Notes under the pieces: model-generated
The model's database searches: none
Told to the model about the DNA's origin: nothing
The model's input: only the letters and a program-made list of their open reading frames with translations
Program-made: the position numbers and the translations under genes
Assembly (NCBI GenBank): GCA_965204725.1
Contig: OZ242005.1
Span: 3,904,001-3,968,000, forward strand
Length of the DNA: 64,000 nucleotides
Direction of reading: 5' to 3'
DNA from: Candidatus Latescibacterota bacterium
GTDB lineage: Bacteria; Latescibacterota; UBA2968; UBA8231
Part shown: piece by piece, positions 1 to 64,000 of the stretch
How positions within the stretch are numbered: position 1 is the stretch's first letter
Layout: the number at the start of each line of letters is the position of its first letter

Positions 1-101
1 GCCGTGGACATCGCCGACGAAAATAGTACGCATTAGATTTTCCTAGATTGCATTGCGGAAGGGCAAACGCTATCATACTCACCACTTCAAGATAGGCCCT
101 G

Positions 102-1442
102 ATGGAAACTGCGACCACACTCACCCCGGCTCCGGCGTCTTGCCACGTGATGGCCAAGCCCTCGGGCTCGGTCTGCAACATCGACTGCAAGTACTGCTTC
201 TATCTGGAGAAGGAAAAGCTCTACCCGGACGCGAGCAAAAATTGGCGCATGTCCGACGAGACGCTCGAACTCTACGTCAAGCAGTACATCGAGGCCCAAG
301 ACGTGCCGCAGATAGATTTTGCTTGGCAGGGCGGCGAGCCGACCCTGATGGGCGTAGATTTTTTCCGCCGCGCAGTCCAGCTACAGCAGCAGTACGCCAA
401 CGGCAAGTTGGTCACCAACGCCTTCCAGACCAACGGCATCCTCCTCAACGACGAGTGGGGCGAGTTCCTCGCCGAAAACAAATTCCTAGTCGGGCTGTCG
501 ATTGACGGGCCGCGCCAGTACCACGACCGCTACCGGGTTGACAAGGGCCAGAAGCCGACCTACGACCGAGTGCAGGCCGGTTTGCAAACGCTCAAAAAGC
601 ACGCGGTGGAATTCAATACCCTGACCGTGCTGCAAAACCACAACGCCGATCATCCGCTCGAAATCTATCGCTTCCTGCGCCAAGCGGGCTCGGGGTTTAT
701 GCAGTTTATTCCCATCGTCGAGCGCGTCGCGCACGAGCCAGACGAAGACGGGTTGGAATTAGTCGATCCCGAATACGAGGGCCGGGCGCCGGTTTCCAAG
801 TGGTCGGTGGGGCCGGGGCAGTACGGCAAGTTCCTCTGCGCGATCTTTGACGAGTGGGTGCGTAACGACGTCGGCCAAGTCTTTGTCCAGCTCTTTGACG
901 TGACCCTCGGCTCGTGGCTGGGCCAAGATGCGAGCCTGTGCATCTTTGCCGAGACCTGCGGCAAGGCTCTGATCATTGAGCACAACGGCGACCTGTACTC
1001 TTGCGACCACTTCGTGTACTCGGATTATCGGCTGGGCAACGTCCACGACGAGAGCATCCGCGACATGGTCGCTAGCCCGCAGCAAACCAAGTTCGGGCAG
1101 GACAAAAAGGACGCGCTGCCCCAGTACTGCATCGAATGCGATTTTCGGTTTGCCTGCAATGGCGGCTGCCCCAAGCACCGCTTTACCAAAACCCCACGCG
1201 GCGAAGGGGGTCTCAACTATCTGTGCAAAGGGTACAAGATGTACTTCGGGCACGTTGACCCCTACATGCGCTTTATGGCCAACGAATTGCGGCACGGCCG
1301 GCCGGCCACCGGCGTGATGGAATGGGCGAGAAAAAGGGACGCGGTCAAGTCGGCCCTGCACCAAAAGACCCCTAGGCGCAACGACCCGTGCTCCTGCGGC
1401 AGCGGCAAGAAGTACAAGCGCTGCTGTGGCCGGGCCGCATAA
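102..1442 (+). CDS. aslB: Anaerobic sulfatase maturase (radical SAM/SPASM) with C-terminal SEC-C motif
   Basis: CNIDCKYC radical SAM motif, FAWQGGEPTL, Cys-rich SPASM region (YSCDHFV, CIECDFRFACNGGCPK) and terminal RNDPCSCGSGKKYKRCCG SEC-C motif. Confidence 0.93.
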   Translation: METATTLTPAPASCHVMAKPSGSVCNIDCKYCFYLEKEKLYPDASKNWRMSDETLELYVKQYIEAQDVPQIDFAWQGGEPTLMGVDFFRRAVQLQQQYANGKLVTNAFQTNGILLNDEWGEFLAENKFLVGLSIDGPRQYHDRYRVDKGQKPTYDRVQAGLQTLKKHAVEFNTLTVLQNHNADHPLEIYRFLRQAGSGFMQFIPIVERVAHEPDEDGLELVDPEYEGRAPVSKWSVGPGQYGKFLCAIFDEWVRNDVGQVFVQLFDVTLGSWLGQDASLCIFAETCGKALIIEHNGDLYSCDHFVYSDYRLGNVHDESIRDMVASPQQTKFGQDKKDALPQYCIECDFRFACNGGCPKHRFTKTPRGEGGLNYLCKGYKMYFGHVDPYMRFMANELRHGRPATGVMEWARKRDAVKSALHQKTPRRNDPCSCGSGKKYKRCCGRAA

Positions 1443-1455
1443 CGGAAAGGCACTA

Positions 1456-2358
1456 ATGATCGATATCGAGCTACATCCCGCAGACTGCAAGGCCGTCGTC
1501 GCGATTGACGGCCAGCTTTTTACTGAGTACCGCTACGGCCACTACGTGTGCCGCCCGTACTTCTATCCCGTGCTGACGCCCAGCGGCAGCGGCCTGACCC
1601 GCGCCTATCCAATGGAAAATGTCGCCGGCGAAAACCAAGATCACTACCACCATCGCGGCATCTACACGGCCCACGGCCTCGTCAACGGCCACAACCTCTG
1701 GGACGAGGGCACCGGGCACGGCGCCATGCTCCAGCGGGGCGAGCCGGTAGTCGGCGCAGCCGACGGCACCGCGCAGATCGATGGGATCGTCGATTGGTTC
1801 GGGCCGGAGGGGGAGAAGCTGTTGGAGGAGCGGCGCACCCTCGCGATCCGCGCTCAAGGTGCGTTGCGGATCATGGACCAACGCAGCGAATTCCGCGCTC
1901 GCTACGGCGACGCGACCTTCGGCGACACCAAAGAAGGCGGGCTGTTTGCCATCCGAGTGCCGACCTCCATGGATGCCAAGGAAGCGGGGCGGATTGAAAA
2001 CTCCGCTGGCCAAGTCTTTGAAAACGGCCAAGGCCCAGAGGTTACTTGGGGCCAGCAGGCGGCTTGGGTTGACTATTCCGGGCCGGTGGCCGCTGGCGAG
2101 GAGTGGGGGCACACTGTCGTCGATCACTGCGACAATCCTCGCCACCCGACCTACTGGCACGTGCGCGGCTACGGGCTGTTTACCGCCAATCCCTTTGGGG
2201 TACGCGATTTCAAGGGCGACGAAAGCCTCGACGCGAGCCAGACCATCCCCGGCGGCGACAAAGCCGTCTTCCGCTACCGACTGATCATCCACCCCGGGCG
2301 CGGCGTTGACGGGCACCCAGACGTGCGCCCGCTAATTGAGCAGTTCCAAGCGGGATAG
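1456..2358 (+). CDS. PmoA-like/DUF6807-type beta-sandwich protein of unknown function
   Basis: RPYFYPV, LTRAYP, DHYHHRG, FGDTKEGGLFAIRV and WHVRGYGLFTANPFG motifs typical of this family; ATG 1456 follows GGAAAGG. Confidence 0.7.
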   Translation: MIDIELHPADCKAVVAIDGQLFTEYRYGHYVCRPYFYPVLTPSGSGLTRAYPMENVAGENQDHYHHRGIYTAHGLVNGHNLWDEGTGHGAMLQRGEPVVGAADGTAQIDGIVDWFGPEGEKLLEERRTLAIRAQGALRIMDQRSEFRARYGDATFGDTKEGGLFAIRVPTSMDAKEAGRIENSAGQVFENGQGPEVTWGQQAAWVDYSGPVAAGEEWGHTVVDHCDNPRHPTYWHVRGYGLFTANPFGVRDFKGDESLDASQTIPGGDKAVFRYRLIIHPGRGVDGHPDVRPLIEQFQAG

Positions 2359-2411
2359 GATGGGACCTGTAGTAGAGCAATTTTGCCACAGCCTCAAATA
2401 GACGGAGAGCA

Positions 2412-3470
2412 ATGACGAAGAGCAACAAGCTGCGCGTCGCCCTAATTGGTGCGGGCGGCATCGCTAAGGCACATATACGCTATTACCAAGACATGGACGA
2501 CGTGGAGATGGTGGCCGTGGCGGACGTGGTCCTCGAAAGGGCGCGAGCCTGTTGCGAGGAATACCAAATCCCCCAAGCCTACGCAGACTACGAGGACCTG
2601 CTCCGGCAGGCCAAACCCGACGCGGTGAGCGTCTGTACGCCCAACGGCCTACACGCCCCCTGTACTATCGCCGCGCTCGACGCGGGTGCCCACGTCCTCG
2701 TGGAGAAGCCATTGGCCATGAATGCCCGCGAGGGCCAAAAGATGCTCGACGCCGCAGAGAAAAACGGCAAAAAGCTGATCATTGGCTTCCAGAACCGCTA
2801 TGACCCGAAGACGGAGTTTGTCAAGAAGCTCGTTGACGATGGCGAGCTGGGCACGCTCCTGTACGCCCGGGTGCAGGCCCTGCGGCGGCGGGGCATTCCC
2901 AACTGGGGCGTCTTTGGCCGCAAGGATCTGCAAGGCGGCGGGCCGTTGATCGATATCGGCGTCCACATGCTGGAGACCACGCACTATGCGATGGGCGCAC
3001 CCAAACCGGTAGCCGCCAGTGGCAGCGCCTATACCTATATCGGCAACGAGCCGTCAAACGTGCGCTCGCACTGGCCCAACTGGGATCACCAGACCTATAC
3101 GGTCGAGGACTTAATGGTGGGACACATCCGCTTTGCAACCGGCGCGATGCTCAGCATTGAGACCAGCTTCGCCGCCCATATCGAGAAGAACGAGTGGAAC
3201 TTCACCCTGATGGGCGATAAGGGCGGTGCCAACTGGGATCCCCCGGGCTTTTTCCACGACGCCAACGATTACATGGTCAACACTCGGCCCGACTGGATGC
3301 CCAGCGGCCCAGCCGCCGACTCCTTCGGCCTGAGGATGCGCAACTTTGTCGATCACGTACTCTACGACGCAGAAACCCTAGCACCCGGAGCGCACGGGCT
3401 GATGGTCCAAAAGATGATTGACGGACTGTACGAATCGGCAGAACAGGGGCGAGAAGTGCCGATTGAGTAG
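2412..3470 (+). CDS. Gfo/Idh/MocA family oxidoreductase
   Basis: IGAGGIA Rossmann motif, HVLVEKP, GGGPLIDIGVH. Confidence 0.92.
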   Translation: MTKSNKLRVALIGAGGIAKAHIRYYQDMDDVEMVAVADVVLERARACCEEYQIPQAYADYEDLLRQAKPDAVSVCTPNGLHAPCTIAALDAGAHVLVEKPLAMNAREGQKMLDAAEKNGKKLIIGFQNRYDPKTEFVKKLVDDGELGTLLYARVQALRRRGIPNWGVFGRKDLQGGGPLIDIGVHMLETTHYAMGAPKPVAASGSAYTYIGNEPSNVRSHWPNWDHQTYTVEDLMVGHIRFATGAMLSIETSFAAHIEKNEWNFTLMGDKGGANWDPPGFFHDANDYMVNTRPDWMPSGPAADSFGLRMRNFVDHVLYDAETLAPGAHGLMVQKMIDGLYESAEQGREVPIE

Positions 3471-3530
3471 GCGGGCGATGCGGGCGGCCTGTCGTTGCTT
3501 CTTTCTAAAAATGGCGTAAATTTTGAAGTA

Positions 3531-4790
3531 ATGCTTCAAATTATACGCCAAATCCAACAAGACATACAAGGTGTTCACCGGCGCGAGCGCGGACGCCTCC
3601 TCGTGCTTACGGGAGCACGTCAAGTGGGGAAATCCACCCTTGCCAGCATGGCGTTTCCCGACTATCCAGTGATCAATCTAGATTCGCCTGTGGAACGAGC
3701 GGCCTACGAGCAGCTAGGGCCGGAAGAATGGGTGGCCCGCTACCCCTGCGCCATCATCGACGAAGCGCAGAAGTTGCCGGCGGTCATCGAGACCGTGAAA
3801 GCGTGTTACGACCGCGATGCGGGGGTGCGGTATATCCTGCTAGGGTCGAGCCAGATTCTGCTACTCGAAAAAGTGCGCGAATCGCTCGCTGGACGTGCGG
3901 CGCTGCGGGCACTTTTCCCGTTTACTCTGCCGGAATTGCTGGCAGCGACCGGCGCGAGCCGACTGGTCGAGATACTCTCTGCCGACGACCCGGTCCGCGC
4001 CCTCGACCAACTATGCCCGGCGACGTACCGCATTACCGCAGCCTACGCGCAGGCCAAAACGCGCTGGGAGTACTTCCTGCACTGGGGTGGGATGCCGCGG
4101 CTTAGGGAATGGGATGACGAGGACCGCTTCGCGTGGTTGCAGGACTACCAAGCGATGTATCTCCAGCGCGACTTGGGCGATTTGGCGCAGTTGCGGCGGC
4201 TGGAGCCTTTTGTCCGCGCCCAGCAAGCGGCGGCTCTACGTTCGGGACAGGTGATCAATTTCTCGGATCTGGCGCGGCTGAGCGACGTGTCTCCGGCGAC
4301 CGCACGGCAGTTTACGCGCTATTTGGAACTGAGCTACCAGATTATTCTGTTGCCGGCTTGGTATCGCAACGCGGAAAAACGCCTGAGCAAGCAAAGCAAG
4401 CTGCACTTTGTCGATCCGGGGATCCGCCGGGGTATTCTGCGAAAGCGCGGGGGGATTGACGGCGCGGAACTGGAAAGTGCGGTGGTCGCCGAAATCTACA
4501 AGCAGTGCCGCAACGCCCAACTGCCGGTTGAACTATACCATCTGCGCACCGCGGACCGACGCGAGGTCGATTTGTTGATTGAGCGCGAGGACGGGTTTAT
4601 CGCCGTGGAAGTCAAACAGACCGCGCGGATCAGCACCACCGATTTTCGCCATCTTCGCGGTCTAGAGGACTTGCTGGATAAGCCGCTGCTGTTGGGCTTG
4701 GTGGCCTCAAACGATGCGTCGAGCATCTCCAGCACGGCCGGGCGGCTGCGCCACGTAGCGATTCCGCATTTGCTATCGGGAGCAGGATAG
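3531..4790 (+). CDS. AAA_14 ATPase with C-terminal DUF4143 (PD-(D/E)xK-like) domain
   Basis: Walker A GARQVGKS, Walker B IIDEAQ, GSS, KLHFVDPG, EVDLLIE..IAVEVK; start uncertain (3495 or 3531). Confidence 0.88.
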   Translation: MLQIIRQIQQDIQGVHRRERGRLLVLTGARQVGKSTLASMAFPDYPVINLDSPVERAAYEQLGPEEWVARYPCAIIDEAQKLPAVIETVKACYDRDAGVRYILLGSSQILLLEKVRESLAGRAALRALFPFTLPELLAATGASRLVEILSADDPVRALDQLCPATYRITAAYAQAKTRWEYFLHWGGMPRLREWDDEDRFAWLQDYQAMYLQRDLGDLAQLRRLEPFVRAQQAAALRSGQVINFSDLARLSDVSPATARQFTRYLELSYQIILLPAWYRNAEKRLSKQSKLHFVDPGIRRGILRKRGGIDGAELESAVVAEIYKQCRNAQLPVELYHLRTADRREVDLLIEREDGFIAVEVKQTARISTTDFRHLRGLEDLLDKPLLLGLVASNDASSISSTAGRLRHVAIPHLLSGAG

Positions 4791-4811
4791 GCTGCCTCGG
4801 AGTTCGCTGGA

Positions 4812-5642
4812 TTAGCTCCCATCTAAAATCGGTATGATCCCCCGACCTGCGAGAATACTGTCGCGTTCCTGTTCGCTCCATTCTGGAATTTCGACCTCTT
4901 TACAAGCGCGGGAAAGACGGCACTGAACTCGGTTCCGGTAGTACTGTGTCCGCATGGTCACAATCAGTTGACCGCCTAGCTGGTCCAACTCCGAGGCAAA
5001 TTTTTCGGCAATTCGTGCCCAGTCCTTTGCTGGCTGCTGGTTCACGCCGTCAATAAGGACTGCAAGACGAAGCTGTTCCGCCGGATTCTCTCGCCAGTGG
5101 TCGAGTATTCTGCTCCATTTCTCGCGTCCGCGTACGTGCCCCCCGGTTTGTTCAATCAATGCCGAAATCAGCAATTTCTTCACGTCATTCTGTTCCGCTA
5201 TGTCGGCAAATGCGTTCGGGGTCAGGACGACCAGCAGCGGTTTTTCTTCGACAGAGAGCCAACTCTGGGCGACAAGCCACGATTTGCCATGTCCTTCGCC
5301 ACCGATGACGCAGAGAATCTCTTGGTTCGGTTTGCCGGTCAAGAATGAGCGAAGTTCGGCGACAAGGTTGTCACGAGGGAGTACCGCCCCATTTGCCGCG
5401 TCCGAAGGCGACAGGGGTTGGCCAAATCGCTCTCGCGCCAACTGGCTGCTAGAAAAGGTTTTGGTCAGCCATTCGGCATTAGCCTGCCGCGCTGTAGATA
5501 TTCCGAGTGTTTCCATATCTGGCGTCAGGCACATCTGGTCGAACGTGTCCATGGTCGTTTTATCCATGACGCCTGCCTCATGTAGCCCTAGCGCAGTCTC
5601 GTGTACGGCCTCTAGCGCGTCACTTTTATAGTGTTTACTCAT
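4812..5642 (-). pseudogene. Chimeric ORF: N-terminal 41 aa of a HigA-type antitoxin fused to an internal fragment of a STAND/NACHT-like P-loop NTPase
   Basis: MSKHYKSDALEAVHETALGLHEAGVMDKTTMDTFDQMCLTP matches the antitoxin N-terminus but the HTH is missing; downstream GGEGHGKS (Walker A), VLIDGVNQ (Walker B) and LIVTMR, then an early stop. Confidence 0.65.
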
Positions 5643-5898
5643 TGTATATAACCTCCGTGATCGTTCCGTTCTTCACCGCCGCCGCCAGTGCCTTATCATC
5701 AAAGGCAAGCATCTCGCTGGCCAACTCTCGGAAAGCCTGTAACTCGTTCTGCGGGATGTTGTCTTGGTCGCTCTTGGCGAAGCCATAAACGAAAAACGCT
5801 CTTTCGGCTCGCCGGAAGAGCACAATGCTCCGATACCCTCCCGACTTTCCCTGTCCTCTCCGTGCCAGACGCTGCTTGCTTGGCTTTGGGGCGATCAA
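5635..5898 (-). pseudogene. RelE/ParE-superfamily (DUF1044-type) toxin with degenerate 5' end
   Basis: KQRLARRGQGKSGGYRSIV...FFVYGFAKSDQDNI signature; the expected N-terminal part survives only as frame-switched traces (EGVYD / LAAAVRAG / LI) up to about 5940; overlaps the antitoxin start. Confidence 0.7.
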
Positions 5899-6147
5899 CC
5901 TGCGCGGACAGCCGCTGCGAGGCTTGTCATAGACCCCTTCAACATTATATTATTTTTCACGACAATAGCCTAACACTCCCGCCTTCCTGCGAGAATGCCT
6001 CAACGCATATATAAGTGAGGAAGACCGCTGCAAACGCTTCCTCGAGGCGTCTTGTGAACACGCCCTATCAGCATTTCAATCCTACATACAAAAATGTCAA
6101 CACGACTTACTTCTAGGCCCCCGGCCGAGCCATTGTGTGCAAAAGCC

Positions 6148-7728
6148 ATGCGCTGGCACCGGCGGGCGATAATCATTGTCTGCCTCCTAACCGTTCAGGC
6201 GGTCATGTCGGGGTGTTTGCTGAAAGGCGAGGAACTCCGGCCGAATGTCGTCCTCATCTTCGTCGATGACCTCGGCTACAACGACGTCAGCTACAACGGC
6301 GCCACGGAAATAGAGACGCCCAACATCGACCGGCTGGCCCAAGAGGGCATAATTTTTTCCAATGGCTACGTCGTGCATCCCACCTGCGGGCCGTCCCGTG
6401 CGGGCCTGCTAACTGGCCGCTACCCAGCGCGTTTTGGCATGGAGGCCAACCTCGCCTACGCGCCCTTTGACTCGGAGTATGGCCTTCCGGTGGAGGAGAC
6501 GACCGTGGCCGCTTACCTCAAGGACATGGGCTACCGGACGGGTATCGTCGGCAAGTGGCAGTTGGGGGCTGCGCCGCCCTTTAACCCGCTCAACCGCGGG
6601 TTCGACTACTTCTACGGCTTCCTCGGCGGCGAACACAACTACTTCCAGGTCGATGGCGCCCACTCCGGGACCTCCCAAGCCATAATTAGCTACCTCCCGC
6701 TCAACGAGAACCGCAGCGCGACCGGGTTCGACGGCTACCTGACCGACGCGCTCACGGACCACGCGATTGAATTCGTCCATGAGAATCGCGGCGACCCGTT
6801 CTTCCTGTACCTCGCGTACAACGCGCCGCACACCCCCCTACAGGCACCCGACAACCTCATTGAGAAGTATTCCAAGAAGATCACTTCTAAAGTGCATCGC
6901 CTGCTGGACAAACGGCAGACCTCCGACGACCTCAACGACCAAAGGCGACGCACCTACTTGGCCATGATTAGCTCATTGGACCAGAACATCGGGAGGGTGC
7001 TGGACACGCTCGCTAAAATCGGCAAACGCGACAATACGCTGATCTTCTTCCTCAGCGACAACGGCGGCGTTTACCCTAAGAACGACGCCGATCGGCACAC
7101 TTGGGCGGACAACTCCCCGTTCAGCAAGGGTAAAAACAGCTTCTTCGAAGGCGGGATCCGGGTGCCCTTTGTGGCCTCGTGGCCGGCCCGGTGGCCGCAG
7201 GGCGAGACCTTTGAGCCGATGGTTAGCAGCCTCGACATCGCCGCTACCGCAATGGCCTTGGTCGGCTCAGAGGCGGACGCCAGTCGCCCGCTAGACGGTG
7301 TGAATCTCGACCCATTTCTTCGGGGAGAGACCGCCGGCCCCCCGCACGAAGCTCTCTTCTGGCGGCAGGCAAACGAGGTGCCGTACAGGACGCAGTTCGC
7401 GGTCCGAACCGGCAGCGCAAAGCTCGTCAAGGACAGCGAGGAGGGAGAAGCCCAACTCTTCGACTTGGAACGCGACCCAGGCGAGACGCGCAACCTGATC
7501 GATGGCGACCCCGAAACGGCGGCCCGCCTCGCCGAGCACTGGAACGCTTGGAACCGAGATAACGTCAGTCTTAACGTCTATGCCGGCCCGAGCTTCTACG
7601 AGAGCGTCCGCGCCAAGTCCGTTCAGAGACTGGCCGAGGATTTGAACGCGAGGGAAGCGGAAACGCCGCCCTTCCAAATTGGCACCGTTCCGACCACTGA
7701 TCCGTCTGAGGAACCTGCGGCTCAGTAA
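6148..7728 (+). CDS. Formylglycine-dependent sulfatase (arylsulfatase A-like), probable lipoprotein
   Basis: PNVVLIFVDDLG, CGPSRAGLLTG active-site motif, GKWQLG, YNAPH, FLSDNGG, EGGIRVP; hydrophobic leader with MSGC lipobox; start 6094 or 6148. Confidence 0.93.
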   Translation: MRWHRRAIIIVCLLTVQAVMSGCLLKGEELRPNVVLIFVDDLGYNDVSYNGATEIETPNIDRLAQEGIIFSNGYVVHPTCGPSRAGLLTGRYPARFGMEANLAYAPFDSEYGLPVEETTVAAYLKDMGYRTGIVGKWQLGAAPPFNPLNRGFDYFYGFLGGEHNYFQVDGAHSGTSQAIISYLPLNENRSATGFDGYLTDALTDHAIEFVHENRGDPFFLYLAYNAPHTPLQAPDNLIEKYSKKITSKVHRLLDKRQTSDDLNDQRRRTYLAMISSLDQNIGRVLDTLAKIGKRDNTLIFFLSDNGGVYPKNDADRHTWADNSPFSKGKNSFFEGGIRVPFVASWPARWPQGETFEPMVSSLDIAATAMALVGSEADASRPLDGVNLDPFLRGETAGPPHEALFWRQANEVPYRTQFAVRTGSAKLVKDSEEGEAQLFDLERDPGETRNLIDGDPETAARLAEHWNAWNRDNVSLNVYAGPSFYESVRAKSVQRLAEDLNAREAETPPFQIGTVPTTDPSEEPAAQ

Positions 7729-7734
7729 CCGCCG

Positions 7735-8967
7735 TTAGCCCCTCGCCATCACAAATTCCCCAACGACCTGCACCATTACCGAATCGCCGGCCTCGACGCG
7801 CTGGTGGGGTTCGAGGACGACGAAGCTGTTGGCGTTGAGCATGGAGCTGATTATGTGCGAGCCTTGGCTGCGGGCAGGACGCACCCAGAACTGGCCATCT
7901 TGGTAGCGCAGGGTCGCGCGCATGTACTGGCGGCGGTCGCCATCGTTGGCGCAGGGGCTTTCCACCCGGGCGGACGCCTCGGGCAGAAACCACGCCGATT
8001 GCGGATAGCCGGCGGCCTTGCGGATGGCGGGGCGCACGAACTGGAGAAAGGACATCATGCTCGATACCGGGTTGCCGGGCAGGCCGAAATAGGGCACGCC
8101 GCCGACCGTGCAAAAGACCAGCGGCTTGCCCGGCTTCATGGCCACGCGCCAAAAGATCGTTTCGCTCCCCAAATCGTCGAGGACCTTTTTGACGAAGTCG
8201 TATTCGCCGACCGAGACGCCGCCCGAGGAGACGGCAAAGTCAGCGCGGATCGCGGCCTCAATGGTGGCGCGGATCGCGGCTTCGTCGTCCGGGACTGTGG
8301 GCAGCATTATTGGTTCGGCCCCGTGGGCGCGGCAGAAGGCGGCTAGGGCGCACGTATTGCTGTTGACAATCTGGCCTTCTCCGGGCGTCTCCTCGATCTC
8401 GACCAACTCGTCGCCGGTGGAGAGGATCGCGACGCGCGGCCGGCGATACACGGAGACGAAGCTCTGCTGCACGGCGGCGAGTACGGCCAGTTCGCCCGGG
8501 CCGCACTCGGTCCCGGCCTTGATGACTGGCTCGTCACAGCGCATGTCCTCGCCGCGCCGGCGAATGTGTGCTCCGCACTCTTCAATGGCGCAGATTTCGA
8601 CCCCTTGTCCGGCGGGGCGGGTGTCCTCTACCGGGACGATGGTGTCGGCTCCGGCGGGCACGGCCGCGCCCGTCATAATGCGGCTGGCTTGGCCGGAGCC
8701 AACCGTCTTCTGCGGCACTTTGCCGGCCGGTATGTCTTCGATGACATCCAAGGCTATAGCCGCATCGTCGTCCCTCGCAGTGGCTACGTCCGCATGACGC
8801 ACGGCATAGCCGTCCATGGCCGAATTGTCGCAGGGTGGATTGTCGCGCCGCGCCAACACGTCTTGAGCGAGTACGCGGCCGGCAGCGTCGAGCAGAGAAA
8901 CGCGCTCAGGGCCGAGGACTTTCACGTGTTCGAGGACGATGGCGCGGGCTTCTTCCGGGGTGAGCAT
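7735..8967 (-). CDS. moeA: Molybdopterin molybdotransferase MoeA
   Basis: DNSAMDGYA, IMTGA, ILSTGDEL, SGGVSVGEYD, MKPGKP, GLPGNPVS. Confidence 0.95.
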   Translation of the reverse strand: MLTPEEARAIVLEHVKVLGPERVSLLDAAGRVLAQDVLARRDNPPCDNSAMDGYAVRHADVATARDDDAAIALDVIEDIPAGKVPQKTVGSGQASRIMTGAAVPAGADTIVPVEDTRPAGQGVEICAIEECGAHIRRRGEDMRCDEPVIKAGTECGPGELAVLAAVQQSFVSVYRRPRVAILSTGDELVEIEETPGEGQIVNSNTCALAAFCRAHGAEPIMLPTVPDDEAAIRATIEAAIRADFAVSSGGVSVGEYDFVKKVLDDLGSETIFWRVAMKPGKPLVFCTVGGVPYFGLPGNPVSSMMSFLQFVRPAIRKAAGYPQSAWFLPEASARVESPCANDGDRRQYMRATLRYQDGQFWVRPARSQGSHIISSMLNANSFVVLEPHQRVEAGDSVMVQVVGEFVMARG

Positions 8968-9026
8968 CGGGTCGGGGGGCATATCGGGTATCTATGACTC
9001 CTTATGGCAAAACGGGCGAGACGCGA

Positions 9027-9950
9027 TTAACGGGTTCCGGCTGAAATCAGCGATTTGACCTGTCCCCACGACTGGGTCTCGACGCTGGTGGCAGCCGCAG
9101 CAGGGGTGGTTGGTTGCCAAGCGGGATAGCTTCCGCCCAAGCCGTTGGTCAGATTGACCAAGTTGCTCCCGTCTATATCAACGGCCCAAATCTCCCCAGT
9201 ACTGGGGCGAAAGGTGTAAGAAGTGTCAGTGCTGTTGAGAACGGTATATGAAGTAAAGGCGACCCTCGTGCTGTTGGGTGCCCAAGTAAGGGGAAAACTA
9301 GTAAGGACCCAAGCGGCGAGGTCCGAAGGAGAGCGATCGACGTTAGGTTGGCCGGACAGGGGAACGACCGTGTACTCTTCGCCGGTCACAAGGAGGAGAG
9401 CTCGGCCTGCTTCGTCACTAAGGCGTACGGCGACAGCGGCTCGTTTGGTTTGGTCTGGGGAAAGATATTGGTGGTCTCGGCGGCGGCGGATCATAAAAGC
9501 CGCCTCCCGCCATTCCACAAGTGAGGAGCCACTTCCGTCCGGTGCCACGGCGAACATCTCGAAGCGGTCCGACACGTAGTAGTAAATGTTACTTCCGTCA
9601 TCAGCCCAAAAGAGCTGATAAGCGCTGTTGGGGCCTATGAATTTAATATCGTCTGTTAGCTGCTGTGGGTTGCCGCCATCGGCGTCTATCACCCAGAGGT
9701 CCCGACCGAAATGATCGGCACCAGTGTCGATATAGGCGATCTTCGTGCCGTCTGGGGACCAAACCGGGCGAGCGCAATTCTGTCCTTGGGTCAGGTTTAC
9801 AGGGTCGCTCCCGTCCGCATTCATAATCCACACATCCTCGTGCCCCTCGCGGGCGGAGAGAAACGCTATTTTCCCGTCGGCTTGTCCCCAGCCAGCGACG
9901 GCCAACCCCAGCGTTGCCAAACAGACGCCCAATATGGATCGACAACTCAT
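9027..9950 (-). CDS. Secreted TolB-like/PD40 beta-propeller protein with C-terminal SWGQVK motif (paralog A)
   Basis: Signal peptide, repeats KIAF..R.G..DVWIMNADGS, PVWSPDGTKIAY and WAPNSTRVAF; tail ATSVETQSWGQVKSLI. Confidence 0.8.
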   Translation of the reverse strand: MSCRSILGVCLATLGLAVAGWGQADGKIAFLSAREGHEDVWIMNADGSDPVNLTQGQNCARPVWSPDGTKIAYIDTGADHFGRDLWVIDADGGNPQQLTDDIKFIGPNSAYQLFWADDGSNIYYYVSDRFEMFAVAPDGSGSSLVEWREAAFMIRRRRDHQYLSPDQTKRAAVAVRLSDEAGRALLLVTGEEYTVVPLSGQPNVDRSPSDLAAWVLTSFPLTWAPNSTRVAFTSYTVLNSTDTSYTFRPSTGEIWAVDIDGSNLVNLTNGLGGSYPAWQPTTPAAAATSVETQSWGQVKSLISAGTR

Positions 9951-9996
9951 AGCGCGGCTCCTTTCAGATGGAGGGATTGAATGAGATGGTTAAGTA

Positions 9997-10182
9997 TATA
10001 GAGTCCTAAATGACTTACAAGCATGTAGAGATGCTTCGACTGCGCTGCGCTACGCTCAGCATGACCCAGAGACGGGGGCTTCGTGCCCCAGCCCGTGTCA
10101 TACTGAGCGTAGCGAAGTATCTCATACCCAAAACGCCATGCAGAACATCCCTTATGAATGTGAAGGATGTAGGACTGCTATA
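9997..10182. mobile_element. MITE-like element with imperfect TATAG(C)AGTCCTA(A/C)AT terminal inverted repeats and an internal REP-like palindrome
   Basis: Left TATAGAGTCCTAAAT (9997-10011) versus reverse complement of the right end TATAGCAGTCCTACAT (10167-10182); internal arms GAGATGCTTCG..CTACGCTCAGCATGAC (10028-10065) and GTCATACTGAGCGTAGCGAAGTATCTC (10097-10123). Confidence 0.6.
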
Positions 10183-11115
10183 TCATGGGGCTAGCAGCGA
10201 TTTGACCTGTCCCCACGACTGGGCTTCGACGCTCGTAGCAGCCGCGGAAGGGACGACGGGTTGCCAAACGGGATTGCGTCCGCCCAAGCCGTTGGTCAAT
10301 TCGACTAAGTTGCCCCCGTCTATATCAACGGCCCAAATGAGCCTAGTGAGAGAACTGAAAGCCATTCTCATGCTGTTAGGCGACCAAGTAGGGGTAGTCA
10401 TCCAGTTGTTATCGCTCACACATCCATGGGGTAGGCGGTCAGCGGGAGAGTCCCCACAAGTGGCCGGCTGAGGGATGCCAAGAAGGGGGATAACCGAAGG
10501 CTCGACTCCACTGATAGGCCGGAGGAAAATCGAGTGCTCATCTTCCCTAGCATCGCTGATATAAAGGCGGACGATGCTATCTTCGTGCCCTTTTTCCCGC
10601 AACGAGATGATCGCTTCTTTGGTCCCGTCCGGGGAACGACTAGAGTGGTAGTGTGCCGATCGCGAGCCCACGGGCGACGAACCGCTTCCGTCCAGTGCCA
10701 TGACAAACGAATCAATACTGTACCCATCATCCGTAGGCGCACCTAGGACGTCGTAGTAAATGCTACTCCCGTCTTCAGACCATGAAAGACGTATTCTATC
10801 GACCGAATCGTCCGTTAGCGGCTGTGGATTGCCGCCATCGGCGTCCATCAACCAGATCTCCCCACCGTACTGACCATCGGCAAAAACGTCGCCGATATAG
10901 GCGATCTTCGCGCCATCCGGGGACCAAGCCGGGCTGGCGCAATTCTGTCCTTGGGTCAGGTTTACAGGGTCGCTCCCGTCCGCATTCATAATCCACACGT
11001 CTTGGTGCCCCTCGCGGTTGGAGAGAAACGCTATTTTCCCGTCGGCTTGTCCCCAGCCAGCAGCGGTCAACCCCAGCGTTGCCAAGCAGACGCTCAATAA
11101 GAATCGATAGCTCAT
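10183..11115 (-). CDS. Secreted TolB-like/PD40 beta-propeller protein with C-terminal SWGQVK motif (paralog B)
   Basis: N-terminus nearly identical to paralog A, PAWSPDGAKIAY, tail ATSVEAQSWGQVKSLL. Confidence 0.8.
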   Translation of the reverse strand: MSYRFLLSVCLATLGLTAAGWGQADGKIAFLSNREGHQDVWIMNADGSDPVNLTQGQNCASPAWSPDGAKIAYIGDVFADGQYGGEIWLMDADGGNPQPLTDDSVDRIRLSWSEDGSSIYYDVLGAPTDDGYSIDSFVMALDGSGSSPVGSRSAHYHSSRSPDGTKEAIISLREKGHEDSIVRLYISDAREDEHSIFLRPISGVEPSVIPLLGIPQPATCGDSPADRLPHGCVSDNNWMTTPTWSPNSMRMAFSSLTRLIWAVDIDGGNLVELTNGLGGRNPVWQPVVPSAAATSVEAQSWGQVKSLLAP

Positions 11116-11216
11116 AACGCGGCTCCTTTCACAATGTCCTAATAGGACAGGGCGTTGTAGGGTACAAAGTTAGACCCACAGTAGAGCATATCGGTTCCGT
11201 CCGTTTCGGCGGCGCA

Positions 11217-12029
11217 CTAGACGAAATTGACGAAGTCGTGGCGCACCCACAGCAAGTTGATCAGCCCCAGCACAAACCCCGCAATCACCAGCCACTTGAG
11301 ACGGCGGCCGTGCCGACGACCAATGCCGCGCAAGTAGAGATAGATGCCAAAGACGAACCACGTCGGCAGAGCCAGCCAGATTTTGGCATCCCCGCCCGCG
11401 AGGTATTCTCCCGGTGCGCCAAAGAGCCAAATCGCGCCCATGCCCAAGCCCAAGGTAAAGAGCGAAAAACCCCCACCGGCAAAGCGAAAGGTCGCCGCGG
11501 CCGCCGTGTCAAGCGCGGGCAGATAGCTGTTGAGCCGGCCCTTTTTCAGGGCTTGGTGTTGGACGAGGTAGCCGACCGCCGAGCAAAACGCCAGCGCGAA
11601 GCCCACGTGCCCCAGCAGGGTTAGCACCACGTGAATGCCGAGGAAGGGATACTCCACGAGGATCGACTCGGCCTGCTCAAAGCGAATGGGCATTAGCAGC
11701 GGATAGAGCAGGCCGAGAAAGGCGAGGGGCGCGGTCAGCAGCCCGAGATGGCGCAGGCGCGCATAGCGCTCGCCGAGCAGGCCCGCGACCACCAAGGCCA
11801 TGACCAGCGAGGCGATGATGACCAACATGTTGGCGAAAAGGGCTTGGCCGGAGAGCGCGAAGTGCAACGCGATGCTGACGGCGTGTACGGCCAGTCCCAA
11901 CTTCAGGCTCTGGCGTCCGAGCGCGTCCCAGTCGCTTTTGTGCCAGAGGAAGTGCCCTTGAAACAGCAGCGCGGCCGCCAAGTAGAACCCCAAGGCGACG
12001 ACGAGGGAGATAATGCAAAACGTCGTCAC
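11217..12029 (-). CDS. ccsA: Cytochrome c biogenesis CcsA/HemX-like membrane protein
   Basis: About 8 TM helices, IHV motif, LPALD, GAIW...DAK; overlaps the hemA stop (common hemA/ccsA pairing). Confidence 0.8.
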   Translation of the reverse strand: MTTFCIISLVVALGFYLAAALLFQGHFLWHKSDWDALGRQSLKLGLAVHAVSIALHFALSGQALFANMLVIIASLVMALVVAGLLGERYARLRHLGLLTAPLAFLGLLYPLLMPIRFEQAESILVEYPFLGIHVVLTLLGHVGFALAFCSAVGYLVQHQALKKGRLNSYLPALDTAAAATFRFAGGGFSLFTLGLGMGAIWLFGAPGEYLAGGDAKIWLALPTWFVFGIYLYLRGIGRRHGRRLKWLVIAGFVLGLINLLWVRHDFVNFV

Positions 12030-13309
12030 CCCTTTTCCTCCTCGGACTCGGCGTCGAGCCGAAAGAGGCGGCGCACCGTATCGAGGCGGACATACCCCTC
12101 GTCGTCGTTGGCGAATTCGCGGATTTGCACGAGCGGATCGTGCAGGAGCTTGTTGGCGTACCCGCGCAAGATGCGCTCAACGAGCTGGCGGTCCGCCGCG
12201 GAGAGCGGGCCGAGCTGGGCGGTCCAACGCGCGAGTTCCTGCTCTTGGAGCCGAGCGGCCCGCTGGTGCAAGGCGCGGATTAGCGGCCCAGTGCCCAAGG
12301 CATTGAACCAATGCAAAAACCCCTTTAGCTCGTGGTCGATAATGGCTTGCACACAGCGGATCGCTCCCTCGCGCTCTTGGCGATTGGCCGCAACGACTTG
12401 CTCTAGATCGTCCACGTCAAACAGGAAGACGTTGTCGATGGCGCGGCCGGCCGGGTCGATGTCGCGCGGCACGGCAATGTCGATGAGGAACAGCGGGCGT
12501 CCGCGCCGTTGCGCCATGGCCCGGCGCAAGTCAGCGGGCCGGATGACGTAGCCCGTAGCCGCGGTCGCCGAGATGACGATATCGACAGCCGAGAGCCGCT
12601 CGGCTAGCTCCGCAAAGGGCACGGCCTCGCCGCCCAAGCGGCTGGCCAGCGACTCGGAGCGGGCAAAGGTGCGGCTGCTTACCAACAGCCGCTCGACGCC
12701 GGCGTCGATTAAGTACTGAGCCGTGAGCGCGCCCATCTCGCCCGCGCCGACCAAGAGGGCGCAACAGCCCGTCAGGTTTTCAAAGACTTGGCCCGCCAGC
12801 TCGACCGCGGCCGTGCCAATCGACAGCCGGCCGCGGCCAATCTCGGTTTCGGCGCGGGCGCGCTTGCCCACGCGCAACGAGCGCTGGAAAAGCTCGTTGA
12901 GCAACAGGCGTGCCGAGCCGTTTTGCTGGGCAGTCTCCAGCGCCCGACGCACCTGTCCGAGAATCTGCGACTCGCCGACGACGAGGGAGTCAATGCCGCT
13001 GGCGACGCGAAAAAGGTGAATGGCCGCGTCTGAGTCGTTGAGCTGGTAGAAATGCGATTCGAGCGCCTCGACATCTACGCCTTGACATTCGGCGAGAAAG
13101 CGGCGCACCTGCGCCAGCCCGCTATCGCCATCGGCCGCCAAGTATAGCTCGGAGCGGTTGCAGGTGGAGAGAATGGCCGCCTCGTGCAGCCCGTAGTCCC
13201 CGACGAGCCGGGCTAGGGCCGAGGGCTGGTCGCTTTCGGGGAAGGCCAGCCGCTCGCGGATTTCCACGGGCGCGGTGCGGTGATTAATTCCTAAAGTCAG
13301 TATATGCAC
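12026..13309 (-). CDS. hemA: Glutamyl-tRNA reductase
   Basis: GINHRTAPVEIRE, ILSTCNRSE, GESQILGQV, GAGEMG, DIAVPRDI. Confidence 0.97.
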   Translation of the reverse strand: MHILTLGINHRTAPVEIRERLAFPESDQPSALARLVGDYGLHEAAILSTCNRSELYLAADGDSGLAQVRRFLAECQGVDVEALESHFYQLNDSDAAIHLFRVASGIDSLVVGESQILGQVRRALETAQQNGSARLLLNELFQRSLRVGKRARAETEIGRGRLSIGTAAVELAGQVFENLTGCCALLVGAGEMGALTAQYLIDAGVERLLVSSRTFARSESLASRLGGEAVPFAELAERLSAVDIVISATAATGYVIRPADLRRAMAQRRGRPLFLIDIAVPRDIDPAGRAIDNVFLFDVDDLEQVVAANRQEREGAIRCVQAIIDHELKGFLHWFNALGTGPLIRALHQRAARLQEQELARWTAQLGPLSAADRQLVERILRGYANKLLHDPLVQIREFANDDEGYVRLDTVRRLFRLDAESEEEKG

Positions 13310-13378
13310 AACCTCAAAAGTACTTATTTACTATGCTATGGGGAAACTGCGAACCGAACACCCGAAAGGAAGGCGACC

Positions 13379-14242
13379 ATGGTCAAACACCTGCTGGTCG
13401 GTTGGGTGCTCCTAGGCGCGGCGGCCGATGCGGGGGCTGGCGCGTGGACTTTGCCGCAAGGCCAGTTCTGGGGCAAGCTCACGTATTTTCAGCAGCGCAC
13501 GCAGGAGTGGTACGTCGGCAAGGGCCGCTTTGGCGCGCCCGGCACCCGCGCCCGCTACGACCTAGACGGACAATACGAATCGCAAGCCATCTTTTTCGAG
13601 GGCCTCTACGGCGTCACCGACCGCCTAGACCTCGGCTTACAGGTTCCTTATTTCGACCAATCCTTTGCCAACGCCGCGTTTGCCGAACCCCGCGTGGCTA
13701 CCGGCCTAAGCGACATCCGCGCCTTGGCCAAGTTGCGCCTCTTGGCCCAGCCCCTAGTCCTCGCGCTCAAGGCCGGCGTCAAGATGCCGACCGGAGCATT
13801 CAAAAACGAAGACGGGCTGATCCCGGTGGGCGAAGGCCAATGGGATTTCGACTTGGTCGGGCAGGTGGGGCGCTCCTTTTGGCCGTGGCCCTTGTACGGC
13901 AACATGGACCTCGGCTATCGCGTCCGCACCCGCAACGAGCAAATCGCCCGCGACCCCGGCGACGAGTGGTTCCTCAACGCCGAGCTGGGCTACCAACTCG
14001 CACGTCCGCTCATGCTGCTGGGCAAATGCGAGGTGGTCCGTAGCGCACCCGCGGTCGTCTTCGGCGGTATTGAAGCCGAGATCAAGCGCATCACTTACCT
14101 GACACCGGCCCTGCTCTACACCATCGGCCGGCGCACGGTGATCGAGGCGGCGGTGCGCTTCTCGCTCAATGGGCGCAATTTTCCGGCCGGTCGGCAGCTC
14201 GTCTTGGGGTTGGCAACGACGTTGGGAAAAGGCGGGGGCTAG
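13379..14242 (+). CDS. Secreted/outer-membrane beta-barrel-like protein (MetA-pathway/transporter-like)
   Basis: Signal peptide followed by AGAWTLPQG, YGVTDRL, GLSDI, K.PTG, G.GQWD; alternating amphipathic strands; RBS GAAAGGAAGG. Confidence 0.55.
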   Translation: MVKHLLVGWVLLGAAADAGAGAWTLPQGQFWGKLTYFQQRTQEWYVGKGRFGAPGTRARYDLDGQYESQAIFFEGLYGVTDRLDLGLQVPYFDQSFANAAFAEPRVATGLSDIRALAKLRLLAQPLVLALKAGVKMPTGAFKNEDGLIPVGEGQWDFDLVGQVGRSFWPWPLYGNMDLGYRVRTRNEQIARDPGDEWFLNAELGYQLARPLMLLGKCEVVRSAPAVVFGGIEAEIKRITYLTPALLYTIGRRTVIEAAVRFSLNGRNFPAGRQLVLGLATTLGKGGG

Positions 14243-15909
14243 CGGCGCAGCTTGGCCAAGCGCTCTTGGATGGCCGCAGCCATGGCCGGCCGCTGGCGCA
14301 CGACCGCGTCGAAGTGGGGTTTGGCCTCGGCCGAGCGGCCCAGCATCTCCAACACCAATCCCAAGTTGAAATGCGCCTCGGCAAAATCGGGGTTGCTCTG
14401 CAAGGCCCGTTCAAAGTGGGCGATGGCGCGATCCCATTGGCGGCCTCGGGCCAAGGCGATGCCAAAGTTCACGTGAGCCTCCGGGTACTCCGGGTTGTAT
14501 TCGAGCGCCCGCTCAAAATGCTCTAGGGCCAACGGACGCTGGCCGGAGCGCGTGTAGAACATGGCCAAGGTGTGGTGGGTATCCCAGTCTTGGGGCGCGG
14601 CTTCGAGCAGTTTCTTGTAGCCGTCGATTTCCTGCCCCAGCCACTTGCGGTAGAAGTCGCGGCGGAGCCGATCTAAGTCCTCGGGGCGGCGCGGCAAAAT
14701 TTGCAGCGTTAGGTCGCCCATCTCGTCGGTCGAGTGCAGCCCATAGCGCACCCGCACGGGCGGGTCATGGGGTTGGCGGGGGTTTTGCGCGGAGTTGTCG
14801 TACGCGTATTCCATGACCAGCGTCGAGCCCGCCGGCAAGAACACCGGCGGCGAGAAGCGGTAGTCGTCCTGCCAGCTAAAGTCCCAGTCCTCAATCCATA
14901 TAAGCCACTCCCGCTCTTGGTTGGGCAACTCGGCGTACGCTTGGATTTCCCGGCCGAGATAATGGGCGTGTGGGTAGATGGTCAGGACCTCGACATCTAC
15001 GGGCAGCCGGTACGCATCGCGGATCCAATGGTCGCTCGCGCCGGCCGGTATATCTAGGTCCTTGCGGCCCAAGCGCAGCATGGCCGGGCGTCTCTTGGGC
15101 GGCCCATCGGCAAAGAACAGGCCGACCTGAGCCTCAATGGACTCTTCCTTGCCAGTGGGTAACAGGTGCAACTGGAGCAGCAAGTCCGTGCCCGGATCGA
15201 GCCGCCAAGCCAAGCTGTCGCTGCCCGGGTATGGGGTCTTGCCTTGAGTCCAACCGAGAAAGTGCCCATCGGCGTCCTCGGCCTCGCCAAAGCTCATGCC
15301 GTCAAAGCCCGGGGTGCCGTCGCGCCCGTCGCGCCGCCGCGCTGCGCCGCTGCGATCGATCATCATGGTGGCGTGGTGAACGATGCGCGCGTTGCCCGGC
15401 CTAAACTCTAGGGCCTTGACGTAGCGAGTGGAGTCAACGGGCAGTGGGATGGCAAAGTTGCGAAAGACATCTGGGCCGTCGGCCCGCAGGGTGTAGGCCG
15501 AGGTCATGGCGGCGATCAAATCGGGCTGGCCCAGTTCCCACTCGCCCTCCCACTGGGGCCGCGGCGGCCGGTCGGCGGCATGGCCCTCCGGCTGGCCGTG
15601 GTCAACCCAGCGGCGGATCGCGGCGATCTGCTCGGCACTCAACCCGCGCTCGCCGACAAAGCGACCATAGCCGCGCCTAGGCTTCCACGGCGGCATGTAG
15701 CGGCTCTCGGTGACAAAGGCGATTTGCTCGGCGCGGGCGCGTACATCCGCATAGCGGAGCAAATCAAAGGGGGCCGGGCCGGCCGGCCGGTGGCAGGGGG
15801 CGCAGTGCTGAAAGACTATGGGTGCAATGTCGCGGTTGAAGGTCGGGACTTCCTCGCCGCCACTGCATCCAAAGCAGGCCACAACCCACAACACCCAAGA
15901 GCGCGTCAT
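14239..15909 (-). CDS. Lipoprotein: heme c domain, copper type II (PHM/DBH-like) monooxygenase domains and TPR repeats
   Basis: Lipobox FGC, CAPCH, YMPPW, IVHHA, QLH, YPHAH, WDFSWQ, DEMG; C-terminal TPRs (ALEYNPEYPEAHVNFG). Confidence 0.8.
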   Translation of the reverse strand: MTRSWVLWVVACFGCSGGEEVPTFNRDIAPIVFQHCAPCHRPAGPAPFDLLRYADVRARAEQIAFVTESRYMPPWKPRRGYGRFVGERGLSAEQIAAIRRWVDHGQPEGHAADRPPRPQWEGEWELGQPDLIAAMTSAYTLRADGPDVFRNFAIPLPVDSTRYVKALEFRPGNARIVHHATMMIDRSGAARRRDGRDGTPGFDGMSFGEAEDADGHFLGWTQGKTPYPGSDSLAWRLDPGTDLLLQLHLLPTGKEESIEAQVGLFFADGPPKRRPAMLRLGRKDLDIPAGASDHWIRDAYRLPVDVEVLTIYPHAHYLGREIQAYAELPNQEREWLIWIEDWDFSWQDDYRFSPPVFLPAGSTLVMEYAYDNSAQNPRQPHDPPVRVRYGLHSTDEMGDLTLQILPRRPEDLDRLRRDFYRKWLGQEIDGYKKLLEAAPQDWDTHHTLAMFYTRSGQRPLALEHFERALEYNPEYPEAHVNFGIALARGRQWDRAIAHFERALQSNPDFAEAHFNLGLVLEMLGRSAEAKPHFDAVVRQRPAMAAAIQERLAKLRR

Positions 15910-16454
15910 TGCAGGTCGGCGATAAAGCAGCCAATCGCCTCGGTGGCGCTCGGGTCCGGGGGGCGACCCGCGAGGGCGGCCTCTATGGCGTTTGCGAGGT
16001 CGTTCCGGGTCGGCTGGGGGCGCACTTGGTCGAAGGCGGCGTAGCGGTCGTCAATGCGGCCCCGATAGAGGATGTTGCCGCGCACCCCTAACACCACGGC
16101 TTCTGGGGTCGCGGTCGCGCCGACTCTTTTGACGAGGGCGTGCTGCACATCCCGCAGGGCTTGGCCCGGCAGTCCATATTCTCGGCCGTGGCGGCGGATG
16201 GCATCCGCGTCCTCGCGGCGGTCCGGGTATATCAAGTAGAACGCAACGCCTTGTGGCTGGAAGCGGGCGTGGAGACGCGCTATGGTCGGGGCGTAGCGGT
16301 TGGAGATGGGGCAATCGGTCTGGACGAAGAGCAAAACCGCCACGGAAGCGCGGTTGACAAAGGGATCGACCGAATGGCCGGCCAAGTCTAGGGCTTGGGG
16401 GGGATCGGCGCGGCAGCCCACCAGCAGCAGCGATGCGAGCATAGCTAAGATCAT
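15906..16454 (-). CDS. Redoxin (AhpC/TSA-like thioredoxin-fold) lipoprotein
   Basis: Lipobox LVGC, DCPISNRY, GATATPEAVV, YRGRIDD, AIGC; overlaps the start of the downstream gene by 4 nt. Confidence 0.82.
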   Translation of the reverse strand: MILAMLASLLLVGCRADPPQALDLAGHSVDPFVNRASVAVLLFVQTDCPISNRYAPTIARLHARFQPQGVAFYLIYPDRREDADAIRRHGREYGLPGQALRDVQHALVKRVGATATPEAVVLGVRGNILYRGRIDDRYAAFDQVRPQPTRNDLANAIEAALAGRPPDPSATEAIGCFIADLQ

Positions 16455-16554
16455 AAAACAAGAAAACGGATATTGGACGCCGTCGGCAAGACGACCACTG
16501 TGCGCGTTTTTAATTACGCCGGGAACGCCTTTGGCCCTTACATTGTCTAACAGT

Positions 16555-16665
16555 ATGGCGACCTCAAAGGCCATGGAAAGCATCCTCACCGCCGAGCAGC
16601 GCGAAAAGCTCGAAATGCTCAAGGACGAGGCGTTTTACGGCGGCCAGTACGGACTCAGGTGGTAA
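16555..16665 (+). pseudogene. Short ORF or relic with an LTxxQ (Spy/CpxP-like) motif
   Basis: MATSKAMESILTAEQREKLEMLK resembles the C-terminus of LTXXQ proteins; no signal peptide. Confidence 0.3.
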
Positions 16666-16803
16666 GCGGCAGACTCGGAGGCGGTGCGACCGCCCGCCAG
16701 CAGGAATTGGCGGCCAGTACCCGATTTGGCAGAGCCTCCTTGTTCTAAGTATCTTTTGCCATCCGCTACCAACTTTTCACAACCATACCTCCTCAGAGCT
16801 GCT

Positions 16804-17646
16804 ATGATAATCGACTCGCATACCCACGCTTGGGAATACTGGCCTTACGAGCCGCCCGTGCCCGATCACAACAGCCGCGGCCGGGCCGAGCAACTCTTGT
16901 GGGAAATGGACCGCAACGGCGTCGATAAGGCCGTGCTGGTCTGCGCCCGCATTGAGCACAATCCCCACAACAACGACTACGTCGCCGAACAAGTCCGCGC
17001 TTACCCAAATCGCTTGGTGCAATTCGCCGACGTGGACTGTTCGTGGTCGGAGGAATACCACACCTCAGGCGCGGCCGAGCGGCTCAAAGCGGCCGCGGCA
17101 AAGTACCAGCTCAAGGGCTACACTCATTACGTCAAAGGCGATACCGAGTGGTTCGCGTCCGCAGACGGGCTGTCGTTTTTCAGCGCGACCGCCGATCTGA
17201 ACCTGATCGCCAGCCTAGCCTTGGGGCCGCAGTGGCAGCCGGCGTTGCGCGAGTTGGCGCGGCACTTTCCATCGGTGACCTTTCTCTGTCACCATCTGGC
17301 CGGGGCCAATGCGCGCGAGGAAGCACCGCACCCCAACTTGCAGGAGATTTTGCGCTCGGCCGAGGTGCCCAACATCTACATCAAGCTCTCGGGCTTTCAC
17401 TACGCCTCGCACGTCTCGTGGGATTACCCCTACTCGGATACGCATCACATCGTGCGCCAGCTATACGAGCACTTTGGCCCCCAGCGGCTGTGCTGGGGCT
17501 CGGATTACCCGGTCGTGCGCTTCAACATGACCTACCAGCACGCGCTCGAAGCATTCCGCACGCACTGCACGTTCATACCAGACGAACACAAGCACCTGAT
17601 CTTGGGTCAGAACTTGGCCGGTCTGATCGACCAAGCCGGCGCTTGA
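16804..17646 (+). CDS. Amidohydrolase family 2 protein
   Basis: IIDSHTH, CHHLAG, IKLSG, LCWGSDYP. Confidence 0.9.
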   Translation: MIIDSHTHAWEYWPYEPPVPDHNSRGRAEQLLWEMDRNGVDKAVLVCARIEHNPHNNDYVAEQVRAYPNRLVQFADVDCSWSEEYHTSGAAERLKAAAAKYQLKGYTHYVKGDTEWFASADGLSFFSATADLNLIASLALGPQWQPALRELARHFPSVTFLCHHLAGANAREEAPHPNLQEILRSAEVPNIYIKLSGFHYASHVSWDYPYSDTHHIVRQLYEHFGPQRLCWGSDYPVVRFNMTYQHALEAFRTHCTFIPDEHKHLILGQNLAGLIDQAGA

Positions 17647-19031
17647 TCGCTTTCGCCGAGGACCGCACCATTCGCCGCTACTTGCTCCTATACGCGATTT
17701 TCGTCGGCTGTAGTTCCGACGGCCCAGGGCCGGTCCAAACGACCGGGCACGAGGCAGACTCGACTTGGGATCTCATCCAAACGAAAATTTTCGCCGGCCA
17801 ATGCGTTAGCTGCCACACGGCCGGGTCCTCGTTTGGCCGTCAGTCCGGGCTCGTGCTCACTCCAGACGTGGCCTACGAACAGCTCGTGGGGGCCGCTCCG
17901 ACGAACGCGGCCGCGCGGGCCGACGGGCTGCTGCGGGTCAGCGACCTCGGGGCGGGCATGCCCGGCCTCCTCAAAAGCTATTTGTGGGAGAAGATCAACG
18001 CGCCCGACCAGCAGCACTTCTACGGCGACCATCCTTACTACGGGGAGATAATGCCCTTTGGCGGCAAGCCGCTGACCAACGGCGAGTTGGCTTTTATCCG
18101 CGCTTGGATCGAGGCGGGCGCACCGGAGACGGGTCACGTGGCCGACGTAGCCCTGTTGGAGGACGAGTCGCGCTACGAGGTGCCGGAGTTCAAGCCCTTG
18201 TCCGAGCCGGAAAACGGCGTCCAGCTACACTTGCCGCCTTTTGAGATCCAGCCCAACTCCGAGCGCGAGATCTTTGTAGTCCATCCGCTGAACAACCCAG
18301 ACGATGTATTCCTAGAGCGCGTCCAGATCGCCATGAAGGCTGGCTCGCACCACTTCCTACTCTACACCTTTGAAGACGACATACCCCCGGCGGTCCTACC
18401 GGAACCCTACGAATACCGCGACTTGCACGACGGCGCCGGCCAGTACGTCTTTGAAACCTTGCGCACGCAACTTTACCACCTGCCAATCGCCGGCAGCCAA
18501 TGGCCTTTCTTCGATTTTTCCCTGCCGCCCGGCGTGGCCATGCGGCTGCCCAAAAACACCCTGCTCGACCTCAACTCGCACTATGTCAATCGCACCAGTC
18601 AGCCCGTTACCGGCGAGGTCTATACCAACTTGCACTTTGCCGACCCATCGGCGGTAGAGCACGAGGCGCGTCTTCTTTCTTTGAACAATTTTTCGATCTC
18701 CTTGCCGGCCGAGAAGGTAACGACCCTAGAGAAGGATTTTATCTTCTCCGAGCGGACCCACATTGTGCAGCTCGTCTCACACGCTCATCGGCTCATGGTA
18801 GAATTTCGGGCCGAAATGATCGGGGGCGCGCACGATGGCGAGCTGATCTACGTCGCTTACGACTGGGAACACCCGCCGATTCTGAGGTTCGACCCGCCGC
18901 TCGTCCTAGAGCGAGGAGAGGGCTTCCGCTTGGAAACGACCTACGACAACTGGACCGACCAAGAGGTCAATTTCGGTTTGTTGTCAACGGACGAGATGAT
19001 GATTCTCTTTGGGATGTACTACGAGGAATAA
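17643..19031 (+). CDS. Lipoprotein: heme c domain and copper type II (PHM/DBH-like) monooxygenase domains
   Basis: TTG start overlapping the upstream stop, lipobox VGC, CVSCH, IMPFGG..IRAWIEAGAP, GSHHF, NSHY, SHAH, DEMM; the 17043 ORF start is a spurious extension. Confidence 0.78.
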   Translation: MIAFAEDRTIRRYLLLYAIFVGCSSDGPGPVQTTGHEADSTWDLIQTKIFAGQCVSCHTAGSSFGRQSGLVLTPDVAYEQLVGAAPTNAAARADGLLRVSDLGAGMPGLLKSYLWEKINAPDQQHFYGDHPYYGEIMPFGGKPLTNGELAFIRAWIEAGAPETGHVADVALLEDESRYEVPEFKPLSEPENGVQLHLPPFEIQPNSEREIFVVHPLNNPDDVFLERVQIAMKAGSHHFLLYTFEDDIPPAVLPEPYEYRDLHDGAGQYVFETLRTQLYHLPIAGSQWPFFDFSLPPGVAMRLPKNTLLDLNSHYVNRTSQPVTGEVYTNLHFADPSAVEHEARLLSLNNFSISLPAEKVTTLEKDFIFSERTHIVQLVSHAHRLMVEFRAEMIGGAHDGELIYVAYDWEHPPILRFDPPLVLERGEGFRLETTYDNWTDQEVNFGLLSTDEMMILFGMYYEE

Positions 19032-19057
19032 CGAATATCAGACGCCGCAAGGGACGC

Positions 19058-19106
19058 AAAAAAGGCGCGAAGAGCACGCATTTCCCGTGCTTCGCGCCTT
19101 TTTTTT
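19058..19106. terminator. Bidirectional rho-independent terminator
   Basis: A6-GGCGCGAAGAGCACG...CGTGCTTCGCGCC-T8 hairpin between convergent genes. Confidence 0.8.
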
Positions 19107-19121
19107 CGGCTAGGACAGCGG

Positions 19122-19775
19122 TTAGTACATGTGCGGCTGCACGGCGAGGGCGAGCGACGCTTCAATATCCCATATAGCCTTTATCACCTCTTGGCCAATC
19201 AAGTCTAGCTTGCGCACCTGTTCGATGCGCCCGGTCGCCCGGGCTAGCTCGCGGTTGGCCAAGAGCTTTTCAAAAATTCCACAGGCATCCGCCAAGCAGA
19301 TAATGACCACGTCGCGGGGGTCGGGAATTTTCTCGCTGAACAGCACCTCCATGATGCGCAGCTTGACCTCTAGCTCGGCCTTGCCATCGATGGCCGGATA
19401 GCGCCGCGAGCGAAAGACCCACAGGAAGCGCTCGTCCTCGCGCGCGAGAATGCCTTTTTGCACCAACCGGCGGAGCGCGCCCTCGCGGATGTCGCCGGCG
19501 CGCTCGGCCGCGCACTCTAGCCAGTAGCGGGTATCGTGCGTCTCGGTCGCCACGGCAATCTCGTTTAGCATCGGGTCGAGCAGGCTATCTTGCAGGGGGG
19601 TGCTATCGACGAGAATCAGCTTGTCCAGATCGGTGTCTATGCGGTCTTCGAGCGCCAACTCCATCAGGACCCCGCCGCCCAAGGCGTACCGCACCAACCG
19701 GTCGGGCACTCGGACAAAGCTCCCATCTTCATCGTCGAGCAAAAGAAGCATGATTTCTTCGGCGAATCTCAGCAT
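19122..19775 (-). CDS. GPP34/GOLPH3/VPS74 family protein
   Basis: LRFAEEIMLLLLDD, GGVLMELALEDRI, LVQKGIL..FLWVF.SRRYP. Confidence 0.85.
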   Translation of the reverse strand: MLRFAEEIMLLLLDDEDGSFVRVPDRLVRYALGGGVLMELALEDRIDTDLDKLILVDSTPLQDSLLDPMLNEIAVATETHDTRYWLECAAERAGDIREGALRRLVQKGILAREDERFLWVFRSRRYPAIDGKAELEVKLRIMEVLFSEKIPDPRDVVIICLADACGIFEKLLANRELARATGRIEQVRKLDLIGQEVIKAIWDIEASLALAVQPHMY

Positions 19776-19820
19776 ATCTTTCCCTTTAGGCTCGGTGTTA
19801 TGGTTTCCCCTCTCCCGCGT

Positions 19821-20636
19821 TTATTCTGCGGCAGAGCCGGTTTCACTGCTGCGGCGACGCAGCCATTCCACTGTAAACAGAACCAAGATGGCAAACGCGA
19901 TGAGAAAGGTCGCCACCGCTAGGATGGTGGGGCTGATTTGCTCGCGAATGCCCGCCCACATCTGCCGCGGGATGGTTCGCTGCTCCAAGCCGCCCATAAA
20001 CAGAACCACCACGACCTCGTCGAAGGAGGCGGCAAAGGCGAACAACCCCCCAGACGCTACCCCGGGTGCGATGAGCGGCAACTGCACGCGCCAGAAGCCG
20101 CGCAGCGGACCCGCGCCGAGGCTGGCCGCGGCCCGCATCAAGTTCTGGTCGAAACCCGACAACGTGGCGGTTACGGTAATCACCACAAACGGGATCCCGA
20201 GCACGGCATGGGCGAGGATGATGCCGAGGTGGGTTTGCGCCAACCCGAGGCTGGAGTAAAAGAAGAACATGCCCACCGCGGAGATGATGACCGGCGTAAT
20301 CAGCGGCGAGATCAACAGCCCCATCGCAGTCTTCCGAGCGGGCATGGCCGAATTCGCCAGCCCGAGGGCCGCAAGGGTGCCGAGCGAGGTCGCGAGCAGG
20401 GTCGCCGAGACGCCTATAACCAAGCTGTTGACTAAGGCGCGGGCCCAAGCGCCGTCTTCGACGATGCTGCGGTACCAACGCAGCGAATACGCCTCCGGGT
20501 CGAGACGCAGCATGCCCTCGGTAAACGTGAAGTACGGCTCGGCGTTGAAGCTGAGTGGCACGATCACCAAAATCGGCGCGACCAAGAAGACAAACACCGC
20601 CGTGCAAAACGCGAGATAGATCCATCGCCCAAACAT
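19821..20636 (-). CDS. potC: Polyamine-type ABC transporter permease (PotC-like)
   Basis: SLRWY, LGTLAALGL, EAA-like loop AAASLGA, SFDEVVV; start ATG 20636. Confidence 0.88.
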   Translation of the reverse strand: MFGRWIYLAFCTAVFVFLVAPILVIVPLSFNAEPYFTFTEGMLRLDPEAYSLRWYRSIVEDGAWARALVNSLVIGVSATLLATSLGTLAALGLANSAMPARKTAMGLLISPLITPVIISAVGMFFFYSSLGLAQTHLGIILAHAVLGIPFVVITVTATLSGFDQNLMRAAASLGAGPLRGFWRVQLPLIAPGVASGGLFAFAASFDEVVVVLFMGGLEQRTIPRQMWAGIREQISPTILAVATFLIAFAILVLFTVEWLRRRSSETGSAAE

Positions 20637-21859
20637 CAGCCCAGCCTCATGCGGTTGATGCCCACCACGCGGTCGTAGAGCACGTACAGCGCGATGACGC
20701 CCACGAGCAGGATGAAGGCGAGCGCTGCGGCCAGCCCCCAGTTGAGCGAGGTCTGCATGTGATAGGCGATCATGTTGGAGATGAGCTGCCCCTTGCTTCC
20801 ACCGACTAGGGCCGGCGTGATGTAGTAGCCAATGGCGAGGATGAACACCATGAGCAATCCAGCCCCGACGCCGGGCAGAGTCTGCGGCCAATAGACTCGC
20901 CAAAACGCCTGAAAGGGGGGCGCGCCGAGGGAAGCCGCGGCCTGTAAGTGCGACGGCGGTATCGAACGCATTACCGAGTACAGCGGCAGGATCATGAAGG
21001 GCAGCAGGACGTGGGTCATCGCCACAAACGTGCCGGTCATGTTGTATATCATGGCGATGCGGCCGTCGTCCGCGACCAGTCCGATCGCCACCAAGACGTT
21101 GTTGATTACGCCCTGAGTCTGGAGCAGCACGATCCAAGCCGTCGTCCGCACCAGCAGAGAGGTCCAAAACGGCACCAACACCAGCAACAACAGCAGGTTG
21201 GCGCGGCGCGGCGGCGCGTGGGCTATTAGGTGGGCCACCGGGTAGCCAATGGCCAAGCACAGCGCGGAAATGCCAAAACTAATGGCCAGCGTCCGCCACA
21301 AAAGCGGCAGGTAAATGCGGCGTTCCTCTGGCTGCCGGACGAGGTCGCCATCGGGTGCGCGCACCAGATCGAGCGCATTGATGTAGTAGCGGAGCGTGAA
21401 CCGCTCGCCCGTGGTGCGAATCGCCAACCACACATCCGGCTCGCCCCAAGCGGCGTCAATGCCGATCAGGGTCTCGCGCCAAGAATCGCCGCTGGCGGTG
21501 CGCAACTTGCGCACACTGCGCGTGACCACGCTGCGCAAGCCGCTCTTGATGCGGTTGACGCGGGTGGCAATTTGGCCGAGGGTGCGATCCTCCCGCGCTT
21601 GCAACAACTCGCGGGCGGCCGCTGCATACACCGGCTCTGCTGGGGTGCTGGTCCCGTCCCATTCGCGCAACAGGGCGAGCGTTTCCGGCAGCTTATCCGC
21701 GACTAGCGGGTCATGCACGCTGCGCACGAGCAACATGCCGAGGGGCGCGACAAAGGTCGCCAAGACAAAGGCGATCAGCGGCAGGGCCAGCCCGGCCGCT
21801 CGCCGCCGCTGCCGCGCCTGTGCATCTGCAATCGTCTGGGTTCTTATTTGATCAACCAC
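20636..21859 (-). CDS. potB: Polyamine-type ABC transporter permease (PotB-like)
   Basis: PFWTSLLVRT, HVLLPFMILPLY, AAASLGA, GYYITPALVGG. Confidence 0.88.
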   Translation of the reverse strand: MVDQIRTQTIADAQARQRRRAAGLALPLIAFVLATFVAPLGMLLVRSVHDPLVADKLPETLALLREWDGTSTPAEPVYAAAARELLQAREDRTLGQIATRVNRIKSGLRSVVTRSVRKLRTASGDSWRETLIGIDAAWGEPDVWLAIRTTGERFTLRYYINALDLVRAPDGDLVRQPEERRIYLPLLWRTLAISFGISALCLAIGYPVAHLIAHAPPRRANLLLLLVLVPFWTSLLVRTTAWIVLLQTQGVINNVLVAIGLVADDGRIAMIYNMTGTFVAMTHVLLPFMILPLYSVMRSIPPSHLQAAASLGAPPFQAFWRVYWPQTLPGVGAGLLMVFILAIGYYITPALVGGSKGQLISNMIAYHMQTSLNWGLAAALAFILLVGVIALYVLYDRVVGINRMRLG

Positions 21860-21862
21860 TTG

Positions 21863-22987
21863 TTAGTGAATCCCCTCGTCGTCCTCAGCATCGGGTTGCA
21901 GCGCCCGGCAGTCGAGCAAGGTCCAGCCCACGCGGATCTGATCGCCTTCCAATACCGCTCCGTGGCCCACGAGGTTGGGAATCTTGACGATGAAGCCCGA
22001 GTGGTCGCACAGCTTTAGGCGCAGGCGCAAGTGGTCGCCGATAAAGGTTATGTCCTCAATCTCGGCGTCAAATTCGTTGGCGTATGCGTGCGAGTGCCCG
22101 CTCTTGAGCGGGAGCTTCACGCGCTCCGGGCGCACGACGACCGTCGTGGCAGCCCCCGGCGGGCATTGCCCCAAGCTCACGGCCTTGATGATCGCACCGC
22201 CGACCTCCACTTCGCACACGCCATCGCCCACCGTGCGCACCACGCCGTTTAGGCGGTTGTTCTCGCCGATGAAGTGAGCCACAAAAGCGCGCTCTGGCTC
22301 TTCGTAGAGCATCTCTGGGGACGCAATTTGCTCGATCACGCCGCCGCGAAAGACGGCGACCCGATCCGACATGACCATAGCCTCCTGCTGATCGTGCGTG
22401 ACATAGACGACGGTGATGCCCAAGGTGCGCTGAATGCGGCGGATTTCGTATTGCATTTCCTCGCGCAATCGCCGGTCGAGCGCCCCGAGCGGCTCGTCCA
22501 TCAACACGAGCTCTGGGTCGAAGACCAAGGCGCGGGCGATTGCAACGCGCTGTTGCTGACCCCCGGATAGCTGCCCCGGACGACGATCCGCCAAGTCTTC
22601 GAGGCGCACCAAGCGCAGGGTGTGGGCGACCCGCTCTCGCCGCTCGCTGGGGTCCATGCCGCGCACTTCGAGCGGAAACGCCAAGTTGTCGCCGACCGTC
22701 ATGTGCGGAAAGAGCGCGTAGTTTTGGAATACAACGCCAATGCCGCGTTTGTGGGGCGGCAAATCGCCGACGGGTACGCCATTGATGTGAATGGAACCAG
22801 AAGCTAGGGTCTCAAACCCAGCGAGCATCATCAGGCAGGTCGTCTTGCCGGAGCCAGACGGCCCGAGCATGGTCAGAAATTCGCCCTTGAGCACGGTGAG
22901 GTCGAGGTCTCGCACGACCCAAGTGCGGCCATCGTAGCTTTTGCTGACGCCGGAGAATTCGACGTGGGGACTCGTGTCTGCGCTCAT
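21863..22987 (-). CDS. potA: Polyamine-type ABC transporter ATPase (PotA-like)
   Basis: GPSGSGKT, FQNYALFPH, LSGGQQQR, LMDEPLGALD, C-terminal TOBE region. Confidence 0.92.
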   Translation of the reverse strand: MSADTSPHVEFSGVSKSYDGRTWVVRDLDLTVLKGEFLTMLGPSGSGKTTCLMMLAGFETLASGSIHINGVPVGDLPPHKRGIGVVFQNYALFPHMTVGDNLAFPLEVRGMDPSERRERVAHTLRLVRLEDLADRRPGQLSGGQQQRVAIARALVFDPELVLMDEPLGALDRRLREEMQYEIRRIQRTLGITVVYVTHDQQEAMVMSDRVAVFRGGVIEQIASPEMLYEEPERAFVAHFIGENNRLNGVVRTVGDGVCEVEVGGAIIKAVSLGQCPPGAATTVVVRPERVKLPLKSGHSHAYANEFDAEIEDITFIGDHLRLRLKLCDHSGFIVKIPNLVGHGAVLEGDQIRVGWTLLDCRALQPDAEDDEGIH

Positions 22988-22990
22988 CGT

Positions 22991-24622
22991 TCACCACCCT
23001 AGGGCAGCGCCGTCGCGGCGCGGGTCGGCCCCGCCCATAAAGGAACCCGTGGCGGCATCGACCATGATGCCTTGGCCGCCGCCGACTCCGGTTGACCAGT
23101 CGCCGAGAAAATTGAACTGGTGCCCGCGCCGCTCCAGCTCGGCAACGACCTCGCGGTCAATGCGGTTTTCCGCATCGACGACAAAGCCGGAGGAGCCGGT
23201 CTTGACGCGGGGGGCCTCAATGGCGGCTTGGACGTTCATCTGGTGATCGAGGATGTTCATAATCATCTGCGGCGTCGTCTGGAGAATGCCATAGCTCCCC
23301 GGGGTGCCGATGAGCAGCCGCAGGCCATCGGCGTCCCAAACTTGGGCCGGCGAAACGCACATCTCGTTTTTCTTGGCCGGGCCAATGACATTGGGGCTGG
23401 TAGGCTCGCGATCGAACCACCGCATGAAGTTGTTGAGTGCAATGCCGGTCTCTGGCACGACCATCGACGATCCAAAGCCGCCGCCCAAGCTCTGGGTGCA
23501 GGCGACCGCATTGCCCTCGGCGTCGATGGTGTCGAAGTGGGTCGTGCATTCGCTCATCCACGCGCGCGGGTCGCCCGCTGTGACCTGCTCAACCGGGCCG
23601 CCGGGCGAGAGGCGATCGCCCGCTGTGAACTGGGCCTCGTCGCCGATGAGTGCCCGCCGCTCGGCCGCGTACTCTTTGGAGAGCAAGCCCGCAGTCGGCG
23701 GGTCGGCAATGGCTGCGTAGGCAATGCGGTCGGCCATGGCCAGCTTGGTCGCCTCGATAAAGCGGTGCAAGGTCGGGGCGGTGTTGTGGCCGAGGGCCGC
23801 CACGTCAAAGCCCTCCATAATGGCCAGCGTCTCTAAGTACTGGACGGCTTGGCAGGGCGGCGGCGGCGCAAAGACCTCATAGCCGCGATAGTTGGTGGCG
23901 ATTGGATCGACGAAGGCCGGGGTAAAGTCGGCGAGATCGTCTTTGGTAAGTAGGCCGCCGGTCTCGGCCATATAGCGGACGATGCGGTCGGCAATCGCGC
24001 CCTTGTAAAAGGCCGCCGCGCCCTCGGCCGCGACTTGGCGGAAGGTCTCGGCGAGGGCCTTTTGCACGACCACTTCCCCGGGCTTGGGGGCCGCGCCGTT
24101 GAGCAGGTAGGTGTCGGCGCCGGTCTTGAAGCGACGCAGGCTCGCGACCGCACCACCGTAGAAGTAGGCGTTCTTGACCGTGAGAGCGTAGCCCTGCTCG
24201 GCGTATTCAATGGCCGGTGCGAAGACGCGGGCGGCTTCCACTGAGCCGTAGCGCTCCAGCGCGGCCAGCCAACCGCCGCAAGCACCCGGCACCAGCGGCG
24301 ACAGCGGGCCGAGCACCTGCTTGTCCTTGTCGTACAAGCTCAGGGTGGCCGCCCGCGGGGTGAGGCCGACGTAATCGACGATCTTGTGCTCTTTTTCGCG
24401 GGCGCTGTAGATGTGTAGATAGCCAACGCCGCCAATGCCCGACATGTACGGCTCGACCACGTTGAGCGCCGCGGCCGTGGCAATGGCTGCGTCGATGGCA
24501 TTGCCGCCCTCCATTAGGAGGCGCATGCCGGCGAGAGAAGCGAGAGGATGGGCCGAGGCGATCATGCCGCGGCGGCCCGTAGCGGTGCTGCGGTGCGTGG
24601 TGCCTTTGGCAGAAAAGGGCAT
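22991..24622 (-). CDS. ggt: Gamma-glutamyltransferase family protein
   Basis: [18 protein letters not shown], cleavage site [20 protein letters not shown]. Confidence 0.92.
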
Positions 24623-24716
24623 TGGACGCAACTCCTTGCGATTTGTAAATTTGCGACCACTTAACCGCCTAAAATAGAGCGGGTAAATTACAGCGTCAAT
24701 GAGGAGCGTACTTCTT

Positions 24717-25754
24717 ATGAGCGACAAAACAATAGACCTGCGCAGCGACACGATCACCCTGCCGACCGAGGCCATGCGGGAGGCCATGGCCAGTGCGCCG
24801 TTGGGCGACGATGTGTACGGCGAAGACCCAACGGTCAACCGCCTGCAAGAATTGGCCGCCGAAAAAGTGGGCATGGAAGCCGCGCTCTACGTGCCCTCGG
24901 GGACGATGGGCAATGCCTGCGCCCTGATGACCCACACCCACTGGGGGGACGAGGTGCTCTTTGAGGAACAGGCGCACCTATACTACTGGGAGGCCGGAAC
25001 CTATGCCGCGCTGGCCGGCTTGGCCGTGCGCACTGTTGAGGGCGAGCACGGCATCATCACCGGCGACCAAGTGCGCGAGGCCATCCGCGCCGACAACCCG
25101 CACTTCGCTCCGCTCAAGGTCGTCTGCATTGAGAACACCCACAACAATCACGCCGGCCAAGCTTGGTCGGTCGCTGAGGTGGCCGCCGTGGGTGCCGCCT
25201 GCCGCGAACACGGGCTGAAACTCCACGTAGATGGAGCGCGCATCTTCAACGCCGCCATAGCCACCGGGACGCAGGTCCCAGCATTTACTCAGCACGTTGA
25301 CTCCGTGATGTTTTGCGTCTCCAAGGGGCTGAGTGCGCCGGTCGGCTCGCTGCTGTGCGGCAGCAAGGACTTTATCGAGCGGGCCTATCGGATGCGCAAG
25401 CGGCTCGGGGGGGCCATGCGCCAAGCCGGCGTCGCGGCCGCGGCCGGCATCGTGGCCTTAGAGCAGATGGTCGATCGGCTGGCCGAGGATCACGCGGTGG
25501 CGCGGGAGCTGGCCGCGGGCTTGGGAGCGATTGAGGGCGTTGAGGTGATTTTTCCGCCGCGACCGACCAACATACTCAAGGTGGATTTTGCGGCCTTGGG
25601 GTGGTCGGCGGCCGATCTGGTCGCTCAGTGGAAGGCGCGGGGCGTGTTGTGCAATCCGCGCCCGCCGCACGGAGCGCGGCTCGTGGCGAATCGGCACGTC
25701 GGGCTAGAGGACGTCCAGTACGTGGTGGAGGCGACCCGGGCAATGATCGGGTAG
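24717..25754 (+). CDS. ltaE: Low-specificity L-threonine aldolase
   Basis: [50 protein letters not shown]. Confidence 0.93.
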
Positions 25755-25766
25755 GGGGCGGGCTGC

Positions 25767-28070
25767 TTGGCTCGTCTTTCGTCTATAGCCCCGTGCGCTT
25801 GCCTCCTTATCGCGACCCTTGCCGGAGGGGATGCGCTGAAGAACGCAGATGGCTCGTGGAAATACAGCAATCATCTGGTGGGAGAGACGAGCCCGTACTT
25901 ATTGCTACACGCGCACAATCCGGTCGAGTGGTATCCTTGGGGCGAGGAAGCCCTAGCGAGAGCCGAGGCCGAGGACAAGCCGATCTTTCTGTCGGTCGGC
26001 TACTCGACCTGCCATTGGTGCCACGTAATGGAGCGGCGAGTCTTTTCCGACCCCGCGATCGCGGCGCAGATGAACGCCAGCTTTATCAACATCAAGGTCG
26101 ATCGGGAGGAGCGGCCCGACATCGACCGGATTTACATGCTGGCGACCCAGTTGACTACCCGGCACGGCGGCTGGCCTAATTCGGTGTTTTTGACGCCAAG
26201 CCAAGAGCCGTTTTTTGCCGGCACTTACTTTCCGCCCAGTCCCCTGCCCGGGCGGCCTTCCTTTCCCCAAGTCTTGGACTTCACGCGCCGGCGCTGGCAC
26301 GACCAGCGCGCGCAGGTGCTCCAAATTGCGGGCCGCTTGACCGCGGCCATTCGCGACTTGGAATCCGGGCCGGAGACAGCGGCCGCGCCGCCCGATTCCT
26401 TGCTCGTAGCCCAAGTACTAGCCGCTATTCAGGTGCGCTACGACGCGATCAACGGCGGCTTCGGGGGCGCACCCAAATTTCCCCCGAGCTTGCGCTTGGA
26501 GCTGCTGATGGCCAAGGCCGAGCGCTTTGCCGATCCCTCAGTACAGCGCATCGTCTTGCACTCGCTGGAGCGGATGGCCGCGGGCGGCATCTACGACCAA
26601 ATCGGCGGGGGCTTTCACCGCTACGCCACGGATGCCGAGTGGCGAGTGCCGCACTTTGAGAAGATGCTCTACAATCAAGCTCATTTGTCGCGGCTATACG
26701 TGCGGGCGTACGAATTGACGGGCGACGAGCGGTGGCGGTGGGTGGCAGAGGATATTTTTCGCTTTGTCGCTCGGGAGATGACCGGGCCGGCGGGGGCTTT
26801 TTACTCGGCACTGGACGCCGAAACTGAGGCCGAAGAGGGCAAGTACTACCTGTGGACAGCGAGGGACTTGGAGCGCACGTTGGGGCGCGAGGCCGAATTG
26901 TTTTGGGATGGCTATGGATTGGCCTCCATGCCCGAGGGCGAGGGGGGCGTCCTCTACGCGCAAACGCCGCTGCCCGAGGCCGAGCTGCGGGATCGGCTGA
27001 CGCCCGTGCGGCAGCGCGTCCTAGCAGCGCGGGCTGAGCGGCCCTATCCCCTCCTCGACGACAAGGTGCTGGCCGCTTGGAACGGGATGATGATCGAGGC
27101 GTACGCCCGCGGGTTCGCGGTTTTGGGCGATTCCCTCTATCGCCGGGCCGCTGAGCGGGCGGCCGATTTCGCGCTCAAGCACCTGCGGCGCGCAGACGGG
27201 GGGTTGTGGCGGGTCCATCGGCTGGGCATTTCGCAGCAGGTGGCTTACCTAGACGACTATGCGTTTTTGGTGTGCGGACTGACGGCCTTGTACCGGGCCA
27301 CTGGCGAGGGGCGGTGGTTGCAGGCTGCCCGCGAGCTAAGTGCCGAAATGGTAGGCCGGTTTTGGGACGAAGCGGCTGGGGGGTTTTTCTTTACCGAAGC
27401 GAGCAACGCGCTCATCGTGCGGAGCAAGTTCGCCCAAGACTCGGCCCTGCCTTCGGGCAACGCGGTGGCGGCCCACGCGCTGTTGGATTTGGCCGAGTTG
27501 ACCGGCCAAGCGCACTACCGCAGCCGGGCCGCGCAAATCCTATCCGCTTTTGGCGGAGCTATGCGGGCGCGGCCTTCGGCCTCGGTACATTTAGCCGCGG
27601 CGGCCGAGCACCACCTGCAAACGGCGCTGTCCGCCGCCGCCTCAGCCGACACCCCAGCGGATTCGCTCGTCTCCATGCGGGTCGAACTGTCCGTGCAACG
27701 GCCAGTGGCGGGCGAGGCTTTTGTCGCGGCCGTGCAGCTAAACATCCGTCCGGGCTGGCATATCAACGCCAACCCGGCCTCGGGCGACTTGCTCATTCCC
27801 ACCTCCCTGACGCTCAATGCAGACTGGCCGTTGGACTTTGCCCGCGTGCGCTATCCCACCGGCCGAGCGCGGGCCTTTCCGGCCCTAGGAGAGACGCTCG
27901 CGGTGTACGAGGATCAGGTCGCGCTGTGGGCGGATTTGTCGCTGCCCCCAGCAGCGGCCGGGACAGCGGGCTATTTGCGTTTCCTAGTCCAATATCAGGC
28001 CTGCGACGAGACCCGGTGCCTCCCGCCGACCGAGTTGAGCCAGCGCGTCCGAGTGACCGTGGCCCCGTGA
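25767..28070 (+). CDS. YyaL/SPATA20-like thioredoxin and glycosidase-fold protein with C-terminal DsbD-N-like domain
   Basis: [40 protein letters not shown]; C-terminal GWHINAN...[12 protein letters not shown]. Confidence 0.88.
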
Positions 28071-30094
28071 TCCAACGCGCCGACATCATCGGCTGCGGGG
28101 TGGGCGAGCGAGAGGCCGCCACGCTCCTCGCCCAAGTTGAGGCCCTCTCCGGTGCGCCGGAAGCGCGCTGGCGGGAGGCAGCCCGCTGCATTCTGCGACC
28201 GGATCATCCCTTCGCCCTGCACCAGTTGCTCTATCGGGCCATCTACGGCCGTGCGGGTGGCCCGGTGTTCTTTCCCGAGTTAGCAGACATTGAGCACGCG
28301 CATATAACGGCGCTGCGGCGCGCGCTCGGTCTGGATTCACACGCCGCGCTCTTTGCGTGGTCGGTTGCCGAGCGGGAGGCGTTTTGGGAACGGACGGTCT
28401 CTCGCTTGGGCATCCGCTTCCGCAAGCCGTACACGCGGCTTGTCGATCTCTCCCAAGGCGTTGAAACGCCCCAGTGGTTTGTCGGGGCCGAGATGAACAT
28501 CGTCGAGAGCTGCTTTCAGGCACCGGCCGATCAGACGGCCATCGTCTTTCAGCGCGAGGGCGGTCGGCTCGAGCGAATGAGCTTCAGTGCCTTAGAAGCC
28601 TTGTGCGACCGGGTCGCCGGTGGATTGCGGGCGTTGGGATTTGGCCCCGGCGATCGGATTGCCATCGCCATGCCGATGACAGCCGAATCTGTGGCGATCT
28701 ATCTGGGGATCATCAAGGCGGGTTGCGCGGTGGTCGCCATTGCCGACAGCTTTGCCGCCCCCCAGATCGCCGCTCGGCTGCGGATTGGAGAAGCCCAAGC
28801 CGTTTTTACGCAAGACGTGATTTTGCGCGGGGGGCGTGCGTTGCCCCTGTACCCGCGCTTGATCGCGGCCCACGCTCCGTTGGCGATTGTGTTGCCGGGG
28901 CGCGTGGAGGGGTTGACGAAGGCGTTGCGCTCGGGGGATCTGCGCTGGGACGAGTTCTTGCCGGCCGACGCCGAGTTCGCGGCTGTGGCCGGCGATCCCG
29001 ACGCGACGACCAATGTCCTGTTTTCATCGGGAACGACCGGCGACCCCAAGGCCCTGCCTTGGACCCATGTCAATCCGATCAAGTGCGGTGCAGACGCGCA
29101 TTACCACCAAGATGTCCATCCGGGCGATGTGGTCGCTTGGCCGACCAATTTGGGCTGGATGATGGGGCCGTGGCTGATCTACGCCGCCTTTTTGAACCGC
29201 GCGACGATGGCACTCTACTATGGGACGCCAACCGAGCGGGGGTTTGGGGAGTTTGTGCAGGCGGCTCGCATTACTATGCTCGGCGTCATTCCGAGCATGG
29301 TGCGGACTTGGCGCAGCACGGGCTGCATGGAGGGCGTCGATTTTTCGGCGATCCGCGCTTTTAGTGCCACCGGGGAGTGCTCCAACGCCGAGGACATGCA
29401 CTATCTGATGGCACTGGCGGGGTATCGGCCCATACTCGAATACTGCGGCGGCACCGAGCTAGCGGGCGGCTACTTGCTCAGTACGCTCGTCGAGCCGGTC
29501 GCCCCCGCGACCTTTAATTCGGCGACGCTGGGGACGGACTTGGCAATTTTGGACGAGGACGGGCAGGAGTGCGAAAGCGGCGAGGGCTTTCTGGTCCCGC
29601 CCGCCATTGGCATGTCCACTCGGGTGCTCAACCGCGACCACCGCGAAGTGTACTATGCGGGCGTACCCAAGCGGGGTGGGGTGCCGCTGCGCCGCCACGG
29701 CGACCAAGTCGAGCGGCTGGCTCCGGGCATGTACCGGGTCCATGGCCGCGCCGACGACGCCATGAACTTAGGCGGAATTAAGGTGAGTTCAGCCGAGATC
29801 GAGCGCGTCTTGAATGCGATGCCGGGTGTGGTCGAGACCGCCGCGATTGCAGTGCCGCCGCCGGGGGGCGGGCCGAGCGGGTTGGTGATCTTCGCAGTGC
29901 TGGAGGATTCCGGCGGCGGCTGGCAAGACGCGATGCAGCAAGCGATCCGCCGGGAACTCAATCCGCTCTTCAAAATTCACGAGGTCGTACTAGTAGAATC
30001 GCTGCCGCGGACCGCGTCGAACAAGGTGATGCGCCGGGTCTTGCGGGAGCGGTATGGAGGAAAACCGCGCAACCATCAACGCACAGGCTCTTAG
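28067..30094 (+). CDS. AMP-dependent acyl-CoA synthetase (AAE17/AAE18-like)
   Basis: [48 protein letters not shown]; GTG start overlaps the upstream stop. Confidence 0.9.
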
Positions 30095-30258
30095 AAGCGG
30101 TCCGAAAACTCTGGTGGTCGTCCTTTGCGTCTAAACGATCCCGGCTGGATTCCCGCCCCGTGTCGGGGCACGGGGTGGCGTTCTTGCGCGGGAATGACGC
30201 TCTAGCGTCGTCATGCAAGACTAGGCCAAAAGCAACATGAGTTTTGGAATACTTCTGA
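30091..30258. repeat. MITE/REP-like palindromic element
   Basis: Core ATTCCCGC (30149-30156) and GCGGGAAT (30188-30195) enclosing the GCCCCGTG..CACGGGGT hairpin; imperfect outer inverted repeats TTAGAAGCGGTCCGAAAACTC and GAGTTTTGGAATACTTCTGA. Confidence 0.55.
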
Positions 30259-30348
30259 GAGGGATCGACAACTCGCAACCACATAGGACGACGTACTATG
30301 CCATTATCAAGGCGACTCGACTCGTGCTCGCTTGAACGCATTACCAAG

Positions 30349-31668
30349 ATGAAAGATGTGGTAATGCAGGAGGTTGATAGGATTGACCGTCAGCGAGCCG
30401 AGCAAGAAAAAGAACTCGGCGAAATGATCGAAAAGGTAGAAACGGTCAGTCTGAGCAAACGGCACGGCCAATACGAACTGAATCTGGATAAAGCGGAAGC
30501 GCAGATCGCAAGGTTGAACGCCGAAAAAGAAAAATTGTTGGAAAAGGTCCAAGTCATTGAGGAAGCGCGGCAAAAGAAGCACCTGATGAACGAACAGGCA
30601 CGGGTGCTTGGCAGCAGGAAGAGGGTCGTGGTCAAAGACATGCTCATCTTTTTGCTCATTCTCTTTATTATCGCCATTCTGGTCGTTGACTTGCTCGGCA
30701 TCGGGGCCACTGGCGGCGGGGCCGTTGCCAAAGCCGAAATTGAGAACGGTCAGATCCGCAGAGTCATCATGCTAAACGAAGGGGCTGGATACGAACGGGT
30801 GAATATCGAAATCGCGGACAAAGTAGGGCAGGGTGCCCTTGTCACCGGGCAGGTCGTTGAGGGTAAGCTAACCCAAGTGGATGTCATTGAGGCCGGCGAA
30901 CACTACGTCAATCCCACGGTGGAGATCGCGCCCCACTTTGCGGTCGGCAAGCTGTGGCTGTTTTGGATCCTCGACGTGATTTGCTGCACCATTTTTATGA
31001 TCAACTTCTTTTTTGAGCACACCCTCGCCGCTTCCAAAAAGTGGTACTGGAAGCGCAACTGGATCGATTTCATAACGTCCATTCCGCTGCCGCCGGTGCA
31101 AGTCATTGCCGCTTCCGGCCAATTGGAGTTTGTCCGCTTGGGACGCCTGCTCAGGGCCATGCGGATTTTGCGGGCGTTGAGAGTGTTCCGAGTGGCGATG
31201 TTTTTCTGGCGGGGTATGGATCACTTGAGTTCCACGTTAGACGTGCGGCTCCTCAAGCGGTCTCTGCTATACGGCTTGTTATCGCTCGTGTTTGGAGCCT
31301 GCATTTTCATGGGCTTGGAGCGCATGGAATCCGGTTCGGGGTTCTGGGCGAGTCTTTGGTGGAGCTTTACGACGCTGGTCACCGGCGGGTACGCCGACAT
31401 CCACAACCCCCAGACGGCTTCGGGCAAAATCCTCACCGTGTTTCTGGTGATTACGGGTATGGTTTTGGTGGGGGTTTTTACGGCTACGCTGACGAGCATC
31501 CTCGTAAGCGATGAGGATTCCTTGAAGGTCGAGGAGCTTGAGGAGCAGGTCGGGATTGTAACAAAAATTCAAGAAGACGTAAAAGACATCAACGAGCGTC
31601 TAGGCCAGCTAGAACAGGCCATCCGCGAAGTTGGGGACGCGCTCAACAGAAGCAACCGATCCAGTTAG
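30349..31668 (+). CDS. 6TM voltage-gated cation channel-like protein with N-terminal coiled coil and inserted repeat domain
   Basis: NWIDFITSIP (S3), Arg-rich S4 RLGRLLRAMRILRALRVFR, pore WWSFTTLVTGGYADIHNP, C-terminal coiled coil. Confidence 0.82.
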   Translation: MKDVVMQEVDRIDRQRAEQEKELGEMIEKVETVSLSKRHGQYELNLDKAEAQIARLNAEKEKLLEKVQVIEEARQKKHLMNEQARVLGSRKRVVVKDMLIFLLILFIIAILVVDLLGIGATGGGAVAKAEIENGQIRRVIMLNEGAGYERVNIEIADKVGQGALVTGQVVEGKLTQVDVIEAGEHYVNPTVEIAPHFAVGKLWLFWILDVICCTIFMINFFFEHTLAASKKWYWKRNWIDFITSIPLPPVQVIAASGQLEFVRLGRLLRAMRILRALRVFRVAMFFWRGMDHLSSTLDVRLLKRSLLYGLLSLVFGACIFMGLERMESGSGFWASLWWSFTTLVTGGYADIHNPQTASGKILTVFLVITGMVLVGVFTATLTSILVSDEDSLKVEELEEQVGIVTKIQEDVKDINERLGQLEQAIREVGDALNRSNRSS

Positions 31669-31758
31669 TCGTCAACGGCCTCTGACAACCTCTCGGCAGC
31701 CCATTGATTGATGCTCTGGCCGCTGACTTTTGTCGCGGTGGCTACCGCAGCGTGTACT

Positions 31759-33396
31759 TCAGACGAACTTTTCTCTCGCTTCCAAGACTTTTGCGACTAC
31801 GACTTCGACATCGCCGGCATCTACAAACGGCGACACGATAAAGGACTTTAGCGCGACAATGGGTTCCTGATATTGGGTGTGGCGGTAGCAGTCGGTTGAG
31901 GAAATGACGACTCCGCGCCCGGCCATGGCCTCGGCGTGGACGTACTCGAAAATTTTTCGGTTGTAGTCGTTGTGGGCCAGCAGCGTTTCTCGATAGGCTG
32001 GGTCGTCAAATTCTTGGCGCTTGATCGAAAAGGTATCTACGTCGGGCGGATATACGCGGAAAAGCGTTACCGTGCCAAAGTTGTCGCGGTTGAGCACGGT
32101 GATGGCTTCGTGTCCTTCGAGGTGCTCGCGCAAGAGCTGGGTCATCTCGACGATGTGCCCGAGGGCGACGCGCAGCCCTTGCTTGCCTAAGAAGCGAAAG
32201 TTGGCCAGCGCGGCCAGCGGGCCGGTTCCGGCTCTGGACGTTTCGAGGGTGTACATGCCGGGGCGATGGTCGCCAAAGTGATAGAGGTACGGCATTTGTC
32301 GCTGGTCGCGCATTAGGAGCTGCAAATCGGCCCGCTCTTTGACGAGGACGAGGCTGGAGATGTACGGGGCAAAGCCGGTCTTGTGGAAGTCGATGCCCAT
32401 GGAGTCGGCCAACGCCAGATGGCGGATGCGCCGGCACACTCCGGCGAGGGCGCGGAGGGTCCGCGGTCGAAACGCTAGGGGGTTGGCCTGAAAGTCGTAG
32501 TCGTTGAAAACCGACCACGCCCAGCCGATGACCGCGTCGGCGTGGATGTGGGGGCGATAGGAGAGCTGGAACTCGTCCACTAGCGAGTCGCGCAAGGCCG
32601 CAATCGCCGGCAGGTCGTCCAACCCGAACGCATCCGTAGTCCCCATGGTCGCAATAATGGCGGCGATCTTTTTCCCGCTATCTAAGGCCGTCCGTGCCGC
32701 ATCCGCTAGCTGGGCGAGGTCAATTTCGTTCTCAGCGATCGTCGGAATGGTGATTAGCTGATCGGTGCCAATGCCGAGCCACCCGACGATGTTGTGGGCG
32801 CAGTAGTGCCCGGCGTCGGAAACGAGTACTACTAAGTCGTCGGATACGCCCGTTTGCATGGCCTGTGGACAGGCTTTTTCCAAGCCGATTTTTACTCCAT
32901 AGAGCGTGGTAGCGGTCCCGCCAAAGGTGAATGTGCCGCTGGCTTGTTGGGGGTCGTAGCCCACCAACCGCGCGGTCATGCTGACCGCTTCGACTTCGGC
33001 TAAGGCGACGAGGCGGCTGTATTCGTCCCAAGCGATGTTGGGGTTGTGCAGCGAGGCGAGCAGGACGCCGATGAGGCTGGGAATGGTCGGGGGCGGGATG
33101 ACGTTTTGTTGGGTCTGGGGATGGCTGGAGATGGTTATGCCGCGCAGATAGCCCACCAACTCTGCGGTGACCGCCTCGACCGAAGACATCTCAGCGGGAA
33201 GCTCGGCCTTTTGCGCCTCGGCAAAGTCGCCGGGGATGACCGGGCCGAGCGTGGGCAACTGGGTTTTCAGCGCATCGACTTGGTCTAGGGCGCGCATGAT
33301 GGAATGCACGAAATACGAATCGTGGATGGGGTCGGATACCGGCTGGGGGAAGGCACGGCGGATGTGTTCTAGCGCGTCGCGGTATGATGGGGTCAT
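31759..33396 (-). CDS. Group II PLP-dependent amino-acid decarboxylase
   Basis: FTFGGT, GHY, ATMGTTDAFG.D, HADAVIG, DFHK PLP lysine, LETSR. Confidence 0.9.
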   Translation of the reverse strand: MTPSYRDALEHIRRAFPQPVSDPIHDSYFVHSIMRALDQVDALKTQLPTLGPVIPGDFAEAQKAELPAEMSSVEAVTAELVGYLRGITISSHPQTQQNVIPPPTIPSLIGVLLASLHNPNIAWDEYSRLVALAEVEAVSMTARLVGYDPQQASGTFTFGGTATTLYGVKIGLEKACPQAMQTGVSDDLVVLVSDAGHYCAHNIVGWLGIGTDQLITIPTIAENEIDLAQLADAARTALDSGKKIAAIIATMGTTDAFGLDDLPAIAALRDSLVDEFQLSYRPHIHADAVIGWAWSVFNDYDFQANPLAFRPRTLRALAGVCRRIRHLALADSMGIDFHKTGFAPYISSLVLVKERADLQLLMRDQRQMPYLYHFGDHRPGMYTLETSRAGTGPLAALANFRFLGKQGLRVALGHIVEMTQLLREHLEGHEAITVLNRDNFGTVTLFRVYPPDVDTFSIKRQEFDDPAYRETLLAHNDYNRKIFEYVHAEAMAGRGVVISSTDCYRHTQYQEPIVALKSFIVSPFVDAGDVEVVVAKVLEAREKFV

Positions 33397-33422
33397 TGGC
33401 TGCTCACCTCTGGTCAAAATGC

Positions 33423-33460
33423 AAAAGGCCGAGTGCCAAAAGAGAGGCACTCGACCTTTT
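33423..33460. terminator. Rho-independent terminator after the TonB-dependent receptor
   Basis: AAAAGGCCGAGTGCC...GGCACTCGACCTTTT hairpin. Confidence 0.75.
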
Positions 33461-33493
33461 GAGTGAAACGTCTAGGGTGACTGCTCGGCGTCC

Positions 33494-36073
33494 TTAGAAA
33501 CCGTAGCGGAGTTTCCCGTACCAGAATGCGCCGCTGTACCCAAAGGGGCTAAACTGGCTGTACTTATTGCCCACTCCTCTGGGAGCGTTCGGATTTTCAT
33601 CCGAATAGGTATTGAGGGCATTCTGCCCGCCGACACTGACCATTAACCCGTTGCCAAGCCCATAGCTCGCCTCTAGGTCAAGCAGATGACCGTCGCTCCG
33701 GTACGTCGCCGTATCATCGCCATCAAACCAAGAAGAGTAATAATGCCAGCGCCCGAGGAGATTCAACTCGGGAGAGACGGCTTGTGTCAGAGTTAGACTG
33801 GCGCGGTAAGTGGGCAGACTTTGCTCCAATTCCATGATGCGGCCTTGACTAAGGGTTTCGGGGTTGTAGTCCGTAACCTCGGTTTCCGTGAAGTTGTTGG
33901 CGAAGATCAGATCCCCATTGCCCGCCGGAACCGTGAGGACGATGTCCAGACCTTTCGTTGTCGTCTCGAAATCATTGGTGAAGTAGCGGAAGTTCGTCAA
34001 GTTACGAACGTAAGGCACTTCTCCGTTCTCAAGTTGCGTGATCTGCTCCTCCGTCAGGTTTTCCGTAAGATTGAAGTCCTCAGAGAGGGCGAGGCGATCT
34101 TTCAACAGGATCTGGAAGAAGTCAATGGTTAAGTTCCCGCCCGACAGGTCGGCGACAATGCCCGCCGTAAAGTTGGTTGACTTTTCGGCGTCGAGCGGCT
34201 TGCCGCCCACCAATTCGGCGACCGGGTTGGTCGAAGGAATGGTGCCGTTGTTTACCAAGTCGTTCAGGACCAGATCGAACTGCGTCGATACGTTGAAGGC
34301 ATTTTGCTGCCCGGGCGTGGGAGCCCTAAAGCCGGTGCTATAACCGCCGCGCAGTTTCAGGTCGTCGCTGAGGCCGTAATTGGTCGCCAGCTTGTAATTG
34401 GTGGTGGTGCCGAAATCGTCGAAGTTTTCGTAGCGCACCGCACCAACTAGCAACCAGTTTTCAAGTGCATTGAGCTCGGCCTCGACATAGAAAGCAGAAT
34501 TGGAGCGACTCCAAGTGCCGGCAGCAATATCGGGGAACCCAGGAAAACCATTAGATCCCGAGCTAAATCCCTGCCTAGCTAGCGGACCGATTTGCCAAGA
34601 CGCTTCGTCGCCAGCCACGATTTCAAACTCTTCGGTGCGATACTCAGCACCGGCAGCGAGGAACAACTGCTCGTTGACCGGGAAGGTAAGGTCGAGGTTC
34701 AAGTTGGTGTCCAACTGGATGTAGTCGCCCGGATTGAACGACGTCGGCGAATCAGGCCCCAACGAGGCGTTTACCGTATTGAAAATGAAGAAGTCGGCGT
34801 GATGGCGGCCGTTGGAGGCACTGAGATCCCAAGTGATCGTCGGGTCGGCAATCGTTCCCTTAATGCCCAACAGAATCGAGCGATCGACCGTGTCGGCACC
34901 AAAGCGGGGCGTGAACCCACCCGGCCGACCCGGCCATCTGCCGCCTTGGCTCTCTTGGAAGGTGAAACAGTTGTTGTCGTTAAGAACCGAGTTCAAAGCC
35001 TCGGAGTCTGGCACGTTGTCAGTTATGGTCACCGTGGGGCACTCCCCGCCGGAACCCACACCGTCCAGATCGCCAATGAGCAAGGTCGCGCCGCCGTCCC
35101 CACTGAATACGGAACCCCGCGTGTTTGGATTGCGGAAGTAGAACCCGCCTTCCACTTCTTTGCTGGCATAGTTGGCGTGGCCGTAGAGCTTAATGGCGTC
35201 GGTCAGGCCCGCGCCGTAGTTGGCGAAGAACTTGACGTCGTTTCTGACGAAGGGTTGACCCCATCGCTGAGCCGGGTCGGCCACATTGGTATTGCCCGCT
35301 GCGATCAGGTCAATGGCGTCTTGACGCTGGTAGGAGCGGACGGTCTCATCGGCGTTGCCGTACTCCATGCTGAGGTTGGCCCAGCCCCGCTCGCTGCCCA
35401 AGCCGATATTGCCGGCGGCACTGTAGGTAAACCCGTCGCCTTCTTGGAAAATGCCGGGCTTAAACTCGATAGACCCGCCTTGATAACTGTCTTTTAGCTG
35501 GAAGTTCATCACCCCGGCAATGGCGTCGGAGCCGTACTGAGCCGAGGCCCCGTCGCGCAGCACTTCCACCCGCTTGAGCGCAATGGCTGGGATCGGGGAA
35601 ATGTCCGGCCCCTGTGCGCCATCGGCGACTCCGTTGCCGAGCCAAGTGATTACCGCAGAGCGGTGGCGGCGCTTGCCATTGACCAAGACCAGCGTGTGGT
35701 CGGGCGCGAGGTTGCGCAGACTGGCTGGCCGGACGACAGTGGCCGCGTCGCTGATGGGCTGGGTGTTGACGTTGAAGGAGGGCGCGATATTGCGCAGGAG
35801 ATCGGGCAGGTCTGTGCCGCCTTGGTTGACGAAATCTTCGCCGCGGACTACGTCGACCGGCACGGCCGAGTTCGTCACCGAGCGCGGTTGCCGCGCCCCG
35901 GTCACGACCTGCTCTTCAAGTTCTACGACCCCTTCGAGCATTTCCGCGTTGGCCGCGGCCATCTCTTCTGCTGCCGTCTCTTCTTCCTCCATGGCACCTT
36001 GGGCCATGGCCTCAGACGCCCAACTCACAGAGAGCAGGGCCGCAAGGCCAAAGGCAGATAGGAGCTTTTTCAT
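33494..36073 (-). CDS. TonB-dependent receptor
   Basis: Signal peptide, TonB box EEQVVTG, plug LVLVNGKRRH and VEVLRDGASAQYGSDAIAGV, TGFRAP, terminal YGF. Confidence 0.95.
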   Translation of the reverse strand: MKKLLSAFGLAALLSVSWASEAMAQGAMEEEETAAEEMAAANAEMLEGVVELEEQVVTGARQPRSVTNSAVPVDVVRGEDFVNQGGTDLPDLLRNIAPSFNVNTQPISDAATVVRPASLRNLAPDHTLVLVNGKRRHRSAVITWLGNGVADGAQGPDISPIPAIALKRVEVLRDGASAQYGSDAIAGVMNFQLKDSYQGGSIEFKPGIFQEGDGFTYSAAGNIGLGSERGWANLSMEYGNADETVRSYQRQDAIDLIAAGNTNVADPAQRWGQPFVRNDVKFFANYGAGLTDAIKLYGHANYASKEVEGGFYFRNPNTRGSVFSGDGGATLLIGDLDGVGSGGECPTVTITDNVPDSEALNSVLNDNNCFTFQESQGGRWPGRPGGFTPRFGADTVDRSILLGIKGTIADPTITWDLSASNGRHHADFFIFNTVNASLGPDSPTSFNPGDYIQLDTNLNLDLTFPVNEQLFLAAGAEYRTEEFEIVAGDEASWQIGPLARQGFSSGSNGFPGFPDIAAGTWSRSNSAFYVEAELNALENWLLVGAVRYENFDDFGTTTNYKLATNYGLSDDLKLRGGYSTGFRAPTPGQQNAFNVSTQFDLVLNDLVNNGTIPSTNPVAELVGGKPLDAEKSTNFTAGIVADLSGGNLTIDFFQILLKDRLALSEDFNLTENLTEEQITQLENGEVPYVRNLTNFRYFTNDFETTTKGLDIVLTVPAGNGDLIFANNFTETEVTDYNPETLSQGRIMELEQSLPTYRASLTLTQAVSPELNLLGRWHYYSSWFDGDDTATYRSDGHLLDLEASYGLGNGLMVSVGGQNALNTYSDENPNAPRGVGNKYSQFSPFGYSGAFWYGKLRYGF

Positions 36074-36206
36074 CGGATCTTTCTCCTTCTTAGGGAAAAA
36101 TGGGTTATATATTATTTAACTTATAAGCCAATGAAAGCATATAAGGTATAAATGAATTACTTTTTGGTCAATCATTCATTATTTAAGGGATCGAAGGACA
36201 AAAGCC

Positions 36207-37129
36207 ATGCTGGGCAAATTTTTTGATAAAGTAAAGCAGGGGTTAGCGCGGACGCGGCAGGCGATGACCGAGGTGATCACGGGCAACCCTCGCTTGGACG
36301 ACGATGCGATTGACGATATAGAGGCCGCGCTGATCGGTGCTGATATGGGGCTGGAGACCGCGACCGAACTCGTCGATCCGCTACGCGAGCGGCTCAGGCG
36401 CGGGCAGATAGCAGGCGGGCCGGCCGAAGTGATACAGGTGTTGGAGGAGCAAGTCGCCGCGATGATGACCTCGGCAACGGCTCGGCCTTACCCCTAGCCG
36501 GCGAGTTGCCGGGCCAGCCGTTTGTCGTGCTGATCGTCGGCGTCAATGGCACCGGCAAGACGACGACGGCCGGCAAGCTGGCCAAGCGTTATGCCGATGC
36601 GGGTAAGAAGGTGGTACTCGCTGCCGGCGACACGTTCCGGGCCGCAGCCATTCCACAGCTCGCCATCTGGGCGGAACGCGCCGGGGCCGACCTGATACGG
36701 GCGCAGCGCGGAGCCGACCCGGCGGCTGTGGCCTTCGACGCGCTCGCTGCGGCCAAGTCGCGCCGGGCCGACGTGCTGTTGGTCGATACGGCCGGCCGCT
36801 TGCACAACAAGGTCAACTTGATGGAGGAACTCAAAAAAATCCGCCGCTCGCTGGCCAAGCAAGACCCAGCAGCCCCGCACGAAACCCTGCTGGTACTCGA
36901 CGGGACCAGCGGCCAAAATGCCCTGTCGCAGGCTTCCGCATTCAATCGAGCCACCGAGCTGACCGGGCTCGTGCTGACCAAGCTAGACGGGACGGCTAAA
37001 GGCGGGATCGTCGTCGCGCTGCGGCGTCAGATGAACCTGCCGGTGAAGCTGATTGGGGTGGGCGAAGGAGTGGACGATTTGCAGCCGTTTGACGGGGCGG
37101 CATTTGCCCGCGCCCTGTTCGCCGAGTGA
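36207..37129 (+). pseudogene. ftsY: Signal recognition particle receptor FtsY, split by a -1 frameshift near 36480-36497
   Basis: N domain (GLARTR..LIGADMG) ends at TAG 36495-36497; G domain ([32 protein letters not shown]) continues in the -1 frame. Confidence 0.85.
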
Positions 37130-37133
37130 GGGG

Positions 37134-38246
37134 TTACAGCGCGGCCAGCGCGTCTTCTAGCTCCCCCCTTACCTCCGCATCTTCTTCTACTCTCAGTCGC
37201 CGTTCTAACGCCCCTTTTGCCTCATCGCCCCCGAGTTGGCCCAGTGCCCAAGCCACGTGGCCGCGCACGAGCGGCTCGTTATCGTCGAGAGCTCTGACCA
37301 AGGCTGGCACGGCGGCCTGTTCGCCCGAATTGCCCAAGGCCACGGCGACATTGCGCAAAAAACCGCGGCGTTTGGGGCGCTTGACCGGGCTGCGGCGAAA
37401 CAGGGCGTTGAAGGCTTCGCGGTCGAGTTGGATCAGGTCGATGAGCGCCGGGCTGCTGAGGCCGGCTCGGCTTTTGTACGCCGACTCTGGTGCCGGCTCG
37501 GCCTTGCGGTTCCAAGGGCACACCTCTTGACATACGTCGCAGCCAAAGATCCACTGGCCCATGCCTTGGCGCAGGTCGCGGGGAATCGGCCCCTTGAGTT
37601 CGATGTTGAGATAGGAGATACAGCGCCGGGCGTCGAGCACGTAAGGTTCGGGGAAGGCGTCGGTGGGGCAAGCGTCCAAGCAGCGCGTGCAGGTGCCACA
37701 GTGGTCTGGGGCGGGTTCGTCGTAGTCGAGTTTGAGTTCGGTGATGATTTCGGCCAAGAAGAAGTAGGAGCCGCGGTGCTTGTCGATCAGGCAGGTGTTC
37801 TTACCCCACCAACCCAAGCCCGCCCGCTGGGCGAGTTCGCGCTCTAGGACGGGGGCCGTATCTACAAAATAGCGGCCTTTCGTCTGCACTCCAGCCTCGG
37901 CTAGCACGAATTCCCACAGGGCCGCCAAGCGTTTTTTGACGAGGTCGTGGTAGTCGTCGCCGCGGGCGTAACAAGCGATCCGGCCGCGCAGGGGGTCGGG
38001 TGCCGCAGGCGTGGGCTGGTAGTAATCTATGCCGAGGCAGATGGCGGTCTGGGCACCGGGGACCATCCGGCGCGGGTCCGTGCGTTTGTCGAGGTAGCGT
38101 TTTAGGTAGTCCATCTGGCCGGCATAGCCCAAGGCCACCCAGCGGGCGTAAAACTCGGCCCCCTTTAAGGGGTCGGCCGGGGCGAAACCGACCGAGGTAA
38201 AGCCCAAGGCGCGGGCCTTATGGCGAATTCGTTCGGTCAGCGACAT
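37134..38246 (-). CDS. queG: Epoxyqueuosine reductase
   Basis: YARGDDYH, VDTAPVLERE, GKN, CGTCTRCLDACPT, CISY, FGCDVCQEVCPWN, HEAT-like tail. Confidence 0.95.
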   Translation of the reverse strand: MSLTERIRHKARALGFTSVGFAPADPLKGAEFYARWVALGYAGQMDYLKRYLDKRTDPRRMVPGAQTAICLGIDYYQPTPAAPDPLRGRIACYARGDDYHDLVKKRLAALWEFVLAEAGVQTKGRYFVDTAPVLERELAQRAGLGWWGKNTCLIDKHRGSYFFLAEIITELKLDYDEPAPDHCGTCTRCLDACPTDAFPEPYVLDARRCISYLNIELKGPIPRDLRQGMGQWIFGCDVCQEVCPWNRKAEPAPESAYKSRAGLSSPALIDLIQLDREAFNALFRRSPVKRPKRRGFLRNVAVALGNSGEQAAVPALVRALDDNEPLVRGHVAWALGQLGGDEAKGALERRLRVEEDAEVRGELEDALAAL

Positions 38247-38267
38247 GCCGGGCCGCGCAAGTAGCGA

Positions 38268-39578
38268 CTAGAACATCTCCGCGATGTGGCGGAAGACCAT
38301 CTGATTGAGGTCGTTGAACGTGACCAGCACCATGATCAACAGCATGATAGCCAAGCCGATCTGCTGAAAGACTTCGCGCTGGCGCAACGAGAGCGGTCGC
38401 CGCATGACGGCCTCTAGCGTGAGGAAGGTCAGGTGGCCGCCGTCAAGCACGGGGATGGGCAGGAGGTTGATAATCGCCAAGTTGACACTGAGGATGGCGA
38501 GGAAGTGGACGAAGGAGTGCAAGCCCTGCTCGGCGGTCTGTCCGGCTAGCTGGGCAATGCGCAACGGGCCGCCCAGCTCGTCGGTCGAGCGTTCACCTTG
38601 GAAAAGTTCGCCCAAGAAGTCGAGGATCAGCCAAGAGGAATTGTACACGCCTAGCCCCCCTAGCACGACCGCTTGACCCAACCCGACGGTGTGGCGCGAG
38701 GAGTGAGGGCTGATGCCAATGCGGCCCACCAGCGCGTCGCCTTCGGCGTGGGCTGCGGGGGTGATTAGCTGCTCCATGCGCTGGCTGTCGCGTTCCCAAG
38801 CCAGCAGGGTTGCTTCGCCCGGGTAGCGGCGGATTTCTTCGCTCATCTCGGCCCAACTCACAACCGGAGCTTGGCCGACCGCGAGGATGATGTCCCCTGC
38901 GCGCAGGCCGAGGCTATCGGCCGGCATCCCAGGAACGACCTCTCCCACCGTGGTGGGGCGCATGAGCTGGACGCCGTAACCTTCGTCTCCCGCCGGCGGC
39001 AGGCTGAACGCCAAGAAGACGCCGTCGCGCTCAACTTCGAGATCACCGCCACGGCTGGCGATCTCGTCCAAGGCACGGGCCAACTCGTAGGCGTTGCCGA
39101 CGGGCGTACTCCCTACGGTGCGTACGCGATCGCCGTGTGCCAAACCGGCCTCAGCGGCGAGAGAATTCTCTTGGGGGGTGACGCGGGTGCTGTCGAAGGT
39201 GTCGATCCCATAAAAGCTGAAGAGGAAAACTAGGGCCGCGAAGGCGAAGAGGAAGTTCATCGCCGGGCCGGCCGCAATGACCGCCATGCGGATCCCCACC
39301 GACCTAGAGGGAAATTCCCAATGTGCGCCGGTGATTTTCTCGGTGCCTACATCGGCCATGCCGGCTACCTTGACGTACCCGCCAAACGGGACCCAAGAGA
39401 TACAGTACTCGGTTTCGCCGTGGGTGAAGCCGATCATTTTGGGAGGGTAGCCCAACGAGAAGCGCTCGACGCGAATGCCCGCCCATTTGGCGACCAAGAA
39501 GTGCCCTAGTTCGTGGACGAAAACCAAGACGCCTAAGGCAATGAGAAACGAGGCAATAGTAGTGAGGGTATCAAGCAT
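38268..39578 (-). CDS. rseP: RIP metalloprotease RseP
   Basis: HELGH, PFGGYV, AGPAMN, two PDZ regions, NLLPIPVLDGG. Confidence 0.95.
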   Translation of the reverse strand: MLDTLTTIASFLIALGVLVFVHELGHFLVAKWAGIRVERFSLGYPPKMIGFTHGETEYCISWVPFGGYVKVAGMADVGTEKITGAHWEFPSRSVGIRMAVIAAGPAMNFLFAFAALVFLFSFYGIDTFDSTRVTPQENSLAAEAGLAHGDRVRTVGSTPVGNAYELARALDEIASRGGDLEVERDGVFLAFSLPPAGDEGYGVQLMRPTTVGEVVPGMPADSLGLRAGDIILAVGQAPVVSWAEMSEEIRRYPGEATLLAWERDSQRMEQLITPAAHAEGDALVGRIGISPHSSRHTVGLGQAVVLGGLGVYNSSWLILDFLGELFQGERSTDELGGPLRIAQLAGQTAEQGLHSFVHFLAILSVNLAIINLLPIPVLDGGHLTFLTLEAVMRRPLSLRQREVFQQIGLAIMLLIMVLVTFNDLNQMVFRHIAEMF

Positions 39579-39591
39579 ACTCTAATCCACC

Positions 39592-40428
39592 TCAAGAAAA
39601 AACAGCCAGCACATCTACGTAGAGATACGCCAGCGGAAAGGCCAAAAAATAGGAATCAAAGCGGTCGAGTAGGCCGCCGTGGCCTGGGATTAGCATCGGT
39701 GCGTCCTTGACGCCCATGTCGCGCTTAAAGGCCGATTCCACCAAGTCGCCCACCTGCGCCCCGATGCCGGCGACGAGCAAAAGCCCCAGCAGCGACGCCG
39801 TAGAAAAGGAGGGCAGCAGAAAGCCCAAGGGCATGGGAAGGGTGCTGCCGACTACGCCGCCGATGCATCCAACCCTCGTCTTCTTAGGGCTGATCGCCGG
39901 TGCCAGCTTGGCCCGGCCCCAAAACCGACCGCTGAAGTACGCCCCGGAATCCGTGAGCCAGATGCAGAGAAAGAGCACGGCCACCAAGTGGCGAGCTTCC
40001 TCGCCCCCACCAGCCACTTGAAAAAGCAGCAACGGTACGCTGCCCAAGACTCCGAAGAAGAGCACCCCGCCCAGCGTCAGAAAGGCATTGGCCGCATAGT
40101 GCTCCGTGCCCCTGAACAAGGCCCACACCACAACCAGCAAGATGGCCGCCATCAGCACCGCCGCGAAGTCGTCGCCCGCGCCCCGTAGCCAGAAGTAGCT
40201 GCACAGCCCCAAGACCAACAAGCTACCCGGCAGGCGGATGGGCCGGTAGCCAGCCGCCGCTAGGATGTGGTGGTATTCCCATGAGCAGCGCACGGCCACG
40301 GCCAAGACCAAGAGGAAGAGTGCCCAGCTTGCCCCTTCGACTAGCAGTAGGATGGCCGGCACGAATACGGCCGCCGCGAAAACGCGCTTTCGCAGGCCGG
40401 AAGCTGCTGCCGTGGTGTCAGCCGCCAA
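39592..40428 (-). CDS. cdsA: Phosphatidate cytidylyltransferase
   Basis: DSGAYF.G, ISPKKT, GDLVESAFKR..GVKD, PGHGGLLDRFDS; TTG start inferred. Confidence 0.92.
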   Translation of the reverse strand: MAADTTAAASGLRKRVFAAAVFVPAILLLVEGASWALFLLVLAVAVRCSWEYHHILAAAGYRPIRLPGSLLVLGLCSYFWLRGAGDDFAAVLMAAILLVVVWALFRGTEHYAANAFLTLGGVLFFGVLGSVPLLLFQVAGGGEEARHLVAVLFLCIWLTDSGAYFSGRFWGRAKLAPAISPKKTRVGCIGGVVGSTLPMPLGFLLPSFSTASLLGLLLVAGIGAQVGDLVESAFKRDMGVKDAPMLIPGHGGLLDRFDSYFLAFPLAYLYVDVLAVFS

Positions 40429-41224
40429 AGCGCCTCTGTCGCTGCTGATAAGCGGCAATGGCTTCGTAGAGGTGCTGGCGGCGGAAATCCGGCCAATGCA
40501 CATCGCCGACAAAACAGATTTCGGTATAGACCATTTGCCAAGGGAGGAAGTTGCTCAGCCGCATTTCGCCGCTGGTGCGGATTAACAAATCCGGGTCGGG
40601 CAAGTTCGCTGTATAGAGCGCACCGCTGATTTGTTCCTCGTCGATGTCGTCTAGGGCGAGCCGCCCGGCCACTACGTCGGACGCCAGCTTGCGGAAGGCG
40701 TCAACTAGCTCGCTGCGGCCCCCGTAGTTGAGTGCCAAGTTGAGCTTGAGGCCGGTGTTGTGTTTGGTCTGAGCGAGGGCGTGCTCTAGGGCCAGTTGGA
40801 TGGTCGGCGACAGCGCATCGGTGCGACCTATGGCGTTGAGAGACACGTTGTTTTCGTGGAGTTCCGACACTTCGTCGCGCAGGGACTCGTGCAGCCACTG
40901 CATCAGCTCTTCTACTTCTGCTTCGGGCCGGGACCAGTTCTCAGTCGAGAAGGTGTACAGGGTTAGAGCCTCAATTTGCAACTGGCCGCAGGCGCGGACA
41001 ATGTCGCGCACAGACTCGCGGCCAAAGCGATGCCCTTCGGTCTTGGGCAAATTGCGCTCGACCGCCCAGCGCCGATCGCCGTCCATGATAATGGCAATGT
41101 GTTGAGGCAAGTTCCCATCGTCCTTGAGGCACTGCTGGATGCGGAAGTCCTCTTCGGGGTTGAGGGGTTTTACTGGGTGGTATTCGCGGGGAGAAATTTT
41201 CAGCGGCAGAGCCTGAGCACTCAT
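40418..41224 (-). CDS. uppS: Isoprenyl transferase (undecaprenyl diphosphate synthase)
   Basis: HIAIIMDG, FSTENW.R, NYGGR, DLLIRTSGEMRLSNF, RRFGG. Confidence 0.96.
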   Translation of the reverse strand: MSAQALPLKISPREYHPVKPLNPEEDFRIQQCLKDDGNLPQHIAIIMDGDRRWAVERNLPKTEGHRFGRESVRDIVRACGQLQIEALTLYTFSTENWSRPEAEVEELMQWLHESLRDEVSELHENNVSLNAIGRTDALSPTIQLALEHALAQTKHNTGLKLNLALNYGGRSELVDAFRKLASDVVAGRLALDDIDEEQISGALYTANLPDPDLLIRTSGEMRLSNFLPWQMVYTEICFVGDVHWPDFRRQHLYEAIAAYQQRQRRFGG

Positions 41225-41403
41225 AGTAAGCGTAATAAACGCAATAAAGATGATAAGGATGATTCGGTGGGTTTCTGGGGCGGCGATCCGCAGCCACTGT
41301 CATAAATTCGGGCGCGTCCCGCCTTGAGAAAGCGAAGGTTGCGCCCTGCTTGATTAGTTTAGGGGAAAGGCTCATATTCGTCAAGCAATCCTAGGGGCCA
41401 ATT

Positions 41404-42009
41404 ATGCTGCTTGTGAAGAAGGAGGCGACGTGCGCCCACAAAGAACGGCTCAGGAAGCGCGTCTTAGCTGTGCATAAGGGTTTGGACCGCGGTCGAGTGG
41501 AGGTCGGCGGGCAGGCTATCCTAGAGAAGGTCTTGGGGCTGGAGGCGTACCGCCGAGCCAAGCTCGTCCACACCTATGTCTCCAGCAAGGAAAACGAGGT
41601 CGATACCCGTGCGTTGATCGGCACTTGCCTAGCGCAAGGCAAGCGCGTGGCCGTGCCGGTGGTGATGCCGAGCGCGAAGACGATGGGCCACGCGCTAATC
41701 GACGGCCTAGATCAGCTCGTCGTCGGCCCTTGGGGGCTGGCGCAGCCCGATCCGACCGCGGCCCGTTGGCTGCCGGCAAAAGCTCGGATCGATTTGGTCG
41801 TAGTACCGGGCCTTGCCTTTGACCGGCGCGGGCAGCGCATCGGCCGGGGCGGCGGGTACTACGACCGCTTTCTAGCGCAAGTGCAAACCGTCAAAATAGG
41901 GCTGTGCTACGACGAGCTAGTCCTAGACTGCATTCCCGGCGAGCCGCACGATGTGCCCGTGGACATGGTCGTCGCCGAAACCGCCATTTATCAAGAGGAA
42001 ATCGCATGA
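41404..42009 (+). CDS. ygfA: 5-formyltetrahydrofolate cyclo-ligase
   Basis: EVDT, VVPGLAFD..G.RIG.GGGYYDRFL, EPHDVPVD. Confidence 0.92.
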   Translation: MLLVKKEATCAHKERLRKRVLAVHKGLDRGRVEVGGQAILEKVLGLEAYRRAKLVHTYVSSKENEVDTRALIGTCLAQGKRVAVPVVMPSAKTMGHALIDGLDQLVVGPWGLAQPDPTAARWLPAKARIDLVVVPGLAFDRRGQRIGRGGGYYDRFLAQVQTVKIGLCYDELVLDCIPGEPHDVPVDMVVAETAIYQEEIA

Positions 42010-42320
42010 TCTACGAATTGCGCATCTACCGCTTCCACAAGGGAGCCGACAACAAGAAGAAGTTCCTCGCTGGCTTTACCAAGGCGCGCCGCTTTATGGC
42101 CAAGTACGGTGTGACCTTTGTCGCCGCATGGGAAAATCCCGACCGCGACGACGAGTTTATATGGATTCGCGCCTTCCCCAACGCCAAGGCCCGCGCCAAG
42201 GCCATCGACGAGTATTACGCCAGCCCGGAATGGGCCAAAATCGTCGATCATATCCGGCCGCTGATCCGCCGCCGGGAGGTGCGAGTGATGAAAGCGTTGC
42301 CCTATTCGACCCTAAAATAA
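42006..42320 (+). CDS. NIPSNAP family protein
   Basis: MIYELRIY start, F.WIRAF, YASPEW, PYS. Confidence 0.85.
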   Translation: MIYELRIYRFHKGADNKKKFLAGFTKARRFMAKYGVTFVAAWENPDRDDEFIWIRAFPNAKARAKAIDEYYASPEWAKIVDHIRPLIRRREVRVMKALPYSTLK

Positions 42321-43315
42321 TGTTCCGCATCGGCCCAATAACCGCTGATCCCGGCATCCTGCTAGCGCCCATGGAGGCGGTCTCACAGCTACCTTTCCGC
42401 CTGATTTGCCGGGAACTAGGTGCCGACATCGCGTACACTGAGTTCGTCAATGCCGAGGGGCTGTTGCGCGAAGATCTCACCGGGCCGCGCCGCGCTTTTC
42501 GCAAGCTGCGTTTTTCAGAAGCAGAGCGGCCTTTGGCGATTCAGCTCTACGGCGCGGCCTCGCTGTCTATGGAGAAAGCCACTGAGATTGCCAGCGCGCA
42601 GAATCCAGACTTCATCGACATCAACTGCGGCTGCTGGGTGAGCAATGTGGCGCTGCGCGGCGCTGGGGCCGGGCTGTTGCGCGACTTGTCGCAGATGAAG
42701 GAGGTCGTCTCGCGCGTCCTGGGCGCGACGCACTTGCCGGTGACCGTAAAGACGCGCCTCGGCTGGGACCAGCAGAGCATCCGCATCGTCGAAGTAGCCC
42801 AGATGCTCGAAGATCTGGGCGTACAGGCACTGGCCATCCACTGCCGCACTCGCGCACAAGGTCACAAGGGCGCGGTGGCCTACGAGTGGATACCCCAAGT
42901 CAAGGCGGCGGTCTCGATCCCGATCCTTCTCAACGGCGACGTGACCTCGCCGCAGAGGGTCAAACACGCCTTCGACAGCACGGGATGCGACGGAGTGATG
43001 ATCGGCCGCGGTGCCATCCGCCACCCGTGGATTTTTCGCGAGTCCCAGTACTATCTAGAGACCGGTGCGCTCTTGCCCGAACCAAGCTGGCAGGAGCGCG
43101 CCGCGCTCTGCCTCAAGCACCTGCGGCTGGCCGTTGAGCACGGCGGCCCGCAAGAAGCGCTGGTCGGCATGCGACGCCACTACGCCGGGTATTTCCGCGG
43201 TTTGCGCGGCGCGGCGCGGCTCAGAGCCGAGTTGGCCAGCTACAAGGAGCTAACCCCTTTGTTCGATCGTCTCGCAGAACTGCGCGACACCGACCCAGAA
43301 CGCCTCGCCGCCTAA
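42320..43315 (+). CDS. dusB: tRNA dihydrouridine synthase (DusB-like)
   Basis: LAPME, YTEF, IQLYG, DINCGC, GAGLL, TVKTRLG, NGDV, MIGRG; ATG overlaps the upstream stop. Confidence 0.92.
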   Translation: MFRIGPITADPGILLAPMEAVSQLPFRLICRELGADIAYTEFVNAEGLLREDLTGPRRAFRKLRFSEAERPLAIQLYGAASLSMEKATEIASAQNPDFIDINCGCWVSNVALRGAGAGLLRDLSQMKEVVSRVLGATHLPVTVKTRLGWDQQSIRIVEVAQMLEDLGVQALAIHCRTRAQGHKGAVAYEWIPQVKAAVSIPILLNGDVTSPQRVKHAFDSTGCDGVMIGRGAIRHPWIFRESQYYLETGALLPEPSWQERAALCLKHLRLAVEHGGPQEALVGMRRHYAGYFRGLRGAARLRAELASYKELTPLFDRLAELRDTDPERLAA

Positions 43316-43446
43316 TCCCCGCCCTTCTGTAGTTGCTGATCCCGCCGCGTTTGATGCGATGCTGTAGCACAAAAAGCGCATATTCTCCATAACGCAATCT
43401 AGAAACTTTTGCGGCAAAAATCACAAAAATTGCCAGAATTGCGACG

Positions 43447-45147
43447 CTAGGTTTTTCGCGTGTCCAAATGCGAGGGCAACCATCCTACAACGGCCTGCTC
43501 TGAGTCCTCGTCCCAAAAGAAATACAGCCGAAAACAGCGGCGTACGTCGTGGGTGTTCCCCTTTTTCAGATGCCGGTTGAGCAGATGCGACTGACCGACG
43601 TAGCGCACAAAGTACGTGTCGCCGTGCTCTCCGTGCCGTGTGCCAGCAAAGGTTTGGGTTTCCTCGAGGTTCAGGTCCGAACAAGCCTGCTTGAAGGCTT
43701 TTACTTTGGCAGGGCCGCCGAAGCGCCGCATGGGAACGTAGTAATCTCGGAGCAAAAGCAGCGCCTTATACAGGAAGGAAGGATCCTCGTACTTGCTCTT
43801 TTTGGCGGCGTGTTTGGCGCGTGGAAGCACTTCTACAAACCCCGCAAGATGCTTGTCGCACCACTCCTCAAAGTCGTTCAGGTCGCTTGGAATCTTCGGC
43901 TCTTTTGGACTGGAGCCGCTCGACAGGGCCTCTGGACTGGAGCCGCTCGACAGGGCCTCTTCGAGCATCTCCACGCGGGTGCGTAAGTTCCGCGCCCGTT
44001 GGGTAGCTGTCTCGGCCTTGGCTTGGGCTTCATCGCGCTCTTGCTCTACGGACTTCAAGACCCCTTCAAACGTCTCTTCCATCTCTTCGCGCTCGGATTG
44101 GAGATCGACGATCTGGGCCTCGGCGAGTTCGAGCCTCTCTTCTATGGACGCATTGGTCGCCTTGGCGCGCTCTATGCGACGCTCGGCTGCCAGCCGCCGA
44201 ATTTTGGCAAAGGACGGAAGATCGCCCGCAGGCTCCGACCGTTCGACCGCGTTTTTTAGTACGTGGTCGACCAAAAATTCCGCATACCTAGCCGGGCCTC
44301 CGTCCCAATTCTGAATGCGGCGGGCCGTTGCCCATGGGTGTTGATGCGGTTCGTCTTCCTTGGGGTTAAAATTCGGCAGATAGTTTCTGACGGCTCGGTT
44401 GAATACGGAAAACTCCCGCCCTAACTCGTAGGTCAAACCATAGGTGGCCGGCTCCGTGATGATCGCCACGTGGGCAGCGCCAAATGTCCTACGGCATAGA
44501 GCGTCAATCGGGCAAGCTGCGTCCTTGGGGTGTGTGGAGCCTGCCGGTAAGGATGCGACAATGACAGCGGCCCGCCGCTTTGGATCCTGAATCAGGTTGC
44601 ACAGCGCCAGAACGTCGTCAGGCTCGGAAACGAGCCATGGAATCGGGCGCAGCAAACGACCGTCTAGCGAGCTGGTGCCAATGGTTGCGATTTGCCGGAC
44701 GAAATCGGGAACGGACCGCTCGATGGGGATATTGGGACCGCGCCGAGTACATACAAAGCGTACGCTGATGGCGATCTTTGTGTCGGCTAGCCGCTTTAGC
44801 CCAACCTCCGTAACCCAAGTGAGCTGCGGAACGGACTTGTCGGCGTCGTCGAGCCGCGCTCCCCAAATTTTCGGATCGTCCAATAGCGCGGCCTCGGCGT
44901 ACTGCGCCCCAATTTTCTCGGTCTCAAAGGATTGACCGGCCCAAGCCGCCTCGGGGAGCGGTTGCCCCACTCGGTCGGCGATCCATTGCAAGGCTTTCTG
45001 TTGGGCCGTTGCAAAGAGGTCGTTTCCATCGCACGTGTGGACCTCAATGGAGATTTGGCTGATCGGCACCACAGACGAGTACTGATCCTGCATTCTCTTC
45101 TGCACGGGCCGCAACTGATCCGCCAGTGATGTGTTGTACGGACTCAT
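43447..45147 (-). CDS. Hypothetical protein with central coiled coil and C-terminal RelE-like domain; candidate defence protein
   Basis: 566 aa ORF, long coiled coil (EERLELAEAQIVDLQSE...), C-terminal HLKKG...RLYFFWD...VVGWLPSHL; the RelE-like call is inferred. Confidence 0.5.
   Translation of the reverse strand: MSPYNTSLADQLRPVQKRMQDQYSSVVPISQISIEVHTCDGNDLFATAQQKALQWIADRVGQPLPEAAWAGQSFETEKIGAQYAEAALLDDPKIWGARLDDADKSVPQLTWVTEVGLKRLADTKIAISVRFVCTRRGPNIPIERSVPDFVRQIATIGTSSLDGRLLRPIPWLVSEPDDVLALCNLIQDPKRRAAVIVASLPAGSTHPKDAACPIDALCRRTFGAAHVAIITEPATYGLTYELGREFSVFNRAVRNYLPNFNPKEDEPHQHPWATARRIQNWDGGPARYAEFLVDHVLKNAVERSEPAGDLPSFAKIRRLAAERRIERAKATNASIEERLELAEAQIVDLQSEREEMEETFEGVLKSVEQERDEAQAKAETATQRARNLRTRVEMLEEALSSGSSPEALSSGSSPKEPKIPSDLNDFEEWCDKHLAGFVEVLPRAKHAAKKSKYEDPSFLYKALLLLRDYYVPMRRFGGPAKVKAFKQACSDLNLEETQTFAGTRHGEHGDTYFVRYVGQSHLLNRHLKKGNTHDVRRCFRLYFFWDEDSEQAVVGWLPSHLDTRKT
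43906..43959. repeat. Perfect 27-bp tandem duplication in frame (EALSSGSSP x2)
   Basis: TGGACTGGAGCCGCTCGACAGGGCCTC at 43906-43932 and 43933-43959. Confidence 0.95.
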
Positions 45148-45170
45148 CGAACCGGCTTTCCTCGCAACAG

Positions 45171-45398
45171 CTATACCTCCGTTAGCTCAGGAACGCGTTC
45201 AGTCTCATACTTCTCAATCAGCACACCAATGACCTCCATCAATGAGGCCAAGGGATGATTTTCATTCTCACCTACCACATCAATCAAGTCGTCCAGTACA
45301 GCCACAAGCCGTTGATATTCGCTCTCTGTATGGGGAACGAATACAATAGGTGTCAGCATGGGCCATACATCTTGAGTGCTTGCCCAAAATCCGCGCAC
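45171..45398 (-). CDS. Short HigA-like N-terminal-domain protein without HTH, possibly 5'-truncated
   Basis: ESEYQRLVAVLDDLIDVVGENENHPLASLMEVIGVLIEKYE is a HigA N-domain signature; 5' end overlaps the upstream gene. Confidence 0.65.
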   Translation of the reverse strand: MRGFWASTQDVWPMLTPIVFVPHTESEYQRLVAVLDDLIDVVGENENHPLASLMEVIGVLIEKYETERVPELTEV

Positions 45399-46501
45399 AA
45401 ATCCTCGGCGGCCTCAATGCCGCACGCCACTCGCACCAAGCCATCGGCGATGCCCATGTCCGCCCGCTCCTTTGGACTCAAGCCGCTGTGCGATGTGGTG
45501 ACCGGCCGAGTAATGAGGGTTTCGACCCCGCCGAGACTGGGGGCTGACGCCGGCAGAATCAGCTTGGACAGCAACCGCTCGGCGGCCTCCACGCCCCCGT
45601 GCAACTCAAAGCTCAACACGCCGCCCGCCCCGGCAAACAGCCGCTGCGCCCGCTCGTATTGCGGATGGTTTTCTAACCCTGGGTAGTTCACCCGTACCAC
45701 CTGCGGCTGCTCGGCCAAAAAACGCGCCAGCCGCAGCCCGTTCTCGTCGTGTTGCCGCATTCTCAGCGACAGGGTCTTCAAGCCCCGCTGCAACAAAAAG
45801 CAGGCGTGCGTATCCAACGACCCTCCGAGGTGATTGAGCTTATGCGTAATGGCGCGGATGCGGGCCGCCGAGCCGACGACCACGCCCGCGACGATGTCCG
45901 AATGGCCGTTGAGGTACTTGGACGCGCTGTGTAGCTCTAGGTCAAACCCGAGTTTTAGCGGGCGGAAGTTGCACGGCGAGGCAAAGGTATTGTCGATCAG
46001 GGACACCAGCCCGTGCTCGCGGGCAAATTCCACTACCGCCTCTAAATCCGCGACCTCTAATAGCGGGTTGGTCATGGCCTCCACGTAGATCGCCCGCGTC
46101 TCGGGTCGGAGCTTGGCCGCCCAGGTCTCGGGCGCATTGCCGGCGATAAAGTCGCAGCGCAGCCCCAAGCCCGGCGCATCCTGCGTCACAAAGCTGTGCG
46201 TCCCTCCGTAGAGGCAGTCTTGAATCAGCAGGTGATCGCCGCTGTTGAGCACGGTCAGCAAGGCCGTGGTGATCGCCGCCATCCCCGATCCGGTGACCAA
46301 AGCCGCTTCGCCATCGCAGATAGCGGCTAATTTGGTGTGCAATGCGCGGTGATTGGGCGTGTTGTTGAGGCGGAGATAGCGGACGGCGTCGTACCGCTGC
46401 TCGTCTGACGAGACAAAGGTCGAGCTCTGGAAGATCGGCACCACCACAGCGCCGTCGATGCGCTCCTCGCCGGCGTGGACGAGACGGGTCTGAATATCCA
46501 T
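45353..46501 (-). CDS. Cys/Met metabolism PLP enzyme (cystathionine gamma-lyase/synthase or methionine gamma-lyase family)
   Basis: PIFQSSTF, SGMAAI, YGGT, DNTFASP, HSASKYLNGHSD, SLGGVE. Confidence 0.93.
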   Translation of the reverse strand: MDIQTRLVHAGEERIDGAVVVPIFQSSTFVSSDEQRYDAVRYLRLNNTPNHRALHTKLAAICDGEAALVTGSGMAAITTALLTVLNSGDHLLIQDCLYGGTHSFVTQDAPGLGLRCDFIAGNAPETWAAKLRPETRAIYVEAMTNPLLEVADLEAVVEFAREHGLVSLIDNTFASPCNFRPLKLGFDLELHSASKYLNGHSDIVAGVVVGSAARIRAITHKLNHLGGSLDTHACFLLQRGLKTLSLRMRQHDENGLRLARFLAEQPQVVRVNYPGLENHPQYERAQRLFAGAGGVLSFELHGGVEAAERLLSKLILPASAPSLGGVETLITRPVTTSHSGLSPKERADMGIADGLVRVACGIEAAEDLCADFGQALKMYGPC

Positions 46502-46527
46502 TTCTTTCTCCTTAATCTAGGCGGCAC

Positions 46528-48609
46528 CTAGGCAAATTGGGCGAGCAGCCGCTCGTACAGTCCGATGAAGTCCCGACGCCCGTTGTCGCGGTTGTAGGCG
46601 TAGCACATGGGGTTGGGATTGAGCTCGAGGATGGAGAAACCAGCCGCGCCGTGGATGAGGTCCATGGCGTAAAAACCGAGCGAGTACACCCCGGCCACTT
46701 GCTCGGTTAGCACCTGCATTTGCGCCAGCAGTACCCCGTCTGCTAGGCGCACGGCCCGGCCATCGGCCTGATGCAGCGGGTTGCGGTCCCCATCCGTCCC
46801 TGTGGCCTTGCTCTCCTTGCGATAGGCCAACAACAGTTCATCGCGACTGGCGACGATCCGATACTCCGGCCCAGCCACGTATTGCTGCACCAGTGCAATG
46901 TTGTCGAGAAAGGCGCTGTTGGCAAAGAGGGATTCGAGCCGCTGAGCAAGGGCGGTGGCGTCGCGCTCCAAAAATACGCCCTGCGCCAGCGAGCTGTGGC
47001 ACTTCTTGACCAACAGGGGGAACTCGAATCGCGCCACGACCTCCGCGACGATTTCCGCGACTGAAGCGTGCGTCTTGTAGCGGTCAAAGCGTGCGTCGGC
47101 CAGTGGGTTGAAGAGCTTGAGCGTGTGGGGAACCGGCAGGCCGGCCGCGGCGAAATCCTCGTATTGGTATGCCTTGTCTTCGGCGAGTCGGGCCTCGACG
47201 TAATCGTTGAAGGGATGCTTGTTGCGCCAGAAGCGCAAGGGCCGCCGGCCGCCCGACAGCTTGAGCCGAGTGCCGTCGTCCGAAATCCACTCGCAGATGA
47301 GTTCCCGTCGCTGGCCGGCCGCGGCAACGCACGCCAGATTCTCCAGTGCCATGTCTTCGGTGATGCCGTCGCGCTCGCCGGGTAGGGAGAAAAACTCCCG
47401 CGCCCGCGCTACCAAGTGCAGCGACCCCGCCACGCAGACTCGGCCTTCGCGCCCCGCCAGCACTAGGGCGCGCTTGAGTGCTTGGCTGCTTGCAGGCACC
47501 TGCTCGACAGCCAGTCCATCCGGTGCCAAGTCCGCCAGTACCGCTGGTGCCAGTGCCCGTGGATGGTCCGACGAAGTCAGCAAGACCCGTTGCGCCACCG
47601 GCGCTAGCGCACACAAAATCCCCGCCGCATCGTGCCCTGTTCCCGCGCCGACGACCAGCACCCATGCTCCGCTCAGCCGCTGTAACTCCTTGGCCAACGC
47701 CGCGGCCGCGGCCGGATTGTGCGCCCCGTCGAGCAAAACCAACGGCTTCTCTCTCGCCACTTCAAAGCGGCCCGGCCAGCGATGGGTCGCCACGACTGGG
47801 TGCGCCCCCTCGTCTGCTAGGCCCCGGACGAGCTCCTGCGCCGCGGCAAGGGCCAGCCGCGCATTTTCCGCGTAGGTCGCCGGACGGTCCGTCAGAGGCC
47901 CTAAGTGCCACTCCGTGCCAGCAACCTGCAACGCCACTGCTCGCGTTGCACAGGTCTGCCGGATCAGAGCCATCACCTCCGGGGCCTGCGCCGCGGTGGT
48001 AATGAGCGTGCGATCCGTCCGGGCGATGTGCAGCTTGTCGGCGGCGATTTCCGCCAAGGTATTACCGAGCAGGTCCACGTGGTCTAGACCGATGGCCGTC
48101 AGGATTGCCAGTTCCGAGTCCCAAGCGTTGGTCGCGTCGTAGCGCCCCCCTAGCCCGACCTCAAAAACCCCGAACTCCACGCCCTGCTGCGCGAAGAGAT
48201 AGGCCGCGAGGCCGGTGAGGGCCTCGAATTTGCTAAACGAACCCAACGCCTCCCGGCCAAAGTCGCGGGTGCAATCGTCGAGGTGCGACACGGCTGCGGC
48301 CCATTGTTCCTTGCTGAGTATGTCGCCGTCAATGCGGATTCGCTCGCGCAGGGTGTGCAGGTGCGGCGAAGTGTACAGCCCGGCCTTGTGCCTTTGTGCC
48401 CTTAGGAGGGCGGCGAGCAGGCTGGCGACGGTTCCCTTGCCGTTGGTGCCGCCGACAATGACTGAGCGGAAGTGCGTCTGTGGGTCGCCGAGGCGGGCCA
48501 GCAGGGCGCGCATCCGCGGCAGGTAATCCGCGGTCGGCCCGAGCACGGGACGGCCGACCTCCCAGTCGGGCAGGGCGTCCAAATGGCGTTTGGCGCGAAA
48601 GTAATCCAT
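46528..48609 (-). CDS. folC: FolC-type folylpolyglutamate synthase fused to a C-terminal ATP-grasp domain
   Basis: GTNGKGT, YTSPHL, EVGLGGRYDATN, LDGAHNP, GSLHLV; then DK...GLPVP, FPLLVK, VQQYV.GPEYRIV, MDLI..ILELNPNP. Confidence 0.85.
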   Translation of the reverse strand: MDYFRAKRHLDALPDWEVGRPVLGPTADYLPRMRALLARLGDPQTHFRSVIVGGTNGKGTVASLLAALLRAQRHKAGLYTSPHLHTLRERIRIDGDILSKEQWAAAVSHLDDCTRDFGREALGSFSKFEALTGLAAYLFAQQGVEFGVFEVGLGGRYDATNAWDSELAILTAIGLDHVDLLGNTLAEIAADKLHIARTDRTLITTAAQAPEVMALIRQTCATRAVALQVAGTEWHLGPLTDRPATYAENARLALAAAQELVRGLADEGAHPVVATHRWPGRFEVAREKPLVLLDGAHNPAAAAALAKELQRLSGAWVLVVGAGTGHDAAGILCALAPVAQRVLLTSSDHPRALAPAVLADLAPDGLAVEQVPASSQALKRALVLAGREGRVCVAGSLHLVARAREFFSLPGERDGITEDMALENLACVAAAGQRRELICEWISDDGTRLKLSGGRRPLRFWRNKHPFNDYVEARLAEDKAYQYEDFAAAGLPVPHTLKLFNPLADARFDRYKTHASVAEIVAEVVARFEFPLLVKKCHSSLAQGVFLERDATALAQRLESLFANSAFLDNIALVQQYVAGPEYRIVASRDELLLAYRKESKATGTDGDRNPLHQADGRAVRLADGVLLAQMQVLTEQVAGVYSLGFYAMDLIHGAAGFSILELNPNPMCYAYNRDNGRRDFIGLYERLLAQFA

Positions 48610-48627
48610 GTAGGGGAAGGGTGCGGC

Positions 48628-49677
48628 TCACCCGCCGCGGGTGTGCATCTCGCGGTGCGGATCGGCTTGCAACTCTGCGACTTCATAGAGCACGTCGCGG
48701 TGTGGGTCGTCGCGCCGCTCTTCGGCGCTGCGATCGGCCCGTCCTACCCATCCCGCGCAAATGCGTCGCACCAGTCGCTCGCGGTCCGCTCCGGTGCGCA
48801 GCAAAGGCTTTAGGTCGGTGCCTTGCTGAGCATAGAGGCACAAGTACCACAGTCCGTCGGCCGTCAGCCGGCTGCGATCGCAGGCCCGGCAAAACGGCTC
48901 GGTGACCGACGCGACGATGCCAAAGCGCGTCCCGTCGCGCAGGCGGAAGCGCGCCGCTGGTGCCGCGCCCCGCTCGGCCTCGCGCTCGATAGGGCCGTAG
49001 TGCGCCTCCAGCCTCGCTAGCATCTCTTGCTGCGACACCACCGCTTTTAGCGACCAGTGAGTGGCCCCGCCCACATCCATGTATTCGATGAAGCGAACCT
49101 CCGCTCCCACTTCCCGGCCAAATTCGAGCAGAGCGACCAACTCGTCGTCGTTGAAGCCGCGCACCACGACCGAATTGATCTTGAGCGCGTCAAAGCCAGC
49201 CGCCGCCGCGGCGCGGATCCCCGCTAGGACTTTGGGATGCACGGCTCGCCGCGTCAACGCCTCAAAACGCGCTGGCTGGAGCGAGTCTAAGCTGACCGTG
49301 ACTCGCTGCAATCCGGCTTCCCGCAGCGGTCCAGCCCGGTGCGCCAGTTGCCGCGCATTGGTCGTCAGCGCTAGGTCCTCGACGAGGGGCAGGGCGGCGA
49401 GGCGGGCGACGAGCTCGGGCAAGTCGGCGCGCAATAGCGGCTCGCCGCCAGTCAGGCGGACGCTGCGGACTCCAACTTGACAAAAGGCATCGACCACGCG
49501 CTCGATCTCGGAGGCATTGAGGATGTCTTTATTCGGCAGCCAAGTGTAGTACTCTTCGGGCATGCAGTACTGGCAGCGCAGATCGCAGCGGTCGATTACC
49601 GACACGCGCAAAGAGACCAACGGGCGGCCCAGAAGATCGCGTACCAACTCGGTTTTGGCGGATGTTGCAAGGGCCAT
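48628..49677 (-). CDS. moaA: GTP 3',8-cyclase MoaA
   Basis: CDLRCQYCMP, RLTGGEPL, RFIEYM, FCRACDRSRLTADG..CL, terminal GG. Confidence 0.96.
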   Translation of the reverse strand: MALATSAKTELVRDLLGRPLVSLRVSVIDRCDLRCQYCMPEEYYTWLPNKDILNASEIERVVDAFCQVGVRSVRLTGGEPLLRADLPELVARLAALPLVEDLALTTNARQLAHRAGPLREAGLQRVTVSLDSLQPARFEALTRRAVHPKVLAGIRAAAAAGFDALKINSVVVRGFNDDELVALLEFGREVGAEVRFIEYMDVGGATHWSLKAVVSQQEMLARLEAHYGPIEREAERGAAPAARFRLRDGTRFGIVASVTEPFCRACDRSRLTADGLWYLCLYAQQGTDLKPLLRTGADRERLVRRICAGWVGRADRSAEERRDDPHRDVLYEVAELQADPHREMHTRGG

Positions 49678-49857
49678 ACAAAGGCATCTACAGATAGGGT
49701 TAAAGGGAGTTGAGAATATAGAGAATCCCTAGTAGTCGGCAATGTCCCGGCGACAGCGGCGCGTTCTTGCTGTACGGAAGGCGGCGCGTGATATTAAGAA
49801 ACTTGCACTGCCCGCACCCAACCATACGGGCGTGCATCGCGCAACGAGAGGGGTTTA

Positions 49858-50754
49858 ATGAGTGCCACTGCCGCGATCCAAGAGATGCTCGCCGAGCACG
49901 GGTATGTCGCCGATCGCCAAGTTGTTATGTCCGTGTACCTCGCTCAGACCTTGGAGCGTCCCTTGCTCATTGAGGGACCGGCTGGCGTCGGCAAAACCGA
50001 GGTCGCCAAGGTCCTAGCTCGCGCCCTCGACACCGAGTTGATCCGCTTGCAGTGCTACGAGGGGCTGGACGCCCACGCCGCCCTGTACGAGTGGAACTAC
50101 CAGCGCCAACTCTTGCATCTCAAGCTCGACGAGAAGAGCCAACGTCCCTTAGCCGAGCGCGAGGCCGATCTCTTTTCCGAGGACTTCCTGCTCAAGCGTC
50201 CCTTGCTCCAAGCCATCACCCAGCCCGTCCCGCCGGTGCTGCTGATTGACGAACTCGATCGGGCCGACGAGGAGTTTGAGAGCTTCCTCCTCGAAGTGCT
50301 GTCCGACTGGCAGATTACCATCCCCGAAATCGGCACCATCCGTGCCGCCGTGCGACCGCACGTAATCCTGACCAGCAATCGCACCCGCGAGCTTTCCGAC
50401 GCGGTGCGCCGCCGCTGCTTCTACCTGTGGATTGACTACCCAGAGTTTGCCAAGGAAGTGGAGATCGTGCGCGGCAAGGTCGCCGGGATCGACGTCCAAC
50501 TCGCCGAGCAGATCTGCCGCTTCATGGAAAAGATCCGCCTGCAACGCCTCGAAAAAATGCCCGGCGTCGCCGAAACCCTCGACTGGGCCAAGGCCCTCGT
50601 CGCCCTGCACCAGCACCACCTCAACCTCGAAGTCGTGGCGGATACCTTGGGCATTGTGTTGAAGGACCAGCGCGACGTGGCGGAGGTGAAGCAATCGCTG
50701 GCCGAGTTCTTGGAAGGATTGGGGGTCCGCGCCAAGCTGGCTCCAAAACGATGA
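49858..50754 (+). CDS. coxD: MoxR-type AAA+ ATPase (CoxD-like)
   Basis: EGPAGVGKT, RLQCYEG, YEWNY, LLIDELDR, TSNRTRELSDA, PGVAETLDW. Confidence 0.88.
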   Translation: MSATAAIQEMLAEHGYVADRQVVMSVYLAQTLERPLLIEGPAGVGKTEVAKVLARALDTELIRLQCYEGLDAHAALYEWNYQRQLLHLKLDEKSQRPLAEREADLFSEDFLLKRPLLQAITQPVPPVLLIDELDRADEEFESFLLEVLSDWQITIPEIGTIRAAVRPHVILTSNRTRELSDAVRRRCFYLWIDYPEFAKEVEIVRGKVAGIDVQLAEQICRFMEKIRLQRLEKMPGVAETLDWAKALVALHQHHLNLEVVADTLGIVLKDQRDVAEVKQSLAEFLEGLGVRAKLAPKR

Positions 50755-52001
50755 ACCCCGAGATAGACGACCTGGCACTCCACGGCGCGTTGAGCGCGAA
50801 TTTGGTCGGCTTCTGCCGCCTGTTGCGCGCCCAGCGTTCCGGCGTGGCCTTGGGCGAGGAGCAAGACGCCCTCCGCGCCCTCGCGGCCATTGACTTGTCC
50901 GACCCGGAGGACTTTCGGCTGAGCCTGCGAACTACTTTGGCCAAGACGCCGGCCGAGCAAAAGCTCTTTGACGCGCTTTTCGCTGCCTACTGGTCCTTAT
51001 GGGATCGCGCCGGCGAATTGGGACGGCCTGCGCCCCCGGCCCCGGCAAAGGCCCCGGCCAAGCGTGCCCTGACGAGCGTCCGCGACTGGCTCAAACAGGG
51101 CGAGCCGACCGAAGAGGAGCGCGAGGCCGCCGGGTACAGCCCCATTGAGGTGCATACAAAGCGCGACTTTAAGGACTTTAACGCGGAAGAGTTGGAGGAG
51201 ATTGGGCGGTTGCTGCAAGCCATCGCCCGGGCGCTCGCCACGCGCTTGAGCCGCCGCTATCGGCCCGCCCGCCCGCCGGGCCGCCTCGACTTGCGGCGCA
51301 CCCTCCGCGCCAGCCTGCGCCGCGGCGGCGAGCTGCTAGACCTGTCCTATTGCCGCCGCACCTGCCAGAAGCCCAAGCTGGTCTTGTTGTGCGATGTCAG
51401 TAAGTCCATGGATCTGTACAGCCGTTTCTTGATCCAGTTCCTGTACGCCTTCCAAAACGCCTATCGCCGCATGGAGACGTTTGTGTTTGCGACCTCGCTC
51501 CACCATGTCGCGCCGCTGCTGAGGAGCGACGACCTGAGTGCGGGATTGGACGCGCTGGCCGCGCAAGTGCCGGATTGGTCGGGCGGCACGCGCATCGGGG
51601 CCGCGCTGGCGACCTTCCTCAGCAAACACGCCGACCTCGTCGATCGCCAGACCGCGCTGCTAATCGTCAGCGATGGCTGGGACACCGGCGACATTGAGAC
51701 GCTCGAAGAAGGTATGCATACATTGCAGTGCCGCAGCCGCTGCCTAATTTGGCTCAACCCCCTGCTGGGCAGCCCGAACTACCGGCCCGCCACACGCGGG
51801 ATGCAGGCCGCTTTGCCGTACATCGACCTCTTTGCCCCGGCCCACAACATCGAGAGCCTCAAGGCCCTCGGCGGATACCTGATGGCGTTGCGCGGTGCAA
51901 CGGCCGCGCAGTACCTGCGCCGCCCTGAGAATCCCGCGCCGCCGAAAGCCCAACCCGCCGCGCCGACGAGGGCCGACTGGTTCCGGCGCTTTGGAGTTTA
52001 G
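50751..52001 (+). CDS. coxE: VWA domain protein (CoxE-like)
   Basis: LDLRRTLRASLR, DVSKSM MIDAS-like motif, WSGGTRIG, SDGWD, WLNPL. Confidence 0.88.
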   Translation: MNPEIDDLALHGALSANLVGFCRLLRAQRSGVALGEEQDALRALAAIDLSDPEDFRLSLRTTLAKTPAEQKLFDALFAAYWSLWDRAGELGRPAPPAPAKAPAKRALTSVRDWLKQGEPTEEEREAAGYSPIEVHTKRDFKDFNAEELEEIGRLLQAIARALATRLSRRYRPARPPGRLDLRRTLRASLRRGGELLDLSYCRRTCQKPKLVLLCDVSKSMDLYSRFLIQFLYAFQNAYRRMETFVFATSLHHVAPLLRSDDLSAGLDALAAQVPDWSGGTRIGAALATFLSKHADLVDRQTALLIVSDGWDTGDIETLEEGMHTLQCRSRCLIWLNPLLGSPNYRPATRGMQAALPYIDLFAPAHNIESLKALGGYLMALRGATAAQYLRRPENPAPPKAQPAAPTRADWFRRFGV

Positions 52002-52003
52002 CC

Positions 52004-53167
52004 GTGAAAGACTTACAGACGATCCTCGGCCGCGCCCAGGAGCTTGACGAAGCAGGTGCGTCCTACATTTTGGCCACGGTTGTCCAGACCTCTGGCTCGG
52101 TCTATCGCGGCCCGGGCACCCGCATGCTCATCGAAGCCGACCTCCAGAGCTTGGGCACCATCAGCGGCGGCTGTCTCGAAGGCGACGTGCGCGAAAACGC
52201 GCAAGCTGTCTTCGCCGATGGCCAACCCCGGCTCCTGCACTACGACGCTACCTCTGAAGACGACATCCTCTGGGGCACCGGGCTGGGCTGTAGCGGCACG
52301 GTAGATGTGCTCTTAGAGCGCCTGCCCAACGGCTCCCTCCACTACCCAACCTTCTTGCACGGCTGCGCCTTGGAGAATCGGCACGGCGTCACCGTCACGG
52401 TCTTTGCCACCGAGGGAGAGACGGATGCTGCGCCGGGCCAACACCTGATCCTCGACGAGCGGGAAAACGCCCTTGACGACATCGCCGACCCGGAGCTACG
52501 CACAATCGCGCTCAACGCTGCTAGGGGAATTTTGGCGACCCTCGGCGACACCTGCCTCCCGGTCGTCCCGGGCTGCACACGCCACTGCGAGCTGACGCAC
52601 GGCAAGGCCGCCCTGCTCCTAGAACCTCTGCTGCCCCCGATTGCCCTTTACCTTTTCGGCGCGGGCTACGACGCCGTGCCTCTCGCCCGGCTGGCTGGCG
52701 AACTTGGATGGCGCGTCACCGTCGCCGATCACCGGCCCGCCTACGCCCGCGCCGAGCGTTTCCCTTGGGCCAAGCAAGTCCTCCTCGCCCTGCCCGGCTG
52801 TCTGACCGAGGCCCTTCAGTTCGACAACCGCTCGTGCGCTGTCGTCATGAGCCACAATTATTTACAGGATCAAGCGCTGTTGCGGGACTTGCTCGACGCG
52901 CCCCTCGCCTACTTGGGCGTCCTCGGCCCGCACCAGCGCACCCAGCGCCTACTCGCCGATTTGCAAAAAGAAGGCACCGCGCCCAGTGCCGAGCAGGCCG
53001 CCCGCCTCTTCAGCCCGGTTGGCCTTGACATCGGCGCCGAAACGGCCGAGGAAATCGCCCTGTCCATTCTCGGGGAAGTCCAAGCCGCGCTCACCGGCCG
53101 CAAAGGCGGCTCGCTCCGCGATCACCCCGGGCCGATTCACGATCGCCCTACCGTATCCAGCGCCTAA
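52004..53167 (+). CDS. xdhC: XdhC/CoxI family molybdenum cofactor insertion chaperone
   Basis: GTISGGCLE, GLGCSG, FGAG.D, MSHN, YLGVLGP, PVGLDIGAET.EEIA. Confidence 0.92.
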   Translation: MKDLQTILGRAQELDEAGASYILATVVQTSGSVYRGPGTRMLIEADLQSLGTISGGCLEGDVRENAQAVFADGQPRLLHYDATSEDDILWGTGLGCSGTVDVLLERLPNGSLHYPTFLHGCALENRHGVTVTVFATEGETDAAPGQHLILDERENALDDIADPELRTIALNAARGILATLGDTCLPVVPGCTRHCELTHGKAALLLEPLLPPIALYLFGAGYDAVPLARLAGELGWRVTVADHRPAYARAERFPWAKQVLLALPGCLTEALQFDNRSCAVVMSHNYLQDQALLRDLLDAPLAYLGVLGPHQRTQRLLADLQKEGTAPSAEQAARLFSPVGLDIGAETAEEIALSILGEVQAALTGRKGGSLRDHPGPIHDRPTVSSA

Positions 53168-53273
53168 GCCCGCTGACTTGGTCGAAATGTGCATCGAAAG
53201 AGACGATAACCGAGCCGGTTTCCATGGCCTGTGCCGCCAACCATATATCGTTTAGCGGTATTGGCGTTCCGGC
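53148..53273 (-). pseudogene. 3' remnant of a VapC/PIN toxin
   Basis: Reading the minus strand by hand gives AGTPIPLNDIWLAAQAMETGSVIVSFDAHFDQVSGLRRWIR*, a classic PIN C-terminus; not in the ORF track. Confidence 0.8.
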
Positions 53274-53494
53274 TGGCGAAGGTCTTTTGTCGCCTCTTCA
53301 AACTCGGCCAAATCCGCTGCCGACCAACAGCCAAAGAGATCGGCAAATTCTTCGCGCCGCGAGTGCCGCCTTCCCAGTGCTTGTTCGAGCAACCCTTTAA
53401 TGGTCTTGTTCAAGCTCTTGCCTTCGGCGGCGGCCTTCTCCCTGATTTGCCGGTCCATTTCATCGTCCATTCCGTGAATGGTAATTGATTTCAT
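53252..53494 (-). CDS. FitA-like ribbon-helix-helix antitoxin with a C-terminus altered by a deletion
   Basis: MKSITIHGMDDEM..IREKAAAEGKSLNKTIK, DLFGCWS..D..EF; lies directly before the VapC remnant. Confidence 0.75.
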   Translation of the reverse strand: MKSITIHGMDDEMDRQIREKAAAEGKSLNKTIKGLLEQALGRRHSRREEFADLFGCWSAADLAEFEEATKDLRQPERQYR

Positions 53495-53530
53495 GCCACA
53501 ACTCCGAACTATAAAGTGAACTGTATTAAA

Positions 53531-53609
53531 AAATGGACCGCGACTGCCGACCCCGTCCCCAACAGAGTCAAGCGACTTTGTCGAACGAACTTCTAGGCCG
53601 TGACACTAG
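53531..53609 (+). mobile_element. IS630-family transposase 3' end and terminus relic
   Basis: KWTATADPVPNRVKRLC, then after a frameshift ERTSRP*H*, ending in GACACTAG; resembles the WTATAD...RTS..GH* tail of IS630 transposases. Confidence 0.5.
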
Positions 53610-54452
53610 AAGCTATCTCATAAATAGTCTGGCTGTGCTACGTTAGTGGTATTCCCTTTCGGAGGTATCTCTTATGGATCTTACAGACGAACAGTGGTCG
53701 ATAGTGTCCCCACTGCTGCCGGCGTGTCCCAAACGCCGCGATGGTCGGGGTCGTCCCTGGCGTTGTAACCGGGCGGTGCTCAATGGTATTCTGTGGATTC
53801 TCCGCACCGGGGCGCCTGGGCATGACCTGCCTGCTCGCTATCCGTCCTACCAGACCTGCCATCGTCGATTCCAACAGTGGTCGTCTGATGGCACCTTTGA
53901 ACATATTCTGCGCACCCTCGCGCACGACTTGCATGAGCGCGGGGGACTTGATGTGAGCGAATGCTTCATCGATGGCCTGTTTGTCGCGGCGAAAAAAGGG
54001 GGGACCGAGTGGGTCCGACCAAGCGGGGCAAAGGTACGAAGCTCATGGCAGTGGCAGACCGCGCTGGTCTTCCTATCGCCGTACTCATCCAAAGTGCTTC
54101 GCCCCACGAAGTCACCCTCGTAGAAGCCACCTTGGAAAACCGATGGGTCCAGCCCCGACCGAAACGACTCATCGGGGACCGAGCCTACGACTCGGATCGA
54201 TTGGATGCGAGCTTGGCCAACCAAGGCATTGAGATGATCGCCCCGCATCGCCGCAATCGCACGCAGGCCAAAACCCAGGACGGGCGGCGGTTGCGGGGCT
54301 ACAAAAGACGCTGGAAAATAGAAAGACTATTTGCTTGGTTGCATAACTTCCGCCGCATCGTGGTTCGATACGAATACTATGCTGAAAACTACCTCGGCTT
54401 TGTACAACTCGGATGCATCCTCATACTGCTACGGTATTTATGAGATAGCTTC
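53609..54452 (+). mobile_element. IS5-family insertion sequence (IS427-like), about 844 bp, TA duplication in a CTAG target
   Basis: Perfect inverted repeats CTAGAAGCTATCTCATAAATA (53606-53626) and TATTTATGAGATAGCTTCTAG (54435-54455). Confidence 0.93.
53674..54443 (+). CDS. IS5-family DDE transposase, two ORFs joined by a programmed -1 frameshift
   Basis: orf[29 protein letters not shown]; A6G6 slippery run at 53992-54003; orf[29 protein letters not shown]. Confidence 0.92.
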
Positions 54453-54496
54453 TAGAATCGCGCAATCAAATAATCCCGAGTGCTGGAGTTTCAGGA

Positions 54497-55045
54497 TCAA
54501 AGCGACGCGAAGATGTCGGTATTCTTCTTTCGATCGAGGATATGCTGGCAGATACTCCATTGGACCTTCAGAGCGGTCATCCGCATCTCGTGGCTTGCTT
54601 TCGAGGCCAATCTTATATCGACCGAGTCACTCGAGTCACTCTCGGTTAGATGCCTTTTGAAGTCCACGTAATGCGAAGCAAGTTCGTCTCCTGACTGCTT
54701 CAGCTTGGGTTGTATCCTCTCGGCAATGACGTTCAGCCAATGAATCTCATTGGCGAGCCGTGTAAAATTGACTAAGTGTTCGGGTCCGCTGTCTGTAGTT
54801 GCAGCGTCAAGACACTCCGAAATCAACTCGTCGATCCGGCGATTAAGATTCGACAAATAATCGATCGGGACTCGGTCAAGCTCTCCTCTGCGTCGCACAG
54901 CCCTGTGAATCCACCAGCCGATGACAACGGTTGTTGTCGCGCTGATCAAGCTGGGAATCGGAAGTTGGGGTTCACGCACTAATGACGTGATGAGTGTGCC
55001 AAGGAGTACGCCGAACACGATCGCGAGGATGTTGAAAGTATTCAT
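54497..55045 (-). CDS. Hypothetical protein with two N-terminal TM helices and a helical C-terminal region
   Basis: Two hydrophobic segments within the first ~45 aa; start overlaps the STAS gene stop (ATGA). Confidence 0.6.
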   Translation of the reverse strand: MNTFNILAIVFGVLLGTLITSLVREPQLPIPSLISATTTVVIGWWIHRAVRRRGELDRVPIDYLSNLNRRIDELISECLDAATTDSGPEHLVNFTRLANEIHWLNVIAERIQPKLKQSGDELASHYVDFKRHLTESDSSDSVDIRLASKASHEMRMTALKVQWSICQHILDRKKNTDIFASL

Positions 55046-55383
55046 GGGCTTGTGCCCGTCGTGTCGTTGGCATGTTTGATGTAGTGGCGGATCTCGAAAT
55101 CGAGCATCGGTTCAGAGCCTGACTCAAAGCGTAGAAGACGCTGAACCTCCTCTATTTCGAATTCTCTGGCGAGGCCCCCGAATGCTTCTTCAAGAAACGA
55201 TGTGGGGTAACCGTATTTAACACCATCAAGTTGAATGGTCACCTGATCATTGGCCTCCTTCGCCTTCAAGAACGCAGGTTTCAGAAGATCTTCCAGAAAC
55301 TCTTGGCCGGATCCAGGTCCCTGTTTCCGGTATCGTGGACCTGGTAGTTCCGTGAATTCTTTAGCGATGTTGATCTTAATCAT
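55042..55383 (-). CDS. STAS-like domain protein (DUF4325-type)
   Basis: INIAKEF...PGPRY...GPGSGQEF, LDGV.YGYPTSFLEEAFGGL signature. Confidence 0.85.
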   Translation of the reverse strand: MIKINIAKEFTELPGPRYRKQGPGSGQEFLEDLLKPAFLKAKEANDQVTIQLDGVKYGYPTSFLEEAFGGLAREFEIEEVQRLLRFESGSEPMLDFEIRHYIKHANDTTGTSP

Positions 55384-56395
55384 TGCTCAACTCCCTAGGT
55401 TGGGCGCACCAACTAAACGCTGTGCCGCGCAGAGAATGGGCGACTTTTTTGAAGTCAAGATCCGCAACAGATCCGACGACGTCAGAAGTTAATACTTGAA
55501 GATTCGACAACGTACCCCTCCTCGCATCCTTTTTCATCTTGGGCAGCCCGAGGCCCCTACCGGGTTTACGTGTGGCAGATCCGATTTTTCCCTCGAAGGC
55601 GTCTTTTAGTAAACTGGTTCGTCCGCGCGAGGAAATCAAAGCACTGGTTTCTTGCAGCATGTTTCTTGCCGGTGCGCTTTTTAGAATACCAATGCCGAGA
55701 TCGATAAAGCTGAAATAGGCAGTTTGATCTCGGCAGTAAACGCTGACAAACCATTTTGGGGGAAAACGTTGCTTCTGACCCCCCGCGTGGTTGTGGGTAT
55801 TTGTCATGACCTCGACAAGAGTCTGGAAACAGGCATTAGTGCATTCCTTGGCGATGGGCATGTGTTCCTTTGCGAAGTCTACTAGTTCCGCAGCTATTTT
55901 CGCACGCACCGTGTTGTTTGACTTTTTCAGTATCAGTCCCTTTGGGAGAGGAAGATCCTCTGGTGGCTTGGCAAACCCGGCGAAGAAACCAGATGCTTTG
56001 AATTCGGAGGCTACGGTTGGATCCCGTGGCAAATTTCCGCCGATCTGCGTGTGACGAGCCCTAGAGTCCATAATTGCTCGAATCAGAAGAAGCGCATCAC
56101 TGGTGAAATTTTGGACATCACCGAGATCGAGAAAAATCTCCATGTCCGGTTGAGTAAGATGGTCCCGTAATGTGTTGCAGTACTTGAGAGTTTCGTTAGG
56201 TGCATCAAAAAGACTGAGCGTTTCGGGTGCTCGTAGCGGTGATCCTCGTTGACGAGAGCGTGTTGGCCGGAGTCGCGTCGGTCGCTCCCGCAACGCCGTT
56301 TGCCGTTTCTGTGCAAGGTGCCGCCGCCGGTCGAATTTTCGCTGCCGACGTTGCTGTCGGAGAGTGAATTCGTGAGTGGACCACAAGTGCTTCAT
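55376..56395 (-). CDS. GHKL/HATPase protein with N-terminal STAS-like region (anti-sigma-kinase-like)
   Basis: LDLGDVQNF.SDALLL STAS-like segment; N box EVMTNTHNHA, G1 DLGIGI, G2 GRGLGLP, terminal GT. Confidence 0.82.
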   Translation of the reverse strand: MKHLWSTHEFTLRQQRRQRKFDRRRHLAQKRQTALRERPTRLRPTRSRQRGSPLRAPETLSLFDAPNETLKYCNTLRDHLTQPDMEIFLDLGDVQNFTSDALLLIRAIMDSRARHTQIGGNLPRDPTVASEFKASGFFAGFAKPPEDLPLPKGLILKKSNNTVRAKIAAELVDFAKEHMPIAKECTNACFQTLVEVMTNTHNHAGGQKQRFPPKWFVSVYCRDQTAYFSFIDLGIGILKSAPARNMLQETSALISSRGRTSLLKDAFEGKIGSATRKPGRGLGLPKMKKDARRGTLSNLQVLTSDVVGSVADLDFKKVAHSLRGTAFSWCAQPRELSND

Positions 56396-56987
56396 AGCCG
56401 ATGTCTCTCGATTTCATAACTAGTTACCCTCCAGCACCGGGAGCCGTTTGTCGTGCGACCGTAGCACCCCAGCGAGGTCGGTCAAGCTAAACCCCGGCTC
56501 GCAACAGCACTCCAGCCGTTGTTCAGCCCGATAGAGACGACTACAGAGGAAGACCGTGGCGGGATCCGGCGAAGGTAAGTCGCAAGTCTGCTGAGCACAG
56601 GCGTTGACCACGGTGCCTGTGGGCGGATCGCGGATGCCGCTTGCATCTGCCTTGCCATGTCCCTAGTCATGAATCCCCCAGTACGTTAAGGTCCATAGTT
56701 AGACATAAAAATAGACAAACCCCTTTTTTGGATTTTGTCAAGGAGATGAACGCAGGCAAGGGTCGAGTAGTTCCCTAAAGAGGTTTGTAGGCCCTTCGGC
56801 AGGGCTTCCGGTTTGGTTGCCTTATCGCAGGTCCAGTATCTACTTCATCTTGTACGCTGTGCTCAGTCGCCTCGGCTACATGCGGCTTTCTGTTCTTATA
56901 CTCGGAGACAAATCTACGGGTGTGCAGGTTGCGACAAACGCATTTGCCGTGCAGAATAGCCTGAACCAACAACGCAGGAGGAACGCA

Positions 56988-59294
56988 ATGCCCATCAGTG
57001 CTCAAGACCGCCAAGCCGCCCTCCCCGACCTCCAAGGCACCCAATGTTGCGAGGGCCTTGAAAAAACCGTCACCATCCACCGCGACCCTTGGGGAATCCC
57101 CCATATCCAAGCTGCCAGCGAAGCCGACCTGTTCTTCGCTCAAGGCTTCGCCACGGCCCAAGACCGCCTCTGGCAAATGGACTTCGACCGCCATCAGGCT
57201 TTGGGTCGCTGGTCTGAATGGGCCGGCCCCGCCGGGCTAGACCGCGACCGCCTCCTGCGCGCCGCGGGTCTGGGCCGCACCGCCAAGTTGGACTACGAAG
57301 CGTCCAGCCCCCAAGCCCGCGCCATGCTCGACGCCTATACCGCGGGCGTCAACGCCTTTTTGGCGACGACAACGGCCTTACCCATCGAATATCAACTCCT
57401 CAACCAGTGCCCCGAGCCGTGGGAAAGCTGGCACTGCCTCGCCGTGTACAAGATGCGCAATAGCCTGCTTGGCACCTTTGAATCCAAGCTCTGGCGCACC
57501 CGTCTCGCCCAAGTTGTCGGCCCTGAAAACCTCGCGCAGCTAATCAAAGGCTATCCCCAAGGCCACCTGCTCACCGTGCCCCCCGGCACCGAGTACCAAG
57601 GAGACCCTCTCGACAGCCTCGCGGCCCTCAGCCGCCGCGAAACCGATCCCGGCTCCAATGCGTGGTCCATCGCCGGCGCGTACACCACTTCGGGCTTGCC
57701 GCTGGTGGCCGGTGACTCGCACCGCGCCCTCGACACCCCTTCCGTCTATTACCAAGTCCACCTCGCCTGCCCGGACTTTGCCGTCATCGGCTACTCGGTG
57801 CCCGGCGTGCCCGGCACCCTGCACTTTTGCCACAACGAGTACGTGGCTTGGGGCATGACCTACGGCAGTGCCGATACCCAAGATCTGTTCGTCGAGCGCT
57901 TCCGCGAAATGGCCGACGGCTTGGAGTACGAGTTCAAAGGCGCGTGGCGACCGGCGCAAATCCTGCGGGAAAAAATCCACGTCCGCGGCGCAGCTTCCGC
58001 AGCCTGTGAAATCGTCATTACCCATCACGGGCCTATCGTCGCCGGCGATCCGCGCCAAGGCCAAGCCATCGCCCTCAGCGACCCCGGCCTCATCGAAGGC
58101 ACCCCTTGGGCCGATGCCGCCCGCGATGCCATGCGCGCCCGCTCGGTCGAGGGCTTGCACCAAGCCTTTGCCCGCTGGACCGACCGCGTCAACAACTACG
58201 CTGTCGCCGATGTCCACGGCTGCTTCGGCTATATACACGCGGGTCGGATCCCGGTGCGAGAGGCCGCAAACGGCTGGTGCGCCGTTCCCGGCTGGACCGG
58301 CGAGCACGAGTGGCGAGGCTACATCCCCCACGCCGAGCTACCCAAAGCCATAGACCCTGCAACCGGCTATGCCATCACCTGCAACCAGCGCGTGACCGGC
58401 TCGGATTATCCCTACTACGTCGGGCTTGTCTTTAGCCCGGACTACCGCGCCCGCCGCATCCAGACCCGCATCCTCGAACTGGCAAAGGGCACGGCTACGC
58501 CCGAAGTGATGGGCCGCATCCATGCCGAATGCGTCTCGCTGCCGGCCGAGGTTTTTACGCGGGCCTTGCTCGCCCTCGAGCCGCCCGACGCCGACTGCGC
58601 CCAAGCCCTCGACCTGCTGCGCCAATGGGATGGCCGGATGGACCGCGACCAAGCCCAGCCGGCGATCTATGCTCAAACCCGCGCCCTGCTGGGCTACCGC
58701 CTCGCTCGCCACCTGTTCGGCGACGACGCCTTGACCTTGCTCGCAGAGAGTGGCGGCGACGCCCACTGGAGTCTGATCAACCTCGAAGCAACCCTCGCTA
58801 TTGAGCGCGGCGACCCGGCACTGCTGCCGCCCGGCCAAACGTGGGCACAGGTCCTGACCGAGGCCCTTATTGGTGCGCTCGCCGCCCTCAAAGAGGCCCT
58901 CGGCGACGACATGCACCAATGGCGTTGGGGCCGCTTGCACCGCACCCAGCCTCAGCACCCGCTCTCGGCGGTTTTCCCCGAAGCCGCTTCCTTCCTCAAC
59001 CCCCCTTCGCTCCCGGTCCACGGCGATGGTGACACGCCCCTCGCCGGTAGCTACGCCTTCGACGCCTTCGCGGTCACGGGTCTTTCGGTCAACCGCTATG
59101 TCTTTGATCCCTCCGACTGGACCCGCTCGTGCTGGATCGCGCCGCTGGGGGCTTCTGGCCACCCGGCTAGCCCGCATTACGCCGACCAAGCCCGGCTTTG
59201 GGCCGATGTGGAGTTTATACCTCAGTTGTGGGATTGGCAGGAGATTGGCGACCGGGCGGAGACGACGCAGTTCCTAGTGCAGCAGGAGAGGTAG
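56988..59294 (+). CDS. Penicillin acylase family Ntn-hydrolase (peptidase S45)
   Basis: RDPWGIPHI, AQGFATAQDRLWQMD, catalytic GSNAW, GASGHP.SPHYADQ; RBS AGGAGG. Confidence 0.93.
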   Translation: MPISAQDRQAALPDLQGTQCCEGLEKTVTIHRDPWGIPHIQAASEADLFFAQGFATAQDRLWQMDFDRHQALGRWSEWAGPAGLDRDRLLRAAGLGRTAKLDYEASSPQARAMLDAYTAGVNAFLATTTALPIEYQLLNQCPEPWESWHCLAVYKMRNSLLGTFESKLWRTRLAQVVGPENLAQLIKGYPQGHLLTVPPGTEYQGDPLDSLAALSRRETDPGSNAWSIAGAYTTSGLPLVAGDSHRALDTPSVYYQVHLACPDFAVIGYSVPGVPGTLHFCHNEYVAWGMTYGSADTQDLFVERFREMADGLEYEFKGAWRPAQILREKIHVRGAASAACEIVITHHGPIVAGDPRQGQAIALSDPGLIEGTPWADAARDAMRARSVEGLHQAFARWTDRVNNYAVADVHGCFGYIHAGRIPVREAANGWCAVPGWTGEHEWRGYIPHAELPKAIDPATGYAITCNQRVTGSDYPYYVGLVFSPDYRARRIQTRILELAKGTATPEVMGRIHAECVSLPAEVFTRALLALEPPDADCAQALDLLRQWDGRMDRDQAQPAIYAQTRALLGYRLARHLFGDDALTLLAESGGDAHWSLINLEATLAIERGDPALLPPGQTWAQVLTEALIGALAALKEALGDDMHQWRWGRLHRTQPQHPLSAVFPEAASFLNPPSLPVHGDGDTPLAGSYAFDAFAVTGLSVNRYVFDPSDWTRSCWIAPLGASGHPASPHYADQARLWADVEFIPQLWDWQEIGDRAETTQFLVQQER

Positions 59295-59494
59295 TCCTAG
59301 CGCTGCCGAATACGCTTCCCGCGTATTCACATCCATAAAAATCCCCTCGTCCTCGGGGTTCCTCCGATGACTTTGGTCGGGTGCCGACGCACGACCGGCC
59401 GTGCTCCCCATATCTTCCTATCAGGTGACCACCCGATAAGAATCGGCGAAAAGTCAGGTATTTACCCGATACAAAAGCCGGGCGTGGTCGCTAT

Positions 59495-59540
59495 CTTTAT
59501 ATAAAGGGGATGTAACGAAGTATGTTGAGCAGGTGCTCAA
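59495..59540. promoter_or_regulatory. Candidate operator palindromes upstream of the secreted-protein genes
   Basis: CTTTATATAAAG (59495-59506) and TTGAGCA-GG-TGCTCAA (59525-59540) just before RBS GAGGAG. Confidence 0.3.
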
Positions 59541-59558
59541 GCCATGAGGAGTTAGAGA

Positions 59559-60368
59559 ATGATACTTAAATGGATCGCATTGGGAGCCTCAGTTATAGGC
59601 GGTATGGGCACTGCCCACGCCGAGGAAGGCGATTTCTTCCCGTTAGAAGTAGGCAACCGCTGGATATATCAGAAATATGACTGGAGATACCCCGATCACC
59701 TCCGGGTTGAGGAGACCGCTTCAATGGAGGTGATCGGCCAAGTTCAGTTGCAGGAGCGGTCGTATTTCGTCTTGCGACAGGACTGGAATTGGCTTCTACC
59801 TGATACGCTCTACCTGCGAACAGAAGAAGGGCAAGTCTTTCGCTATATAGAGCAGCCGGACACCGTGGCGGATGGTATCTCAGCACAGGACTTGGATAGC
59901 CCGGACCCGGTGCAATGGTCGTATCCTCTGGATCCCAATCAGACAGATTGGTTGATGTATGACTTTGAGGCATCTCAAGGAACTTTTTGGGATTTACCCT
60001 TACCAGATCTTACTGATCCGCCATATGTAGTTATATGGTGGGTACTCGTCAATGCCCGTTGGGCGGGCGATGCCGATCCGCCGAATAATTGGGAGTGCTG
60101 CTGGGGCATTCCTTTTCAATTAGGACCCTCTCAGAAGTTTTTCCGCTTTTCAGCAACGCCCTTTACGGCGGAATGGGATGAAGTGTTTGAGGTCGGGATA
60201 GGCCCGGTCTATATCACGCATCTTACAGATGAGACTGAGAGTTGGGACTTTGGCCTTCTCAAAGAAGCTCATATCGGCGGTCAAACCATCATAAGGGATC
60301 TGGCGACCTCAGTGGAGCAGACGAGTTGGGGTCAGATTAAGACGTCTTTCGAGGGGAGGATCAGGTGA
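59559..60368 (+). CDS. Secreted hypothetical protein with FPL.VGN.W.Y motif and C-terminal SWGQIK tail
   Basis: Signal peptide (TAHA), FFPLEVGNRWIY, EVFEVGIGPV, tail ATSVEQTSWGQIK. Confidence 0.7.
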   Translation: MILKWIALGASVIGGMGTAHAEEGDFFPLEVGNRWIYQKYDWRYPDHLRVEETASMEVIGQVQLQERSYFVLRQDWNWLLPDTLYLRTEEGQVFRYIEQPDTVADGISAQDLDSPDPVQWSYPLDPNQTDWLMYDFEASQGTFWDLPLPDLTDPPYVVIWWVLVNARWAGDADPPNNWECCWGIPFQLGPSQKFFRFSATPFTAEWDEVFEVGIGPVYITHLTDETESWDFGLLKEAHIGGQTIIRDLATSVEQTSWGQIKTSFEGRIR

Positions 60369-60476
60369 TCGCTCCATGTCAGTTAGCAGGGCCTATAAAG
60401 GTCGTTAGTAGGGGCTTCAAGCGGTTGGGAATCGCGCCGTTAGCCAACACTCCTCATCACCCGTAAGGAGAAGACA

Positions 60477-62153
60477 ATGAAAAGCCCAACGAAGGTAACC
60501 GCATTCATGGTGCCCCTGCTACTATTGGTAGGGCCAGCACCTCATTTTGCTGAGACCTATGAACCCCAACCTGTCGAGACCATGATCGAGGAGTCCGATC
60601 TCGTCGTGATCGGCATGGTAGAGAAAACGTCTATCTATGAAGATGAAAAAGGAGACGTTAGAAGGAAGACGACGATAAGCATTAAAGAGGTCATCAAGGG
60701 TGGAGATAAAGACATCGGTGAAACCATCATCGTGGACCACCGTGAAGGAACCCCGGGATCAAAGGGCGGAGCAGTCGAACAGTACTTCTACTTCAGACCC
60801 ACCTTCACACTAGGTGAACAGACTCTCCTCATGCTGTTAAGCAGAGGAGACACATACGAAGTCACAGGGGCTTTCCGCGGTAAAATCGATATAATCGGAG
60901 ATAAAATTGGGGGAATCGATACAAACCTTACCGCTTTCAAAGAGGCCATAAAACGAGTCGATAGGAAAGAGGTCTCGCAGTTGGAAGTCGAGATGGTTCC
61001 TATTGAGTACCAGTTGGATAAGGTCCGTGCGGCAAGTGGAAAGCGTGCTGCGAAAGCCACCTCTAGAAATGGGTCTCACTTGAATGGCCAATTTTATGCT
61101 CAGATAGGATACCGCCATCACCCGCCACTTCATGCCATTACCTTCCACATCAATCCAGATGGTGCTAGAGATGGAAATGGCAATCCGATCCCATTCAGTG
61201 ACTTGAAAACAGCTATGGATGCCTGTGTCGCCCAGTGGAATAGCATTGAAGATGGCCTTATTAGGTTTCGAGTAGCTAGCGTCCCGACCGGAAGAACGCA
61301 CAATAGATATGATTCGTGGAGTACGGTAACGTTTGGAGACGATTTGGACGGGCTAACAGCCCGTGCATCGAGTACGCACGGTAGAATAGTTACCTCGGAT
61401 ATCCGTCTCAGTACGCACCACACTTGGACTACGTCTGAGACGTATCCAAGCTCAAGTTCTTGGACCGTAGCTCAGCCCAAAGATTTCAGGGATGTGATGA
61501 CCCACGAGCTAGGTCATTCTGTCGGGCTTGGACATAGCGATCTGCCTGATAATACCATGTACTACTTCTCGGTCAGAACTGAAACAAAGCGCCGTACGCT
61601 GGCATGGGGGGACAAGGCTGGCGGCGTCTATATGACTACGGCACCTGGGAAAGCTGGAGACGGCGTTTTAGATTTTGACCAAGATTGGTCCGCCTTCACC
61701 GGTAGCAGCGAAGCAATCGTCCTATACCGAAATATAACCGTTCCCTCTGGGAGAACACTAACCATAGAGTCCGGTCTCTCCATCAATATGAATGGATATA
61801 CGATCACATCTACAGGGGGCACAATTAACGGGACCGTACCTGCCAAATCCGTAACTGTAACCGGTCCGTCCGCCGCCCCAACTATCTTGAGCGTTGCGCC
61901 CAATCCCTCTAACCCCTCTACAACCATTCGATTTAATCTCCCCCAGCCGATGGCGGTCTCCCTCTCGATCTACGATCTGTTGGGGCAGCGAATTCGTACG
62001 CTTATTTCCAGCGAATATCGCCGAGCAGGGAGTTACTCTGCGGTGTGGAACGGACGCGATCTATTGGGGCAACAGGCCGCATCGGGGGTCTATTTTATCA
62101 ATCTTCATGCGGGCGAGCAGCTATACCGAGAAAAACTGACTTTAGTGCATTGA
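60477..62153 (+). CDS. Secreted matrixin-like (M10/metzincin) metallopeptidase with FlgD-Ig/T9SS-like C-terminal domain
   Basis: HELGHSVGLGHS with Met-turn NTMY; C-terminal APNPSNPSTTIRF..IYDLLGQ..WNGRD..ASGVYF. Confidence 0.85.
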   Translation: MKSPTKVTAFMVPLLLLVGPAPHFAETYEPQPVETMIEESDLVVIGMVEKTSIYEDEKGDVRRKTTISIKEVIKGGDKDIGETIIVDHREGTPGSKGGAVEQYFYFRPTFTLGEQTLLMLLSRGDTYEVTGAFRGKIDIIGDKIGGIDTNLTAFKEAIKRVDRKEVSQLEVEMVPIEYQLDKVRAASGKRAAKATSRNGSHLNGQFYAQIGYRHHPPLHAITFHINPDGARDGNGNPIPFSDLKTAMDACVAQWNSIEDGLIRFRVASVPTGRTHNRYDSWSTVTFGDDLDGLTARASSTHGRIVTSDIRLSTHHTWTTSETYPSSSSWTVAQPKDFRDVMTHELGHSVGLGHSDLPDNTMYYFSVRTETKRRTLAWGDKAGGVYMTTAPGKAGDGVLDFDQDWSAFTGSSEAIVLYRNITVPSGRTLTIESGLSINMNGYTITSTGGTINGTVPAKSVTVTGPSAAPTILSVAPNPSNPSTTIRFNLPQPMAVSLSIYDLLGQRIRTLISSEYRRAGSYSAVWNGRDLLGQQAASGVYFINLHAGEQLYREKLTLVH

Positions 62154-62154
62154 A

Positions 62155-64000
62155 CTAGCAGCGTATGTTCTGTCGGGCTGTCGCAAGCCAAATCGCACAC
62201 AGCGGCACCACCAATACCAGCAACACTGAGGAGGACGCCAAGCCGCCCGAGGTCCCCAAGGCCAAAGTGTACCAGAAGTCGGTTTTTTCGCCTTGCAGCA
62301 ACATGGGCAGAAACCCAGCGATCGTCGTAAGGGTGGTGATGAAGATGGGGCGCAAGCGTTGAAAGGCCGCTTGGGCAATGGCCTCGGTGGGAGCGGTCGG
62401 CTGTCGCTTCAAGGTGGTGGAGATGGTGTAAACGAGCAGGATAGAATTGTTGACGGCAATGCCCATCAACAGCAACAAGGCCGCATAGCTGCCTTGGTTA
62501 AAAGGGGCGTCGGACAAAAAGAGCGCGGCACCCATCCCTATGAGCGCGAGGGGCAGGGCAATGAGCACCAATAGCGGCTGGGTCCAAGACTCAAAGAGCG
62601 CGGCGGCGACCATCCAGACCAAAAGAACCGCCAAAAGCACGACACCCCCCAGTTCTCGCCGCTCCTTTTTGTCCATCTCGTATATCATGGGATTGGAAAG
62701 GCTATAACCGTATGGCAGCGACGTGTGATCGACGATGTCTTGTAGGATGCTGTTAGAATAAGAGTAGCTTCCCAAAACCGTGAATCCAATGGTGCGGATG
62801 TAGCGTTGGTTTTCGCGTTTTATGCTGGGCGTCACGGCTCGTTTCTGAATGTGGGCAACGTGCCCGATGCGCGCTGGGTGTGCATCCAAAGCGACTTGGC
62901 TGAGGCGGCGGATGGTCATGCGACTGGCTCCGGTGTCGGCGACGCTTACAGCGTATTGTCGCCCGTCCATATAGACGTGTGCAAGAGCAGTGCCGACTGC
63001 GAGCCGATCTTGGATTTCATGTACGAGGTTGATGTGCCCTAGGCCGAGTGGCGCGGTTTTTCTATGGTCGAACTGGGCCACTATTTCGCGCTGGGACGGG
63101 CCATAGGCAAAGTCGATGTGAATGTCCTTAATCCGCCGCGAGCGACGCTGCTTTAGCTGCTTGGCAATGTCTTCGGCAATGTTGCCTACCTGCCCAAAGT
63201 TGAACCCATGGATACTAAGCTGGTTGGAAACGCTCCGGCTGCCCCCCAAATGCTTGCCGAACCCATCCATCCCCTTGCCATATACGGAGAACCCCACGCC
63301 GCCGATATTGCTCTCATAGGCCGCTAAACGTTCGTAGAGGATGTATGGTATATCCGAGGCGCGGTACTCTTCCTTTATCAGCACCTGAATAAGCCCGTAC
63401 TGACCCGAACTTTGGGTGATGATGCCCTCGATATACGGCGCGAAGTTGAACAATTGTTTTTCGACATCGCGCAAAACTTTGTCCATCCTGCTTATGTGGG
63501 AGTTATAGGGCATCTGGAGGGTGACGATCAGTGAGAAGCCCTCTGAGAGTTCGCGCAAAAGGTGCCGGGGAGGTTGTCGGTCGAGCCGGTGCGATAGATC
63601 GCGGAAGAGAAAATACGTCGCCCCGCCAACCACCTTGAAAAGCACCGGCTTGACCGCAGCCACTATGGGGTTGCTCCACACTTGGTTGTAGAGGTCGGCC
63701 CCGTCGTCGTAGAGCCGCTCCCAGAGCGGACGATCCTCTTGCGAGCTTTTAGGTAGGAAGGTCGTGCGGCCAAATAGGCTAGACGAAGCGGTTGTATCTC
63801 TCGTCGCAAGCCCCGCCTTGTACTGTTGTCGCGTGGTGATTTTGTCGGCGGACGCGGCCGGCACGAGTTCCCGCTTGTCGCCGAGTTCATCCGGCAATAT
63901 CCACAGCGGGACGCCCACCAACCACACGACTAAACCGAGAAACAGTACTTTGCGACGGACGCAAAAAGAGAGGACCGTGCGATACAAGCGGTAGATGCGG
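62155..64000 (-). CDS. RND (AcrB/AcrD/AcrF family) efflux permease, 5'-partial
   Basis: FESWTQP..LPLALIG, GIAVNNSILL, RLRPIFITTLTTI.G..P; the frame stays open to the window end. Confidence 0.88.
   Translation of the reverse strand, partial: RIYRLYRTVLSFCVRRKVLFLGLVVWLVGVPLWILPDELGDKRELVPAASADKITTRQQYKAGLATRDTTASSSLFGRTTFLPKSSQEDRPLWERLYDDGADLYNQVWSNPIVAAVKPVLFKVVGGATYFLFRDLSHRLDRQPPRHLLRELSEGFSLIVTLQMPYNSHISRMDKVLRDVEKQLFNFAPYIEGIITQSSGQYGLIQVLIKEEYRASDIPYILYERLAAYESNIGGVGFSVYGKGMDGFGKHLGGSRSVSNQLSIHGFNFGQVGNIAEDIAKQLKQRRSRRIKDIHIDFAYGPSQREIVAQFDHRKTAPLGLGHINLVHEIQDRLAVGTALAHVYMDGRQYAVSVADTGASRMTIRRLSQVALDAHPARIGHVAHIQKRAVTPSIKRENQRYIRTIGFTVLGSYSYSNSILQDIVDHTSLPYGYSLSNPMIYEMDKKERRELGGVVLLAVLLVWMVAAALFESWTQPLLVLIALPLALIGMGAALFLSDAPFNQGSYAALLLLMGIAVNNSILLVYTISTTLKRQPTAPTEAIAQAAFQRLRPIFITTLTTIAGFLPMLLQGEKTDFWYTLALGTSGGLASSSVLLVLVVPLCAIWLATARQNIRC

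What the first reader, a model, noticed from the sequence alone, without database searches (positions are those of the whole stretch)
54497..56395. Kinase, STAS and membrane-protein operon: candidate phosphorylation-switched defence or toxin-antitoxin system
Seen: three translationally coupled minus-strand genes with overlapping stops and starts, in a visibly lower-GC patch next to an IS5 element, an IS630 relic and a broken VapBC locus. Gene 1 has a STAS-like segment plus a GHKL ATPase (EVMTN..HA, DLGIG, GRGLGL), and I saw no HisKA domain. Gene 2 is a stand-alone STAS (DUF4325-like) with a Ser in GYPTSFLEE at the position expected for an anti-anti-sigma phosphosite. Gene 3 is an unknown 2-TM protein. 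Known: SpoIIAB/SpoIIAA and RsbW/RsbV are GHKL Ser-kinase/STAS partner switches, and from memory similar kinase-STAS pairs occur next to PIN toxins in mobile regions. Inference: with no sigma factor or phosphatase here, the switch may control a membrane-disrupting effector (abortive infection) instead.
Basis: partly seen in the sequence, partly recalled or inferred. Interest (0 to 1): 0.78.

Follow-up and report, generated by a model that had tools for sequence, protein, structure and literature searches.

The report
Kinase, STAS and membrane-protein gene cassette
Three overlapping genes encode a serine/threonine kinase, a small switch protein it probably phosphorylates, and a membrane protein the switch is predicted to bind; the set resembles a recently described phage-defence toxin-antitoxin system but carries a membrane protein where that system has a nuclease.

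Summary
Three minus-strand ORFs (339, 113 and 182 aa) overlap by 8 and 4 bases in a patch of about 50% GC.

- **Gene 1:** a polybasic N-terminal helix, a STAS-like domain and a SpoIIAB/RsbW-like GHKL kinase domain, with no HisKA.
- **Gene 2:** a stand-alone DUF4325 STAS protein. Its best match among solved structures is VapS.
- **Gene 3:** two predicted TM helices followed by a cytoplasmic four-helix bundle, with no known family.

The cassette is conserved. Of 33 related genome loci from at least 10 lineages, 33 carry gene 2 and 30 carry a gene 3 homologue. Similar cassettes sit in 2 phage and 8 plasmid records.

The closest known system is VapKSC (Chambers et al., EMBO J 2026): an ssDNA-activated STAS-GHKL kinase, a STAS antitoxin and a PIN toxin. 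Here the PIN slot holds a membrane protein.

A controlled complex prediction supports gene 2 binding the gene 3 bundle (score 0.85, best control 0.00). The conserved Thr61-Ser62 of gene 2 lies in the predicted interface, as VapS Ser48 does in VapS-VapC.

Best reading (about 0.55): a phosphorylation-released membrane effector that acts as a defence or toxin-antitoxin module. It is a new variant of a known kind. Toxicity, phosphorylation, the trigger and phage protection are all untested.

The parts
55376..56395 (-). g1: 339-aa STAS-GHKL protein kinase (VapK-like)
   Evidence: ORF. 93 homologues. 2903 clusters at 50% identity match the family profile at E <= 1e-3, and 689 at <= 1e-30. Model pLDDT 83.8.
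56249..56395 (-). g1 residues 1-49: polybasic N-terminal helix (17 K+R against 3 D+E)
   Evidence: Helix 8-36 in the model. The basic excess is kept in 32 of 33 aligned homologues; the exception is N-terminally truncated. A role in nucleic-acid binding is inference only.
55964..56254 (-). g1 residues 48-144: STAS-like domain
   Evidence: VIA-align: 1vc1_A Z 8.9 (92 residues aligned, rmsd 2.7); SpoIIAA 1h4y_A Z 7.8; SLC26 STAS 9iar_A Z 8.3. These Z values sit near the level the tool calls common, so the assignment also rests on the motif D90 ... F97-T98.
55388..55942 (-). g1 residues 152-336: GHKL (Bergerat-fold) kinase domain of SpoIIAB/RsbW type
   Evidence: 1l0o_A Z 13.1 (rmsd 2.8, 136 of 141 residues); RsbW 6m37_C Z 12.4. 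CheA P4 scores only Z about 8.7. N box E195/N199/H203, G1 box D232-G234-G236 and G2 box G281-G283 are invariant or nearly invariant.
55042..55383 (-). g2: 113-aa stand-alone DUF4325 STAS-like protein (VapS-like); proposed kinase substrate and effector-binding switch
   Evidence: Pfam PF14213, E 1.4e-11. Homologue directly downstream of g1 in 33 of 33 loci. The best PDB sequence match of the family profile is VapS 9z7o_A, E 0.0078.
55198..55203 (-). g2 codons T61 (55201-55203) and S62 (55198-55200): candidate phospho-acceptor pair
   Evidence: S62 is present in 33 of 33 homologues. Position 61 is T in 29, S in 3 and R in 1 of 33. The ungapped HMM alignment puts VapS S48 (chain residue 66) opposite T61. 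Both residues lie in the predicted g2-g3 interface.
54497..55045 (-). g3: 182-aa membrane protein. TM helix 3-24, then a long helix 30-84 whose start is the second hydrophobic segment, then a cytoplasmic four-helix bundle to residue 171. Proposed effector.
   Evidence: Model pLDDT 86.9. Hydrophobicity. 39 homologues. Near and far third-slot families match by hhalign at probability 94.5%, E 8.3e-8. No family or fold match beyond generic helical bundles.
54644..54646 (-). g3 codon T134, in the conserved LT(E/D)(S/T) motif
   Evidence: The only nearly invariant column among 39 sequences. It contacts g2 residues 60-62 in the predicted complex.
53674..54443 (+). IS5-family transposase in two overlapping frames, abutting the 3' end of the cassette
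   Evidence: DUF4096 E 2.8e-28; DDE_Tnp_1 E 3.5e-17.
53252..53494 (-). Orphan RHH (FitA/VapB-like) antitoxin gene with no toxin gene after it
   Evidence: FitA-like_RHH E 1.8e-6; VAPB_antitox E 6.4e-5. The space downstream is taken by the end of the XdhC gene.

Best explanation
**What it is.** The three genes form a mobile, self-contained kinase-switch-effector module of the VapKSC type, with a small inner-membrane protein in place of the PIN nuclease.

**Proposed mechanism**
1. At rest, the DUF4325 STAS protein g2 sits on the cytoplasmic four-helix bundle of g3 and keeps it inactive. This makes g2 antitoxin-like.
2. A signal activates g1, a STAS-GHKL Ser/Thr kinase. The signal may be nucleic acid produced during phage infection or DNA damage, sensed through the STAS/GHKL groove and perhaps the polybasic N-terminal helix.
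3. g1 phosphorylates g2 on T61, or on S62.
4. Phosphorylation breaks the g2-g3 interface. The freed g3 acts at the membrane, most likely by oligomerising and impairing membrane integrity. That would stop growth and abort the infection.

**Shown here**
- The gene anatomy, the protein folds and the intact ATP-binding motifs.
- Conservation of the trio across phyla and on phages and plasmids.
- Distant homology of g1 and g2 to VapK-like and VapS-like proteins.
- A controlled model prediction that g2 binds g3 through the surface carrying T61/S62.

**Inferred only**
- The kinase activity and its site.
- The trigger.
- Toxicity of g3.
- Any defence phenotype.
For: **Anatomy and folds**
- g1 residues 152-336 align to SpoIIAB at Z 13.1, and residues 48-144 to STAS proteins at Z 7.8-8.9.
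- The catalytic N, G1 and G2 boxes are invariant or nearly invariant in 33 homologues.
- g2 matches DUF4325 at E 1.4e-11.

**Link to the known system**
- The g2 family profile finds VapS (9z7o_A) as its best hit among 177,635 PDB sequences. The E-value is marginal (0.0078). VapS S48 aligns to g2 T61.
- The g1 profile was compared with six DUF4325-linked HATPase kinases, one of them from a PIN-containing operon. hhalign gave probability 89.9%, E 1.7e-6.
- VapKSC is experimentally shown to work by kinase-dependent release of a toxin from a STAS antitoxin whose Ser48 is buried in the interface (PMC13373217, section 13).

**Conservation**
- 33 loci come from Latescibacterota, Vicinamibacterales, Arenicellales, Binatia, Bacteroidota, Ignavibacteriota, Bacilli, Cloacimonadaceae, Bdellovibrionota and Sumerlaeia.
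- g2 is present in 33 of 33 and a g3 homologue in 30 of 33. The misses are one contig end and two decayed cassettes.
- Both decayed cassettes (L012, L014) keep g2 intact but have a truncated g1 and a lost or fragmentary g3. That is the pattern expected if g2 is an antitoxin.

**Mobile and defence context**
- Cassettes of similar architecture occur in a Helicobacter prophage and in Marinobacter phage AS1 beside Cro/CI.
- One lies just after an XRE repressor in a phage-like Pasteurella plasmid.
- Others lie on Leptospira, Acinetobacter, Vibrio and Novosphingobium plasmids, often beside MNT/HepT, RelE/ParE or MazEF pairs.
- The table for Francisella phage KIRK lists a 293-aa protein, a DUF4325 protein and a TM protein between cI and the integrase.
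- Clear PADLOC hits lie within 6 kb in 16 of 33 loci: type I and II R-M, AbiE, AbiT, Thoeris TIR, Kiwa, Gabija, PD-T4-6 and others.

**Predicted binding**
- g2 with g3 residues 48-182 scored ipSAE 0.85 (three runs: 0.84-0.87). The best of 3 controls scored 0.00.
- That mark was reached by 116 of 157 solved complexes and 2 of 215 mismatched pairs. The three runs agree in at least 85% of their contacts, and partner pLDDT is 90-91.
- The interface includes g2 residues 56-62 and the g3 residue T134. I know of no solved STAS/four-helix-bundle complex, so this pass is unlikely to be a recalled structure.

**No reset component**
- The cassette itself holds only these three genes, with no phosphatase or sigma factor among them. 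The window's flanking genes scanned against Pfam also showed neither. This fits a one-way, suicidal switch.
Against: - No experiment bears on this family.
- g3 has no similarity to any known toxin, pore or holin. Foldseek found only generic or designed helical bundles, none at E <= 0.001. The protein atlas found only unnamed clusters.
- PADLOC 2.0 has no model matching any of the three proteins.
- In the window, the neighbours are housekeeping genes.
- In Latescibacterota relatives, the cassette again lies divergent from an ORF of about 770-810 aa, the size of the window's penicillin amidase; I did not identify that ORF. If it is the same gene, the cassette has been resident for a long time rather than recently acquired.
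- The defence-neighbourhood count has no random-locus control. Six further loci have only generic hits (helicase, radical SAM).
- The link to VapS is weak by sequence (E 0.0078). hhalign against a single VapS-like protein gave probability 12%.
- The GHKL homology is partly generic.
- The third-slot proteins of the phage and plasmid cassettes share the architecture but mostly do not match the g3 profile. Only 1 of 10 (L037) matched, at E 5e-4.
- A complex score is the model's own confidence, not a measurement.
Confidence: 0.55

Rival explanations
1. g3 is a membrane anchor or sensor, not an effector. It would recruit the STAS protein, and through it the kinase, to the membrane, or report envelope or injection stress to the kinase. 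The output would then be some other substrate of g1 encoded elsewhere.
For: - g3 has no toxin-like feature, and its cytoplasmic domain is a plain four-helix bundle like those of many receptors. The Foldseek rows include PcaY and NarQ sensor bundles, all weak.
- Predicted g2-g3 binding fits anchoring as well as it fits inhibition.
- T134 of g3 is nearly invariant and could itself be a kinase target.
Against: - The module is strictly three genes in 30 of 33 loci, with no conserved fourth output gene.
- It travels alone on phages and plasmids.
- In the sister system the third slot is the toxin.
- The two decayed cassettes keep g2 and lose g1 and g3. That fits a toxin-antitoxin pair better than a sensor.
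Confidence: 0.2
2. The cassette is a non-lethal superinfection-exclusion or plasmid/prophage-maintenance module. g3 would block DNA entry or another membrane step of incoming elements, or stabilise the host element, under kinase/STAS control. The cell would not be killed.
For: - The cassette sits in the lysogeny or immunity region of temperate phages: Marinobacter AS1 beside Cro/CI, a Pasteurella phage-like plasmid after an XRE repressor, and Francisella KIRK between cI and the integrase.
- It sits beside addiction modules on plasmids.
- From recalled knowledge, small TM proteins are typical exclusion factors.
Against: - Most copies found are chromosomal (33 loci) and often lie beside abortive-infection and R-M genes.
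- The closest characterised relative acts through a growth-arresting toxin.
- A kinase switch is not needed for a constitutive entry block.
Confidence: 0.15
3. It is an ordinary partner-switching stress regulator of the RsbW/RsbV or SpoIIAB/SpoIIAA type. Its sigma factor and phosphatase would be encoded elsewhere, and g3 would be an unrelated co-transcribed membrane protein.
For: - The best structural matches of the g1 kinase domain are SpoIIAB and RsbW.
- g2 belongs to the STAS clan.
Against: - None of the three cassette genes is a sigma factor or a PP2C phosphatase, and the window's flanking genes scanned against Pfam show neither. The flanks of the 33 related loci were scanned only against PADLOC.
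- Distribution is patchy across at least 10 lineages and on phages and plasmids.
- g3 co-occurs tightly with the pair (30 of 33) and is predicted to bind g2.
- g1 carries its own STAS domain and a polybasic helix, which anti-sigma kinases lack.
Confidence: 0.05

Closest known systems
VapKSC (VapK kinase, VapS STAS antitoxin, VapC PIN toxin); Chambers, Rani, Min, Villa, Corbett, EMBO J 2026, PMC13373217 (sections 7, 11-14 and 33 read)
   Same: - Three-gene operon in the same order: kinase, small STAS protein, effector.
- The kinase is a STAS domain plus a SpoIIAB-like GHKL domain.
- The STAS protein is about 113-116 aa, with a conserved Ser/Thr at the start of helix 2 that lies in the interface with the third protein. 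That interface is solved for VapS-VapC and predicted here.
- VapS is the best PDB sequence match of the g2 family.
- The cassette has no phosphatase.
- Distribution is patchy and often near defence genes: 36% of vapKSC loci within 10 kb in the paper, and 16 of 33 loci within 6 kb here.
   Different: - The third gene is a 2-TM protein with a cytoplasmic four-helix bundle, not a PIN nuclease.
- g1 has an extra polybasic N-terminal helix.
- g1 and g2 are only distantly related to the PIN-linked proteins (hhalign E 1.7e-6 and 2.3e-3). They form their own large family.
- The g2 family carries a PGPR ... SG ... GY(P/G)TSFLEE motif set.
- The ssDNA trigger and the phage protection shown for VapKSC are untested here.
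CapK/CapS regulators of immune operons (same paper)
   Same: - A STAS-GHKL kinase phosphorylates a conserved Ser of a STAS protein encoded immediately downstream.
- Phosphorylation breaks a protein-protein interface.
   Different: - CapS carries a wHTH domain and is a repressor. g2 is 113 aa and has only a DUF4325 match.
- CapK has an N-terminal HTH. g1 has a single basic helix instead.
- CapKS sits upstream of multi-gene immune operons. Here the only downstream gene is g3.
SpoIIAB/SpoIIAA and RsbW/RsbV partner-switching modules
   Same: - The best structural matches of the g1 kinase domain are SpoIIAB (Z 13.1) and RsbW (Z 12.4).
- The substrate has a STAS fold with a hydroxyl residue at the helix-2 N-terminus.
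   Different: - No sigma factor and no PP2C phosphatase among the three cassette genes.
- The kinase has its own STAS domain fused to it.
- The predicted partner of the STAS protein is a membrane protein.
- The module is mobile.
Membrane-effector abortive-infection systems, such as TM effectors of CBASS, Pycsar and Thoeris (comparison recalled, not tested here)
   Same: A small TM protein serves as the terminal output of a sensor-switch cascade.
   Different: Those effectors are gated by nucleotide second messengers. Here the proposed gate is protein phosphorylation of a bound STAS inhibitor. g3 matched no PADLOC model.

Membership tests
VapKSC | Kinase with an N-terminal STAS domain fused to a GHKL kinase domain | tested here: met
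   residues 48-144 match STAS folds (Z 7.8-8.9) and residues 152-336 match SpoIIAB (Z 13.1). ATP-binding boxes are invariant or nearly invariant. Profile-profile match to DUF4325-linked kinases, including a PIN-linked one: probability 89.9%, E 1.7e-6.
VapKSC | Small stand-alone STAS protein encoded directly after the kinase, with a conserved Ser/Thr on helix 2 | tested here: met
   DUF4325 E 1.4e-11. Best PDB hit is VapS, E 0.0078, with S48 opposite T61. Position 61 is T or S in 32 of 33 and S62 is present in 33 of 33. g2 follows g1 in 33 of 33 loci.
VapKSC | Third gene encodes a VapC-like PIN nuclease toxin | tested here: not met
   g3 has no PIN match in Pfam. It is modelled as two TM helices plus a four-helix bundle. 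For comparison, a true PIN third gene was seen at locus L081.
VapKSC | STAS protein binds the third protein, with the phosphosite inside the interface | tested here: inconclusive
   Prediction only: ipSAE 0.85 against a best control of 0.00. g2 residues 56-62 lie in the interface. No binding measurement exists.
VapKSC | Kinase activated by ssDNA through a conserved aromatic residue (VapK F54, CapK W68) | not testable with these tools
   No VapK or CapK sequence was available to align. g1 has conserved aromatics F97, F132, F137, F138 and F141 in its STAS domain, but their equivalence to F54 or W68 is unknown.
VapKSC | Protects against phage; toxin arrests growth and the STAS protein rescues | not testable with these tools
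   Needs experiments.
CapK/CapS | STAS protein carries a C-terminal wHTH and represses an adjacent immune operon | tested here: not met
   g2 is 113 aa and has only a DUF4325 match covering residues 25-92. No multi-gene operon follows; an IS5 element lies after g3.
SpoIIAB/SpoIIAA-type partner switch | GHKL Ser kinase plus a STAS substrate | tested here: met
SpoIIAB/SpoIIAA-type partner switch | A cognate sigma factor bound by the kinase, and a PP2C phosphatase that resets the switch, in the locus | tested here: not met
   None of the three cassette genes is a sigma factor or phosphatase. The window's flanking genes scanned against Pfam are MoxR AAA, VWA, XdhC, penicillin amidase, M10 protease and an RND pump. 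Flanks of the 33 related loci were scanned only against PADLOC, not Pfam.
Type II toxin-antitoxin | Protein antitoxin binds and neutralises a toxic protein encoded next to it | tested here: inconclusive
   Predicted g2-g3 binding. Both decayed cassettes keep g2. Toxicity is untested.

The most novel reading that the evidence does not exclude
This is a widespread anti-phage or toxin-antitoxin family that I could not find described. About 690 to 2900 protein clusters at 50% identity match the kinase profile, across many phyla and on temperate phages and plasmids. In it, a nucleic-acid-sensing STAS-GHKL kinase phosphorylates a STAS antitoxin and thereby releases a two-TM, four-helix-bundle membrane toxin. 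That would be a bacterial immune effector at the membrane gated directly by protein phosphorylation rather than by a nucleotide messenger. It would also show that the VapK/VapS switch is a portable front end that can be wired to unrelated effectors.
Probability: 0.4. Interest if true: 0.75.

Novelty: new variant of a known kind. Interest (0 to 1): 0.62.

Why it matters
**A second effector class.** If the reading is right, the kinase-STAS switch described in 2026 for VapKSC and CapKS has a second, mechanistically different effector class: a membrane protein.

**Size of the family.** This variant may be at least as common as the PIN form.
- 2903 clusters match the kinase profile at E <= 1e-3, and 689 at <= 1e-30. 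The weak end of that list may include VapK- or CapK-type kinases.
- The paper reports 289 vapKSC loci.

**Annotation.** The reading would assign a role to DUF4325 proteins, to an unnamed kinase family and to an unnamed membrane-protein family. All three are currently annotated as hypothetical on phages, plasmids and chromosomes.

**A test system.** The cassette is a compact three-gene system for asking how phosphorylation of a STAS domain can gate a membrane protein.

**Specific predictions to test.**
- The acceptor pair is T61/S62 of g2.
- The interface is g2 residues 56-62 and 90-100 against g3 residues 88-102 and 120-137.
- g3 T134 is a key contact.

Tried and rejected
- **Family scans.** Direct scans of g1 and g3 (Pfam, NCBIfam, PADLOC) and PDB sequence searches of g1 alone and as a profile gave nothing usable. 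The weak MCM_N, Peptidase_A17 and IF-2 hits were discarded as chance.
- **g3 fold and atlas searches.** Foldseek on the g3 model gave only generic or designed helical bundles, none at E <= 0.001. The protein atlas gave only unnamed clusters. So g3's function cannot be read from its fold.
- **Earlier findings of this scan.** The look-up by sequence returned nothing.
- **Expression.** No RNA holder was listed among the sequencing runs. I did not lay reads.
- **Promoter and terminator scan.** Scanning 54200-56900 found no promoter-like site and no more terminator-like sites than the shuffles.
- **IS630 relic.**
- **A fused form set aside.** Most DUF4325 matches in Gammaproteobacteria lie in open frames of about 340-370 aa. 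I did not examine their architecture or context.
- **Sampling in the Gammaproteobacteria survey.** I fetched 20 of about 26 stand-alone DUF4325 matches. In several of them (L080, L086, L095, L096, L099) my ORF selection did not recover the DUF4325 frame, so their context was not interpreted.
- **Kinase-substrate geometry.** I could not test which of T61 or S62 faces the ATP site, because the single complex job went to the g2-g3 question.
- **Literature.** The K-S-TM cassette was not found in print.
  - 'DUF4325' returned 3 papers, none describing it.
  - 'STAS + anti-phage + defense system + kinase' returned 32 papers, of which 15 were listed.
  - 'VapKSC/CapK/VapS': among the 20 papers listed of 560, only the Chambers paper and its preprint concern VapKSC.
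  - 'STAS + GHKL + transmembrane + phage' returned 0 papers.
  - The Chambers text has no occurrence of 'transmembrane' or 'DUF4325'.
  - Its supplementary datasets EV1-EV3 were not read and could list such loci.


Full report
**1. What is in the sequence**

One search lists three minus-strand ORFs: g1 at 55376-56395 (339 aa), g2 at 55042-55383 (113 aa) and g3 at 54497-55045 (182 aa).

One search shows the junctions. The g2 ATG sits inside the last codons of g1, an 8-base overlap, with GGGAG about 10 nt upstream. The g2 stop and the g3 start share ATGA.

GC is about 0.50 across 54250-56250 and 0.62-0.68 in the flanks.

An IS5-type transposase in two frames (DUF4096 E 2.8e-28, DDE_Tnp_1 E 3.5e-17) abuts the 3' end of the cassette. 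An orphan RHH antitoxin gene lies beyond it.

I could not confirm the IS630 relic. The wider flanks are housekeeping genes: a MoxR-like AAA protein, a VWA CoxE-like protein, XdhC, penicillin amidase, an M10 protease and an RND pump.

**2. The three proteins**

*g1.* It matched no library family and no PDB sequence.
- It has 93 word-indexed homologues.
- Searched as a profile, 2903 clusters at 50% identity match at E <= 1e-3, 1906 at <= 1e-10 and 689 at <= 1e-30.
- An alignment of 33 members keeps E195, N199, H203, D232-G234-G236 and G281-G283, the ATP-binding boxes of GHKL enzymes. E195 is kept in 32 of 33 and the others in all 33.
- The AlphaFold model has pLDDT 83.8.
- Residues 152-336 align to SpoIIAB (1l0o_A: Z 13.1, rmsd 2.8 A, 136 residues) and RsbW (6m37_C: Z 12.4). 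Both stand clearly above CheA P4 (Z about 8.7).
- Residues 48-144 align to STAS proteins: TM1442 Z 8.9, SpoIIAA Z 7.8.
- Residues 8-36 form one long helix with 17 K+R against 3 D+E. That basic excess is kept in 32 of 33 homologues.
- No HisKA element is present.

*g2.* It matches Pfam DUF4325 (STAS-like) at E 1.4e-11.
- Among 33 family members, S62 is invariant. Position 61 is T in 29, S in 3 and R in 1.
- The family profile's best hit among 177,635 PDB sequences is Escherichia VapS (9z7o_A). The E-value is marginal at 0.0078.
- The ungapped alignment places the VapS phosphosite (chain residue 66, which is S48 if the chain carries an 18-residue tag) opposite T61.

*g3.* It has no family.
- Its model (pLDDT 86.9) has a TM helix at 3-24, a long helix at 30-84 whose first part is the second hydrophobic segment, and helices at 87-111, 113-134 and 144-171. 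Together these form a four-helix bundle.
- RAVRRRGE follows the second segment, so the bundle should be cytoplasmic. This rests on the positive-inside rule and is an inference.
- Foldseek found only generic bundles.

**3. Conservation of the trio**

A pattern scan of one genome per species, using the g1 alignment, returned 33 loci. They come from Latescibacterota, Vicinamibacterales, Arenicellales and another gammaproteobacterium, Binatia, Bacteroidota, Ignavibacteriota, Bacilli, Cloacimonadaceae, Bdellovibrionota, Sumerlaeia and one unclassified bacterium.

With HMMs built from my alignments, g2 follows g1 in 33 of 33 loci and a g3 homologue is adjacent in 30 of 33. Many of the scored sequences were in the alignments, so those matches are by construction.

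An independent check agrees. Before pooling, the close g3 family and the distant third-slot family matched by hhalign at probability 94.5%, E 8.3e-8.

The three misses are:
- L009, where the contig ends.
- L012 and L014, which are decayed cassettes with an N-terminally truncated g1, a missing or fragmentary g3 and an intact g2.

In L008 the g3 homologue is inverted.

The only nearly invariant g3 column is T134, in an LT(E/D)(S/T) motif.

**4. Mobile elements**

tblastn with g1 and g2 found cassettes of similar architecture in 2 phage and 8 plasmid records. Each has a kinase-sized protein, then a DUF4325 or 'STAS-like' protein, then a small protein with N-terminal hydrophobic segments. (The Vibrio vulnificus record, L040, lacks the kinase gene; the Acinetobacter wuhouensis record, L037, has only a 163-aa ORF in the kinase slot.)
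- A Helicobacter prophage.
- Marinobacter phage AS1, beside Cro/CI.
- A Leptospira plasmid, beside MNT/HepT.
- Acinetobacter plasmids, beside RelE/ParE.
- Vibrio plasmids, one beside MazEF.
- A Novosphingobium plasmid, where the third ORF is unannotated but present.
- A phage-like Pasteurella plasmid, directly after an XRE repressor.

The gene table for Francisella phage KIRK lists a 293-aa protein, a 112-aa DUF4325 protein and a 125-aa TM protein between cI and the integrase (passage seen).

Most of these third proteins do not match the g3 profile. Only 1 of 10 (L037) matched, at E 5e-4. For them I can claim shared architecture, not homology.

**5. Neighbourhood**

I scanned 272 flank ORFs against PADLOC at E <= 1e-8. 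These were ORFs of at least 110 aa, chosen greedily without overlap, within about 6 kb of the 33 cassettes.
- 16 loci have clear defence components: AbiEi/AbiEii, AbiTii, type I, II and III R-M, PDC-S01, PD-Lambda-2, mad3, PD-T4-6/mad6, PDC-S04, ThsB TIR, a NucC-like protein, Kiwa KwaA/KwaB, GajA/GajB, a caspase-like protein and Orf5/HEC-06.
- 6 loci have only generic hits (radical SAM, SNF2 or other helicases, HEAT, an ABC-like protein).
- 11 loci have none.

I ran no random-locus control, so this is suggestive rather than a measured enrichment.

**6. The known relative**

Chambers et al. (EMBO J 2026, PMC13373217; I read sections 7, 11-14 and 33) describe two systems.
- CapK (HTH-STAS-GHKL kinase, activated by ssDNA) with CapS (STAS-wHTH repressor).
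- vapKSC: VapK (STAS + GHKL), VapS (STAS with a short tail; an antitoxin whose S48 is buried in the solved VapS-VapC interface; S48E abolishes binding and rescue) and VapC (PIN toxin).

They report 289 vapKSC loci, 36% of them near defence genes, and about 2-log protection against phage Bas42.

Matelska et al. 2017 had noted a PIN group 'transcriptionally coupled to DUF4325' (passage seen).

In a sample of 400 Gammaproteobacteria, 59 genomes carry DUF4325. I fetched 20 stand-alone loci and found several arrangements:
- One HATPase + DUF4325 + PIN operon (L081).
- Six loci of the K-S type with an unannotated small third ORF (L082, L088, L091, L092, L094, L097). An N-terminal hydrophobic segment was detected in five of them.
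- Two DEAD-helicase + HATPase + DUF4325 loci.
- Loci in R-M or methyltransferase contexts.

So the slot after the STAS gene does vary between subfamilies.

The g1 profile aligns to six of these DUF4325-linked kinases, including the PIN-linked one, at probability 89.9%, E 1.7e-6. Against the PIN-linked kinase alone it gives 71.5%, E 3.6e-5. The g2 profile against a single VapS-like protein is weak: 12%, E 2.3e-3.

**7. Does the STAS protein bind the membrane protein?**

- The ipSAE scores were 0.87, 0.84 and 0.85, median 0.85. The best of 3 controls was 0.00.
- That mark was reached by 116 of 157 solved complexes and 2 of 215 mismatched pairs. The tool notes these counts hold only roughly when the user supplies the alignments.
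- The runs agree in at least 85% of contacts, and partner pLDDT is 90-91.
- On g2 the interface comprises residues 13, 15-17 (the PGPR motif), 21, 56-62, 65 and 90-100.
- On g3 it comprises residues 88-102 and 120-137.
- g2 T61 touches g3 residues 130, 131 and 134. g2 S62 touches g3 residue 134.

The model supports binding but does not show it. The geometry repeats the logic of VapS-VapC: the conserved hydroxyl pair lies in the interface, so a phosphate there should break it.

**8. Reading**

Most likely (about 0.55), this is a VapKSC-like, phosphorylation-released effector module whose effector acts at the membrane. That would make it a toxin-antitoxin or abortive-infection defence cassette. 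The trigger may be nucleic acid, by analogy with CapK and VapK and given the polybasic helix, but that step is the least supported.

The rivals are g3 as an anchor or sensor (0.2), non-lethal exclusion or element maintenance (0.15), and an ordinary sigma-factor partner switch (0.05).

The cassette is not a member of VapKSC as defined, because the PIN toxin feature was tested and not met. It plausibly works like VapKSC.

**9. Novelty and limits**

I found no description of the kinase-STAS-TM cassette (searches; the Chambers text has no 'transmembrane' or 'DUF4325'). That paper's supplementary datasets were not read.

The concept was published in 2026 and stresses modularity, so this is a new variant of a known kind rather than a new category.

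All functional steps remain inference.

Noticed in passing
L048 (G000:C1:1907124-1910312), ORF 1258-1791 +: The same genome holds a second DUF4325 protein (E 4.8e-13). It resembles the VapS type (…VVLSFKRVDILIAAFLNAAIGQLYG…) but has Ala-Ala where the Ser/Thr would be. No kinase ORF is evident in the 3.2-kb locus.
   Followed up: partly
L012 6163-7489 and L014 6073-6893: Two Arenicellales loci carry decayed cassettes. g1 is N-terminally truncated, g3 is lost or reduced to a 69-aa fragment, and g2 is intact. This is the order of decay expected for a toxin-antitoxin pair in which g2 is the antitoxin.
   Followed up: partly
L008 7259-8044 (- strand): In one Vicinamibacterales genome the g3 homologue lies directly after g2 but on the opposite strand, as a 261-aa ORF (E 3e-36 to the g3 profile). 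It looks like a local inversion.
   Followed up: partly
L040 3501-4223 (Vibrio vulnificus plasmid) and L083 3095-4755: These loci have a DUF4325 gene followed by a small TM protein but no adjacent kinase gene. In L083 the pair lies downstream of an 8xMP octameric membrane protein gene. The STAS-TM pair may be able to exist without the kinase.
   Followed up: no
L093 3429-6443 and L098 3470-6686: A different DUF4325 arrangement in Gammaproteobacteria: a DEAD-box helicase (616-649 aa), then a HATPase_c kinase (287 aa), then DUF4325, with no same-strand third gene.
   Followed up: no
L084 863-5060 and L086 365-3142: Stand-alone DUF4325 genes sit inside restriction-modification-like contexts. One lies between a ResIII helicase and an N6_N4 methylase. 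The other lies upstream of a DUF1156 methyltransferase.
   Followed up: no
Gammaproteobacteria sample: Most of the best DUF4325 matches lie inside open frames of about 340-370 aa rather than small stand-alone genes. This looks like a separate fused architecture, which I did not analyse.
   Followed up: no
window 53674-54443: The IS5-family transposase is split into two overlapping frames: DUF4096 at 53674-54123 and the DDE domain at 53961-54443. This could be programmed frameshifting or a broken copy.
   Followed up: no
L001-L003 and L007, upstream of the cassette: In Latescibacterota relatives the cassette lies divergent from an ORF of about 770-810 aa, the size of the window's penicillin amidase (not checked by Pfam). 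In L002, L003 and L007 AbiE genes (AbiEi, plus AbiEii in L002 and L003) lie just beyond it. If the large ORF is the amidase, the cassette's position is syntenic in this lineage.
   Followed up: partly
control genomes: The DUF4325 family also matches, above its Pfam cut-off, in the named Escherichia coli and Methanosarcina acetivorans control genomes. Those loci were not examined.
   Followed up: no
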